A DNA stretch of 24,000 bases from Pseudonocardiaceae bacterium YIM PH 21723 (GTDB taxonomy: Bacteria; Actinomycetota; Actinomycetes; Mycobacteriales; Pseudonocardiaceae): NCBI GenBank assembly GCA_003600225.1, contig QZFT01000034.1, forward strand, positions 191,577-215,576, in the 5' to 3' direction. Shown here one piece after another: positions 1 through 24,000 of the stretch. Every line of letters starts with the position of its first letter. Positions within the stretch are counted from its first letter, which is position 1. Under the pieces are notes generated by a model. The model had not been told where the DNA came from and ran no database searches. It was given only the letters and a program-made list of their open reading frames with translations. A program made the position numbers and the translations under genes.

Positions 1-105
1 AGTTCATCGCGGTTTCCTTTCCACACAACACCGGGAAAGGCATGCCGCTTCTTGACATGCGTTACGCGCGTCATTCTTGCACAGCGGCTCTTGCACAACA
101 GAATA

Positions 106-137
106 GGGCCGTGTTCCGGCGTCCCGGAACACGGCCC
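106..137 (-). terminator. Stem-loop downstream of the 25-codon ORF (candidate intrinsic terminator)
   Basis: Perfect 14-bp inverted repeat gggccgtgttccgg / ccggaacacggccc (106-119 / 124-137) with 4-nt loop cgtc. It begins 25 nt 3' of the minus-strand TAA (163-165). On that strand it is followed by tattctgttgt (T-rich). Confidence 0.5.
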
Positions 138-162
138 TGATTATTCAGTTAATGATGCATCG

Positions 163-240
163 TTACTTGGGGATGAACGGGTAGACCAGAACGCCGATGA
201 TGGTGGTAACCAGCACGGAGATGGCGGAAGCCAGGTCCAT
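163..240 (-). CDS. Small hydrophobic peptide, 25 aa, single predicted TM helix (function unknown)
   Basis: Not in the ORF track (below the length cutoff). Minus-strand ATG at 240-238 and TAA at 165-163. Translation: MDLASAISVLVTTIIGVLVYPFIPK. AAGGAG Shine-Dalgarno (reverse complement of 246-251) lies 5 nt upstream of the ATG. The strong hairpin at 106-137 follows. Confidence 0.45.
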   Translation of the reverse strand: MDLASAISVLVTTIIGVLVYPFIPK

Positions 241-497
241 GAGAACTCCTTAGGTCGACGGTAACTGCGGGAAGAAGTCACCGTGGGAACTCGAACTGGA
301 CATAGATTGCGCCATTCGCCGGGCAACGGCGATAACCAAATTGGGTGAATGCGTAACTATGCGTGATGCAGGTCTCGAATCTAAGTCGCCTTTTCAGCAT
401 CACGCAGGCCAGCTACGCATACCGCCGGTATGCGCCGGGTGATCCAGGCCACCGGGGCGGTGTTGTAATCGTTCTGTGATTGGCGACTCAACGGCGG

Positions 498-600
498 GAA
501 TCTGTTGGGGATCGAGCCGTGGGGGCTGGGTTTGGCGGTTGGCGAAAGATGGCTTTGGAGGAGGGATGGGTGGTGGGGGCGTCTTTCCTGCCGGCTTGTT
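498..600. repeat. Left arm of a large imperfect inverted repeat
   Basis: The 24-bp core ggcgaaagatggctttggaggagg (541-564) is the exact reverse complement of 1010-1033. Further matching blocks: gtctttcctgcc (581-592) vs ggcaggaaagac (978-989), and aatctg (499-504) vs cagatt (1077-1082). Similarity outside the core is only partial, judged by eye. Confidence 0.7.
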
Positions 601-633
601 GGGTGGGGGCACGCCGGGCCGGCGGTCTGGGCC

Positions 634-709
634 GCTGCGCGGGGCGGCCACGTGGGGCGGCTGCGCGGGGCGGGGCGGCTCTGCGTGGGGCGGCTGCCGA
701 CTCGGGGCG
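634..709 (+). repeat. Degenerate G-tract tandem repeat (about 3 units of 16-33 nt)
   Basis: Units: gctgcgcggggcggccacgtggggcgg / ctgcgcggggcggggcggctctgcgtggggcgg / ctgccgactcggggcg. GGGG runs on the + strand at 641-644, 654-657, 667-670, 672-675, 687-690 and 704-707. Confidence 0.7.
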
Positions 710-770
710 TTACTGATGGGGCCGGGGTGACTGGTGGTGTTCTTGTGGGTGAATGGGGTGGAGTTGTACG

Positions 771-811
771 TGGTTAAAGACGTTTTTGGGGCTGGATATC
801 GTCTTTAACCA
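771..811. repeat. AT-rich stem-loop at the centre of the large palindrome
   Basis: tggttaaagacg (771-782) pairs perfectly with cgtctttaacca (800-811), leaving the 17-nt loop tttttggggctggatat. This is locally the most AT-rich stretch in the window. Confidence 0.6.
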
Positions 812-977
812 GGAACAACGCCACTGTCCATAGTGGACCAGTCTTCAATTTGACCGACCCGCTCAGACTGCAACCCCATGATCGCCACTGCCGGTAATCC
901 GATGCACTATCGGCCGACGCAGGCCAGCCTCGACCGGCTCCCCCGACCACCCCAAGTCACCCACCACCGGACAGCCA

Positions 978-1083
978 GGCAGGAAAGACAGGCGTGCCCC
1001 CACCCACCTCCTCCTCCAAAGCCATCTTTCGCCGACCACCAGACGCGCCGGACAGCCGGCCACCCAAGACCTCACCCAGATTT
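978..1083. repeat. Right arm of the large imperfect inverted repeat
   Basis: Reverse-complement partner of 498-600. The exact 24-bp core is at 1010-1033. Confidence 0.7.
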
Positions 1084-1136
1084 CACACAGCGTAGTCGAT
1101 CAGTGTCGAAACGTGATCGTTGCGTGCGCTGAAAGT

Positions 1137-1151
1137 TTGCAGAGACTGCAA
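1137..1151. promoter_or_regulatory. Candidate TetR operator upstream of the TetR-MFS operon
   Basis: Inverted repeat TTGCAG-aga-CTGCAA lies 12 nt upstream of the GTG start at 1163. AACTAT (1150-1155) could be a -10 box for a leaderless transcript. No usable Shine-Dalgarno spacing exists before the GTG. Confidence 0.3.
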
Positions 1152-1162
1152 CTATCGGTGGA

Positions 1163-1723
1163 GTGGACGGACTGCGCGAACGCAAAAAGGAAGCCTGCCG
1201 GGTGGCGCTGCGGGAAGCGGGCCTGCGGCTCGCCTCCGAGCGGGGCATCGACCAGGTGACCGTGGACGCGATCTGCGCGGAGGTGGGGGTCTCACCACGC
1301 ACCTTCTTCAACTACTTCTCCGCCAAGGAGGAGTGCCTGCTGCACGTGGACGTCGGCGCCGCCGAATGGATCCGAGAGGCCGTCGCACGCCGCCCGATCA
1401 CCGAGACGCCGATGGACGTCGTGCTGGGGATCGTGCGGCAGATGGCGGAACGCATGCAGGCCCGGGAACAACAGCTGCGGCTGCGTGCCCAGCTGATCAC
1501 CCGGTACCCGCACCTGCGGGCCAAGCACAGCGCGGGCTACGAGCGGGTGGAACGCACCCTCGCCGACTCGCTGGACCAACGCGGCACGCCCGCGCCGGTC
1601 CTCGCGGCCGTCGGCATCGCCGTCCTGCGGGCCTGCTACCAGCCATGGTCCACATCGGACACCCGAGCACTGCCGGATCTGGTCGACGACGCATTCAGCG
1701 AAATCAAGGGGGAATTGCAGTGA
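1163..1723 (+). CDS. TetR/AcrR family transcriptional regulator
   Basis: N-terminal helix-turn-helix signature: RKKEACRVALREAGLRLASERGIDQVTVDAICAEVGVSPRTFFNYFSAKEE. GTG 1163 is the only in-frame start after the stop at 1130-1132. The stop overlaps the next gene's start (GTGA at 1720-1723). Confidence 0.85.
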   Translation: MDGLRERKKEACRVALREAGLRLASERGIDQVTVDAICAEVGVSPRTFFNYFSAKEECLLHVDVGAAEWIREAVARRPITETPMDVVLGIVRQMAERMQAREQQLRLRAQLITRYPHLRAKHSAGYERVERTLADSLDQRGTPAPVLAAVGIAVLRACYQPWSTSDTRALPDLVDDAFSEIKGELQ

Positions 1724-3699
1724 CCAGCACCCTGACCGAGGAGAAGCAGTACCTCAGTCACCGCCAAGTACTGATCGTCTTCTCCGGGCTCATGCTCGCC
1801 ATGCTGCTGGCCGCGCTGGATCAGACCATCGTGTCCTCCGCGCTGCCCACCATCGTCGGGGACCTCGGCGGGCTCACCCACCTGTCCTGGGTGGTCACCG
1901 CCTATCTCCTGGCCACCACCGTGACCACCCCGGTCTACGGCAAGATCAGCGACATCTTCGGCCGCAAACCGGTCTTCATCGTCGCCATCGGCGTGTTCCT
2001 GATCGGCTCCGCGCTGTGTGGCGCGGCGCAGTCGATGACCCAGCTGATCCTGTTCCGCGGCCTCCAGGGCGCGGGCGCCGGTGGCCTGATGGTCCTCGCG
2101 CAGGCCACCATCGCGGACATCGTCAGCCCCCGGGAACGCGGCCGCTACATGGGCCTGATCGGCGCCGTCTTCGGGCTGTCCTCGGTGATCGGGCCGCTGC
2201 TCGGCGGCTTCATCACCGACCACTACAGCTGGCGCTGGGTGTTCTACATCAACGTGCCGGTGGGTGCGGCCGCGCTGGTGGTCATCTCGCTGGTGCTCCG
2301 GCTACCCAAGCCGGACCGGCACCCGCACATCGACTACCTGGGCGCGGCGCTGGTCACCGGCGCGGTCGGCTCGCTGGTGCTGCTGCTGTCCTGGGGTGGG
2401 GTGGAGTACGCCTGGGACTCGCCGACGATCATCGGGCTCGGCGTCGGTTCGCTGGCGTTGTTCCTCGCGTTGATCTGGGCGGAAGGCCGGGCGGTGGAAC
2501 CGATCCTGCCGCCGCACCTGTTCCGGATGCGGACCTTCAACCTGTCCGCGGCGATCAGCTTCATGGTCGGCTTCGCGATGTTCGGCGCGCTGATCTTCCT
2601 GCCGAGCTTCCTGCAGCTGGTCACCGGGGCGTCGGCGACCAACTCCGGCCTGCTGATGCTGCCGCTGATGGGCGGCCTGCTGGCGGCGTCGATCACCTCC
2701 GGACAGGTGGTGTCGCGCACCGGCCGGTACAAGTGGTCACCGATCCTCGGCTCGGTGCTGGGCGCCATCGGTATGTACCTGCTGTCCACCATGGACGCGA
2801 GTACCAGCCGCACCGTGGCGAGCCTGTACATGGTGGTGCTCGGCGCGGGTATCGGCCTGACGTTGCAGGTGGTGGTGCTGGCGGTGCAGAACTCGGTGCC
2901 GGTGACCGACATCGGCACGGCCACCTCGACGATCTCGTTCGCCAGGTCCATCGGCGGCTCGCTGGGCGTGGCGATCATGGGGGCGATCTTCAGCAACCGG
3001 CTGACCACCGAACTGGCGACCCATCTGCCCGCGTCGGCCGCGAGCCAGCTGGGTGGGTCCAGCCAGCTGCCGCCGTCGGTGGTGAACGCGCTGCCGAAGG
3101 CGATCCACGACGGGTTCGTCACCGCGTACGCCAGCGCGTTGACGCCGACCTTCTTCTACGCCGTCCCGCTGATGGTGCTGGCCCTGGTGCTGGCGCTGTT
3201 CTACCGGGAGACCCCGTTGCGCGGTAAGGCCAGCGCCGTCGAGGCCACCGTGCCGGAGGCGGCCGTCATCGCGGCGGAACCGGCACCCAGGCAGCTGTGG
3301 AGCCCGCGGAAACGGGGCTGGCTCGAAGGATTCGGGGTGGCCGTCGCGGCGGCGGCGATCGCGCTGCTGATCGTCACCAATGTCGAGGAGAAGGACCGGC
3401 CGGAGCCAGTGCACTCCCCCATCGCCGCGTCCAGCGCGCCGTCCACCACGACCACCACCCCGTCGTCCGAGTCACCGTCCGCCACGCAGGCCCCGGTCCC
3501 GGCCCCGCAGGCACCGGCTCCCGCACCGGGCAAGCCGGCCTCACCGCCCACGGTGATCATCATCCAGCCGCCGGCGCAGAACCCGCCGGACCATCACCGG
3601 CCGCCCCGGCCGACCCGCACTCGACCCACCCGGCCGACCACCGAACCGCCGACCACCACGACGGCCCCCAGCAGCCAGCCGGTCACCCCTACCTCGTGA
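1720..3699 (+). CDS. MFS drug:H+ antiporter, DHA2 (EmrB/QacA-like, 14 TMS) with a long C-terminal extension
   Basis: GTG 1720 overlaps the TetR stop, with AAGGGGGA 7 nt upstream. The N-terminal motif LDQTIVSSALPTIVGDLGG and the many hydrophobic segments are typical of DHA2 transporters. The ORF-track start at 1120 is an Arg/Gly/Pro-rich shadow extension that overlaps the TetR gene. Confidence 0.9.
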   Translation: MTSTLTEEKQYLSHRQVLIVFSGLMLAMLLAALDQTIVSSALPTIVGDLGGLTHLSWVVTAYLLATTVTTPVYGKISDIFGRKPVFIVAIGVFLIGSALCGAAQSMTQLILFRGLQGAGAGGLMVLAQATIADIVSPRERGRYMGLIGAVFGLSSVIGPLLGGFITDHYSWRWVFYINVPVGAAALVVISLVLRLPKPDRHPHIDYLGAALVTGAVGSLVLLLSWGGVEYAWDSPTIIGLGVGSLALFLALIWAEGRAVEPILPPHLFRMRTFNLSAAISFMVGFAMFGALIFLPSFLQLVTGASATNSGLLMLPLMGGLLAASITSGQVVSRTGRYKWSPILGSVLGAIGMYLLSTMDASTSRTVASLYMVVLGAGIGLTLQVVVLAVQNSVPVTDIGTATSTISFARSIGGSLGVAIMGAIFSNRLTTELATHLPASAASQLGGSSQLPPSVVNALPKAIHDGFVTAYASALTPTFFYAVPLMVLALVLALFYRETPLRGKASAVEATVPEAAVIAAEPAPRQLWSPRKRGWLEGFGVAVAAAAIALLIVTNVEEKDRPEPVHSPIAASSAPSTTTTTPSSESPSATQAPVPAPQAPAPAPGKPASPPTVIIIQPPAQNPPDHHRPPRPTRTRPTRPTTEPPTTTTAPSSQPVTPTS

Positions 3700-3702
3700 G
3701 GT

Positions 3703-3757
3703 CCCGGAGTTGACGATGTTCGGACTCGTTCCTCGCGCGAACATCGTCAACTCCGGG
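3703..3757. repeat. Palindromic intergenic repeat, copy 1 (probable bidirectional terminator)
   Basis: Perfect 20-bp stem cccggagttgacgatgttcg (3703-3722) / cgaacatcgtcaactccggg (3738-3757), with 15-nt loop gactcgttcctcgcg. It fills the gap between the MFS stop (TGA 3697-3699) and the stop of the convergent gene (tca 3758-3760). Confidence 0.9.
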
Positions 3758-4129
3758 TCAGGAGTGGAACAGGCCGGTGACGCCGGTCATGGTGCCGCCT
3801 ACCAGGTCGGCGCTGCGCTGGAGGAGTTCTGCCGGGAAGCCGAGCAGGTCCGGGACGGGGGCCGGGGTGTACTCCGGCTGCGGGGAGAACCGCGGCTCCG
3901 GCAGCCGGGGTGCGGGGAGCGGGCTCCCAGTAATGGCCGTGGTGGTGGTCGTCGGGGCCACGGTGCTCGTGGCGGCCTCCGGAACCGGCTCGGTCACCGT
4001 GGTCACCGTGCCCAGCTGCGGCGTGTGGTAGCCGAGGCCGTCGAATACGGCACCCGAGGCCACGGCCGTCGACATGCCCAGCGCGGAGATCGCCCCGGCC
4101 AGCCCCAGCACCGCTGTGTTGCGCTTCAT
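3758..4129 (-). CDS. Small secreted Pro/Thr-rich protein (hypothetical, 123 aa)
   Basis: The ATG at 4129 gives MKRNTAVLGLAGAISALGMSTAVASG, a signal-peptide-like N-terminus with AVA-SG. A Thr/Pro-rich region follows. The upstream 415 codons of the 538-aa track ORF are antisense to the peptidase gene and were rejected. Confidence 0.6.
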   Translation of the reverse strand: MKRNTAVLGLAGAISALGMSTAVASGAVFDGLGYHTPQLGTVTTVTEPVPEAATSTVAPTTTTTAITGSPLPAPRLPEPRFSPQPEYTPAPVPDLLGFPAELLQRSADLVGGTMTGVTGLFHS

Positions 4130-4273
4130 CGCATCCCGTTCTTCGGTCGACCCTCGTTCAGCCATACCTACGAGGCAGTCCGGACCAAGATTCGCCCCGC
4201 CTTCCGTCCAACGGCTGGAATGTGGCGGCGGTGACACAGCAGGTACCGCACCCCACCAGGCAAACTGGAGGGT

Positions 4274-6271
4274 ATGGCCGATGATCCGTACCTGTGGCTG
4301 GAAGAGGTGACCGGCGATGACGCACTGCGCTGGGTCACCGAGCGCAACGCCGCCTCGCTGTCCGACCTGACCTCGACACCGCGCTTCACCGCGCTGCGCG
4401 ACGAGATCCGGGAAGCCCTCGACGCGGACACCCGCATCCCGTACGTGCGCAGGCGCGGCGAGTACCTCTACAACTTCTGGCGCGACGCCCAGCGGCCCCG
4501 GGGCGTGTGGCGGCGGACCACCCTGGACAGCTACCGCACCGACTCCCCCGAGTGGGACGAGATCCTGGACATCGACGCGCTCGCCGAGGCCGAGGGCGAG
4601 AACTGGGTGTGGCAGGGCGCCACCACCCTGTACCCGGGCTACGAGCTGGCCCTGGTGGAACTGTCCCGGGGCGGCGCGGACGCCGCCGTGGTGCGCGAGT
4701 TCGACCTGCGTACCCGGCAGTTCGTCGCCGACGGCTTCACGCTGCCCGAGGCGAAGTCCCGGGTCGACTGGATCGACGCGGACACCGTCTACGTCGGCAC
4801 CGACTTCGGCGACGGCGCACTCACCACGTCCGGCTACCCGCGCATCGCCAAGCGCTGGCGGCGCGGCACCCCGCTGTCCGAGGCCGAGACGGTGTTCGAG
4901 GGCGCCGTGGAGGACGTGTCGATCACCGCGTACTACGACCCGACGCCCGGGTTCGAGCGGCACTTCGTGCACCGCGCCATCGAGTTCTACCGCTCGGAGC
5001 GCTACCTGCTGGACGCGGCGGGCGAGCTGCGGCTGATCGAGATCCCGGAGGACGCTAAGGCCTCGATCGACTGGCAGTGGCTCCTGGTGCAGCCCCGAAC
5101 GGCCTGGGGCGAGTACCCCGCCGGCAGCCTCATCGTCATCGAACTGGACGCGTTCCTGGCCGGGTCCCGCGAGTTCACCGTGCTGTTCACCCCGGACGCC
5201 CACACCTCGCTGACCGGCTATTCCTGGACCCGCAGCCACCTGGTGATCACCGTGCTCACCGACGTGCGCACCAGCCTGCACGTGCTCACCCCCGGCGAAG
5301 GCTGGGCCAGGACCTCGCTGCCCGCCGGCGAGCCCCTCGACGTACCCGGCATCGTCGGCACCGACCCGCTGCACAGCGAGGAGTACCTCCTGGACAGCGA
5401 CGGCTTCACCCGGCCGTCAACGTTGTCGCGGGGCGAGATCGGCGGCGACCTGGAGCCGCTGAAGCAGGCCCCGGAGATGTTCGACGCCTCCGGCCTGGAG
5501 GTCGAGCAGTACTTCGCCACCTCCGCCGACGGAACCCGGGTGCCCTACTTCGTGGTCCGGCCACGCGGGGCGCGGAACAACCCCACGCTGCTGACCGGCT
5601 ACGGCGGGTTCCAGCACTCGCAGCGGCCCTACTACAGCTCGATCATCGGCCGCGGCTGGCTGGCCCGGGGCGGCAGCTATGTGCTGGCGAACATCCGCGG
5701 CGGCGGCGAGTACGGCCCGGAATGGCACACCCAGGCGCTCAAGGAGAACCGGCTGCGCGCCTACGAGGACTTCGCCGCCGTGGCCAAGGACCTGGTCGAG
5801 CGGGGCATCACCACACCGGAGCGGCTCGGCGTGCGCGGCGGCAGCAATGGTGGCCTGCTCACCGGCGTCATGCTGACCCGGTACCCGGAACTGTTCGGCG
5901 CGGTCGTCAGCGAGGTGCCCCTGCTGGACATGCGGCGCTACCACCTGCTGCTGGCCGGCGCGTCCTGGATGGCCGAGTACGGCGACCCCGACCAGCCCGA
6001 TCAGTGGGCCTACCTGCGGGAATACTCGCCGTACCACAACATCGACCCGCTGCGGTCCTATCCGCCGGTCTTCATCACCACGTCCACCAGGGACGACCGG
6101 GTGCACCCCGGGCACGCCCGCAAGATGGTGGCCCGGCTGCTGGAGAACGGCCACGACGTGCGGTACTTCGAGAACATCGAGGGCGGTCACGGCGGCGCCA
6201 GCAACAACGAGCAGCACGCGCACCACTGGGCGCTGACCTTCGAGTTCCTCTGGCGTCACCTGGCCGACTGA
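4274..6271 (+). CDS. Prolyl oligopeptidase family (S9) serine peptidase
   Basis: 665 aa. The N-terminal DPYLWLEEV motif is typical of prolyl endopeptidases. The C-terminal alpha/beta-hydrolase domain carries the nucleophile elbow GGSNGGLL, then a conserved Asp region ([10 protein letters not shown]) and GGHGG. Confidence 0.9.
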
Positions 6272-7143
6272 TGCGCATCCTGTCCCTGTTGCCGGCCGCG
6301 ACCGACATCGTGGCGGAGCTGGGCCTACTACCGGACCTGGTCGGTCGCACCCACGAATGCGACTGGCCGGCCGAGGTCGCCGGGATCCCCGTGGTCACCA
6401 CCACGGGGATCGACCAGGACCGGACGAGCAGCCGGGAGATCTCCGCCGCCGTGCACCACGGCTCGGGGCTGTACGAGATGGACACCGCGCTGCTGGCCCG
6501 GCTGCGGCCGGACGTCATCCTCACCCAGGACCTGTGCTCGGTGTGCGCGATCTCGTACAGCCGGGTCACCGAGACGGTCCGGAGACTGGAGGCCTCGGCG
6601 ACCGTGCTCAGCCTGGAACCGCGCACCTTCGACGAGGTCCTGTCCTGCATGGACACCGTCGCGGACCTGCTCGGTACCTCGGCCGCCGCTCCGCTGGCCG
6701 CGTTACGGCGGCGGGTGGCGGCGGTGCGGGCGCAGGTGGCGGGCCTGCCCCGGCCACGGGTGGCGGCGATCGAATGGCTGGACCCGCTGTGGCCCGCCGG
6801 TCACTGGGTGCCGGAGCAGATCACGTACGCGGGCGGCACGCCGCTGCTGGCGCGGCCCGGCGAGCACACGTCACCGATGACCTGGGACCGGGTACTGGAG
6901 GCCCGGCCGGACGTGGTGCTGCTGCTGCCGTGCGGCTTCCCACCGGAGCGCACCCTGGCCGAGCTGCACCTGCTCACCGGGCTACCGGGCTGGGCGGAGC
7001 TCCCCCAGGTGTGGGTGCTCGATGGCCCGGCGTACTACAACCGCCCCGGTCCGCGGATCGTCCGCGGCACCGAGGTACTGGCCCGGGTGCTGCATGACGT
7101 CGGGCCGCCGATTGACGCGTCGGAGGCCCGGCGGATCCAGTGA
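6271..7143 (+). CDS. BtuF/cobalamin-binding-like periplasmic-binding-fold protein without a signal peptide
   Basis: The ATG at 6271 shares one nt with the peptidase stop (TGATG). The start [19 protein letters not shown]...[10 protein letters not shown] and later [11 protein letters not shown] resemble class III binding proteins. No N-terminal signal or lipobox is visible. The track start at 5077 is a shadow extension. Confidence 0.75.
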
Positions 7144-7158
7144 ACCGGCGACAGCGGT

Positions 7159-7213
7159 CCCGGAGTTGACGATGTTCGGGCTCGTTCCTCACGCGAACAT
7201 CGTCAACTTCGGA
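7159..7213. repeat. Palindromic intergenic repeat, copy 2
   Basis: The left arm cccggagttgacgatgttcg (7159-7178) is identical to copy 1. The right arm cgaacatcgtcaacttcgga (7194-7213) has 2 mismatches. The loop ggctcgttcctcacg matches copy 1 at 13/15 positions. It begins 15 nt after the TGA at 7141-7143. Confidence 0.9.
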
Positions 7214-7745
7214 GCAGGTGGGCGGCGGCCGCGGCGGCGCGGTCGGCGGTGGCGGGGTCGCCGGTGATGCCGGCGGTGACGATGGCGCCCTCGGCGAGGA
7301 GGTAGATCGCCTCGGCGTGGCCGGGGGCCCACTGCTGGATCTGGGCGCGGAAGGCGTCCTTGTGCGCGCGGACCTCGGCGAGCACAGCGGGCGAGCCGGG
7401 GGCGAATTCACCGTGGATGTTGATCCACGCGCAGCCCCGGAAACCGGGTTCGGCGAACCAGTTCCGGAGCCACTCGAACAACCCCGGAACCGGCTCCGGC
7501 GCTCCCGCGACAAACGCGGCCAGGCTGCCCCGCCAACGCCGGTCGCGGCGTTGCAGCATCGCCACGACGAGGTCCTCCTTGGTGCGGAACATGGCGTAGA
7601 TCCGCTTGAGCGCCAGCCCGGATTCCGCGCGGATCTGGTCCATGCCGACGGCCTGCACGCCGTGCGTGTAGACCAGTGACTCGACCGCGTCCAGCAGGGC
7701 CTCCCGGTCGGCGGCCTGCTGGCCGGCGCTGATCGCGGCGGGCAT
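7203..7745 (-). CDS. TetR/AcrR family transcriptional regulator
   Basis: 180 aa with N-terminal HTH ([43 protein letters not shown]). It is divergent from the DUF1348 gene, with palindromic operators in between. The last codons (HLLRS-stop, 7203-7220) lie inside repeat copy 2. Confidence 0.85.
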
Positions 7746-7755
7746 CGGCGACTCC

Positions 7756-7785
7756 TTGACATCGAGAACGGTCGTTCCCTACCTT
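7756..7785 (+). promoter_or_regulatory. Candidate promoter for the DUF1348 gene
   Basis: TTGACA (7756-7761), an 18-nt spacer, then TACCTT (7780-7785, fits TANNNT). The spacer contains operator site 1. Confidence 0.4.
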
Positions 7786-7806
7786 ACGTGGAGAACGATC
7801 GTTCTC
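7764..7806. promoter_or_regulatory. Two tandem TetR-type operator palindromes
   Basis: Site 2, gagaacgatcgttctc (7791-7806), is a perfect 16-bp palindrome. Site 1, gagaacggtcgttccc (7764-7779), is an imperfect copy 27 bp upstream. Both lie between the divergent TetR and DUF1348 genes. Confidence 0.65.
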
Positions 7807-7824
7807 AAACCCGGAGGAGATCCC

Positions 7825-8280
7825 GTGTCGCGTCCGCCCTTCCCCCCGTTCACCCCGGAGACCGCCGCACAGAAGGTGCAGGCCGCCGAGGACGCCTGGA
7901 ACACCCGCGACCCGGAACGCGTCTCGCTCGCGTACACCCCCGACTCGGTCTGGCGGAACCGCGACACCTTCGTCACCGGCCGCGCCGAGATCGTCGAGTT
8001 CCTGACCGCGAAGTGGCAGCGGGAACAGGACTACGCGCTGCGCAAGAGCCTGTGGGGTTTCCGGGAGAACCGGATCGGCGTGCGCTTCCAGTACGAGTGG
8101 CGCGACGCCGCCGGCCAGTGGTGGCGCAGCTACGGCAACGAGCTGTGGGAGTTCACCGCCGACGGCCTGATGTCCCGCCGCGAGGCGAGCATCAACGACC
8201 TGACGATCACCGAGGCCGAGCGGCGGATCTTCGGTCCACGCCCCGCCGAGGAGCAGGGCGTGGACATCCCGATCCGCTGA
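7825..8280 (+). CDS. DUF1348 / SnoaL-like (NTF2 fold) protein
   Basis: GTG 7825 lies 5 nt after GGAGGAG (7813-7819). The sequence [45 protein letters not shown]...GNELWEF matches my memory of the DUF1348 family. Confidence 0.8.
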
Positions 8281-8727
8281 CTACGCCAGCTCCACCGGCT
8301 TGCGCCCGAGGATGAGGTCCTCCAGGCCCTTGTCCAGGGCGCTCCACCGGGCCACCCAGTCGACGACCAGGTAGAGGCGACCCTGTTCGTCCATGCCGAG
8401 GAAGTAGTGGCCGTAGTTCAGCTCGCCGATCGGGTACAGGGTGACGCCGAGCTCCTCACCCCACTCCTGGAACCGCTCCTCCTCGCCGTCGAGCAGCACC
8501 GGATCGATCTTGAACGGCTCCCTGGCCCTTTCCAGGCCCGGGCCGGAGATGGTCACCGATAGCCCACCGAATTCGGCGAGGAAGCCCTCGACCACGGCAT
8601 TGGGCGCGAACCCGGAGGCCTGGAAGAACTCCCGCCACCGGGAGATGTCCACCCGGCGCTCCGGCGACCAGCCGGCGGCACGCAGGGCCTGCTCGGTATC
8701 ACTGGTGAATCTGCTGTGCTCAGACAT
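8281..8727 (-). CDS. SUKH-3-like immunity protein (148 aa)
   Basis: Internal ATG at 8727, in an 8-nt overlap (ATGTCTGA) with the toxin stop. LRAAGWSPERRVDISRW...FLAEFGGLSVTISGPG...PFKIDP...GEEERFQEWGEELG..LYPIGEL..G.YFLGMDEQGRLYLV matches the SUKH-3 pattern as I recall it. The track's 232-aa version is an N-terminal shadow extension over the toxin gene. Confidence 0.75.
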   Translation of the reverse strand: MSEHSRFTSDTEQALRAAGWSPERRVDISRWREFFQASGFAPNAVVEGFLAEFGGLSVTISGPGLERAREPFKIDPVLLDGEEERFQEWGEELGVTLYPIGELNYGHYFLGMDEQGRLYLVVDWVARWSALDKGLEDLILGRKPVELA

Positions 8728-9286
8728 TGGTGTGCGTGCCCTCCGGGATCCAGTTGAGGCCATAATGGCTGGATAGGACCGAGCAGCTGGCACAGGGTGG
8801 GGCATGGTTCCCGTGCCCGGGCTTGGCGGGGTCATTCTTGATCGACATGGCCGTTGCCGTCGCACCGTGTGGATTGTGCCCGCCATCCAAGGCTGTGCTG
8901 AGGACCTTGGGCATGCCGCACTTGCCGTGGCCGAGACTCCGCTGTGTCTCCGGAATACCGTCCAGCAGACCCTGGACATGCGGGTGCAACGGCGGCGGGT
9001 CGCCCCGGTGACTGAGGTCGACGATCGGGTTCTGCTGACCGCGGATGATGATGCCCTCGGAGATCGCCGGCCGGGCCTTGTTCGGCCGGATGGCAGAGGC
9101 CTGATCCGCGCGCGCCCTGACCCCGTCGAGTAGCCGCTGGTTAGCCGCCTGCTGGTCCCAGGACGGCTGCCGGGTCACCTGGCTGGGACCGCCCCGGTTC
9201 GGGCGCTTGCCGCCCCGGAGCTTTTTCCCGATGTTCTTGAACAGCCCGAGCGTCTTGCCGCCGAGGCCCTTGAACCTGTTAGCCAT
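8720..9286 (-). CDS. Polymorphic-toxin C-terminal module, deaminase-like (YwqJ-like, tentative)
   Basis: 188 aa. The N-terminal Gly/Lys/Arg-rich linker (MANRFKGLGGKTLGLFKNIGKKLRGGKRPNRGG) is followed by LHPHVQGLLDGIPE...GHGKCGMPKVL...APPCASCSVLSSHYGL. PCxxC plus an upstream His/Cys resembles zinc deaminase toxins. The gene sits directly upstream of, and overlaps, a SUKH-3-like gene. Confidence 0.6.
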   Translation of the reverse strand: MANRFKGLGGKTLGLFKNIGKKLRGGKRPNRGGPSQVTRQPSWDQQAANQRLLDGVRARADQASAIRPNKARPAISEGIIIRGQQNPIVDLSHRGDPPPLHPHVQGLLDGIPETQRSLGHGKCGMPKVLSTALDGGHNPHGATATAMSIKNDPAKPGHGNHAPPCASCSVLSSHYGLNWIPEGTHTNV

Positions 9287-9779
9287 TGAGCACCGAGTTC
9301 ATCGCCAGGTTCAGCGCCTGGTCGATCAGCAGCTTGGTGAGCGCCCGGAAGGCCGGGATCTCCAGCAGCGAGGCGCCGAAGGTGACGAACGCGGTCGCGA
9401 TGGCCTGGGCGATCTCCACGGCCAGCATCGCCAGCTGCACGATCACCGCGGTCTTCAACGCGATCACCACGCCGGCGCACACGTAGAGCCCGGTGCCCAC
9501 CAGGGTGGACGCGATCGAGCCGTCCTCCAGGTTCTGCTTCGGTGCCTCGCCGTGCGACCAGAAGGCCTTCAGCTTCTCCATCGCCTCGCCGGAGTTGCTG
9601 CTCAGCATCTGCTGGGTGTGCCCGTCGGTCTCCGAGGCGGTGTGCTCCAGTTTGCCGGCGAACCCCGACCACTGGCCACCGAGGTCGAACATCTTGCCCT
9701 CGTTGCTGAGCGGCCAGTTGAAGCCGAGGGTGTTGAGCAGTCCGGACAACTCGGACGGCAGCATGAGCCCGTTGCTCAC
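9279..9779 (-). CDS. T7SS-effector-type N-terminal (WXG100-like) delivery domain with two TM helices, encoded as a stand-alone protein
   Basis: GTG 9779 overlaps the upstream stop (GTGA), with GGAGG 7 nt upstream; ATG 9764 is an alternative start. The motif MLPSELSGLLNTLGFNWPLSNEGKMFDLGGQWSGFA resembles the N-termini of actinobacterial polymorphic toxins. Hydrophobic segments: STLVGTGLYVCAGVVIAL and VIVQLAMLAVEIAQAIATAFVTF. The TAA at 9279-9281 lies inside the next gene's start (ATGGCTAA). Confidence 0.65.
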   Translation of the reverse strand: MSNGLMLPSELSGLLNTLGFNWPLSNEGKMFDLGGQWSGFAGKLEHTASETDGHTQQMLSSNSGEAMEKLKAFWSHGEAPKQNLEDGSIASTLVGTGLYVCAGVVIALKTAVIVQLAMLAVEIAQAIATAFVTFGASLLEIPAFRALTKLLIDQALNLAMNSVLNG

Positions 9780-10099
9780 TCCAGGCCTCCGGACAGCGTG
9801 TGGAAGAAGGTCTTGTTCATCGACTCGGTCTCGGTGTAGGTGGCGGCCATCTGCTTGACGCCGTCGGCGATCTCGTTCAGCCCCTCGGCGTTGTCCTCGA
9901 AGCACTCGAACGCCGCCTCGGAGATCCCCTGGTAGATCATCCCCAGGATGGATCCGAGGTCGTCGTCGCCGAACGCGTCGGCGAGGGCCGCGGTCTGCGA
10001 GCGGAACGCGGCGATGTCCCCGGTCAGCGCCTGTCCGGCGGCCAGGAGTTTCTGCGCCGTCCCACCGATCATGTCGGGAAGGACGTGGAAATCGGGCAT
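9776..10099 (-). CDS. Small helical WXG100-sized protein (candidate T7SS substrate/partner), 107 aa
   Basis: ATG 10099 with GGGGGGAA 7 nt upstream. The protein looks all-helical, with a central turn AFGDDDLGSILG and no canonical W-x-G. It lies between a YbaB-like gene and the effector N-domain gene. Confidence 0.65.
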   Translation of the reverse strand: MPDFHVLPDMIGGTAQKLLAAGQALTGDIAAFRSQTAALADAFGDDDLGSILGMIYQGISEAAFECFEDNAEGLNEIADGVKQMAATYTETESMNKTFFHTLSGGLE

Positions 10100-10114
10100 G
10101 GTGGTTCCCCCCTG

Positions 10115-10831
10115 CTAATCCAGGTTGTGCATGATCGAGGTCATGCTGCTCGTGTAGGTCCGCAGGTGCTGCATGCTCTGTTCGCGGATAGCCCCGGCCC
10201 GCTCGCTCAGCTTCCGCAGGGCCTCCGGGTCGATCTCCGTGCCACCAGCCGCCTCGGCGCGCCGCTCCCAGGCGGTCAGCGCGGCGTTGACCGCCTGCGC
10301 CACCGCCCGGCCGACCTCACCGGGCGTCATCCGCTGAGCCGGTGCGCTCAGCGTCAGCTCGGTCAGCTCGCCGTCGGTCACCACGGCGATGACCTCGTCC
10401 GCCTCGTCCCGGCCTTCCCCGGTGACCGGCGCGGCGGGCCCGGCGAGCGCGTCCTGCATGGATCGGATCACCTGGAGCGCGTCGTCGAACAGGAAGTCGA
10501 CGTACTGCGGCGACGCGTCTCCCTGGATCCGGGCCTTGCCGGCCAGCTTCGCCATGGACTCCTCCACCGCGCCCTGGATCCGGCGGAAGGTCTCGCCGCT
10601 CTCCCGCGCGACGTCGGTCAGCTGGTCGCCGATCGCGGCGAGGTCCGGGCCGGGATCACCGGCCCGGGGCGACTCGGCGAGGGCCTGCGGCAGGACATCG
10701 TTGACGGCCGCCCGCAGTCGGCCTGACAGCTCACGACCGATATCCGGACCGAGGGTGATCGACGTGATCCGCCGATCGGACATCTTCACCCGGATGGTGC
10801 CCGCGACCTGCGGGTCTTCACGCTGAACCAC
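10115..10831 (-). CDS. Tandem YbaB/EbfC-like domain protein (238 aa)
   Basis: GTG 10831 with a GGGGGG run 4 nt upstream. Two YbaB-like modules are visible: GTIRVKMSDRRITSITLGPDIGRELSGRLRAAVNDVLPQAL and VIAVVTDGELTELTLSAPAQRMTPGEVGRAVAQAVNAAL. It is the first gene of the toxin operon. Confidence 0.65.
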   Translation of the reverse strand: MVQREDPQVAGTIRVKMSDRRITSITLGPDIGRELSGRLRAAVNDVLPQALAESPRAGDPGPDLAAIGDQLTDVARESGETFRRIQGAVEESMAKLAGKARIQGDASPQYVDFLFDDALQVIRSMQDALAGPAAPVTGEGRDEADEVIAVVTDGELTELTLSAPAQRMTPGEVGRAVAQAVNAALTAWERRAEAAGGTEIDPEALRKLSERAGAIREQSMQHLRTYTSSMTSIMHNLD

Positions 10832-11037
10832 ATTGCCCCCCGTGACAGACGATCACTTCGGATGCACCTTAGACCAACCGTTTGGTTGGGCCCCAGGTAC
10901 GTCCGTTGGTTGGCATCGATCACTCCGGGGTATCTCACCCGATAGGAGCGCATGACGGGCGTCACCTGCCTCCAGCCGTGAGGCTGGGCGTATCCCCGGT
11001 GTCCCTAGGGCTACCGGACGTCAGAAAGGACACCGAG

Positions 11038-11250
11038 ATGTCGACCAAGAGCAAGCTGCGCAAACAGGCGAAGGCCCAGGTGGACGACCTGACCGGCAAG
11101 GTCACCGACCTGGCCGAGCAGGTCCAGGAGAAGGTCACCGGCAAGCCGTCCAAGCGCACCCGCACCAAGCGCACCGCGCTGTCGGTGGTGGTACTGCTGG
11201 CCGTACTGGGCGCCCTGGCCACCGTGGTCGCCCGCCGCCAGTCCTCGTGA
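11038..11250 (+). CDS. Small tail-anchored membrane protein (70 aa)
   Basis: ATG 11038 with AAAGGA 8 nt upstream. The N-terminus is a charged helix (KLRKQAKAQVDDLTGKVTDLAEQVQEKV) and the C-terminus is a TM segment (ALSVVVLLAVLGALATVV). The stop overlaps the next start (GTGA, 11247-11250). Confidence 0.6.
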   Translation: MSTKSKLRKQAKAQVDDLTGKVTDLAEQVQEKVTGKPSKRTRTKRTALSVVVLLAVLGALATVVARRQSS

Positions 11251-12317
11251 CCGCACTCAGTCTCGGTATCGAAGAAGAGTTCCTGCTGGTGGATGACCGG
11301 GGCCTGCTCTCAGCGGCGGGCCCCGGCGTCTCCGAGGCCACCGAGGTCGAGGACGGCCAGATCGAGAAGGAACTCAACGCCGTCCAGGTCGAGGCCGCCA
11401 GTTCGGCGAGCACCGACCTGGGCGCGCTGGTCGCCGAACTGGGCGATCTGCGCACCGAACTGGCCACCCAGGCCGCGCGCCGCGACGCGCGGCTGCTGCC
11501 GTGCGGGGTCGCCCCGATGCGGCGGGACGGACCGGTCCCGCTGACCCCGAAGAAACGGCACCGGGAGATCGCCGAACACTTCCGCGCCCTGGTGCAGGAG
11601 GTGCTGACCGGTTCCTGCCACGTGCACATCGGCGTCGACCGGCCGGAGGACGGCCTGCGGATCAGCAACGCCGTGCGGCCCTGGCTGCCGGTGCTGCTCG
11701 CGCTGACCGCGAACTCGCCGCTGCACGACGGCGCGGACACCGGCTACGCCTGCTGGCGACGCACCATGTGGACCCGCTGGCCGTCGGCCGGCGCCCCACC
11801 GGTGTTCGAGTCGGTCGATCACTACGAGTCCCTGGTCGCCGGGCTGCTGGACAGCGGAGCGATCCTGGACCGGGGGCAGGTCTACTGGGACATCCGGCTG
11901 TCCGCGCACCAGCCGACGGTGGAATTCCGCAGCTCCGACGTGGCCGCCGACCCGCAGGTAGCCGGGACCTACGCGGCCCTGCTGCGTGGCCTGGCCGCGC
12001 AGGCCCTGGACGACGAGACCTTCCTGGTGGTGCCCACCGCGGTGCTCACCGGGCACCTGTGGCGAGCCGGCCGCGACGGCCTGGACGGCGACTGCCTGAA
12101 CCCGCTCACCGGCGAGGTGGAACCGGCCTGGCAGGTGCTCGACGCCCTGGTCGACCGGGTGGGCTCGCGGCTGGAGGCCACCGGCGACCACGACTTCGTG
12201 GAGTCGACCCTGGCCCGGATCCGGGAACACGGCAACGGCGCGCAGCGCCAACGCCTCGTCTATGGGGAACGCAAGCAGATCACGGACGTCATCGACGACC
12301 TGGTCTGGAAGCCCTGA
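11247..12317 (+). CDS. Carboxylate-amine ligase, glutamate-cysteine ligase family 2 (YbdK-like)
   Basis: 356 aa. The N-terminal LGIEEEFLLVD motif, the later CHVHIGV and the NSP...G pattern are typical of GCS2/YbdK. Confidence 0.85.
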   Translation: MTALSLGIEEEFLLVDDRGLLSAAGPGVSEATEVEDGQIEKELNAVQVEAASSASTDLGALVAELGDLRTELATQAARRDARLLPCGVAPMRRDGPVPLTPKKRHREIAEHFRALVQEVLTGSCHVHIGVDRPEDGLRISNAVRPWLPVLLALTANSPLHDGADTGYACWRRTMWTRWPSAGAPPVFESVDHYESLVAGLLDSGAILDRGQVYWDIRLSAHQPTVEFRSSDVAADPQVAGTYAALLRGLAAQALDDETFLVVPTAVLTGHLWRAGRDGLDGDCLNPLTGEVEPAWQVLDALVDRVGSRLEATGDHDFVESTLARIREHGNGAQRQRLVYGERKQITDVIDDLVWKP

Positions 12318-12362
12318 ACGTGGTTTTCAGGCCCATCGATGGGCCTGAAAACCACGTTCAGG
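12313..12362. terminator. 50-bp perfect palindrome between convergent genes (probable bidirectional terminator)
   Basis: cctgaacgtggttttcaggcccatc | gatgggcctgaaaaccacgttcagg is perfectly self-complementary about the atcgat centre. It overlaps the GCS2 stop (12315-12317) and ends 3 nt before the stop of the minus-strand FN3 gene (12366-12368). Confidence 0.7.
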
Positions 12363-12365
12363 CGG

Positions 12366-14933
12366 CTACAGCTTGGGGAGCTCGAACTGTGGGGACATGG
12401 GTCCCCAGCCAACGCCGTTCTTGGCCATCACCCAGAACTCGGCGCGGGCCTTGATGAACGCCTTGCCCAAGCGTTGCCGGTAGGCCGGATCGGTCGTCCG
12501 CGACTGGACCATCAGCCCGGTGTCCCCGAGGATGTTGTTCCGGGAGATCACCGCGTACCCGGTGATCGGCGCTCCCCCGTTGTCCGACGGCGGGTCCCAG
12601 GTGAAGACCAGCTCGTTGGGCCCGGAGTCGTACGTGGCCCGCTGATTCCGCGGCGGTGTGCCCGGCTTCAACGCCCCGATGTGCACCACACCGGTGGTGC
12701 TGCGCTCCGGGCAGCTCCCGGTGGCCGCCTGCCTGGCGATCACTGTGTCCTTCGCCGAGGTGTCCGGCAGCTCGCTGGGCGCCGTGTACTTACCGTCGGC
12801 GGTGATCGTGCCCCGCGCGCCGTCCCGCAGCGCCCAGCTGATCGGCCCGTCGCTGGCGCACCCGGACCGCTTCGTGGCCAGCTGCACGGTCTGCCGCACC
12901 TCGATCTCGGTGACCCCCGGCGTGATCTCCAGGCCGTCGAACGGTCCGCCGCTGTCCCACAGCGTCGCGGCGACCTCGCCCAGCGTGTAGGCGTAGTCCA
13001 CCTTGAACGCCGGCACCCGGAAGGTCAGGTCGGCGCGGATCCCCACGTCGATCTGCGCGAACGGCGTGCGGGACGTGTCGCCGGAGAGCCGGAGGAACGG
13101 GCTGAGCGTCAGACCCGGACCGGCCACGTCGTAGAGCAGGAAGGTGATGTTCGCCGGGAACTCCACCTGGATGGCGGCGTTCGCGGTGAAGTCGGCGGTG
13201 AAGCTCGCCGCCTGCGGCGCGGTGGTGTCGTTGCGCGCCGACCACTGGCCACCCTCGTAGGTGATCGTGCCGGCCACCTGCTGCTCGTACCGGCCCTCGA
13301 AGCTGATCTCCAGTGAGCCCTCCGCGTTCAGCTGCGCGGAGAGGGTCAGCACCGGGCAGATCACGATCGGCACCGGCCCGACGTAGAACGTCTGGCAGGT
13401 GTACTTGATCTCGGCCAGATCCTTGTTCGCCAGCGTCGACTGGATGTACGCTGCGAACTTCCCCTGGATGGAGGACTTCACCTCGGCGCCCGCGGTGAAC
13501 CGGAACGTCGAGTAGTTGACGATGCCGATGCTCAGGTACAGGTCCCAGATCGGCTTGACCGACAGCGAGCCGTGCAGATCGGTGTGCAGCCCGACCTGGG
13601 TGTTGTTGTCCTCATCCATCGGGAAGCTGACGTCCAGGCCCACGTCCCCGCTGATCGACGGGGCCGCCATCCGGATGCCCGGCTGCAAGGCCTGAAACCC
13701 GGCGACCTGCTTGGCCGACATGTCGTTGGACACCTGCGCCTCGGCCTTGGGCACGGCCTCCTCGACGGTGGCCATCTCGGTATCGAGGGTCACCCGGTTG
13801 CCGTCGTCCACCTTGACCGCGGTGACCTTGCGCAGCAGCCCGCCGGCGTTGAACCGGCTGCCCGGCTGCGCCTGGCCGACGACGATCTTGCCCGCGGTCA
13901 GGCCCTTGGCCTGGTCGGTGGCCGGATTGAAGACCACGTTGTCGGCATTGATGTAGGCGATGGTGTTCAGCGTGTCGGTGCTCAGCACCACGGTGTCCGG
14001 CCCCACCTGGACGATCGGCCGCACCCCGTGTTCCGACTGGGTCCCCCGGCCGGTCCCGGCGGCATTGGTGGCGGTCACCGCGATGACGTAGGGCTCGTCG
14101 GCGTTCAGCCCGGTGATCCGGGTGGCGGTGCCGCTGACCGCGATCGGGGTCCCGCTGCCGTAGTACACGTCGTAGCCGGTGATCGGGCTGCCGCCGTCGT
14201 CGTCCGGCGCCTGCCAGGACACGTCGAGGGCGGGCTCGCCGTACACCGGCAGCACCTTCAGCTCGGTCGGCTTCCCCGGCGCGTAGGGCGGGCTGGGCGT
14301 GGCCTTCCTGGTTCCGGCGGTACCGGAGCCCGCCTTGTTCGCGGCGGTCAGCGACACCTGGTACTCGGTGCCGTTGCTCAGCCCGCCGAGGGTCGCGGTC
14401 CGCGCGTCGGCGCCCAGGTTCTGTGCCTGGCCACCCGCGCTCAGCGTGTACCCGGTGAGGTCCGCGCCGTTGTCGTTCGGCGGGTCCCAGGTGACCACGA
14501 TCGACCCGTCCCGGCCCACCGCGGAGGTGATCACCGGGGCCACCGGGGGTGTCGCCTCGCGTGGCACGGTCGGCGAGGAGGGCTCGGAATCCGGGCTCAG
14601 CCGTTTGCTTCCGTCGGTCATGTACGCGGTGAAGGTGTACTTCGTGCCGTTGGTCAGCCCGGCGAACCGGACGGTGGTCTGCCCCCGGGTGTTCGCGCTG
14701 CGGGTCGCGCCGCCGGGCGAGGCGACCAGGACGATGGTGCTGGTGCCGTTGCCGATGATGTACGGCCCGAGTCCCGCCGAAGGGATGAAGGAGACGTCGG
14801 CGCCGCCGTCGCGGGGCAGCGCGCCGGTGACGATGGGTGCCAGGTTGGACGTCGCCAGCGCCGGTGGAGCGGTCAGTCCGATCGTCGCCAGGGCGATGAT
14901 CAGCGGAATGGACAGCCAACGGAGGTGCTTCAT
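12366..14933 (-). CDS. Secreted multi-domain protein: signal peptide, N-terminal FN3 repeats, unassigned beta-rich core, Big_2-like segment, C-terminal FN3
   Basis: ATG 14933 with AGGAGG upstream. Signal peptide: MKHLRWLSIPLIIALATIGLTAPPALA. FN3 hallmarks: WDPPNDNGADLTGY, WQAPDDDGGSPITGY, and C-terminal WDPPSDNGGAPITGY. About 330 central residues carry no motif I recognise. Confidence 0.85.
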   Translation of the reverse strand: MKHLRWLSIPLIIALATIGLTAPPALATSNLAPIVTGALPRDGGADVSFIPSAGLGPYIIGNGTSTIVLVASPGGATRSANTRGQTTVRFAGLTNGTKYTFTAYMTDGSKRLSPDSEPSSPTVPREATPPVAPVITSAVGRDGSIVVTWDPPNDNGADLTGYTLSAGGQAQNLGADARTATLGGLSNGTEYQVSLTAANKAGSGTAGTRKATPSPPYAPGKPTELKVLPVYGEPALDVSWQAPDDDGGSPITGYDVYYGSGTPIAVSGTATRITGLNADEPYVIAVTATNAAGTGRGTQSEHGVRPIVQVGPDTVVLSTDTLNTIAYINADNVVFNPATDQAKGLTAGKIVVGQAQPGSRFNAGGLLRKVTAVKVDDGNRVTLDTEMATVEEAVPKAEAQVSNDMSAKQVAGFQALQPGIRMAAPSISGDVGLDVSFPMDEDNNTQVGLHTDLHGSLSVKPIWDLYLSIGIVNYSTFRFTAGAEVKSSIQGKFAAYIQSTLANKDLAEIKYTCQTFYVGPVPIVICPVLTLSAQLNAEGSLEISFEGRYEQQVAGTITYEGGQWSARNDTTAPQAASFTADFTANAAIQVEFPANITFLLYDVAGPGLTLSPFLRLSGDTSRTPFAQIDVGIRADLTFRVPAFKVDYAYTLGEVAATLWDSGGPFDGLEITPGVTEIEVRQTVQLATKRSGCASDGPISWALRDGARGTITADGKYTAPSELPDTSAKDTVIARQAATGSCPERSTTGVVHIGALKPGTPPRNQRATYDSGPNELVFTWDPPSDNGGAPITGYAVISRNNILGDTGLMVQSRTTDPAYRQRLGKAFIKARAEFWVMAKNGVGWGPMSPQFELPKL

Positions 14934-15123
14934 GATCGGCCTCCTGCTACCACGGTGAACTCAGAGTGCTGAGTCCGATACGCAAAGTAGCGGCGTGGCC
15001 GATCAGCAGGCCATAGGACGATCGGGCGTTGTTGCGACGATCGGCGCAATTGCTATTACGCCTTGTGGGGTAGCGAAAAGTGGGTACCCGGTGATCAGGT
15101 AACGCATCGAAGGGAGCCGGAGA

Positions 15124-15543
15124 ATGACCACGGCACGGGAGATCATGACCAGCACGGTGGCCTGCGTGCTGGACACCGCGGCGATGAGCACGGCGGCGGT
15201 GATGATGCGCGACCTGGAGGTGGGCGCCCTGCCGGTATGCCGGGAGGACGGCACCTTGATCGGCATGGTGACCGACCGGGACATCGCGATCCAGGGGGTG
15301 GCGAGCGAGCTGCCGGCGTCGACGCCCATCGGGCGGCTGACCAATATGGGCATCTACTCGGTGGACGCCAACGCGCACGTGACCGACATCTTCAACATCA
15401 TGAGCGAGTTCCAGGTCCGCCGGGTGCCGGTGCTGGACGGGGATCGTCTCGTCGGCATCGTGTCCCAGTCCGACGTGGCCCGGGAGCGGTCCCGCAAGGA
15501 GACCGGCGAAGTCGTCGGGCAGATCTCGGAGCTGCGGGAATGA
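15124..15543 (+). CDS. CBS-pair domain protein (hypoxic response protein 1-like)
   Basis: 139 aa with two CBS motifs (ALPVCREDGTLIGMVTDRDI and RVPVLDGDRLVGIVSQSDV). GGGAG/GGAGA Shine-Dalgarno precedes the ATG. The stop overlaps the next start (ATGA). Confidence 0.85.
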   Translation: MTTAREIMTSTVACVLDTAAMSTAAVMMRDLEVGALPVCREDGTLIGMVTDRDIAIQGVASELPASTPIGRLTNMGIYSVDANAHVTDIFNIMSEFQVRRVPVLDGDRLVGIVSQSDVARERSRKETGEVVGQISELRE

Positions 15544-16340
15544 GTACCCTGCTCGCGGTACACGCCCACCCGGACGACGAGTCGACGAGCACCGGCGGCA
15601 CGCTGGCGCGGTACGCGGATCTCGGGGTGCGCACGGTGCTGGTCACCTGTACCAACGGCGAGCTCGGGGACAGTCCCAGTGGGGCGAAACCGGGGCAGCC
15701 GGGGCACGACATCGCCGAGGTGATCTCGACCCGGCGCGGCGAGTTGGAGCAGGCGTGCCGCATCCTGGGCGTCGGTGATTCGGAGATGCTCGGCTATCAC
15801 GACTCCGGCATGCGCGACTGGGGCTACCGTGATCGTCCGGATGTCTTCGCCTCCCGTCCGGTGGCCGAGGTGGCCGACCGGATCGAGGCCCTGCTGCTGC
15901 ACCACCAGCCGGAGGTGGTGATCACCTACGACCCGGAGAACGACCGTCAGCACGTGGACCATCTGCATGCCGCCCTCGCCACGGCGGCCGCGGTGGCCCG
16001 GCTGGCCGCACCGCCCGCGTTGTTCTTCAAGGCGCACGGCACCCGCTACTGGGCGGGCATCCGCACCGCGCTGGGGGTGATCGGGGTGCACCGGCCGGAG
16101 CCGGAGCCCGCCGCGGCCGCCTTCTACGCGGAGACCGAGCGGCGGATCACCACCTCGCTGGACGTGTCGGCGGTGATCGACCGCAAGTACGCCGCGCTGC
16201 ACGCGCATCGCAGCCAGATCGCGAGCTCCTCGGCGGGCCGGTTGCCCATGCCGCTGTTCGCCCAGGCGCTCAACCCGGAGACCTACATCCGCTCCGGCGC
16301 CACCGCCGACGGCCGCCTGGAGACCGACCTCTTCAGCTGA
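15540..16340 (+). CDS. PIG-L family deacetylase (MshB/Mca-like)
   Basis: The ATG at 15540 overlaps the CBS stop. The protein has the AVHAHPDDE metal-binding motif near the N-terminus and a later HVDH motif. The upstream part of the track ORF (15063-) is a shadow extension. Confidence 0.85.
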   Translation: MSTLLAVHAHPDDESTSTGGTLARYADLGVRTVLVTCTNGELGDSPSGAKPGQPGHDIAEVISTRRGELEQACRILGVGDSEMLGYHDSGMRDWGYRDRPDVFASRPVAEVADRIEALLLHHQPEVVITYDPENDRQHVDHLHAALATAAAVARLAAPPALFFKAHGTRYWAGIRTALGVIGVHRPEPEPAAAAFYAETERRITTSLDVSAVIDRKYAALHAHRSQIASSSAGRLPMPLFAQALNPETYIRSGATADGRLETDLFS

Positions 16341-16342
16341 GT

Positions 16343-16405
16343 CCCGGAGTTGACGATGTTCGGCTGCCAGGAAATCCATGCGGCCCGAACATCGTCAACT
16401 CCGGA
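16343..16405. repeat. Palindromic intergenic repeat, copy 3
   Basis: The left arm cccggagttgacgatgttcg (16343-16362) is identical to copies 1 and 2. The right arm cgaacatcgtcaactccgg (16386-16404) is perfect over 19 bp. The loop is different and longer (about 21-23 nt, ggctgccaggaaatccatgcggc). It starts 2 nt after the TGA at 16338-16340. Confidence 0.9.
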
Positions 16406-16485
16406 GCCACCGGCCACGAGAAAGATCGGAACGGATCTGTTCGGCGGATGGCCGGCTCGCCGGTCCCCGTGGATATGCTCGGCGG

Positions 16486-19272
16486 ATGTTGTGGGGACTC
16501 GCGGCATTGGCCAGCGGCGTGCTGATGGTGCTGCTCGTGGTGTTCCGTGACCGGGACACCAAACCCGCCAACTGGATCGGCCCGGTGCACGGCCTGGGTG
16601 TGTTCATCGTGTGCTGGAGTGTGTTCGGGGGCGATGTCCCCGCCCTGCCCTGGCTGAGCTCCGCCGTGCTCGGTCTGCTGACCGTCGGCGCGACGCTGAG
16701 TCTTGCCCGCATCTGGGCCGATGAGCGGCGGCCGAATCTGGATCTGGCGTTCGACGCGCACGACGCCGGTCGCACGCTGTTGCAGACCTTCGACGCGACC
16801 GGCGACATCGCGGCCCTGGAGTCGGGGATCGATCAGCTCCGCACGGCGGTGCGATCCAGCGAAGCCGGCACACCGACATACCCCTTTCCCGCCGATATCC
16901 CGCATGCCCGCTACACGGCGAACCTGCTGCTGGCCCTGCGCGGCCGCTACCAGCGGCTCGGCGATCCCGGGGACCTCGACGAGGCCATCGACGCCGGGCA
17001 CCGCGGGATCGAGGCGAGCGGCCGCGATCCGCGCCGGGGCGCACTGCTGGCCCAGCTCAGCGCCGCGCTGCGGCTGCGTCACGAGCACTTCGGCGATGCC
17101 GACGATCTGCAGGACGCGGTGGACATCGCCCGGCAGGGCATGGACGTGTCCCAGGTCAGGGACCGCGCGGACCGGCTGATGTGCACCGGCGAGCTGAGCG
17201 CCGCGCTCCGCGGCCGCTACGAGCAGCACCGCGACCCGGCGGATCTCGATGCGGCGATCGAACACCTGGAGGCCGTGCTGACCGCCGGCCGGGAACGCCT
17301 GGTCCCCACCATCCGGGTCGCCGACCTGACCGCGCTGTCCGGGCTGCTCGTCCAGCGGTACCTGAGCACCGCCGTGGTATCGGATGTCGACCGGGCCGTG
17401 CTGCTGGGCGACCAGGCCGTCGCGAACGCGCCCGCCGGCTTCCGGCAGTACGAGTCGGCGCGCAGCGCCCTGGCGCACGCCTTGACGGTGCGCTTCGCCG
17501 GTGTGGGCGAACGTGCGGACCTGGACCGGGCGATCGACCTGACCCAGCAGGCCCTGGCGGCCACGCCGCCGGATGACCCCAGCCGGGCCCGGCTGCTGCT
17601 CACCGAGGCGACCGGCGTCTTCACCCGGTACCGGTCCACCGGTGAGCCGATCGACCGGGATGTGGCGCTGGCCGCGGCCAGGAAGGCGGCGGCGGACTCC
17701 AGCACCGATACCGTCACCCGGCTGCGTGCCGGGATGCTGTGGACAGAGATCGCGATCTCCGCGGATCGCTACGCCGACGCGGTCACCGGTTTCGAGGGCG
17801 TCATCGAGCTGCTGCCGCGGATCGCCGCGCGTGAACTGCACCGCGGCGACCAGGAGCACCGCCTCGCCCAGTGGACCGGCATCGCCTCGGCGGCCGCCGC
17901 GTGCGCGATCGAGAGCGGTGACCTGGAGAAGGCCGTTCAGCTGCTGGAACAGGGTCGCGGGGTGCTGCTGGCCAGGGAACTGGATGTGACGGCGGGCCTG
18001 CCCCGGCTGCACGCCACACACCCGGAACTGGCTCGCCGGCTGGAGGGGCTACGGCTGAGCCTGGCGGTGGTCTACGAGGCCTCCGACGAGGGGCCCGGCC
18101 GCGAGGCGGAACGCCGGGCGCGGCTGGACCGGCTCGCGGCATGGGACCGGCTGCTCACCGAGATCCGTGGTCAGGACGGCTTCGCCGATTTCGGCCGCCC
18201 ACCGCGGATCGAGGAATTCCTGCGGGCAGCCGACCACGGCCCGGTGATCATCCTCAACGTCTCCGGGCACCGGTCGGACGCGATCATCCTGGCGCAGGGC
18301 GGAATCCGGTCGATCCCGCTTCCCGGAGTCACCCCGGACACGGTGGACGCGCAGCTCGGCACGGTGACCGCTGCGGTAGGGCCGCGGGAGCTGCTGGATC
18401 TCGCGGCGCAGCGGCGGCTGGACTCGGTGCTGCGCGGGCTGTGGGCGGATCTCGTCTCGCCGGTGCTGCGCGAACTGGGCATCCACGCGCCAGGCCCCGG
18501 GGAGGATCTACCGCGACTCTGGTGGGTTCCCACCGGTCCCCTCGCCCTGCTCCCCATCCACGCCGCCGGCCTGCACGACACTCGCGCTTCGGCGGATCCC
18601 CAGACGCTGGTCGACCGGACGGTGTCCTCCTACGCCCCCACCGTGCGTTCGCTGAGCCGCACCTCCGCCGCTCCCGCACCGGGCATGCGGGCGGCGGAAC
18701 CACTGGTGGTGGCCATGTCCGCCACCCCGGACCACGCGGAGCTGCCCGGGGCGCCCGCCGAAACGGACATCGTGCGCCGATTCGCCCCGGCCGCCCGGAT
18801 CCTGGCGGACGAGCAGGCGACCCGGCAGAGCGTGCTGGACGCACTGCCCGGACGGTCGCTGGTCCACTTCGTCTGCCACGCGGTCACCGACCCCCGTTCC
18901 CCCTCCCGGGCGCGGCTGCTGCTGCACGATCACCGGAACGCCGGGCTCACCGTGCTGGACATCTCCCGGCTGCTGCTGTCCGACGGCGAGCTGGCCTACC
19001 TCTCGGCCTGCGAGACCGCCATGCCCGGGACCCGCATCGCCGACGAGGCGATCCACCTGTCGTCCGCGTTCCAGCTGGCCGGGTTCCGACAGGTGATCGC
19101 GGGCCTGTGGCAGCTGCACGACAAGGTAGCCGTCCGATTCGCCGAGGAGGTGTATCGGCGGTTCGAGGAGATGGAACCGGCGCGCGCGGTACGGGAGGCG
19201 ACGCTCAGCGCCCGGGAACTGATGCCCAACCTGCCGGGCCTATGGGCCGGTCACGTCCACATTGGACGGTGA
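16486..19272 (+). CDS. Membrane-anchored TPR-repeat CHAT-domain protein (caspase-like protease fold)
   Basis: ATG 16486 is the first in-frame ATG outside the repeat; the track start at 16378 lies in the repeat loop. Three N-terminal hydrophobic segments are followed by repeats marked DLDEAID, DLQDAVD, DLDAAIE, DVDRAVL and DLDRAID. The C-terminal module has LVHFVCHAV (His codon 18877-18879) and YLSACETA (Cys codon 19009-19011), as in CHAT domains. Confidence 0.8.
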   Translation: MLWGLAALASGVLMVLLVVFRDRDTKPANWIGPVHGLGVFIVCWSVFGGDVPALPWLSSAVLGLLTVGATLSLARIWADERRPNLDLAFDAHDAGRTLLQTFDATGDIAALESGIDQLRTAVRSSEAGTPTYPFPADIPHARYTANLLLALRGRYQRLGDPGDLDEAIDAGHRGIEASGRDPRRGALLAQLSAALRLRHEHFGDADDLQDAVDIARQGMDVSQVRDRADRLMCTGELSAALRGRYEQHRDPADLDAAIEHLEAVLTAGRERLVPTIRVADLTALSGLLVQRYLSTAVVSDVDRAVLLGDQAVANAPAGFRQYESARSALAHALTVRFAGVGERADLDRAIDLTQQALAATPPDDPSRARLLLTEATGVFTRYRSTGEPIDRDVALAAARKAAADSSTDTVTRLRAGMLWTEIAISADRYADAVTGFEGVIELLPRIAARELHRGDQEHRLAQWTGIASAAAACAIESGDLEKAVQLLEQGRGVLLARELDVTAGLPRLHATHPELARRLEGLRLSLAVVYEASDEGPGREAERRARLDRLAAWDRLLTEIRGQDGFADFGRPPRIEEFLRAADHGPVIILNVSGHRSDAIILAQGGIRSIPLPGVTPDTVDAQLGTVTAAVGPRELLDLAAQRRLDSVLRGLWADLVSPVLRELGIHAPGPGEDLPRLWWVPTGPLALLPIHAAGLHDTRASADPQTLVDRTVSSYAPTVRSLSRTSAAPAPGMRAAEPLVVAMSATPDHAELPGAPAETDIVRRFAPAARILADEQATRQSVLDALPGRSLVHFVCHAVTDPRSPSRARLLLHDHRNAGLTVLDISRLLLSDGELAYLSACETAMPGTRIADEAIHLSSAFQLAGFRQVIAGLWQLHDKVAVRFAEEVYRRFEEMEPARAVREATLSARELMPNLPGLWAGHVHIGR

Positions 19273-19425
19273 GCCGGCTTCCGGCTCAGCCGGGCGGGCA
19301 CTCGCCCCCGCCGCCTCGTCCGGGGCGGCGTCCGGCTCGGCGATCCCATCCCGTGGGGTGTAGCCGCGTACCTCGGCGGGTTCGGCGAGCAGCATGCGTT
19401 CGTACGGGGTCAATTCGGTCATCAT
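19240..19425 (-). CDS. Possible small acidic protein (60-61 aa), third gene of the membrane operon
   Basis: Tandem ATGs at 19425 and 19422 overlap the upstream TGA, with GGAGGA immediately upstream. Translation: MMTELTPYERMLLAEPAEVRGYTPRDGIAEPDAAPDEAAG... Caveats: 13 of 61 codons end in A/T, and the 3' end overlaps the CHAT gene by 33 nt. Confidence 0.3.
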   Translation of the reverse strand: MMTELTPYERMLLAEPAEVRGYTPRDGIAEPDAAPDEAAGASARPAEPEAGSPSNVDVTGP

Positions 19426-20060
19426 TCCTCCTGCGGCAAGGCGTGCACGAGCTCGACGATGTCCGCGTCCTCGCCGCGCAGGTACAGGCCCGCCGTATGC
19501 CCGACCCGCCCGGTGAACGCGCCATCCGGCCGCATCCGCCACGCCGATTCCAGGTACAGGCCCTCCGGCTCGGGATACGACGTGGCGTAGGAGTTCGATC
19601 CGTACCAGCCACCGATCCAGGTGCCGTCCTTCAACCGGACCCGCACGAAGCAGGACCCCCGCGTGCGGAACATGTGATCCCACGCGGTCCGGTTGGACCG
19701 GTACCCCGCGGGCCGGCGGCGCCGTTCCCACAACGAGACGCCGAAGGCGGCCGCAGCGGGCACCACCACCAGCAGCACCAGCGCCGTCAGCCCGACCGCC
19801 TCCGGACGCTGGACCAGGCCGTTCCACCCCGTGCGGCCGTCACCGCGCAGCAGGCGGATCAGGAAGGAACCCGCGACCGCCAGGTACAGGGAGCCCAGCA
19901 GCACCGAGGCAGCGACCGCCCGCAGCACCCGTTCACCGAGATTGCGCTCACCGCTGACCGGGCCACGCATGCGCTCCCGCAGGAACTGGTAGGTGACACC
20001 GGGCAGTACCAGCAGCACCAGCAGCGTGGCCTGGGTCAGGTTGGACGGAGCCGGTCCCAT
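19422..20060 (-). CDS. Membrane protein with a soluble C-terminal domain (resembles DUF6338 as I recall it)
   Basis: ATG 20060 lies 2 nt after the upstream stop. 212 aa with three hydrophobic segments, then WDHMF...CFVRVRLKDGTWIGGWYG...EGLYLE...GLYLRGEDADIVELV. The track's 329-aa version extends over the upstream gene. Confidence 0.65.
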   Translation of the reverse strand: MGPAPSNLTQATLLVLLVLPGVTYQFLRERMRGPVSGERNLGERVLRAVAASVLLGSLYLAVAGSFLIRLLRGDGRTGWNGLVQRPEAVGLTALVLLVVVPAAAAFGVSLWERRRRPAGYRSNRTAWDHMFRTRGSCFVRVRLKDGTWIGGWYGSNSYATSYPEPEGLYLESAWRMRPDGAFTGRVGHTAGLYLRGEDADIVELVHALPQEE

Positions 20061-20062
20061 GC

Positions 20063-20563
20063 TCAGATCTCCGGCAGGTTGCGCGGGTCGTACCGCGTCG
20101 GCGGTGGGGGCGCGGGCTGTGCGGGCCCCTTGCGCCTGATGGCCACGGCGAGGATCAGTATCAGCACCAGACCACCGGCACCCAGCCAGTAGCGGTAGCC
20201 GTCGGTCCACTGGATCAACGCCGCGCTCTTCTCGACCCCGACGTTGCTGAAGACCAGATAGACCAGACCGGGCAGGGCGGGCGGCAACACCAGGCACGAC
20301 AGCAACAGGATCCCCGTGACCAGCGCGACGAATCCCACGAGCGCGGGCGGGTGATCGAACCCGGAGAGCAGCCAGCCGATCCCGGCCGCGGTCATGACCG
20401 CTCCGCCCCACAGCAGGATCGCCTGGGTGAACCTGGCCAGCCCGGACTGGGTCAGCCGGCTGTTCCTGGCCCGGCGCGCGGCGATCGGCGGCAGGACCAC
20501 ACCGATGAAGAAGGCCAGCACGGCGACGATCACCAGGATCAGGGTCAGGGTGCTCAACGTCAC
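20063..20563 (-). CDS. Integral membrane protein (166 aa, about 4-5 TM), unknown function
   Basis: GTG 20563. The sequence is strongly hydrophobic (LTLILVIVAVLAFFIGVVLPPIA, AILLWGGAVMTAAGIGWLL, ALVGFVALVTGILLLSCLVL, LGAGGLVLILILAVAI) with a Pro-rich tail. No clear Shine-Dalgarno is present. Confidence 0.55.
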   Translation of the reverse strand: MTLSTLTLILVIVAVLAFFIGVVLPPIAARRARNSRLTQSGLARFTQAILLWGGAVMTAAGIGWLLSGFDHPPALVGFVALVTGILLLSCLVLPPALPGLVYLVFSNVGVEKSAALIQWTDGYRYWLGAGGLVLILILAVAIRRKGPAQPAPPPPTRYDPRNLPEI

Positions 20564-20593
20564 CCGGCCACGATAGGCCAGCCGTGCCCGGCG

Positions 20594-20621
20594 ACGGGCG
20601 GCCCCCAGGGGGACCGCCCGT
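20594..20621 (-). terminator. GC-rich hairpin after the acyl-CoA dehydrogenase gene
   Basis: acgggcggccccc (20594-20606) pairs with gggggaccgcccgt (20608-21), with one bulged A. It lies 17 nt downstream of the TAG (20638-20640) on the minus strand. No U-tract follows. Confidence 0.45.
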
Positions 20622-20637
20622 TCGGGGGATAGTGGTG

Positions 20638-21789
20638 CTACAGGCCCATCGACTTGCTGATGATCGTCTTCATGACCTCGCTGGTACCGCCGTAGATCCG
20701 GGTGACCCGGGTGTCGGCGTACAGGCGGGCGATGGGGTACTCGTTGATGTAGCCGTAGCCACCGTGCAGCTGCAGGCAGCGGTCGATCACCTTGGCGGCG
20801 GCGTCGGTGCAGAACAGCTTCACCGCGGCGGCGTCGGCCGCGCTGAGCTCACCGGCGTCCAGGGCCTCGATGGCCTTGTCGACGTAGGCCTCCATGGCGT
20901 ACACGTCGGCCTGGCAGGCGGCCAGCTCGAACTTGGTGTTCTGGAAGGACGCGACCGGCTTGCCGAAGACCACGCGGTCCTTGGTGTACTTGGTCGCGAA
21001 CTTCACCGCGGCCGCCGCCTGCGCGTAGGCGCCGTGCGCGATGCCGAGGCGCTCGCGCGGCAGGTTCTGCCCCAGGTAGGAGAAGCCCTTGTTCTCCTCG
21101 CCCAGCAGGTCGCCCACCGGCACCCGGACATCGGAGAAGGACAGCTCGGCGGTGTCCGAGACCCGCAGGCCCAGCTTGTCCAGCTTGCGGCCGACGGTGT
21201 AGCCCTCGGACTTGGTGTCCACCACCAGCAGCGAGATGCCGAAGCGGCGGTCGTCCTCCTTGGGCGGCGCGGTGCGGGCGCAGACGATCACCCGGTCGGC
21301 GAGCACGCCACCGGTGATGAAGGTCTTGGCGCCGTTCAGGATGTAGTGGTCACCGTCGCGCACGGCGGTGGTCTTCATGCCCGCCAGGTCGGAGCCGGTA
21401 CCCGGCTCGGTCATCGCGATGGCGAACATGATCTCGCCCGCGATGAAGCCGGGCAGCCACGCCTTCTTCTGCTCCTCGGTGGCGTAGGCCAGGATGTACG
21501 GCAGACACAGGCCCACGTGGACGCTGCTGCCGCCGAACGAGACACCCGCGTCGCAGAGTTCCTCGCTCATCAGGGTCTCGTACTTGTAGGACTCGATGCC
21601 GGCGCCGCCGTACTCCTCCGGCACCTCGATGCCCCACACGCCCAGCTCGGCGAGCTCGCGGTAGAGGTCACGCGGGACGATCCCGGCCTCGTACCAGGCG
21701 TCGAAGTTCGGGACGACCTTGTCCTGGATGAAGGACCGGATCGTCTGGCGGAAAGCCTCGTGGTCCTCGTTGTACACAGTGCGCTTCAT
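20638..21789 (-). CDS. Acyl-CoA dehydrogenase
   Basis: ATG 21789 with AGGAG 8 nt upstream, 383 aa. Family motifs present: AMTEPGTGSD, LNGAKTFITGG, and C-terminal IYGGTSEVMK. The track's 521-aa version runs into the SDR gene in another frame. Confidence 0.9.
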   Translation of the reverse strand: MKRTVYNEDHEAFRQTIRSFIQDKVVPNFDAWYEAGIVPRDLYRELAELGVWGIEVPEEYGGAGIESYKYETLMSEELCDAGVSFGGSSVHVGLCLPYILAYATEEQKKAWLPGFIAGEIMFAIAMTEPGTGSDLAGMKTTAVRDGDHYILNGAKTFITGGVLADRVIVCARTAPPKEDDRRFGISLLVVDTKSEGYTVGRKLDKLGLRVSDTAELSFSDVRVPVGDLLGEENKGFSYLGQNLPRERLGIAHGAYAQAAAAVKFATKYTKDRVVFGKPVASFQNTKFELAACQADVYAMEAYVDKAIEALDAGELSAADAAAVKLFCTDAAAKVIDRCLQLHGGYGYINEYPIARLYADTRVTRIYGGTSEVMKTIISKSMGL

Positions 21790-21800
21790 GCCGCAATCTC

Positions 21801-22553
21801 CTAGAGCTTCATTCCGCCGTCGACGTACAGGGTCTGCCCGGTCACGAACGCGGAGTCCGGACCGGCCAGGAAACTGATCACATTCGCGATGTCCTCGGGC
21901 TGGCCGACCCGGCCGATCGGGATGGCCGCCACGGACGCCGCCTGGAACTGCTCGAAGTCCACACCGACCCGGGCGGCGGTGGCAGCGGTCATGTCGGTGG
22001 CGATGAAGCCCGGTGCCACCGCGTTGACCCGGATGCCGTACCGGCCGAGCTCGATCGCCAGGGTGCGGGTCAGGCCCTGCAGGCCCGCCTTGGCCGTCGA
22101 GTAGTTGGCCTGGCCGCGGTTGCCGAGGGCCGAGGTGCTGGACAGGTTGATGATCGCGCCGGTCTTGCGCTCGACCATGCTGCGGGACGCGGCGCGGGAA
22201 CACAGGAAGGCACCGCGCACGTGCACGTTCAGCACGGTGTCCCAGTCACTGGCGGACATCTTGTACAGCAGGTTGTCCCGCAGCACGCCCGCGTTGTTGA
22301 CCAGGATGTCGATCTGACCCAGCTCGGCGACGACCTTGCCGACGGCCGCCTCGACCTGGTCCTCGTTGCTCACGTCGGCGGCCACCGCGATCGACTTGCC
22401 GCCGATCTCAGCGGCCGTCACCGCTGCCTGCTCCTGCGACAGATCCAGCACCGCGATCGTGGCGCCGTCCGCGGCCAGCCTGCGCGCGGTGGCCGCGCCG
22501 ATCCCGCGCGCACCTCCGGTGACCAGGGCCACCCGTCCGTCGAGTGCAGCCAT
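21801..22553 (-). CDS. Short-chain dehydrogenase/reductase, 3-oxoacyl-ACP reductase (FabG)-like
   Basis: ATG 22553 with AGGAGGG upstream, 250 aa. Motifs present: TGGARGIG cofactor motif, NNAG, and the catalytic Y-S-T-A-K (YxxxK). Confidence 0.9.
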   Translation of the reverse strand: MAALDGRVALVTGGARGIGAATARRLAADGATIAVLDLSQEQAAVTAAEIGGKSIAVAADVSNEDQVEAAVGKVVAELGQIDILVNNAGVLRDNLLYKMSASDWDTVLNVHVRGAFLCSRAASRSMVERKTGAIINLSSTSALGNRGQANYSTAKAGLQGLTRTLAIELGRYGIRVNAVAPGFIATDMTAATAARVGVDFEQFQAASVAAIPIGRVGQPEDIANVISFLAGPDSAFVTGQTLYVDGGMKL

Positions 22554-22587
22554 GCTGAGCCCTCCTGAACCGAACGTCGTTAGGTAG

Positions 22588-22615
22588 TTGCGACGATACC
22601 AAACACTGTTAGCTT
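22588..22615 (+). promoter_or_regulatory. Candidate promoter for a leaderless TetR transcript
   Basis: TTGCGA (22588-22593), a 16-nt spacer, then TAGCTT (22610-22615, TANNNT). The ATG at 22622 lies 6 nt downstream with no Shine-Dalgarno. The 9-bp palindrome AACACTGTT (22602-22610) overlaps the spacer/-10. Confidence 0.3.
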
Positions 22616-22621
22616 TATGGC

Positions 22622-23272
22622 ATGCCTCGACCACGAACGCCACTGCTGAGCCGGGATCGCATCCGGGCAGCGGCGCTCGCCCTGATCGACAAGGACGGGC
22701 TGGCCGAGCTGTCGATGCGCAAACTGGCCCAGGAGCTGGGCGTTCAGGCCGCCTCGCTGTACAGCCACTACAAGACCAAAGAGGCGTTGCTGGACGAGAT
22801 CGGCGTCCAGATCCTGGACAAGGTGGACGTCACCGGGTTCGCCGGCAGCGACTGGCGGGCCGGCCTCACCGGCTGGGCCCGCTCCTACCGCGCGGCCCTC
22901 GCCGCGCACCCGAACTTCGTGCCCTATCTCGCCTCCGGGCCCGGCCGGCATCCGGCGGCCCTGGAGATCGCCGACAAGATCCACGGCGGGCTGATCCGCG
23001 CGGGCTGGCCGCCCCGGTACGCGACCATGATCGGCGCGTCCACCAAGTACCTGGTGCTGGGCGCGGCACTGACCTCGTTCGCCCGCGGCTTCGACGCCGA
23101 CACCCAGGTCTACCTGGACCGATACCCCAACCTGGGCCAGGCGCACCTGTTGCAGCAGATGGCGGACGAGATCGACACCGATAGCTTCGAGCTGGCGCTG
23201 ACCGCGTTCCTAGACGGCCTGGACCGGCTGCGCCCGACGCTGGGTCACCTCGGCCAGCCCGGCCACGAGTAG
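22622..23272 (+). CDS. TetR/AcrR family transcriptional regulator
   Basis: 216 aa with HTH: LSRDRIRAAALALIDKDGLAELSMRKLAQELGVQAASLYSHYKTKEALL. It is divergent from the SDR/acyl-CoA dehydrogenase operon. Confidence 0.85.
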   Translation: MPRPRTPLLSRDRIRAAALALIDKDGLAELSMRKLAQELGVQAASLYSHYKTKEALLDEIGVQILDKVDVTGFAGSDWRAGLTGWARSYRAALAAHPNFVPYLASGPGRHPAALEIADKIHGGLIRAGWPPRYATMIGASTKYLVLGAALTSFARGFDADTQVYLDRYPNLGQAHLLQQMADEIDTDSFELALTAFLDGLDRLRPTLGHLGQPGHE

Positions 23273-24000
23273 CCCCGCCACGCTGAGCGCGACACCCACC
23301 CAGGCGGTGGAGGCGTAGCCCCAGCCGGCCGCGATGGCCAGCCCACCCAGCCAGGCACCCGCGCCGTTGGCGATGTTGAGCGCCGCGTGGTTGGACGAGG
23401 AGGCCAGCGAAGGCGCGTCCTTGGAGGCGTCCATCAACCGGACCTGCAACGCGGTGACCAGGAACTGGGTCACGAAGCCGACCAGGAAGATGCCCGCGAA
23501 CAACACGGTGGGACTGCCGGCCCACAGCCCGAGCCCGGCGAGCACGGCGATCAACGCGATCAGCGAGCCGAACAGCGACCCGGACACCGAGCGGTCCACG
23601 AACCGGCCGGCGACGGGCGCGCCGAGGGTCATGCCCAGCCCGAACACGGCGAGCATCCAGGACACGGCGATCCGCGGCAGCCCGGCGACCTCGGTGGTCA
23701 GCGGCGCCACGTAGGAGTAGACGGCGAACATGCCGCCGAACCCGACCATGCCGGTGACCAGGGTGAACCACACGGTCGGCCGGCGGAACGCCCGCAGCTC
23801 GCCCTTGATGCCGGCGTCGGCGGCGGGCGGCTGGTGTGGCACGAACCGGGCGATGGAGGCGGCGGTGGCCAGGGCGATCACCGCGACGGCGGCGTAGGCG
23901 GCGCGCCAGCCGACCTGCTGCCCGATGATCGTGGCGAGGGGCACGCCGACCAGGTTGGCGATGGTCAGCCCCATCATCACCCAGGCGACCGCGCTGCCTC
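23210..24000 (-). CDS. MFS transporter (AraJ/YdhP-like), 5' end outside the window
   Basis: The sequence is continuously hydrophobic and MFS-like. The frame stays open upstream of the track start (…GSAVAWVMMGLT) to the window edge. The 3' end overlaps the TetR 3' end by 63 nt. Confidence 0.8.
   Translation of the reverse strand, partial: GSAVAWVMMGLTIANLVGVPLATIIGQQVGWRAAYAAVAVIALATAASIARFVPHQPPAADAGIKGELRAFRRPTVWFTLVTGMVGFGGMFAVYSYVAPLTTEVAGLPRIAVSWMLAVFGLGMTLGAPVAGRFVDRSVSGSLFGSLIALIAVLAGLGLWAGSPTVLFAGIFLVGFVTQFLVTALQVRLMDASKDAPSLASSSNHAALNIANGAGAWLGGLAIAAGWGYASTAWVGVALSVAGLLVAGLAEVTQRRAQPVQAV

What the first reader, a model, noticed from the sequence alone, without database searches (positions are those of the whole stretch)
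3703..3757. Uncharacterised palindromic repeat family: three copies in 24 kb, each immediately after a stop codon
The 20-nt arm CCCGGAGTTGACGATGTTCG and its complement occur at 3703-3757, 7159-7213 and 16343-16405. The left arms are identical in all three copies. The loops of copies 1 and 2 match at 13/15 positions, while copy 3 has an unrelated, longer loop. Each copy begins 2-15 nt after a plus-strand stop codon. The arms are AT-richer than the genome and would form a 19-20-bp RNA duplex, long enough to be an RNase III substrate. This looks like a REP/MITE-like element acting as a terminator or mRNA-stability module. I do not recognise it as a named family.
Basis: seen in the sequence. Interest (0 to 1): 0.6.

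Follow-up and report, generated by a model that had tools for sequence, protein, structure and literature searches.

The report
Genome-wide hairpin repeat after stop codons
The three hairpins belong to a family of about 420 small mobile palindromic repeats, found only in this Pseudonocardiaceae genome, that lie a few bases after stop codons and probably shape mRNA 3' ends; the commonest form also sits in front of a multicopy DUF222-HNH nuclease gene.

Summary
The 20-nt arm and its complement occur at the three stated sites. Genome-wide there are 839-884 arm matches: 362 complete hairpins plus many cut by contig ends, about 420 elements in 7.6 Mb.

The family is at background level in 200 genomes from 60 genera of the same family. 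The element is polar, about 61-63 nt, with conserved co-varying arms and a variable tip.

- **It is inserted DNA.** Orthologues of a NirB-type reductase lack an in-frame copy, and NRPS domains carry independent in-frame copies.
- **Placement is highly non-random.** 163 copies lie between convergent genes, 148 between same-strand genes and 7 between divergent genes. The median distance from stop codon to element is 8 nt, and orientation follows the upstream gene (87 vs 22).
- **It is not a classical REP or terminator.** There is no U-tract, target duplication, RAYT, TnpB or GTAG tag.
- **It is not alone.** At least eight other palindromic repeat families share the niche.
- **New lead.** The commonest variant lies 86 nt upstream of a 12-14-copy DUF222-HNH (13E12-type) nuclease gene.

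Earlier scan notes describe similar stop-codon hairpin repeats and DUF222-HNH/palindrome pairings in other genomes, but not this sequence.

The parts
3701..3759 (-). Copy 1 of the family-1 hairpin. Arms 3703-3722 and 3738-3757, 15-nt loop, master polarity on the minus strand. It fills the gap between two convergent stop codons.
   Evidence: MFS gene stop at 3697-3699; stop of the minus-strand ORF 3758-4129 at 3758-3760.
7159..7213 (-). Copy 2. Arms 7159-7178 and 7194-7213, 15-nt loop, C..A outer pair on the plus strand. It lies between a periplasmic-binding-protein gene and a convergent TetR gene.
   Evidence: Pfam hits for the flanking genes.
7203..7205 (-). Stop codon of the TetR gene (7203-7745, minus strand), supplied by the TGA inside the arm motif GTTGAC. 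The last codons of the gene are repeat-derived.
   Evidence: The same arrangement (stop at -11 from the arm edge) occurs 27 times genome-wide.
16341..16407 (-). Copy 3. Arms 16343-16362 and 16386-16405, 23-nt loop of the long-loop subfamily. It lies between the same-strand PIG-L deacetylase and CHAT-domain genes, in the minority orientation for that context.
   Evidence: Gene calls.
3697..3699 (+). Stop codon of the MFS transporter gene, 3 nt before the arm of copy 1.
7141..7143 (+). Stop codon of the periplasmic-binding-protein gene, 15 nt before the arm of copy 2.
16338..16340 (+). Stop codon of the PIG-L family gene, 2 nt before the arm of copy 3.
12313..12362 (.). A member of a different palindromic repeat family (family 8, 39 copies) in the same niche, between convergent stop codons.
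763..819 (.). A member of palindromic repeat family 9 (27 copies). Eighteen members, this one included, lie in a non-coding composite repeat of about 400-550 nt.

Best explanation
The three hairpins are copies of a polar, palindromic, non-autonomous repeat of about 61-63 nt. It has expanded to roughly 420 copies in this one isolated lineage of Pseudonocardiaceae.

**Shown**
- It is inserted DNA.
- Copies share a polar master sequence: a 20-nt arm with a T..G outer pair and the loop CGGCGAGGAACGAGCCC.
- Copies survive almost only within a few bases downstream of stop codons, mainly between convergent genes.
- In same-strand gene pairs they keep a preferred orientation relative to the upstream gene.
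- Two of three reading frames through the element are open. The third supplies a TGA, so copies that land in gene ends or surface loops are tolerated.

**Inferred**
- Once transcribed as the tail of the upstream mRNA, the element forms a 21-23-bp stem without a U-tract.
- That stem defines or protects the mRNA 3' end, either as a block to 3' exonucleases or as an RNase III processing site. It also insulates convergent transcription units from each other.
- It is therefore not a canonical intrinsic terminator.
- The spacing of about 6-9 nt after the stop is what would let a terminating ribosome reach the stop without melting the stem (from general knowledge of the ribosome footprint).

**Unknown**
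- The enzyme that spreads it. The only lead is that the master variant sits in the leader of a multicopy DUF222-HNH nuclease unit.
For: - **Copy number and specificity.** 884 arm matches against 12 in a control, and 362 paired units. 839 arm matches here against at most 36 in 200 genomes from 60 genera of the same family. The exact hairpin occurs 190 times here and 0 times in 40 relatives. 75 of 222 contig ends lie at an arm.
- **Insertion.** A NirB-type protein has an insert of about 22 residues that five orthologues lack. There are in-frame copies in NRPS adenylation domains, the NirB-type reductase and a carboxyltransferase. Three independent insertions hit the same NRPS loop.
- **Polarity.** The outer pair T..G or C..A tracks loop orientation, 56:3 and 48:9.
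- **Placement.** 163 convergent, 148 same-strand and 7 divergent, against 45, 176 and 97 expected from intergenic length; chi-square p about 1e-86. The distance from stop to arm has median 8 nt and interquartile range 5-12 nt; the distance to a downstream start has median 90 nt.
- **Orientation.** T..G on the sense strand of the upstream gene in 87 of 109 cases, p = 2.5e-10. This holds even when the gene runs against the local majority strand.
- **Generic niche.** 71% of convergent gaps without the element still hold a stem of at least 10 bp, a median 7-8 nt from the stops, against 1% after shuffling and 9% in divergent gaps. 44% of convergent gaps of at least 20 nt hold a hairpin of families 1-9.
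- **Stable folds** on both strands.
- **Analogy.** TRIT in Mycobacterium has 147 copies, is palindromic, has a narrow position at stop codons and is confined to one genus (PMC3152330). RNA 3' ends map inside it with an RNase III-like pattern (PMC13714241).
Against:
- Single-arm substitutions show no excess of G.U over C.A on the sense strand (39 vs 33, p = 0.56). There is thus no direct sign of selection on the sense RNA hairpin, although the test has low power.
- The arm co-variation can be explained by several master copies, without selection at each site.
- Placement and orientation could result from purifying selection against harmful insertions alone.
- No U-tract follows the stem.
- Term-seq in M. 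tuberculosis found little overlap between TRIT and termination sites (bioRxiv 10.1101/2022.06.01.494293).
- Gene positions come from my own codon-bias gene caller, not a curated annotation.
Confidence: 0.6

Rival explanations
1. The element is purely selfish or neutral mobile DNA with no role for the host. It inserts widely. Copies in promoters and inside genes are removed by selection, leaving those just after stop codons, in gaps between convergent genes, and in-frame copies in tolerant protein loops.
For: - In-frame copies in coding regions, and two copies that fuse adjacent ORFs, show that insertion is not limited to gene ends.
- There is no strand-specific wobble signal.
- Eight other palindrome families behave alike.
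- The family is absent from all sampled relatives, so it cannot be essential.
Against: - The distance to the stop codon is very narrow (5-12 nt for half of all cases). Convergent gaps occupy only about 15% of intergenic length yet hold 51% of copies.
- The 80:20 orientation bias towards the upstream gene needs an added explanation.
- Non-repeat hairpins occupy the same position in most other convergent gaps, which points to a selected niche.
Confidence: 0.25
2. The hairpin is the cis-acting site of the DUF222-HNH nuclease encoded next to its master copies. This would be a REPtron-like pair in which an HNH nuclease, not a RAYT transposase, recognises or cuts the hairpin and spreads solo copies in trans. 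This is compatible with the copies also serving as RNA 3'-end hairpins.
For: - Fourteen family-1 hairpins lie inside a 1.43-kb repeated unit, always 86 nt upstream of a 389-aa DUF222 protein and in one orientation, in the commonest (master) form.
- The protein matches DUF222 (PF02720) at E = 9e-39. Its HNH motif matches the IscB and McrA HNH domains by profile.
- Family 1 is the only palindrome family tied to a protein-coding unit, and it is by far the largest.
- The units are inserted -7 to +50 nt after the stop of an upstream same-strand gene in 8 of 9 cases, the same niche as the solo hairpins.
- No other candidate enzyme was found.
- Unverified scan notes report DUF222-HNH beside palindromes in other genomes.
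Against: - DUF222-HNH genes are multicopy in many relatives, but their leaders lack long hairpins, so the pairing is not a family trait.
- A single hairpin insertion into an ancestral leader, co-amplified with the unit, explains the data equally well. The master variant is about a fifth of all copies, so a passenger would often carry it.
- The hairpin is internal to the unit, about 110 nt from its left boundary, and not at its end.
- The DUF222 fold has no recognisable DNA-binding relative in the PDB.
- No mechanism is known by which an HNH nuclease would disperse a 60-nt hairpin without homology.
Confidence: 0.2
3. The element acts at the DNA level. As a cruciform or a protein-binding inverted repeat between convergent genes, it would recruit gyrase or a nucleoid protein to relieve transcription-driven supercoiling, as proposed for REP/BIME elements in E. 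coli.
For: - The strong excess between convergent genes, where positive supercoils accumulate (general knowledge).
- Arms far better conserved than the tip.
- Symmetry of arm mismatches between the two strands.
Against: - Nine families with unrelated arm sequences share the niche, which argues against one sequence-specific protein.
- Loop length varies from 9 to 28 nt.
- The orientation bias relative to the upstream gene and the tight spacing to stop codons fit an RNA-level or translation-linked constraint better.
Confidence: 0.08
4. The element is a canonical Rho-independent (intrinsic) bidirectional terminator that happens to be repeated.
For: A stable G+C-containing stem directly after stop codons, on both strands.
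Against: - No U-tract. In 90% of cases the longest T run within 12 nt downstream is 2 or less.
- The stem of 20-23 bp is much longer than typical terminators.
- From my own recollection and not checked here: Czyz and colleagues (mBio 2014) reported that mycobacterial RNA polymerase needs a U-tract at intrinsic terminators.
Confidence: 0.04

Closest known systems
TRIT (Tuberculosis Rho-independent terminator motif) of Mycobacterium (Gardner et al. 2011, PMC3152330)
   Same: - An actinobacterial, sequence-conserved palindromic hairpin, dispersed in 100-plus copies.
- Largely bidirectional, with a very narrow position relative to the nearest stop codon.
- Restricted to one genus-level lineage and with no known mobilising enzyme.
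- Now thought to shape 3' ends through RNase III and not to terminate transcription (PMC13714241).
   Different: - The sequence is unrelated: the arm and hairpin searches returned only background-level matches in the other families of the order that were sampled.
- TRIT mostly overlaps the end of the coding sequence (about -8), whereas this element mostly starts 4-8 nt after the stop.
- This element has about three times more copies, a variable tip, documented in-frame coding insertions and a link to a DUF222-HNH unit.
- I had no TRIT model, so homology was not tested directly.
REP / REPIN elements with RAYT transposases (REPtrons), as surveyed in PMC3733652 and PMC2817692
   Same: - Small dispersed extragenic palindromes in hundreds of copies, specific to a species.
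- Several families per genome, found at gene 3' ends, with no target duplication.
- Occasionally intragenic.
- A multicopy gene carries a copy next to it.
   Different: - No RAYT or any IS200/IS605 gene.
- No GTAG or CGTC end tag, and no doublet or BIME arrangement.
- The stem is about twice as long (20-23 bp).
- The neighbouring gene is an HNH nuclease with one upstream copy, not a Y1 transposase flanked by copies.
Rickettsia palindromic elements (RPE)
   Same: Palindromic repeats that insert in frame into protein-coding genes and add a peptide segment to otherwise conserved proteins. They also have no dedicated transposase (as discussed for the CGTC-tagged repeats in PMC3733652).
   Different: RPEs are 100-150 nt and frequently intragenic. 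Here only about 2-6% of copies are intragenic, and most lie just after stop codons.
Correia repeat-enclosed elements (CREE/NEMIS) of Neisseria
   Same: A high-copy hairpin-forming repeat, co-transcribed with neighbouring genes and processed by RNase III, which affects 3' ends (PMC13714241).
   Different: Correia elements are true MITEs of 100-155 nt, with terminal inverted repeats and a TA target duplication (from my own knowledge). This element has no target duplication and is a single compact hairpin.
REP13E12 / 13E12 repeat family (DUF222-HNH) of Mycobacterium tuberculosis
   Same: The gene beside the master copies is a DUF222 plus HNH protein in a multicopy unit of about 1.4 kb, like REP13E12 (PMC10589994, PMC13157036).
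   Different: No dispersed hairpin has been reported for REP13E12 in the papers I could search. The nearest public homologue of this protein is only 39% identical.

Membership tests
REP/RAYT (REPIN, REPtron) | A short imperfect palindrome, extragenic, in more than 100 copies per genome | tested here: met
   362 paired hairpins plus about 60 cut by contig ends; 318 of 362 are intergenic. At 55-63 nt, the element is longer than the usual 20-40 nt.
REP/RAYT (REPIN, REPtron) | A GTAG (or CGTC) tetranucleotide at one end (PMC3733652) | tested here: not met
   GTAG occurs in 6 and CGTC in 46 of 724 terminal 10-nt windows. The ends read G-G-Y-T-CCGAAG.
REP/RAYT (REPIN, REPtron) | A cognate RAYT (Y1 HUH transposase) gene flanked by the repeats | tested here: not met
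   PF01797 has no match in the genome (97.7% complete) while the control genomes were detected. There is also no IS605 OrfB.
REP/RAYT (REPIN, REPtron) | Inverted doublets (REPINs) or BIME-type arrays | tested here: not met
   Only 7 of 283 neighbouring pairs lie within 150 nt; the median spacing is 8.6 kb.
MITE (deletion derivative of a DDE-type IS) | Target-site duplication flanking each copy | tested here: not met
   Flanking 2-6-mers match no more often than chance at four boundary offsets.
MITE (deletion derivative of a DDE-type IS) | A parent IS with the same terminal inverted repeats | tested here: not met
   No transposase gene is bounded by arms within 6 kb. The only coding unit that holds the hairpin has it internally and only on one side. 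The assembly is fragmented, so a collapsed IS cannot be fully excluded.
TRIT (Mycobacterium) | Match to the TRIT sequence and structure motif | not testable with these tools
   TRIT gave no Rfam match and I had no TRIT model. The arm and hairpin were not found above background in the 16 other families of the order that were sampled.
TRIT (Mycobacterium) | A conserved palindromic hairpin with a narrow position at stop codons and restricted to one lineage | tested here: met
   The position is centred about +8 from the stop to the 20-nt arm, against about -8 for TRIT (PMC3152330).
Canonical intrinsic terminator | A G+C-rich stem followed by a U-tract | tested here: not met
   In 90% of 474 downstream flanks the longest T run within 12 nt is 2 or less.
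RPE-like in-frame palindromic insertions | Copies inserted in frame within conserved protein-coding genes and absent from orthologues | tested here: met
   NirB-type protein compared with five orthologues. NRPS, carboxyltransferase and NirB-type domains are interrupted in frame, with codon bias kept on both sides.
DUF222-HNH (13E12 repeat family), for the neighbouring gene | A DUF222 domain plus a C-terminal HNH nuclease motif, in a multicopy gene | tested here: met
   PF02720 at E = 9e-39. An HNH signature in the sequence, with profile matches to the IscB and McrA HNH domains at E about 1e-4. About 12 full copies at 93-100% amino-acid identity.
Integron attC sites | Arrays of same-orientation cassettes next to an integron integrase, with R/L core sites | tested here: not met
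   Copies are dispersed (median spacing 8.6 kb), occur in both orientations and lie between housekeeping genes. The arm motif GTTGACG does not fit GTTRRRY. An integrase gene was not searched for.

The most novel reading that the evidence does not exclude
The hairpin family and the DUF222-HNH gene form a cognate pair. The nuclease would recognise the hairpin that sits in its own leader and spread or maintain solo copies across the genome. That would be an HNH-based counterpart of the RAYT/REP system, and it would give the long-unexplained 13E12 (DUF222-HNH) repeat proteins of actinobacteria a substrate and a function.
Probability: 0.18. Interest if true: 0.8.

Novelty: new member of a known kind. 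Interest (0 to 1): 0.5.

Why it matters
- **Annotation.** The family explains a large share of this genome's intergenic architecture. 44% of convergent gaps of at least 20 nt hold a hairpin from one of nine repeat families. The repeat also causes assembly breaks (a third of contig ends), misleading start codons, repeat-encoded C-termini and ORF fusions.
- **Biology.** It is a second, larger and cleaner actinobacterial case of the TRIT phenomenon: sequence-conserved hairpins placed with near-codon precision after stop codons. It offers hundreds of natural replicates for testing how 3' ends are made in high-G+C bacteria that lack U-tract terminators.
- **The nuclease link.** The physical link between the master variant and a multicopy DUF222-HNH nuclease is a concrete, testable lead on how such orphan hairpin families spread and on what 13E12-type proteins do.

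Tried and rejected
- **Collection scan for the 19-mer**.
- **Exact look-up of a window protein**. Not on record.
- **Rfam**. Nothing at gathering thresholds; at permissive thresholds only generic long-hairpin (miRNA-like) noise.
- **Metagenome scan**. Three contigs share the inner 14-nt arm, but their outer bases differ. Each is a single copy directly upstream of a small gene with no Pfam match, in an organism unrelated to this genome. I judged them not to be members of the family.
- **Plasmid collection**. No match.
- **Wobble-asymmetry test for RNA-level selection**. Negative.
- **Orientation against probable replication direction**. In same-strand pairs, orientation follows transcription, not the local majority strand. 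There is only a borderline association in convergent gaps (37 vs 21, p = 0.048).
- **Paralogous empty sites from joined flanks**. No clean empty site was found, but the search uncovered the DUF222-HNH unit.
- **Leader hairpins upstream of DUF222-HNH genes in relatives**. Not a general feature.
- **Fold of the DUF222-HNH protein**. The model is confident (pLDDT 83.5) but has no significant PDB neighbour.
- **One script timed out** and was redone more simply.
- **Considered and rejected:**
  - Integron attC sites, because the copies are dispersed and in both orientations.
  - A LexA/SOS box, because the half-sites are in the wrong order and spacing.
  - A transcription-factor operator, because there are 420 copies at gene ends with variable spacing.
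  - CRISPR, because there are no arrays.

Full report
**1. The observation.**
The sites are 3703-3722/3738-3757, 7159-7178/7194-7213 and 16343-16362/16386-16405. That is six matches against none expected in 100 shuffles.

The three left arms are identical, and the loops of copies 1 and 2 agree at 13 of 15 positions. Each copy follows a plus-strand stop codon by 3, 15 and 2 nt. Each folds into a 19-21-bp stem on either strand, at -32 to -50 kcal/mol and z -4.6 to -8.6. No Rfam family matches.

**2. Genome-wide census.**
The window lies on contig C24 of a 7.61-Mb assembly with 68.1% G+C and 111 contigs.

- Allowing up to 4 mismatches to the family consensus arm gives 884 arm matches, against 12 in a reversed-sequence control.
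- These form 362 complete hairpins plus 160 unpaired arms.
- 56 of the unpaired arms lie within 150 nt of a contig end, and 75 of 222 contig ends lie within 130 nt of an arm.
- The repeat therefore broke the assembly, and the true number is about 420.

Position frequencies and an alignment of 16 copies show that the conserved block runs about 3 nt beyond the 20-mer on each side, as G-G-Y-T...G-R-C-C. The full element is about 61-63 nt.

**3. Anatomy.**
- **Arms.** They are highly conserved and co-vary. Position 10 is A/A in 220 units, G/G in 124 and mixed in 17. Positions 14, 15 and 6 behave alike.
- **Tip.** It is variable, with loop lengths of 9-17 nt and a few of 23-28 nt. The commonest loop is the 17-mer CGGCGAGGAACGAGCCC.
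- **Polarity.** The outermost pair is T..G on one strand, and so C..A on the other. This tracks the loop orientation at 56:3 and 48:9. All copies therefore descend from a polar master sequence and are not independently evolved hairpins.
- **Copy 3.** Its long loop belongs to a subfamily of about seven members.
- **Window copies.** All three have the master polarity on the minus strand.

**4. The element is inserted DNA.**
Twenty-one copies fall inside called ORFs. Eight of those lie at least 60 nt from either end of the ORF and are in frame, with codon bias maintained on both sides.

- Pfam places six of them inside real domains: NRPS adenylation domains (four copies), a NirB-type nitrite reductase and a carboxyltransferase.
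- Two more bridge what look like formerly separate units: two ABC half-transporters, and two TetR units.
- The NirB-type protein, aligned with five orthologues of about 70% identity from other genera, has an insert of about 22 residues that all of them lack.
- Three NRPS insertions lie at the same permissive loop, about 7 residues before the AYVIYTSGSTG motif. They differ in arm subfamily, loop and orientation, so they are independent events.
- Read from either strand, the element is open in two of three frames. The third frame meets the TGA in GTTGAC.
- That TGA serves as the stop codon of a flanking gene 27 times genome-wide, including the TetR gene at 7203-7745 in the window.

**5. Placement.**
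I called genes with a codon-bias model, giving 6,975 genes and 85% coding. The window calls agree with Pfam.

| Context of the 318 intergenic copies | Observed | Expected from intergenic length |
|---|---|---|
| Convergent genes | 163 | 45 |
| Same-strand genes | 148 | 176 |
| Divergent genes | 7 | 97 |

The chi-square p value is about 1e-86.

- The distance from a facing stop codon to the 20-nt arm has a median of 8 nt and an interquartile range of 5-12 nt.
- The distance to a downstream start has a median of 90 nt.
- No conserved flank explains this spacing, and there is no target-site duplication.
- In same-strand pairs the T..G form is on the sense strand of the upstream gene in 87 of 109 cases, p = 2.5e-10.
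- That bias follows the gene even where it opposes the local majority strand, so it tracks transcription and not replication.

**6. The niche is generic and this genome is unusual.**
- Convergent gaps of 20-200 nt without the element hold a stem of at least 10 bp in 71% of cases. The figure is 1% after shuffling and 9% in divergent gaps.
- The base of those stems lies a median of 7-8 nt from each stop.
- In a 400-kb sample of a complete relative genome, only 26% of convergent gaps do so.
- A de novo census found 1,917 hairpins with an exact stem of at least 11 bp. Twelve families have at least 5 members.
- This element is the largest family at about 370 members. Eight further families have 27-87 copies.
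- All are 45-60 nt long and 46-61% G+C, favour convergent and same-strand gaps, and avoid divergent ones.
- 44% of convergent gaps of at least 20 nt hold a hairpin from one of these nine families.
- The window also contains a family-8 copy (12313-12362) and a family-9 copy (763-819).

**7. Distribution.**
- The exact hairpin occurs 190 times here and not at all in 40 relatives.
- The arm with up to 3 mismatches gives 839 matches here, against at most 36 (background) in 200 genomes from 60 genera of the same family.
- Names attached to NirB homologues identify that family as Pseudonocardiaceae.
- The genus has no other representative in the collection, and the proteins I queried have no close public relative.
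- No paper in the searchable library contains the arm sequence.

**8. What it is not.**
- There is no RAYT and no IS605 OrfB. The IS91-type Y2 transposase search also found nothing, but its control was silent, so that result is inconclusive.
- Two IS110-type genes exist but are not near copies.
- There is no GTAG or CGTC end tag and no doublet or BIME organisation.
- No parent IS is bounded by the arms.
- There is no U-tract: the longest T run within 12 nt downstream is 2 or less in 90% of flanks.

It is therefore not REP proper, not a classical MITE and not a canonical intrinsic terminator.

**9. The DUF222-HNH unit.**
Searching joined flanks for empty sites instead revealed loci whose flanks resemble one another. 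They define a repeated unit of about 1.43 kb, with at least 12 full copies and several truncated ones. Read in the direction of the gene, the unit consists of:

1. a conserved left module of about 110 nt;
2. a junction prone to insertions and deletions;
3. the hairpin in its master form, with T..G on the gene's sense strand;
4. 86 conserved nt;
5. a 389-aa ORF, with the unit ending exactly at its stop codon.

The protein matches DUF222 (PF02720) at E = 9e-39. Its C-terminal HNH signature matches the HNH domains of IscB and McrA by profile.

DUF222 is the 13E12 repeat family of M. tuberculosis (REP13E12). Its proteins are induced by DNA damage and associated with recombination breakpoints, and their function is unknown (PMC10589994, PMC13157036).

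- Family 1 is the only palindrome family tied to a coding unit. The others sit in non-coding composite repeats of 300-550 nt.
- The units themselves lie -7 to +50 nt after the stop of an upstream same-strand gene in 8 of 9 cases.

Evidence against a cognate relationship:
- DUF222-HNH genes are multicopy in many relatives, but their leaders lack long hairpins.
- The nearest public homologue is only 39% identical.
- A confident structure model (pLDDT 83.5) has no significant PDB neighbour.

The pairing may therefore be a passenger that was co-amplified with the unit. I rate the cognate-nuclease reading at about 0.2.

**10. Mechanism.**
Shown:
- a polar master sequence;
- insertion;
- survival just after stop codons;
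- orientation that follows the upstream gene;
- stable folding;
- no U-tract.

Inferred:
- The element is transcribed as the tail of the upstream mRNA and forms a 21-23-bp stem.
- That stem blocks 3' exonucleases or is cut by RNase III, which fixes the 3' end and insulates convergent units. Genes with an RNase III domain are present.
- The closest analogue, TRIT, was first called a terminator (PMC3152330).
- TRIT shows little overlap with Term-seq termination sites (bioRxiv 10.1101/2022.06.01.494293).
- RNA 3' ends map inside TRIT with an RNase III-like dual pattern (PMC13714241).

A sequence-only test for RNA-level selection compared G.U with C.A among single-arm substitutions on the sense strand. 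It was negative at 39 vs 33. The arm co-variation is therefore better read as several master copies. A purely selfish reading, with placement explained by purifying selection alone, remains viable at about 0.25.

**11. Earlier notes of this scan.**
- Notes on this window agree about the TetR C-terminus and about the misleading start codon at copy 3.
- They treat the 50-bp palindrome at 12313-12362 as unrelated to the three-copy family. I find that it belongs to a separate 39-copy family.
- Notes on other genomes describe stop-codon-abutting hairpin families and several DUF222-HNH/palindrome pairings. None concerns this sequence.
- All of these are unverified leads. One of them, the ParB-like fold, was not reproduced here.

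**12. Verdict.**
The interpretation as a REP/MITE-like repeat is supported in kind but not as membership of those families. The functional reading is plausible but untested. The family is a new, lineage-specific member of the known class of small palindromic dispersed repeats and is closest in behaviour to TRIT. Its link to a DUF222-HNH unit is an added, testable lead.

Noticed in passing
window 12313-12362: The 50-bp perfect palindrome between the convergent stop codons of the genes ending at 12317 and 12366 is not unique. It belongs to a separate palindromic repeat family (family 8, 39 copies; core CTGAACGTGGCTTTCAGG).
   Followed up: partly
window 763-819 (within the non-coding stretch at about 264-1162): This hairpin belongs to family 9 (27 copies). 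Eighteen members, this one included, are embedded in a non-coding composite repeat of about 400-550 nt. The odd ~900-bp non-coding region therefore includes a copy of that composite repeat.
   Followed up: partly
own genome, e.g. L077-L085 (C19:45700-47800 and eight other loci): A repeated unit of about 1.43 kb encodes a 389-aa DUF222-HNH (13E12-type) nuclease. There are at least 12 full copies at 93-100% amino-acid identity plus truncated ones, each with the master hairpin 86 nt upstream of the start. About 25 more distant DUF222 paralogues form their own multicopy groups.
   Followed up: yes
own genome, L027 (C45:26986-30651) and L028 (C24:260471-261610): In two cases the element lies in frame between what look like two formerly separate genes (two ABC half-transporters; two TetR units). 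It gives one continuous ORF with no stop, so the repeat may have fused neighbouring genes.
   Followed up: partly
own genome, C62:26160-26345: A head-to-tail array of at least four same-strand copies of one arm with a 40-nt period (arm plus GGGGCCAGCACGCCAGGACCA) and no complementary arm. It is a tandem repeat built from half-elements.
   Followed up: no
L051:731-780, L052:789-833, L053:641-690 (metagenome contigs): Single palindromes share the same inner 14-nt arm (GTTGACGATGTTCG) but have different outer bases. Each lies directly upstream of a small gene with no Pfam match, in an organism unrelated to this genome. They look like operators. A 28-nt identity is unlikely to be chance, but the relation to the family is unknown.
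   Followed up: partly
L083 (C90:6500-8600), just left of the hairpin: In one DUF222-HNH unit the junction next to the hairpin carries a tandem expansion of the 9-mer AGGTTCTCT. The other copies have deletions of varying length there, so the flank of the hairpin is a hotspot for insertions and deletions.
   Followed up: no
whole assembly: 75 of 222 contig ends lie within 130 nt of a family-1 arm, so this repeat is a major cause of the assembly's fragmentation. Contig C10 (1,451 nt) is a collapsed IS110-type element.
   Followed up: partly
window 3758-4129, minus strand: A 123-aa ORF with coding-type codon bias and no Pfam match ends exactly at the right edge of copy 1. The longer 538-aa reading of this frame overlaps the real S9 peptidase gene on the other strand and is spurious.
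   Followed up: partly

Follow-up and report, generated by a model that had tools for sequence, protein, structure and literature searches.

Antibacterial toxins of actinobacterial type VII secretion systems (T7SS) were shown experimentally only in 2026, and the Eat toxins of M. abscessus are ESX-4-secreted and antibacterial, with loci scattered round the genome and diverse payloads across Actinomycetota (PMC13444075). In M. tuberculosis, secretion by the esxF-esxE-cpnT-ift locus (CpnT/TNT, IFT) likewise needs ESX systems encoded elsewhere (PMC7810871, PMC8092274, PMC8593097). The YbaB-like proteins EspD, EspH and EspL are documented chaperones of ESX substrates, and the YbaB-like member of the ESX-1 accessory trios stabilises its cognate substrates (PMC6107294, PMC6319747), which agrees with the remark in an earlier note on this DNA that YbaB-like proteins such as EspL accompany ESX loci. 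Operons of the M. abscessus SigM/ESX-4 regulon also contain YbaB/EspL-like genes (PMC13491425). In the T7SSb of Bacillota, Lap targeting factors and the helical domain of LXG toxins together make up a composite T7SS signal, and there are dedicated chaperones as well (PMC10801868, PMC12478183).

The five-gene cassette analysed here probably represents a polymorphic toxin system of a split ('cargo') kind that is widespread in actinomycetes and targeted to a T7SS, a reading to which we give a probability of about 0.6. The kind of system is known; what sets this one apart is the split layout, in which the toxin is encoded apart from a three-protein delivery module. Hundreds of actinomycete genomes share this layout, of which no description was found in the literature searched.

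Organisation of the cassette

Five co-directional genes (g1 to g5) occupy the minus strand at 8281-10831 of the window, the whole 24-kb stretch of DNA that was analysed, and each has an open reading frame at the coordinates below.

10115..10831, minus strand: g1, 238 aa, GTG start; tandem YbaB/EbfC-like protein, proposed substrate chaperone
9776..10099, minus strand: g2, 107 aa, net charge -13; putative divergent WXG100/EsxB-like helical hairpin
9279..9779, minus strand: g3, 166 aa, GTG start; WXG100_2 (CpnT-N-terminal-like) hairpin and hydrophobic C-terminal half, proposed carrier
8720..9286, minus strand: g4, 188 aa; basic leader and YwqJ-like deaminase-fold toxin domain
8281..8727, minus strand: g5, 148 aa, net charge -11; SUKH-3 immunity protein (Pfam PF14433)
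9776-9779, minus strand: GTGA junction of g2 and g3, read directly from the sequence
9279-9286, minus strand: 8-nt stop/start overlap of g3 and g4, ATGGCTAA, read directly
8720-8727, minus strand: 8-nt stop/start overlap of g4 and g5, ATGTCTGA, read directly
10832..11034, minus strand: upstream intergenic region, presumed location of the operon promoter; none recognised
9824..9838, minus strand: Y88-x-x-x-E92 of g2, candidate T7SS export motif, from conservation and alignment to 4lws_A
9348..9518, minus strand: hydrophobic segment of g3, about residues 88-144, from Kyte-Doolittle values and invariant columns
9152..9286, minus strand: leader of g4, residues 1-45, MANRFKGLGGKTLGLFKNIGKKLRGGKRPNRGG..., basic and Gly-rich, net charge +10
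8747..9145, minus strand: toxin domain of g4, residues ~48-180, YwqJ-like deaminase fold, from the PF14431 match

Direct reading bore out the tight packing that the earlier note had described, with its GTGA junction and two 8-nt overlaps, as well as the zero spacer at 8280/8281, where the stop codon of g5 (8281-8283) directly touches that of the DUF1348 gene (8278-8280). GC3 is 0.84-0.96 across all five genes, so the five frames look like genuine coding sequence for the source genome. A GGGGGG run lies 4 nt upstream of the GTG of g1, and a scan of 8000-11400 found neither a sigma-70-like site nor a terminator.

The same note had taken a low G+C count as a sign of a mobile cassette. The count (116/180 at 8761-8940) is exact, yet it falls only at the 12th percentile of 180-nt windows, and the cassette as a whole has 68.1% G+C against 69.8% for the rest. 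Since GC3 is native, base composition argues only weakly for mobility, and a look for repeats flanking the cassette found none. The statement that no secretion machinery lies nearby holds for the 24-kb window, in which none of the T7SS core genes (eccB/C/D, mycP) was found; within 10 kb of g3 in 80 other loci, only g1 and g2 are conserved and no T7SS core gene is present.

A constant module followed by variable toxin-immunity pairs

Relatives of g3 occur in at least 385 loci of species-representative genomes, and the g1-g2-g3 module spans Pseudonocardiales, Micromonosporales, Streptosporangiales and Glycomycetales. We compared 80 fetched loci together with the window (81 in all). Searches with tblastn found g3 in 81/81, g2 in 74/81 and g1 in 46/81 (61 loci when open reading frames were clustered), always in the same order. 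The genes directly after g3 fall into 16 or more unrelated toxin clusters, and every one of these goes with a second-gene cluster of its own. Six known toxin families are among them, with first-downstream toxins that include EndoU, Endonuclea_NS_2, Ntox21, XOO_2897 deaminase, HNH and RHS+DUF6531, and immunity partners elsewhere include SUKH-4, YezG-like and SUFU, as against SUKH-3 in the window. By tblastn, none of the 80 other loci carries the toxin-immunity pair of the window. Thermomonospora curvata DSM 43183 also carries the cassette, and its T7SS ATPase has reportedly been studied structurally.

The first-downstream proteins share a short, Gly-rich and strongly basic leader. The mean net charge of their first 45 residues is +8.5, compared to -4.0 for second-downstream proteins and +1.75 for background open reading frames, and a G-hydrophobic-F...LRK motif is found in 41/76 of them but in 0/73 second-downstream and 3/915 background sequences. 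These data show g1-g2-g3 to be a constant module, followed by a toxin gene that varies but keeps its basic leader and then by the gene of the cognate immunity protein. A constant part that goes with many unrelated toxins, with an immunity gene directly downstream, makes this a polymorphic toxin system in the Zhang/Aravind sense, although it is not a single chain: g3 is complete at 166 aa, and g4 begins at a start codon of its own.

In 64/81 loci the toxin gene begins 8 nt ahead of the g3 stop, in the pattern [AG]TG-NNN-TA[AG]/TGA. A +1 ribosomal frameshift at the overlap would produce a g3-g4 fusion and restore a classical single-chain polymorphic toxin, in keeping with the +1 frame of g4 relative to g3 in most loci (-8 and -11 overlaps) and with the fused versions of the g3 domain in Streptomyces. 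We consider this very improbable, because every downstream gene has its own ATG or GTG exactly at the overlap, the -1, -4 or positive spacings found elsewhere give different frames, and the g3/g4 junction showed no slippery or prfB-like context. Stand-alone relatives of g3 number 147 (153-167 aa), and no fused relative is among the 120 listed homologs, all of which are of that size.

Adjacent, translationally coupled toxin and neutraliser genes with no secretion genes nearby would also suit a toxin-antitoxin or anti-phage system that acts inside the cell and is not exported as a weapon. It is hard to believe in such a system here, as this toxin domain and related ones sit at the C-terminal end of exported toxins, long RHS-type proteins among them, SUKH, SUFU and YezG are immunity families of polymorphic toxin systems (PMC3482391), and the Esx-like constant module would be left without a role.

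Properties of the five proteins

The g3 protein matches Pfam PF25547 (WXG100_2), a model built on the CpnT-type N-terminal domain, over residues 19-141 (E 2.9e-13, 50.5 bits against a cut-off of 27). Its AF2 model is all-helical, and the hairpin can be laid over EsxA/EsxB structures at TM 0.8-0.87 (rmsd 1.2-2.2 A) and superposes on EsxEF as well. The g3 domain is found as an N-terminal fusion on RHS toxins of Streptomyces plasmids (e.g. 1589 aa), which supports a role in trafficking. The two transmembrane helices proposed earlier appear as one unbroken hydrophobic stretch of ~55 residues, with 19-residue Kyte-Doolittle means of at least 1.6 at centres 97-135, which AlphaFold models as a helix at 80-129 plus short helices. 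Seven polar residues within this segment are invariant (K109, Q115, Q125, T129, T133, S137, E140).

For g2, the window protein alone reached only sub-threshold Pfam matches, to PE and to WXG100 (15.4 bits, below the gathering threshold of 27.3), but its family profile (A4) matched the T. curvata Esx protein 4lws_A (E 2.5e-5) and, over the full length, several EsxB/CFP-10 chains (E ~0.01-0.03), in agreement with the earlier description of a WXG100-sized helical protein. Homologs share a conserved (F/W)G-x-DD-x-GS turn, which in the window reads F43-G44-D-D-D-L-G49, with FG rather than WG, and in several homologs W-G-G-DD-x-G; G44, D46 and G49 are invariant. The Y88xxxE92 motif aligns with YEAREE of 4lws_A. 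Among 75 homologs the Y is kept in 83% and the E in 80%, and Yxxx[DE] falls within the last 40 residues in 62/75. Judged by sequence, g2 can be placed among the WXG100 hairpins as a divergent, EsxB-like member that carries a candidate YxxxE export motif. The Pfam scan (E<=1) gave no sequence match of g2 or g3 to EspC, EspA or other Esp families.

About 55 hydrophobic residues are unusual for a secretion substrate, and g3 might simply remain in the membrane of the producer. There it could oligomerise into a holin-like or dedicated pore through which the cationic-leader toxin exits independently of any T7SS, with g1 and g2 only controlling assembly. A long hydrophobic segment with invariant polar residues is what would be expected of an oligomeric membrane structure, the 1:1 translational coupling of g3 and toxin is conserved, and neither the window nor the 80 related loci have a linked T7SS gene. 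This route nevertheless seems unlikely to us, as it does not explain why g2 conserves a YxxxE and an Esx-like turn or why g3 has a WXG100 hairpin, and RHS toxins of 1589 aa with the same N-terminal domain would not fit through a simple small pore. It is, moreover, common for T7SS substrates to be encoded apart from the core locus (PMC13444075). We infer instead that the cassette depends on a T7SS.

The window g1 protein was not matched by PF02575 (YbaB) in the Pfam scan. Its homologs were, at 39.7 bits (P0131), 34.8 (P0144) and 25.7 (P0127) against a cut-off of 25.5, in two stretches of P0131 and at residues 169-231 of P0127. The AF2 model of g1 (pLDDT 76) has two strand-strand(-strand)-helix units, so that the YbaB fold (helix, three strands, helix) is seen twice, the first copy lacking its leading helix. 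The best meaningful fold matches are the YbaB structures 1pug, 1j8b, 1ybx, 3f42 and 5yrx, with probabilities of 0.8-1.0 but E values of only 0.01-0.08. The tandem YbaB assignment is thus rescued by full-length homologs that match PF02575 and by a model that resembles YbaB structures; what does not hold is an intact protein. Relatives are ~277 aa long, and the window copy is short of the first ~38 residues, corresponding to the N-terminal helix of YbaB unit 1. An in-frame stop lies just 5' of its start, no remnant of the missing terminus was present in other frames, and the shortening means that this copy could be impaired.

Both the toxin and the immunity candidate have Pfam families above threshold. 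The g5 match to PF14433 (SUKH-3) is near full-length (E 1.6e-28, 100.1 bits against 23, profile positions 1-145 of 146), as the earlier note had expected, and g4 matches PF14431 (YwqJ-deaminase; E 5.8e-7, 30.2 bits against 25.9). The g4 toxin domain has 200 relatives at E<=1e-3, in which it is C-terminal in proteins of 57-3370 aa; none of these distant matches covers the leader. Conserved residues are H120, C123 and PC165xxC168, and the PCxxC zinc motif (P164-C165-A-S-C168) is conserved to at least 95%. Position 125 is Met (C123-G-M125), so the canonical [HC]xE glutamate is absent. Thus the deaminase-like fold family stood, while deaminase activity did not follow from it: with the canonical catalytic glutamate missing, the activity of g4 is uncertain. 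The motif was found in 138 relatives: in 94 of them this position is Glu, and in the other 44, the g4 subclade, it is L/F/M/Y/T. All 37 aligned relatives without the CxE glutamate carry E77, which is invariant in the subclade and appears to replace it.

A shortened g1 (together with the loss of any ancestral upstream region), C-G-M in place of C-x-E, a fuller paralogous module in the same genome (P0002 for g3, 276-aa P0127 for g1) and the wedging of the cassette against the DUF1348 stop could all point to a decaying or immunity-only copy, with chaperone impaired and toxin inactive, that is kept mainly for the protection g5 gives against the toxins of relatives. We give this explanation little weight. 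The five frames are open with native GC3, the overlaps and ribosome-binding G-runs are intact, and other short forms of g1 exist (P0132, 201 aa; P0148, 205 aa). The glutamate loss is common to the 37 aligned relatives of the subclade, all with E77, and is therefore a family trait rather than decay.

Proposed mechanism and comparison with known systems

The delivery, toxin and immunity grammar proposed in the earlier note is supported by the constant g1-g2-g3 module, the variable toxins with their partners, the T7SS hallmarks and the precedent for YbaB-like chaperones. In the T7SS-targeted split system that we favour, trafficking part and toxin are separate proteins. The EsxB-like g2, with its YxxxE, and the N-terminal WXG100_2 hairpin of g3 would pair into a four-helix bundle, and it is this bundle that would offer the composite signal to a type VII (ESX-type) secretion ATPase whose gene lies in another part of the genome. 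The g1 protein would act as a cytoplasmic chaperone in the manner of EspD/EspH/EspL and may keep the hydrophobic half of g3 shielded. The g3:g4 ratio would be fixed by termination-reinitiation at the 8-nt overlap, and g4 would travel as non-covalent cargo whose cationic leader docks on the acidic g2-g3 complex (net charges +10 against -13 for g2 and -6 for the N-terminal half of g3), with g5 blocking g4 inside the producer. Once exported, g3 may insert its hydrophobic helices, studded with polar residues, into the target membrane and aid the entry of a nucleic-acid-directed toxin, whose catalytic glutamate seems in the g4 subclade to have left the CxE helix for position 77 (E77). A broader version is possible but on balance doubtful: that g3 is a membrane-inserting WXG100-type carrier, paired with g2 and chaperoned by g1, which moves any toxin bearing a ~30-residue cationic leader through the T7SS and then across the target membrane, with the 8-nt overlap serving both as a stoichiometry device and as a fixed recombination boundary for swapping toxin-immunity pairs.

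Since targeting part and payload are separate and joined only by a short leader, the recognition step is directly testable. The split five-gene design suggests a portable tag for the export of foreign proteins from actinomycetes, and the g4 subclade, with its deaminase fold and apparently moved glutamate, is of interest to anyone looking for new nucleic-acid deaminases.

The esxF-esxE-cpnT-ift locus resembles the cassette in having Esx-type hairpin genes followed by a WXG100_2/CpnT-N-terminal-type domain, a toxin and an adjacent immunity gene. In CpnT, however, the toxin lies in the same polypeptide and is an NAD+ glycohydrolase, whereas the cassette encodes a deaminase-fold toxin in a separate gene and has one Esx-like and one YbaB-like gene in place of the EsxE/EsxF pair. 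Unlike M. tuberculosis, the hosts of the cassette are not known to have a mycolate outer membrane. The ESX-1 trios EspA-EspC-EspD and EspE-EspF-EspH, with EspL, share the combination of a YbaB-like protein, a ~100-residue hairpin and a longer helical partner, but they have no toxin or immunity genes, and g1 has two YbaB units. Type VI secretion uses toxin domains either fused to a carrier (specialised effectors) or bound to it non-covalently as separate proteins (cargo effectors); the likeness of the latter to the cassette is a mechanistic analogy only, as machinery and proteins are unrelated. LXG toxins with Lap factors are also polymorphic toxin-immunity loci with small helical partners, in another phylum and another secretion subtype, and there the LXG domain is covalently linked to the toxin that the cassette keeps separate.

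The Eat loci (TapA1/TapA2-EatA-EatI) share with the cassette small helical partners, a toxin with a helical targeting region and an immunity gene, but EatA is a single chain of 400-1000 residues that holds both the helical domain and the toxin, where the cassette is split, and the available part of the report describes no YbaB gene, hydrophobic carrier or cationic-leader cargo (PMC13444075). The actinobacterial WXG-type polymorphic toxins (Zhang et al. 2012; e.g. the Streptomyces plasmid RHS protein, L081) have the same N-terminal domain, LPxE..LGxxWP motif and hydrophobic helices, and share with the cassette family their C-terminal toxin repertoire and SUKH, SuFu and YezG immunity (PMC3482391). 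Those toxins are tripartite single chains, whereas in the g3 family the hydrophobic helices close the chain, and the toxin has a new start 8 nt before the stop.

Gene layout, composition and surroundings of the cassette

Direct reading of the sequence bore out the five-gene minus-strand layout described in the earlier note, along with every junction it had stated. The genes are called g1 to g5 in transcription order (source Pseudonocardiaceae bacterium YIM PH 21723, locus tags D5S17_15210-15225):

10831..10115, minus: g1, YbaB-like protein, 238 aa, GTG start
10099..9776, minus: g2, WXG100-like protein, 107 aa
9779..9279, minus: g3, WXG100_2 protein, 166 aa, GTG start
9286..8720, minus: g4, putative toxin, 188 aa
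8912-8920, minus: g4 residues C123-M125, site of the missing CxE glutamate
8727..8281, minus: g5, SUKH-3 immunity protein, 148 aa

G-rich ribosome-binding runs lie 5' of g1 and of g2, the junctions read GTGA for g2/g3 (9776-9779), ATGGCTAA for g3/g4 (9279-9286) and ATGTCTGA for g4/g5 (8720-8727), and the stop codons of g5 and DUF1348 adjoin with no spacer. Third-position G+C of 0.84-0.96 is shared by all five genes and their neighbors, showing that these are real genes with host codon habits. A promoter and terminator scan of the cassette region found nothing.

Low G+C had also been taken to fit a mobile cassette. The underlying count of 116/180 was exact, but that stretch is only at the 12th percentile of the region's 180-nt windows, and G+C is 68.1% for the whole cassette versus 69.8% in the rest of the window. 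No direct or inverted repeats were found flanking the cassette, a phage collection gave no matches, and a plasmid search returned distant fused relatives and no close match. With host-like third positions as well, composition argues only weakly for a mobile element, and the argument should be dropped.

No T7SS core gene occurs within the 24-kb window, in agreement with the earlier note. Elsewhere in the window are genes for MFS transporters, an S9 peptidase, TetR regulators, DUF1348, a GCS2 ligase, an fn3 protein, a CHAT protein and acyl-CoA enzymes. Divergent from the cassette is a gene for a Lys-rich protein of 71 aa that ends in a hydrophobic tail (11035-11250, plus); it had no Pfam match, and a 4-nt overlap joins its stop to the GTG start of the GCS2 ligase. 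An 855-aa secreted protein (12366-14933, minus) contains fibronectin type III domains, three in number, followed by a long C-terminal stretch with no domain assignment. A CHAT (caspase-like) domain forms the C-terminus of a 964-aa protein (16378-19272, plus) that adjoins a DUF6338 protein (19422-20411, minus), and this pair may be an unrelated conflict system.

A constant module precedes a variable toxin and its immunity gene

A scan of species-representative genomes found at least 385 loci with a g3 relative. Of these, 80 were retrieved with 10 kb on either side, giving 81 loci with the window. The fetched loci came from Pseudonocardiales (Lentzea, Amycolatopsis, Saccharothrix, Actinosynnema, Saccharopolyspora, Umezawaea), Micromonosporales (Micromonospora, Dactylosporangium, Actinoplanes, Asanoa), Streptosporangiales (Actinomadura, Spirillospora) and Glycomyces. 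Directly upstream of g3 was g2 in 74/81 loci, preceded by g1 in 46/81 by tblastn and 61 by clustering. Neither g4 nor g5 was present in any of the other 80 loci; the genes following g3 formed at least 16 unrelated clusters, and each of these had a partner cluster of its own in the next position. Toxin representatives included EndoU, Endonuclea_NS_2, Ntox21, an XOO_2897 deaminase, HNH and 1200-residue DUF6531+RHS proteins, with SUKH-4, YezG-like and, in Thermomonospora curvata, SUFU-type proteins among the partners.

The junction between g3 and the variable gene is itself conserved, as in 64/81 loci the toxin gene overlaps the end of g3 by exactly 8 nt (ATGGCTAG, ATGGCTAA, ATGCCTAA or GTGCCTAG). 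This overlap could be read as a frameshift fusing g3 to g4, a reading we rejected as highly improbable because the junction frames vary between loci. The first ~45 residues of the first-downstream proteins are basic and Gly-rich, with a mean net charge of +8.5, whereas partner proteins average -4.0 and background ORFs +1.75. A leader motif, G-hydrophobic-F-x-P-x3-4-L-R-K, was present in 41 of 76 first-downstream proteins, in none of 73 partners and in 3 of 915 background ORFs, counts that are descriptive only since the pattern was composed after viewing the sequences. In the g4 leader, MANRFKGLGGKTLGLFKNIGKKLRGGKRPNRGG is a close variant of it; a Tat or Sec signal was rejected here, as no hydrophobic core was found. 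These comparisons show that g1-g2-g3 are constant as a module, that the toxin varies behind a constant leader, and that a cognate immunity gene follows. The delivery, toxin and immunity roles first assigned from sequence were largely right, and the finding is real.

Thermomonospora curvata is a T7SS model organism, and in strain DSM 43183 (L083 9675-11586; CP001738.1, within record range 809144-829638) g2-g3 lead into a basic-leader gene of 173 aa that again overlaps g3 by 8 nt; the source gene calls show only a 45-aa piece there. The SUFU-type gene comes next, with a 139-aa YbaB gene just downstream on the opposite strand. Two g2-g3 pairs stand in tandem in Spirillospora (L058 7611-8416 and 9675-10489), and two inverted pairs lie ~9 kb apart in Actinomadura (L067 10001-10477 and 19408-20220).

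Within 10 kb of g3, no gene was conserved besides g1 and g2. Recurrent neighbors were metabolic or unrelated genes in local synteny, and no T7SS genes were linked to the 80 related loci when these neighbors were clustered and ten representatives scanned. An intracellular toxin-antitoxin or anti-phage system would also pair a toxin with its antidote away from secretion genes, but we consider this very unlikely given the Esx-like module described below.

Proposed carrier, partner and toxin families

On its own g3 exceeded the Pfam threshold for WXG100_2 (CpnT-N-terminal-like). Among the 120 matches listed for its 147 relatives, all were stand-alone proteins of 153-167 residues; judged by these lengths, g3 is not a fragment of a broken gene. 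An all-helical AlphaFold model (pLDDT 75) contains a hairpin that superposes on EsxA, EsxB and EsxEF structures (TM 0.8-0.87, rmsd 1.2-2.2 Å); a PDB sequence search with the g3 profile returned nothing meaningful. Hydrophobicity is unbroken over residues ~88-144, with K109, Q115, Q125, T129, T133, S137 and E140 invariant. On Streptomyces plasmids a single-chain RHS toxin of 1589 residues begins with the same domain (LPxE..LGxxWP plus hydrophobic helices), an architecture that marks the g3 domain as a toxin-trafficking domain and the g3 family as its split form. The hydrophobic stretch would also suit a T7SS-independent membrane pore, which we regard as unlikely beside the Esx-like hairpin and the toxin fusion.

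On plasmid p1 of Streptomyces sp. BHT-5-2 (L082 910-5002), a g2-like gene accompanies a g3-like protein whose chain extends as a Lys-rich helical tail of ~170 residues, in which no toxin is recognizable. Just upstream, another WXG-type protein is encoded, its N-terminus rich in Pro and Gln.

Alone, g2 gave only sub-threshold Pfam matches to PE and WXG100. A profile of 39 family members supported a WXG100-like nature, matching the T. curvata Esx protein 4lws_A (E 2.5e-5) and, full-length, several EsxB/CFP-10 chains. The family keeps an (F/W)G-x-DD-x-GS turn, and Y88-x-x-x-E92 (Y 83%, E 80% conserved) is a candidate general T7SS export motif.

The tandem YbaB call for g1 was borne out for the fold, not for an intact protein. 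The window protein had no Pfam match; its ~277-residue relatives match YbaB_DNA_bd, with the match of one relative falling in two parts, and an AlphaFold model (pLDDT 76) has two YbaB-type units with YbaB structures as best meaningful fold matches. The first ~38 residues of those relatives, a same-genome paralog included, are absent from g1. An in-frame TGA lies 21 nt 5' of its GTG (window 10832-10905) and no remnant was found upstream in any frame. The operon's 5' end was lost or replaced. The same genome has a second cassette (D5S17_03825-03835).

The SUKH-3-like assignment of g5 was confirmed by a full-length Pfam match (E 1.6e-28), and g4 passed the Pfam YwqJ-deaminase threshold. A word-seeded search of 5.8 billion clustered proteins found no close relative of g4 other than itself, whereas an exhaustive HMMER search found 200 distant ones. 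Residues ~48-180 match the extreme C-terminus of relatives 57 to 3370 residues long, a hallmark of polymorphic-toxin end modules; the first ~45 are absent from all matches. A PDB sequence search gave nothing meaningful for g4, and an NCBIfam scan added nothing to the family calls.

In 94/138 relatives the active-site helix has the sequence HGxC[A/V/C]E, but in the 44/138 closest to g4 it is HGxCG[L/F/M], without the deaminase glutamate. In this subclade E77 (window 9056-9058) is invariant, where the canonical CAE group mostly has Ala. This reciprocal pattern looks like relocation of the catalytic glutamate to position 77 rather than decay. With the canonical glutamate missing, a plain deaminase label should be dropped in favor of a fold assignment, and the activity is putative. 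The shortened g1 and this altered site could mean that the window copy is impaired or serves immunity only, although the invariant E77 and host-like codon use make this rather improbable.

A proposed split toxin system and its known relatives

We favor, at roughly 60%, a T7SS-exported split toxin with g1-g2-g3 as delivery module. The g2 protein and g3 hairpin would form an Esx-type four-helix bundle through which the YxxxE signal would reach a T7SS ATPase encoded at another locus; g1 may act as a chaperone like the YbaB-like EspD, EspH and EspL (PMC6107294, PMC6319747). YbaB/EspL-like genes also occur in SigM/ESX-4-regulon operons of M. abscessus (PMC13491425). Termination-reinitiation could keep g4 synthesis in step with g3, and the cationic g4 leader (net charge +10) may bind an acidic g2-g3 complex (-13 for g2, -6 for the N-terminal half of g3), with g5 presumably neutralizing g4 in the producer. 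More speculatively, the g3 hydrophobic helices may act at the target membrane, a plausible role since almost all payloads are nucleic-acid-directed and must get to the cytoplasm.

Relatives in kind are known: WXG-headed polymorphic toxins in Actinobacteria (PMC3482391), the esxF-esxE-cpnT-ift operon (PMC7810871, PMC8092274), LXG-Lap systems in Bacillota (PMC10801868) and Tap-EatA-EatI loci (PMC13444075). Each of these joins targeting domain and toxin in one polypeptide, whereas the present family encodes them as separate genes. A full-text literature search found no description of this split arrangement, which given its incomplete coverage is absence of evidence only. Four features set the family apart: the stop/start split, cargo with a cationic leader, a hydrophobic carrier and a tandem YbaB partner. 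The kind is already known and the split design is what differs; its main interest is that, with a conserved split, the way actinomycete T7SSs recognize toxins can be tested directly.

Follow-up and report, generated by a model that had tools for sequence, protein, structure and literature searches.

A probable two-gene version of an actinobacterial type VII polymorphic toxin, with carrier and toxin as separate proteins

Introduction

[quoted passage not shown] The closest described systems are the fused WXG100_2 toxins of Actinomycetota, among them CpnT of M. tuberculosis with EsxE-EsxF and its immunity factor IFT (PMC8092274, PMC12635105), the eat loci (EatA-TapA1-TapA2-EatI) of Mycobacterium abscessus, with export by ESX-4 (PMC13444075; bioRxiv 10.64898/2026.08.24.746431), and the LXG toxins of the Firmicute T7SSb with their Lap targeting factors (PMC9600955, PMC10801868). 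[quoted passage not shown] A search of the literature gave no description of a trafficking domain and a toxin as separate proteins, an absence that is no proof in itself.

The locus considered here lies in a stretch of 24,000 nucleotides from Pseudonocardiaceae bacterium YIM PH 21723, which is called the window. The canonical fused arrangement, in which the trafficking domain and the toxin domain are on one polypeptide, is not what is found at this locus. It is quite probable, in our judgement, that the locus represents a conserved two-gene version of the actinobacterial type VII (ESX) polymorphic toxin, composed of a carrier and a cargo.

Genes of the locus

The cassette is encoded on the minus strand of the window, and its features are listed below in the order of transcription.

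10115..10831 (-): YbaB/EbfC-like protein, 238 aa, first gene of the conserved delivery module (from the ORF list)
9776..10099 (-): WXG100-like helical partner, 107 aa, with a C-terminal Y-x-x-x-E motif (YTETE) and weak WXG100 and PE matches
9279..9779 (-): carrier, 166 aa, a WXG100_2 (CpnT-like N-terminal) helical hairpin with a long hydrophobic helical segment (PF25547, E 2.9e-13); C-terminus ...NSVLNG-stop
9279..9286 (-): stop/start overlap ATGGCTAA, the module boundary (from the sequence and homologous junctions)
9143..9286 (-): basic leader of the toxin ORF, residues 1-48, pI 12, containing GLFKNIGKKLR (from leader alignment and charge)
8723..9142 (-): toxin domain, YwqJ-like deaminase, with PPCASC and with C-G-M replacing C-x-E (PF14431, 30.2 bits)
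8720..8727 (-): toxin/immunity stop/start overlap ATGTCTGA, 8 nt (from the sequence)
8281..8727 (-): SUKH-3 immunity protein, 148 aa (PF14433, E 1.6e-28)

The start codon of the carrier, GTG at 9779, overlaps the TGA of the partner as GTGA. The toxin ORF (8720-9286 (-)) encodes 188 aa, comprising the basic leader and the YwqJ-like deaminase. The calculated masses are 17.5 kDa for the carrier and 19.9 kDa for the toxin ORF, in agreement with the separate 17-kDa and 20-kDa products expected by the first-pass annotation. The 238-aa YbaB-like protein of the window has no significant Pfam match, and its counterpart in a paralogous cassette of the same genome matches PF02575 (YbaB) with an E of 2.4e-5, just under the cut-off.

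Delivery module and type VII secretion

The carrier matches PF25547 over residues 19-141 with a score of 50.5 bits, against a cut-off of 27. Its AF2 model is all-helical with a pLDDT of 70.5, and the helices at residues 27-61 and 65-75 reach pLDDT values of 80-88. The model has a WXG100-like helical hairpin fold, for which the top Foldseek matches are EsxA, EsxB, and EsxEF, with target TM-scores of 0.83-0.91 and rmsd values of 1.2-1.7 A over ~90 residues, at a weak E of only ~0.1. Residues ~88-144 make up a strongly hydrophobic segment of ~57 residues in the hydropathy profile.

In the 80 loci fetched from reference genomes, a WXG100-like partner lies directly 5' of the carrier in 77, and YbaB-like homologues are found upstream in the same orientation in 36 by tblastn. 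The sequence Yxxx[DE] is the export motif of T7SSa. It occurs within the last 35 residues in 52 of the 70 upstream ORFs that were picked, and the C-terminus of the window partner (...ATYTETES...) contains it as well, as a sequence motif only. The genome has a single ESX cluster, with the EccB, EccD, and EccC genes on contig C68, and these ESX genes are not near the cassette. Collectively, the loci reveal a conserved delivery module, which comprises the YbaB-like protein, the 107-aa WXG100-like partner with Yxxx[DE], and the 166-aa WXG100_2 carrier. It is followed by a variable payload module, in which a basic leader, a toxin, and an immunity gene can be recognised.

Stop/start overlap and initiation of toxin translation

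On the minus strand, the carrier ends as ...CTC AAT GGC TAA, with the TAA at 9281-9279, and the toxin frame opens as ATG GCT AAC in the +1 frame, with the ATG at 9286-9284, which gives the 8-nt overlap ATGGCTAA. In the toxin frame, a TGA is present at 9301-9299 (tca on the plus strand) as the fifth codon 5' of the ATG. At 8727-8720, the junction of toxin and immunity gene, ATGTCTGA, repeats the 8-nt +1 geometry of the carrier/toxin junction. The first-pass annotation had reported the division into two overlapping ORFs, the toxin-frame stop five codons upstream of the ATG, and the same overlap architecture at the toxin/immunity junction; all of these details proved correct on re-reading.

The junction was surveyed in 82 loci, which are the 80 fetched from reference genomes, the window, and the paralogue. 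In 68 of them, the carrier overlaps by 8 nt with a downstream ORF of 60 aa or more, so that the overlap in the window is far beyond chance. The consensus of the overlap is RTGGNTAR, and the carrier stop is TAG in 44, TAA in 20, and TGA in 4 of the 68 overlap loci. The remaining 14 loci mostly have a leader-bearing gene that starts a few nucleotides past the carrier stop, in varying frames. A toxin-frame stop immediately 5' of the start codon is seen in 7 loci. Over the first 45 downstream codons, GC3 is 0.90 in the toxin frame versus 0.60 in the carrier frame, and it is 0.93 in the toxin frame of the window's own leader; this frame switch in GC3 indicates that the coding really changes frame at the junction and that the leader is translated. 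An element resembling GGTG, AGGTG, or GAGG is located 4-10 nt upstream of the start codon in 55 of the 68 loci, in a sequence that is also constrained by coding. These survey data fit independent initiation: translation of the toxin begins at a start codon of its own, in the +1 frame.

The conservation of the overlap sequence and of its +1 geometry is also compatible with programmed +1 ribosomal frameshifting at AAT-GGC-TAA, which would yield a fused carrier-toxin at least partly. An A-site stop codon classically stimulates +1 frameshifting, as in prfB. Against this explanation, the slippery P-site codon of the prfB type is missing, because the last sense codon of the carrier is variable (GGC, GCC, GGG, GGT, GTC, and GGA) and none of these codons is able to re-pair in +1. 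Frameshifting of the prfB type also needs no independent start, whereas the codon at the overlap position in the 68 loci is always a valid one, ATG, GTG, or TTG, and never CTG; in addition, the loci with no overlap put the toxin gene in other frames or past the stop. Programmed frameshifting was rejected for the lack of a slippery codon and the conserved start codon in the +1 frame, and is considered very improbable.

The overlap also fixes the first residues of the toxin ORF as M-A-(R/K), encoded by ATG GCT AGG or AAG, in the window and the 68 homologous junctions. The AG/AA of ATG GCT AGG/AAG belongs to the carrier stop, and the first basic residue of the leader is partly stop-encoded in this way.

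Conservation and age of the split

The same genome carries a paralogous five-gene cassette of the same layout on contig C18. Its DNA is 82% identical to that of the window over a stretch that coincides exactly with the carrier gene (positions 2-503 of the 1060-nt query), and the similarity stops at the junction. The paralogue junction (AATGGTTAG; CTCAATGGTTAG) has the same 8-nt overlap and ATG; it has TAG in place of TAA and GGT in place of GGC, and reads CTC AAT GGT TAG. Since the Gly codon and the stop have changed and the overlap is nevertheless the same, sequencing error cannot explain the split. The 187-aa ORF downstream of the paralogous carrier is unrelated to the window toxin.

This 187-aa ORF (L001:864-1427 (-), contig C18) has no Pfam match and clusters with six Lentzea/Umezawaea loci, and is a candidate for a new toxin family.

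Stand-alone homologues of the carrier, 160-167 aa in length, number at least 147 in a protein search. They come from Amycolatopsis, Lentzea, Umezawaea, Saccharothrix, Actinosynnema, Saccharopolyspora, Micromonospora, Actinomadura, Thermomonospora, and other genera, in the families Pseudonocardiaceae, Micromonosporaceae, Thermomonosporaceae, and others, and an alignment of 27 of them has a common end column. An exhaustive search of 1.84 billion representative proteins returned 578 matches at E up to 1e-3. Among the best 150 of these 578 matches, together with a few found earlier, 61 have lengths of 150-175 aa, 47 of 280-500 aa, and 8 of more than 500 aa. In an unrooted maximum-likelihood tree of 127 N-domains, a single branch (support 100/98) has 59 split and 2 mid-length forms on one side and 53 fused, 11 mid-length, and 2 split ones on the other. 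Of the exceptions inspected, P0166 and P0213 are fragments with a visible frameshift, and P0195 is a carrier whose tail is of low complexity. From this single branch, we conclude that the split is one ancient event that has been retained across several actinobacterial families. Gene fission is the more likely direction, as judged from the unrooted tree, because fused forms are what is found among the more remote members of PF25547.

A normally fused gene in the window could also have been broken by an indel in sequencing or assembly, or by a recent frameshift that made it a pseudogene, and relatives in the fused form, 300-430 aa long, do exist. In contrast, the real frameshifted members, P0166 and P0213, look different and have garbage tails. 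The window junction recurs in the paralogue, which has diverged from it by synonymous changes and a change of stop codon, and in loci from different families, and the split forms make up one clade. Sequencing error or decay was rejected because the junction is conserved in the paralogue and in 68 of the 82 loci, and its probability is negligible; that the two-gene architecture is real can be regarded as near certain from these comparisons. The first-pass annotation had preferred a genuine two-protein arrangement over random decay and had proposed an alignment of homologous loci as a check. The related loci are split at the same point, with the 8-nt overlap in the majority of loci, and the arrangement is kept in the paralogue and forms its own clade in the N-domain tree, all of which bears out that preference.

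Five further PF25547 matches are present in the same genome, in open frames of 241-1652 aa (C24:241598-241951 (+), and also on C79, C29, and C39), and the match at C24:241598-241951 (+) is located ~26 kb past the window end. The longer of these frames (420-1652 aa) are presumably fused forms, and the protein of 222 aa encoded in the 241-aa frame (L007) lacks a toxin domain. Split and fused forms are thus probably both present in this genome.

Payload diversity and exchange at the junction

The ORFs downstream of the carrier are 160-300 aa in length and fall into at least 13 unrelated clusters in the 82-locus survey. The payloads named by Pfam are EndoU (12 loci), Endonuclease_NS_2, XOO_2897 deaminase, GH-E, and Ntox21, and a YwqJ-deaminase payload occurs only in the window among the surveyed loci. 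Variable toxins behind a conserved N-terminal part, with an immunity gene directly downstream, are thus found here as in polymorphic toxins.

In 53 locus pairs, unrelated toxins follow carriers whose last 300 nt have an identity of 80% or more. In 30-nt windows across the junctions of these pairs, the identity drops from ~0.8-0.97 just 5' of the stop to ~0.3-0.6 just 3' of it, and then to background. In Actinomadura latina (L098), an orphan leader-toxin ORF lies 1.75 kb 3' of the junction (L098:5643-6251 (+)), and in front of it stands a 107-nt direct repeat of the carrier 3' end (83% identity), including CTCAATGGCTAAGGGC. The orphan toxin is an orthologue of the toxin found on a full-length carrier in L076, and the last 300 nt of the L076 and L098 carriers are 92% identical. 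By analogy with CdiA-CT and Rhs orphans, this remnant reads as the signature of cassette displacement. Within 3.5 kb, L098 was the only one of 80 loci with an orphan cassette, and none was seen in the window's genome. The first-pass annotation had raised a cassette-swapping junction as one explanation of the split, and this proposal has gained support, since the loci cease to be homologous at the junction and the L098 orphan retains it. The comparison of loci identifies the junction as the boundary at which payload cassettes are exchanged.

At L063:1779-1901, a 125-nt copy (81% identity) of the carrier 3' region is located 1.7 kb upstream of the carrier, and could represent either a second cassette in tandem or a remnant.

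Basic leader of the toxin ORFs

The first 45 residues of the downstream ORFs have a median net charge of +9. The motif G-[ILVM]-[FLM]-x-x-[IAVLMG]-x-x-x-[LMF]-[RKL] is present within the first 60 residues in 41 of 66 downstream ORFs, which belong to 7 unrelated clusters, and occurs 0 times in the remainder of those proteins and once in reversed controls; the motif was composed after viewing the alignment, and its counts are descriptive. The window's copy is GLFKNIGKKLR. The strict motif is absent from 25 of the 66, including an entire cluster of 17 with a different basic leader.

Fused relatives have a basic helix after the N-domain (e.g. ...DIFERAKGLLKK...) that is similar-looking to the leader. 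When a leader HMM was run against the linkers of 47 fused relatives, it scored no better than against reversed sequences, with the best matches at residues 165-195. The toxin ORF had been described earlier as opening with the Gly/Lys/Arg-rich linker that normally joins the two halves. The basic opening is indeed present, but it is not a mere leftover linker, being a conserved leader shared across unrelated toxins.

A hydrophobic TM-like helix precedes the leader motif in some of the downstream ORFs, namely those of L059, L060, L062, L080, and L098 (starts near 3985-3994). Their sequences suggest a membrane-anchored variant of the cargo.

Toxin domain and immunity protein

The toxin ORF matches PF14431 (YwqJ-deaminase) with an E of 5.8e-7 and 30.2 bits, against a cut-off of 25.9. 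The PCxxC zinc motif is kept, with PPCASC of the window aligned to PPCRSC of the relatives. The catalytic glutamate of the [HC]-x-E motif is replaced: the corresponding residues are C-G-M in the window, C-G-L and C-A-L in its two nearest relatives, and C-A-E in more distant relatives. The window toxin and these two relatives share H-G-x-C-[GA]-[ML], with the His two residues before the Cys (window 8783-8929 (-)), and on sequence grounds the Glu-less deaminases look like a conserved subfamily rather than a product of decay. Because the canonical catalytic Glu is absent, deaminase activity and the catalytic mechanism are uncertain. A single-sequence AF2 prediction of the toxin ORF had a pLDDT of 49, and the model is unusable.

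Among proteins of 103-329 aa, no close homologue of the toxin was found besides itself, and the distant relatives came from a six-frame search. The nearest relative, 40% identical in the toxin domain, forms the C-terminal module of an open frame of 3204 aa in a related genome (L101:1291-1863 (+)), where the toxin module comes directly after a HINT-like ...VLTHNC motif. This frame indicates that the same toxin also serves as a fused, self-cleaving cassette.

The SUKH-3 protein, encoded directly downstream of the toxin, matches PF14433 over residues 7-140 of 148 with 100.1 bits. SUKH-3 was found in none of the 80 other loci, suggesting that the immunity gene varies with the toxin.

Proposed mechanism

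A carrier-and-cargo mechanism with export through the genome's ESX system is plausible, with a chance that we put at about even. Translation of the toxin would be coupled to termination on the carrier by reinitiation, aided in most loci by the GGTG/AGGTG Shine-Dalgarno-like element. The short amphipathic helix of the leader (the G-[ILVM]-[FLM]-x-x-[IAVLMG]-x-x-x-[LMF]-[RKL] motif) would dock the toxin non-covalently on the carrier/partner pair, and the complex of carrier, partner, and toxin would exit via the single ESX system. The toxin could then be freed with no proteolytic cleavage, and the SUKH-3 protein would shield the producer.

The two proteins might also be real and yet have no carrier-and-cargo relationship. 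The carrier/partner pair would then be a membrane-active ESX substrate or pore through which the basic-leader toxin passes a membrane, like EsxE-EsxF with CpnT, or the toxin and immunity proteins would act intracellularly in the style of toxin-antitoxin or abortive-infection systems and be only co-transcribed with that pair. The ~57-residue hydrophobic segment of the carrier speaks for such a membrane role or independent function, as does the TM-like helix that some downstream ORFs have of their own before the leader motif. This is hard to reconcile with the tight 8-nt coupling kept in 68 of the 82 loci and with a leader that is common to unrelated toxins solely in this context. Moreover, the fused relatives show both parts working as one polypeptide, and the toxin families and SUKH immunity are those typical of secreted polymorphic toxins (PMC3482391). 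We consider it unlikely that the two proteins are unconnected in this way, and prefer the carrier-and-cargo interpretation.

If the carrier-and-cargo interpretation is extended to the secretion system as a whole, the T7SS would have true cargo effectors, that is, toxins with no helical T7SS domain of their own that are exported in trans through docking of a basic leader of ~35 residues on a dedicated WXG100_2 carrier/partner pair. This generalisation from the sequences is tentative, and we rate it as somewhat less probable than its negation. If true, the leader would be a portable ESX export tag, and the split would replace proteolytic toxin release. The large and old split clade makes non-covalent cargo export by the T7SS, a minimal docking tag, and toxin release testable. 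There is also a consequence for annotation, in that toxins of 160-230 aa following a "hypothetical" protein of 165 aa are missed by searches that expect fused polymorphic toxins.

Comparison with known systems

In type VI secretion, the same toxin can be either fused to a delivery part or carried non-covalently, as specialised and cargo effectors, respectively. Orphan CdiA-CT and Rhs-CT cassettes keep part of the conserved gene upstream, through which recombination can occur (PMC3482391), as is seen in L098. The secretion machines and proteins of these systems are different from those considered here, and the likeness is one of analogy only.

The LXG toxins with Lap targeting factors resemble the window locus in their composite export signal, in which small helical partners bind a helical trafficking domain, and in being polymorphic toxins with adjacent immunity genes. 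In contrast to the window locus, their toxin and trafficking domain remain covalently linked, the helpers alone being separate, and both the domain family and the secretion subtype are different.

The eat loci are likewise actinobacterial T7SSa antibacterial toxin loci, with one or more small WXG100-like partners upstream, a helical trafficking domain, a variable payload, and an immunity gene downstream. This comparison is one of layout.

The fused CpnT-like toxins share with the window locus the PF25547 N-terminus, the small Esx-like gene or genes upstream, the variable toxin, and the immunity gene downstream. The fused CpnT-like homologues, at 35-41% identity, have a total length near that of the window pair. 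Compared to these fused toxins, the window toxin forms a polypeptide of its own that has an independent start codon and opens with a basic leader, and the split forms constitute a clade of their own.
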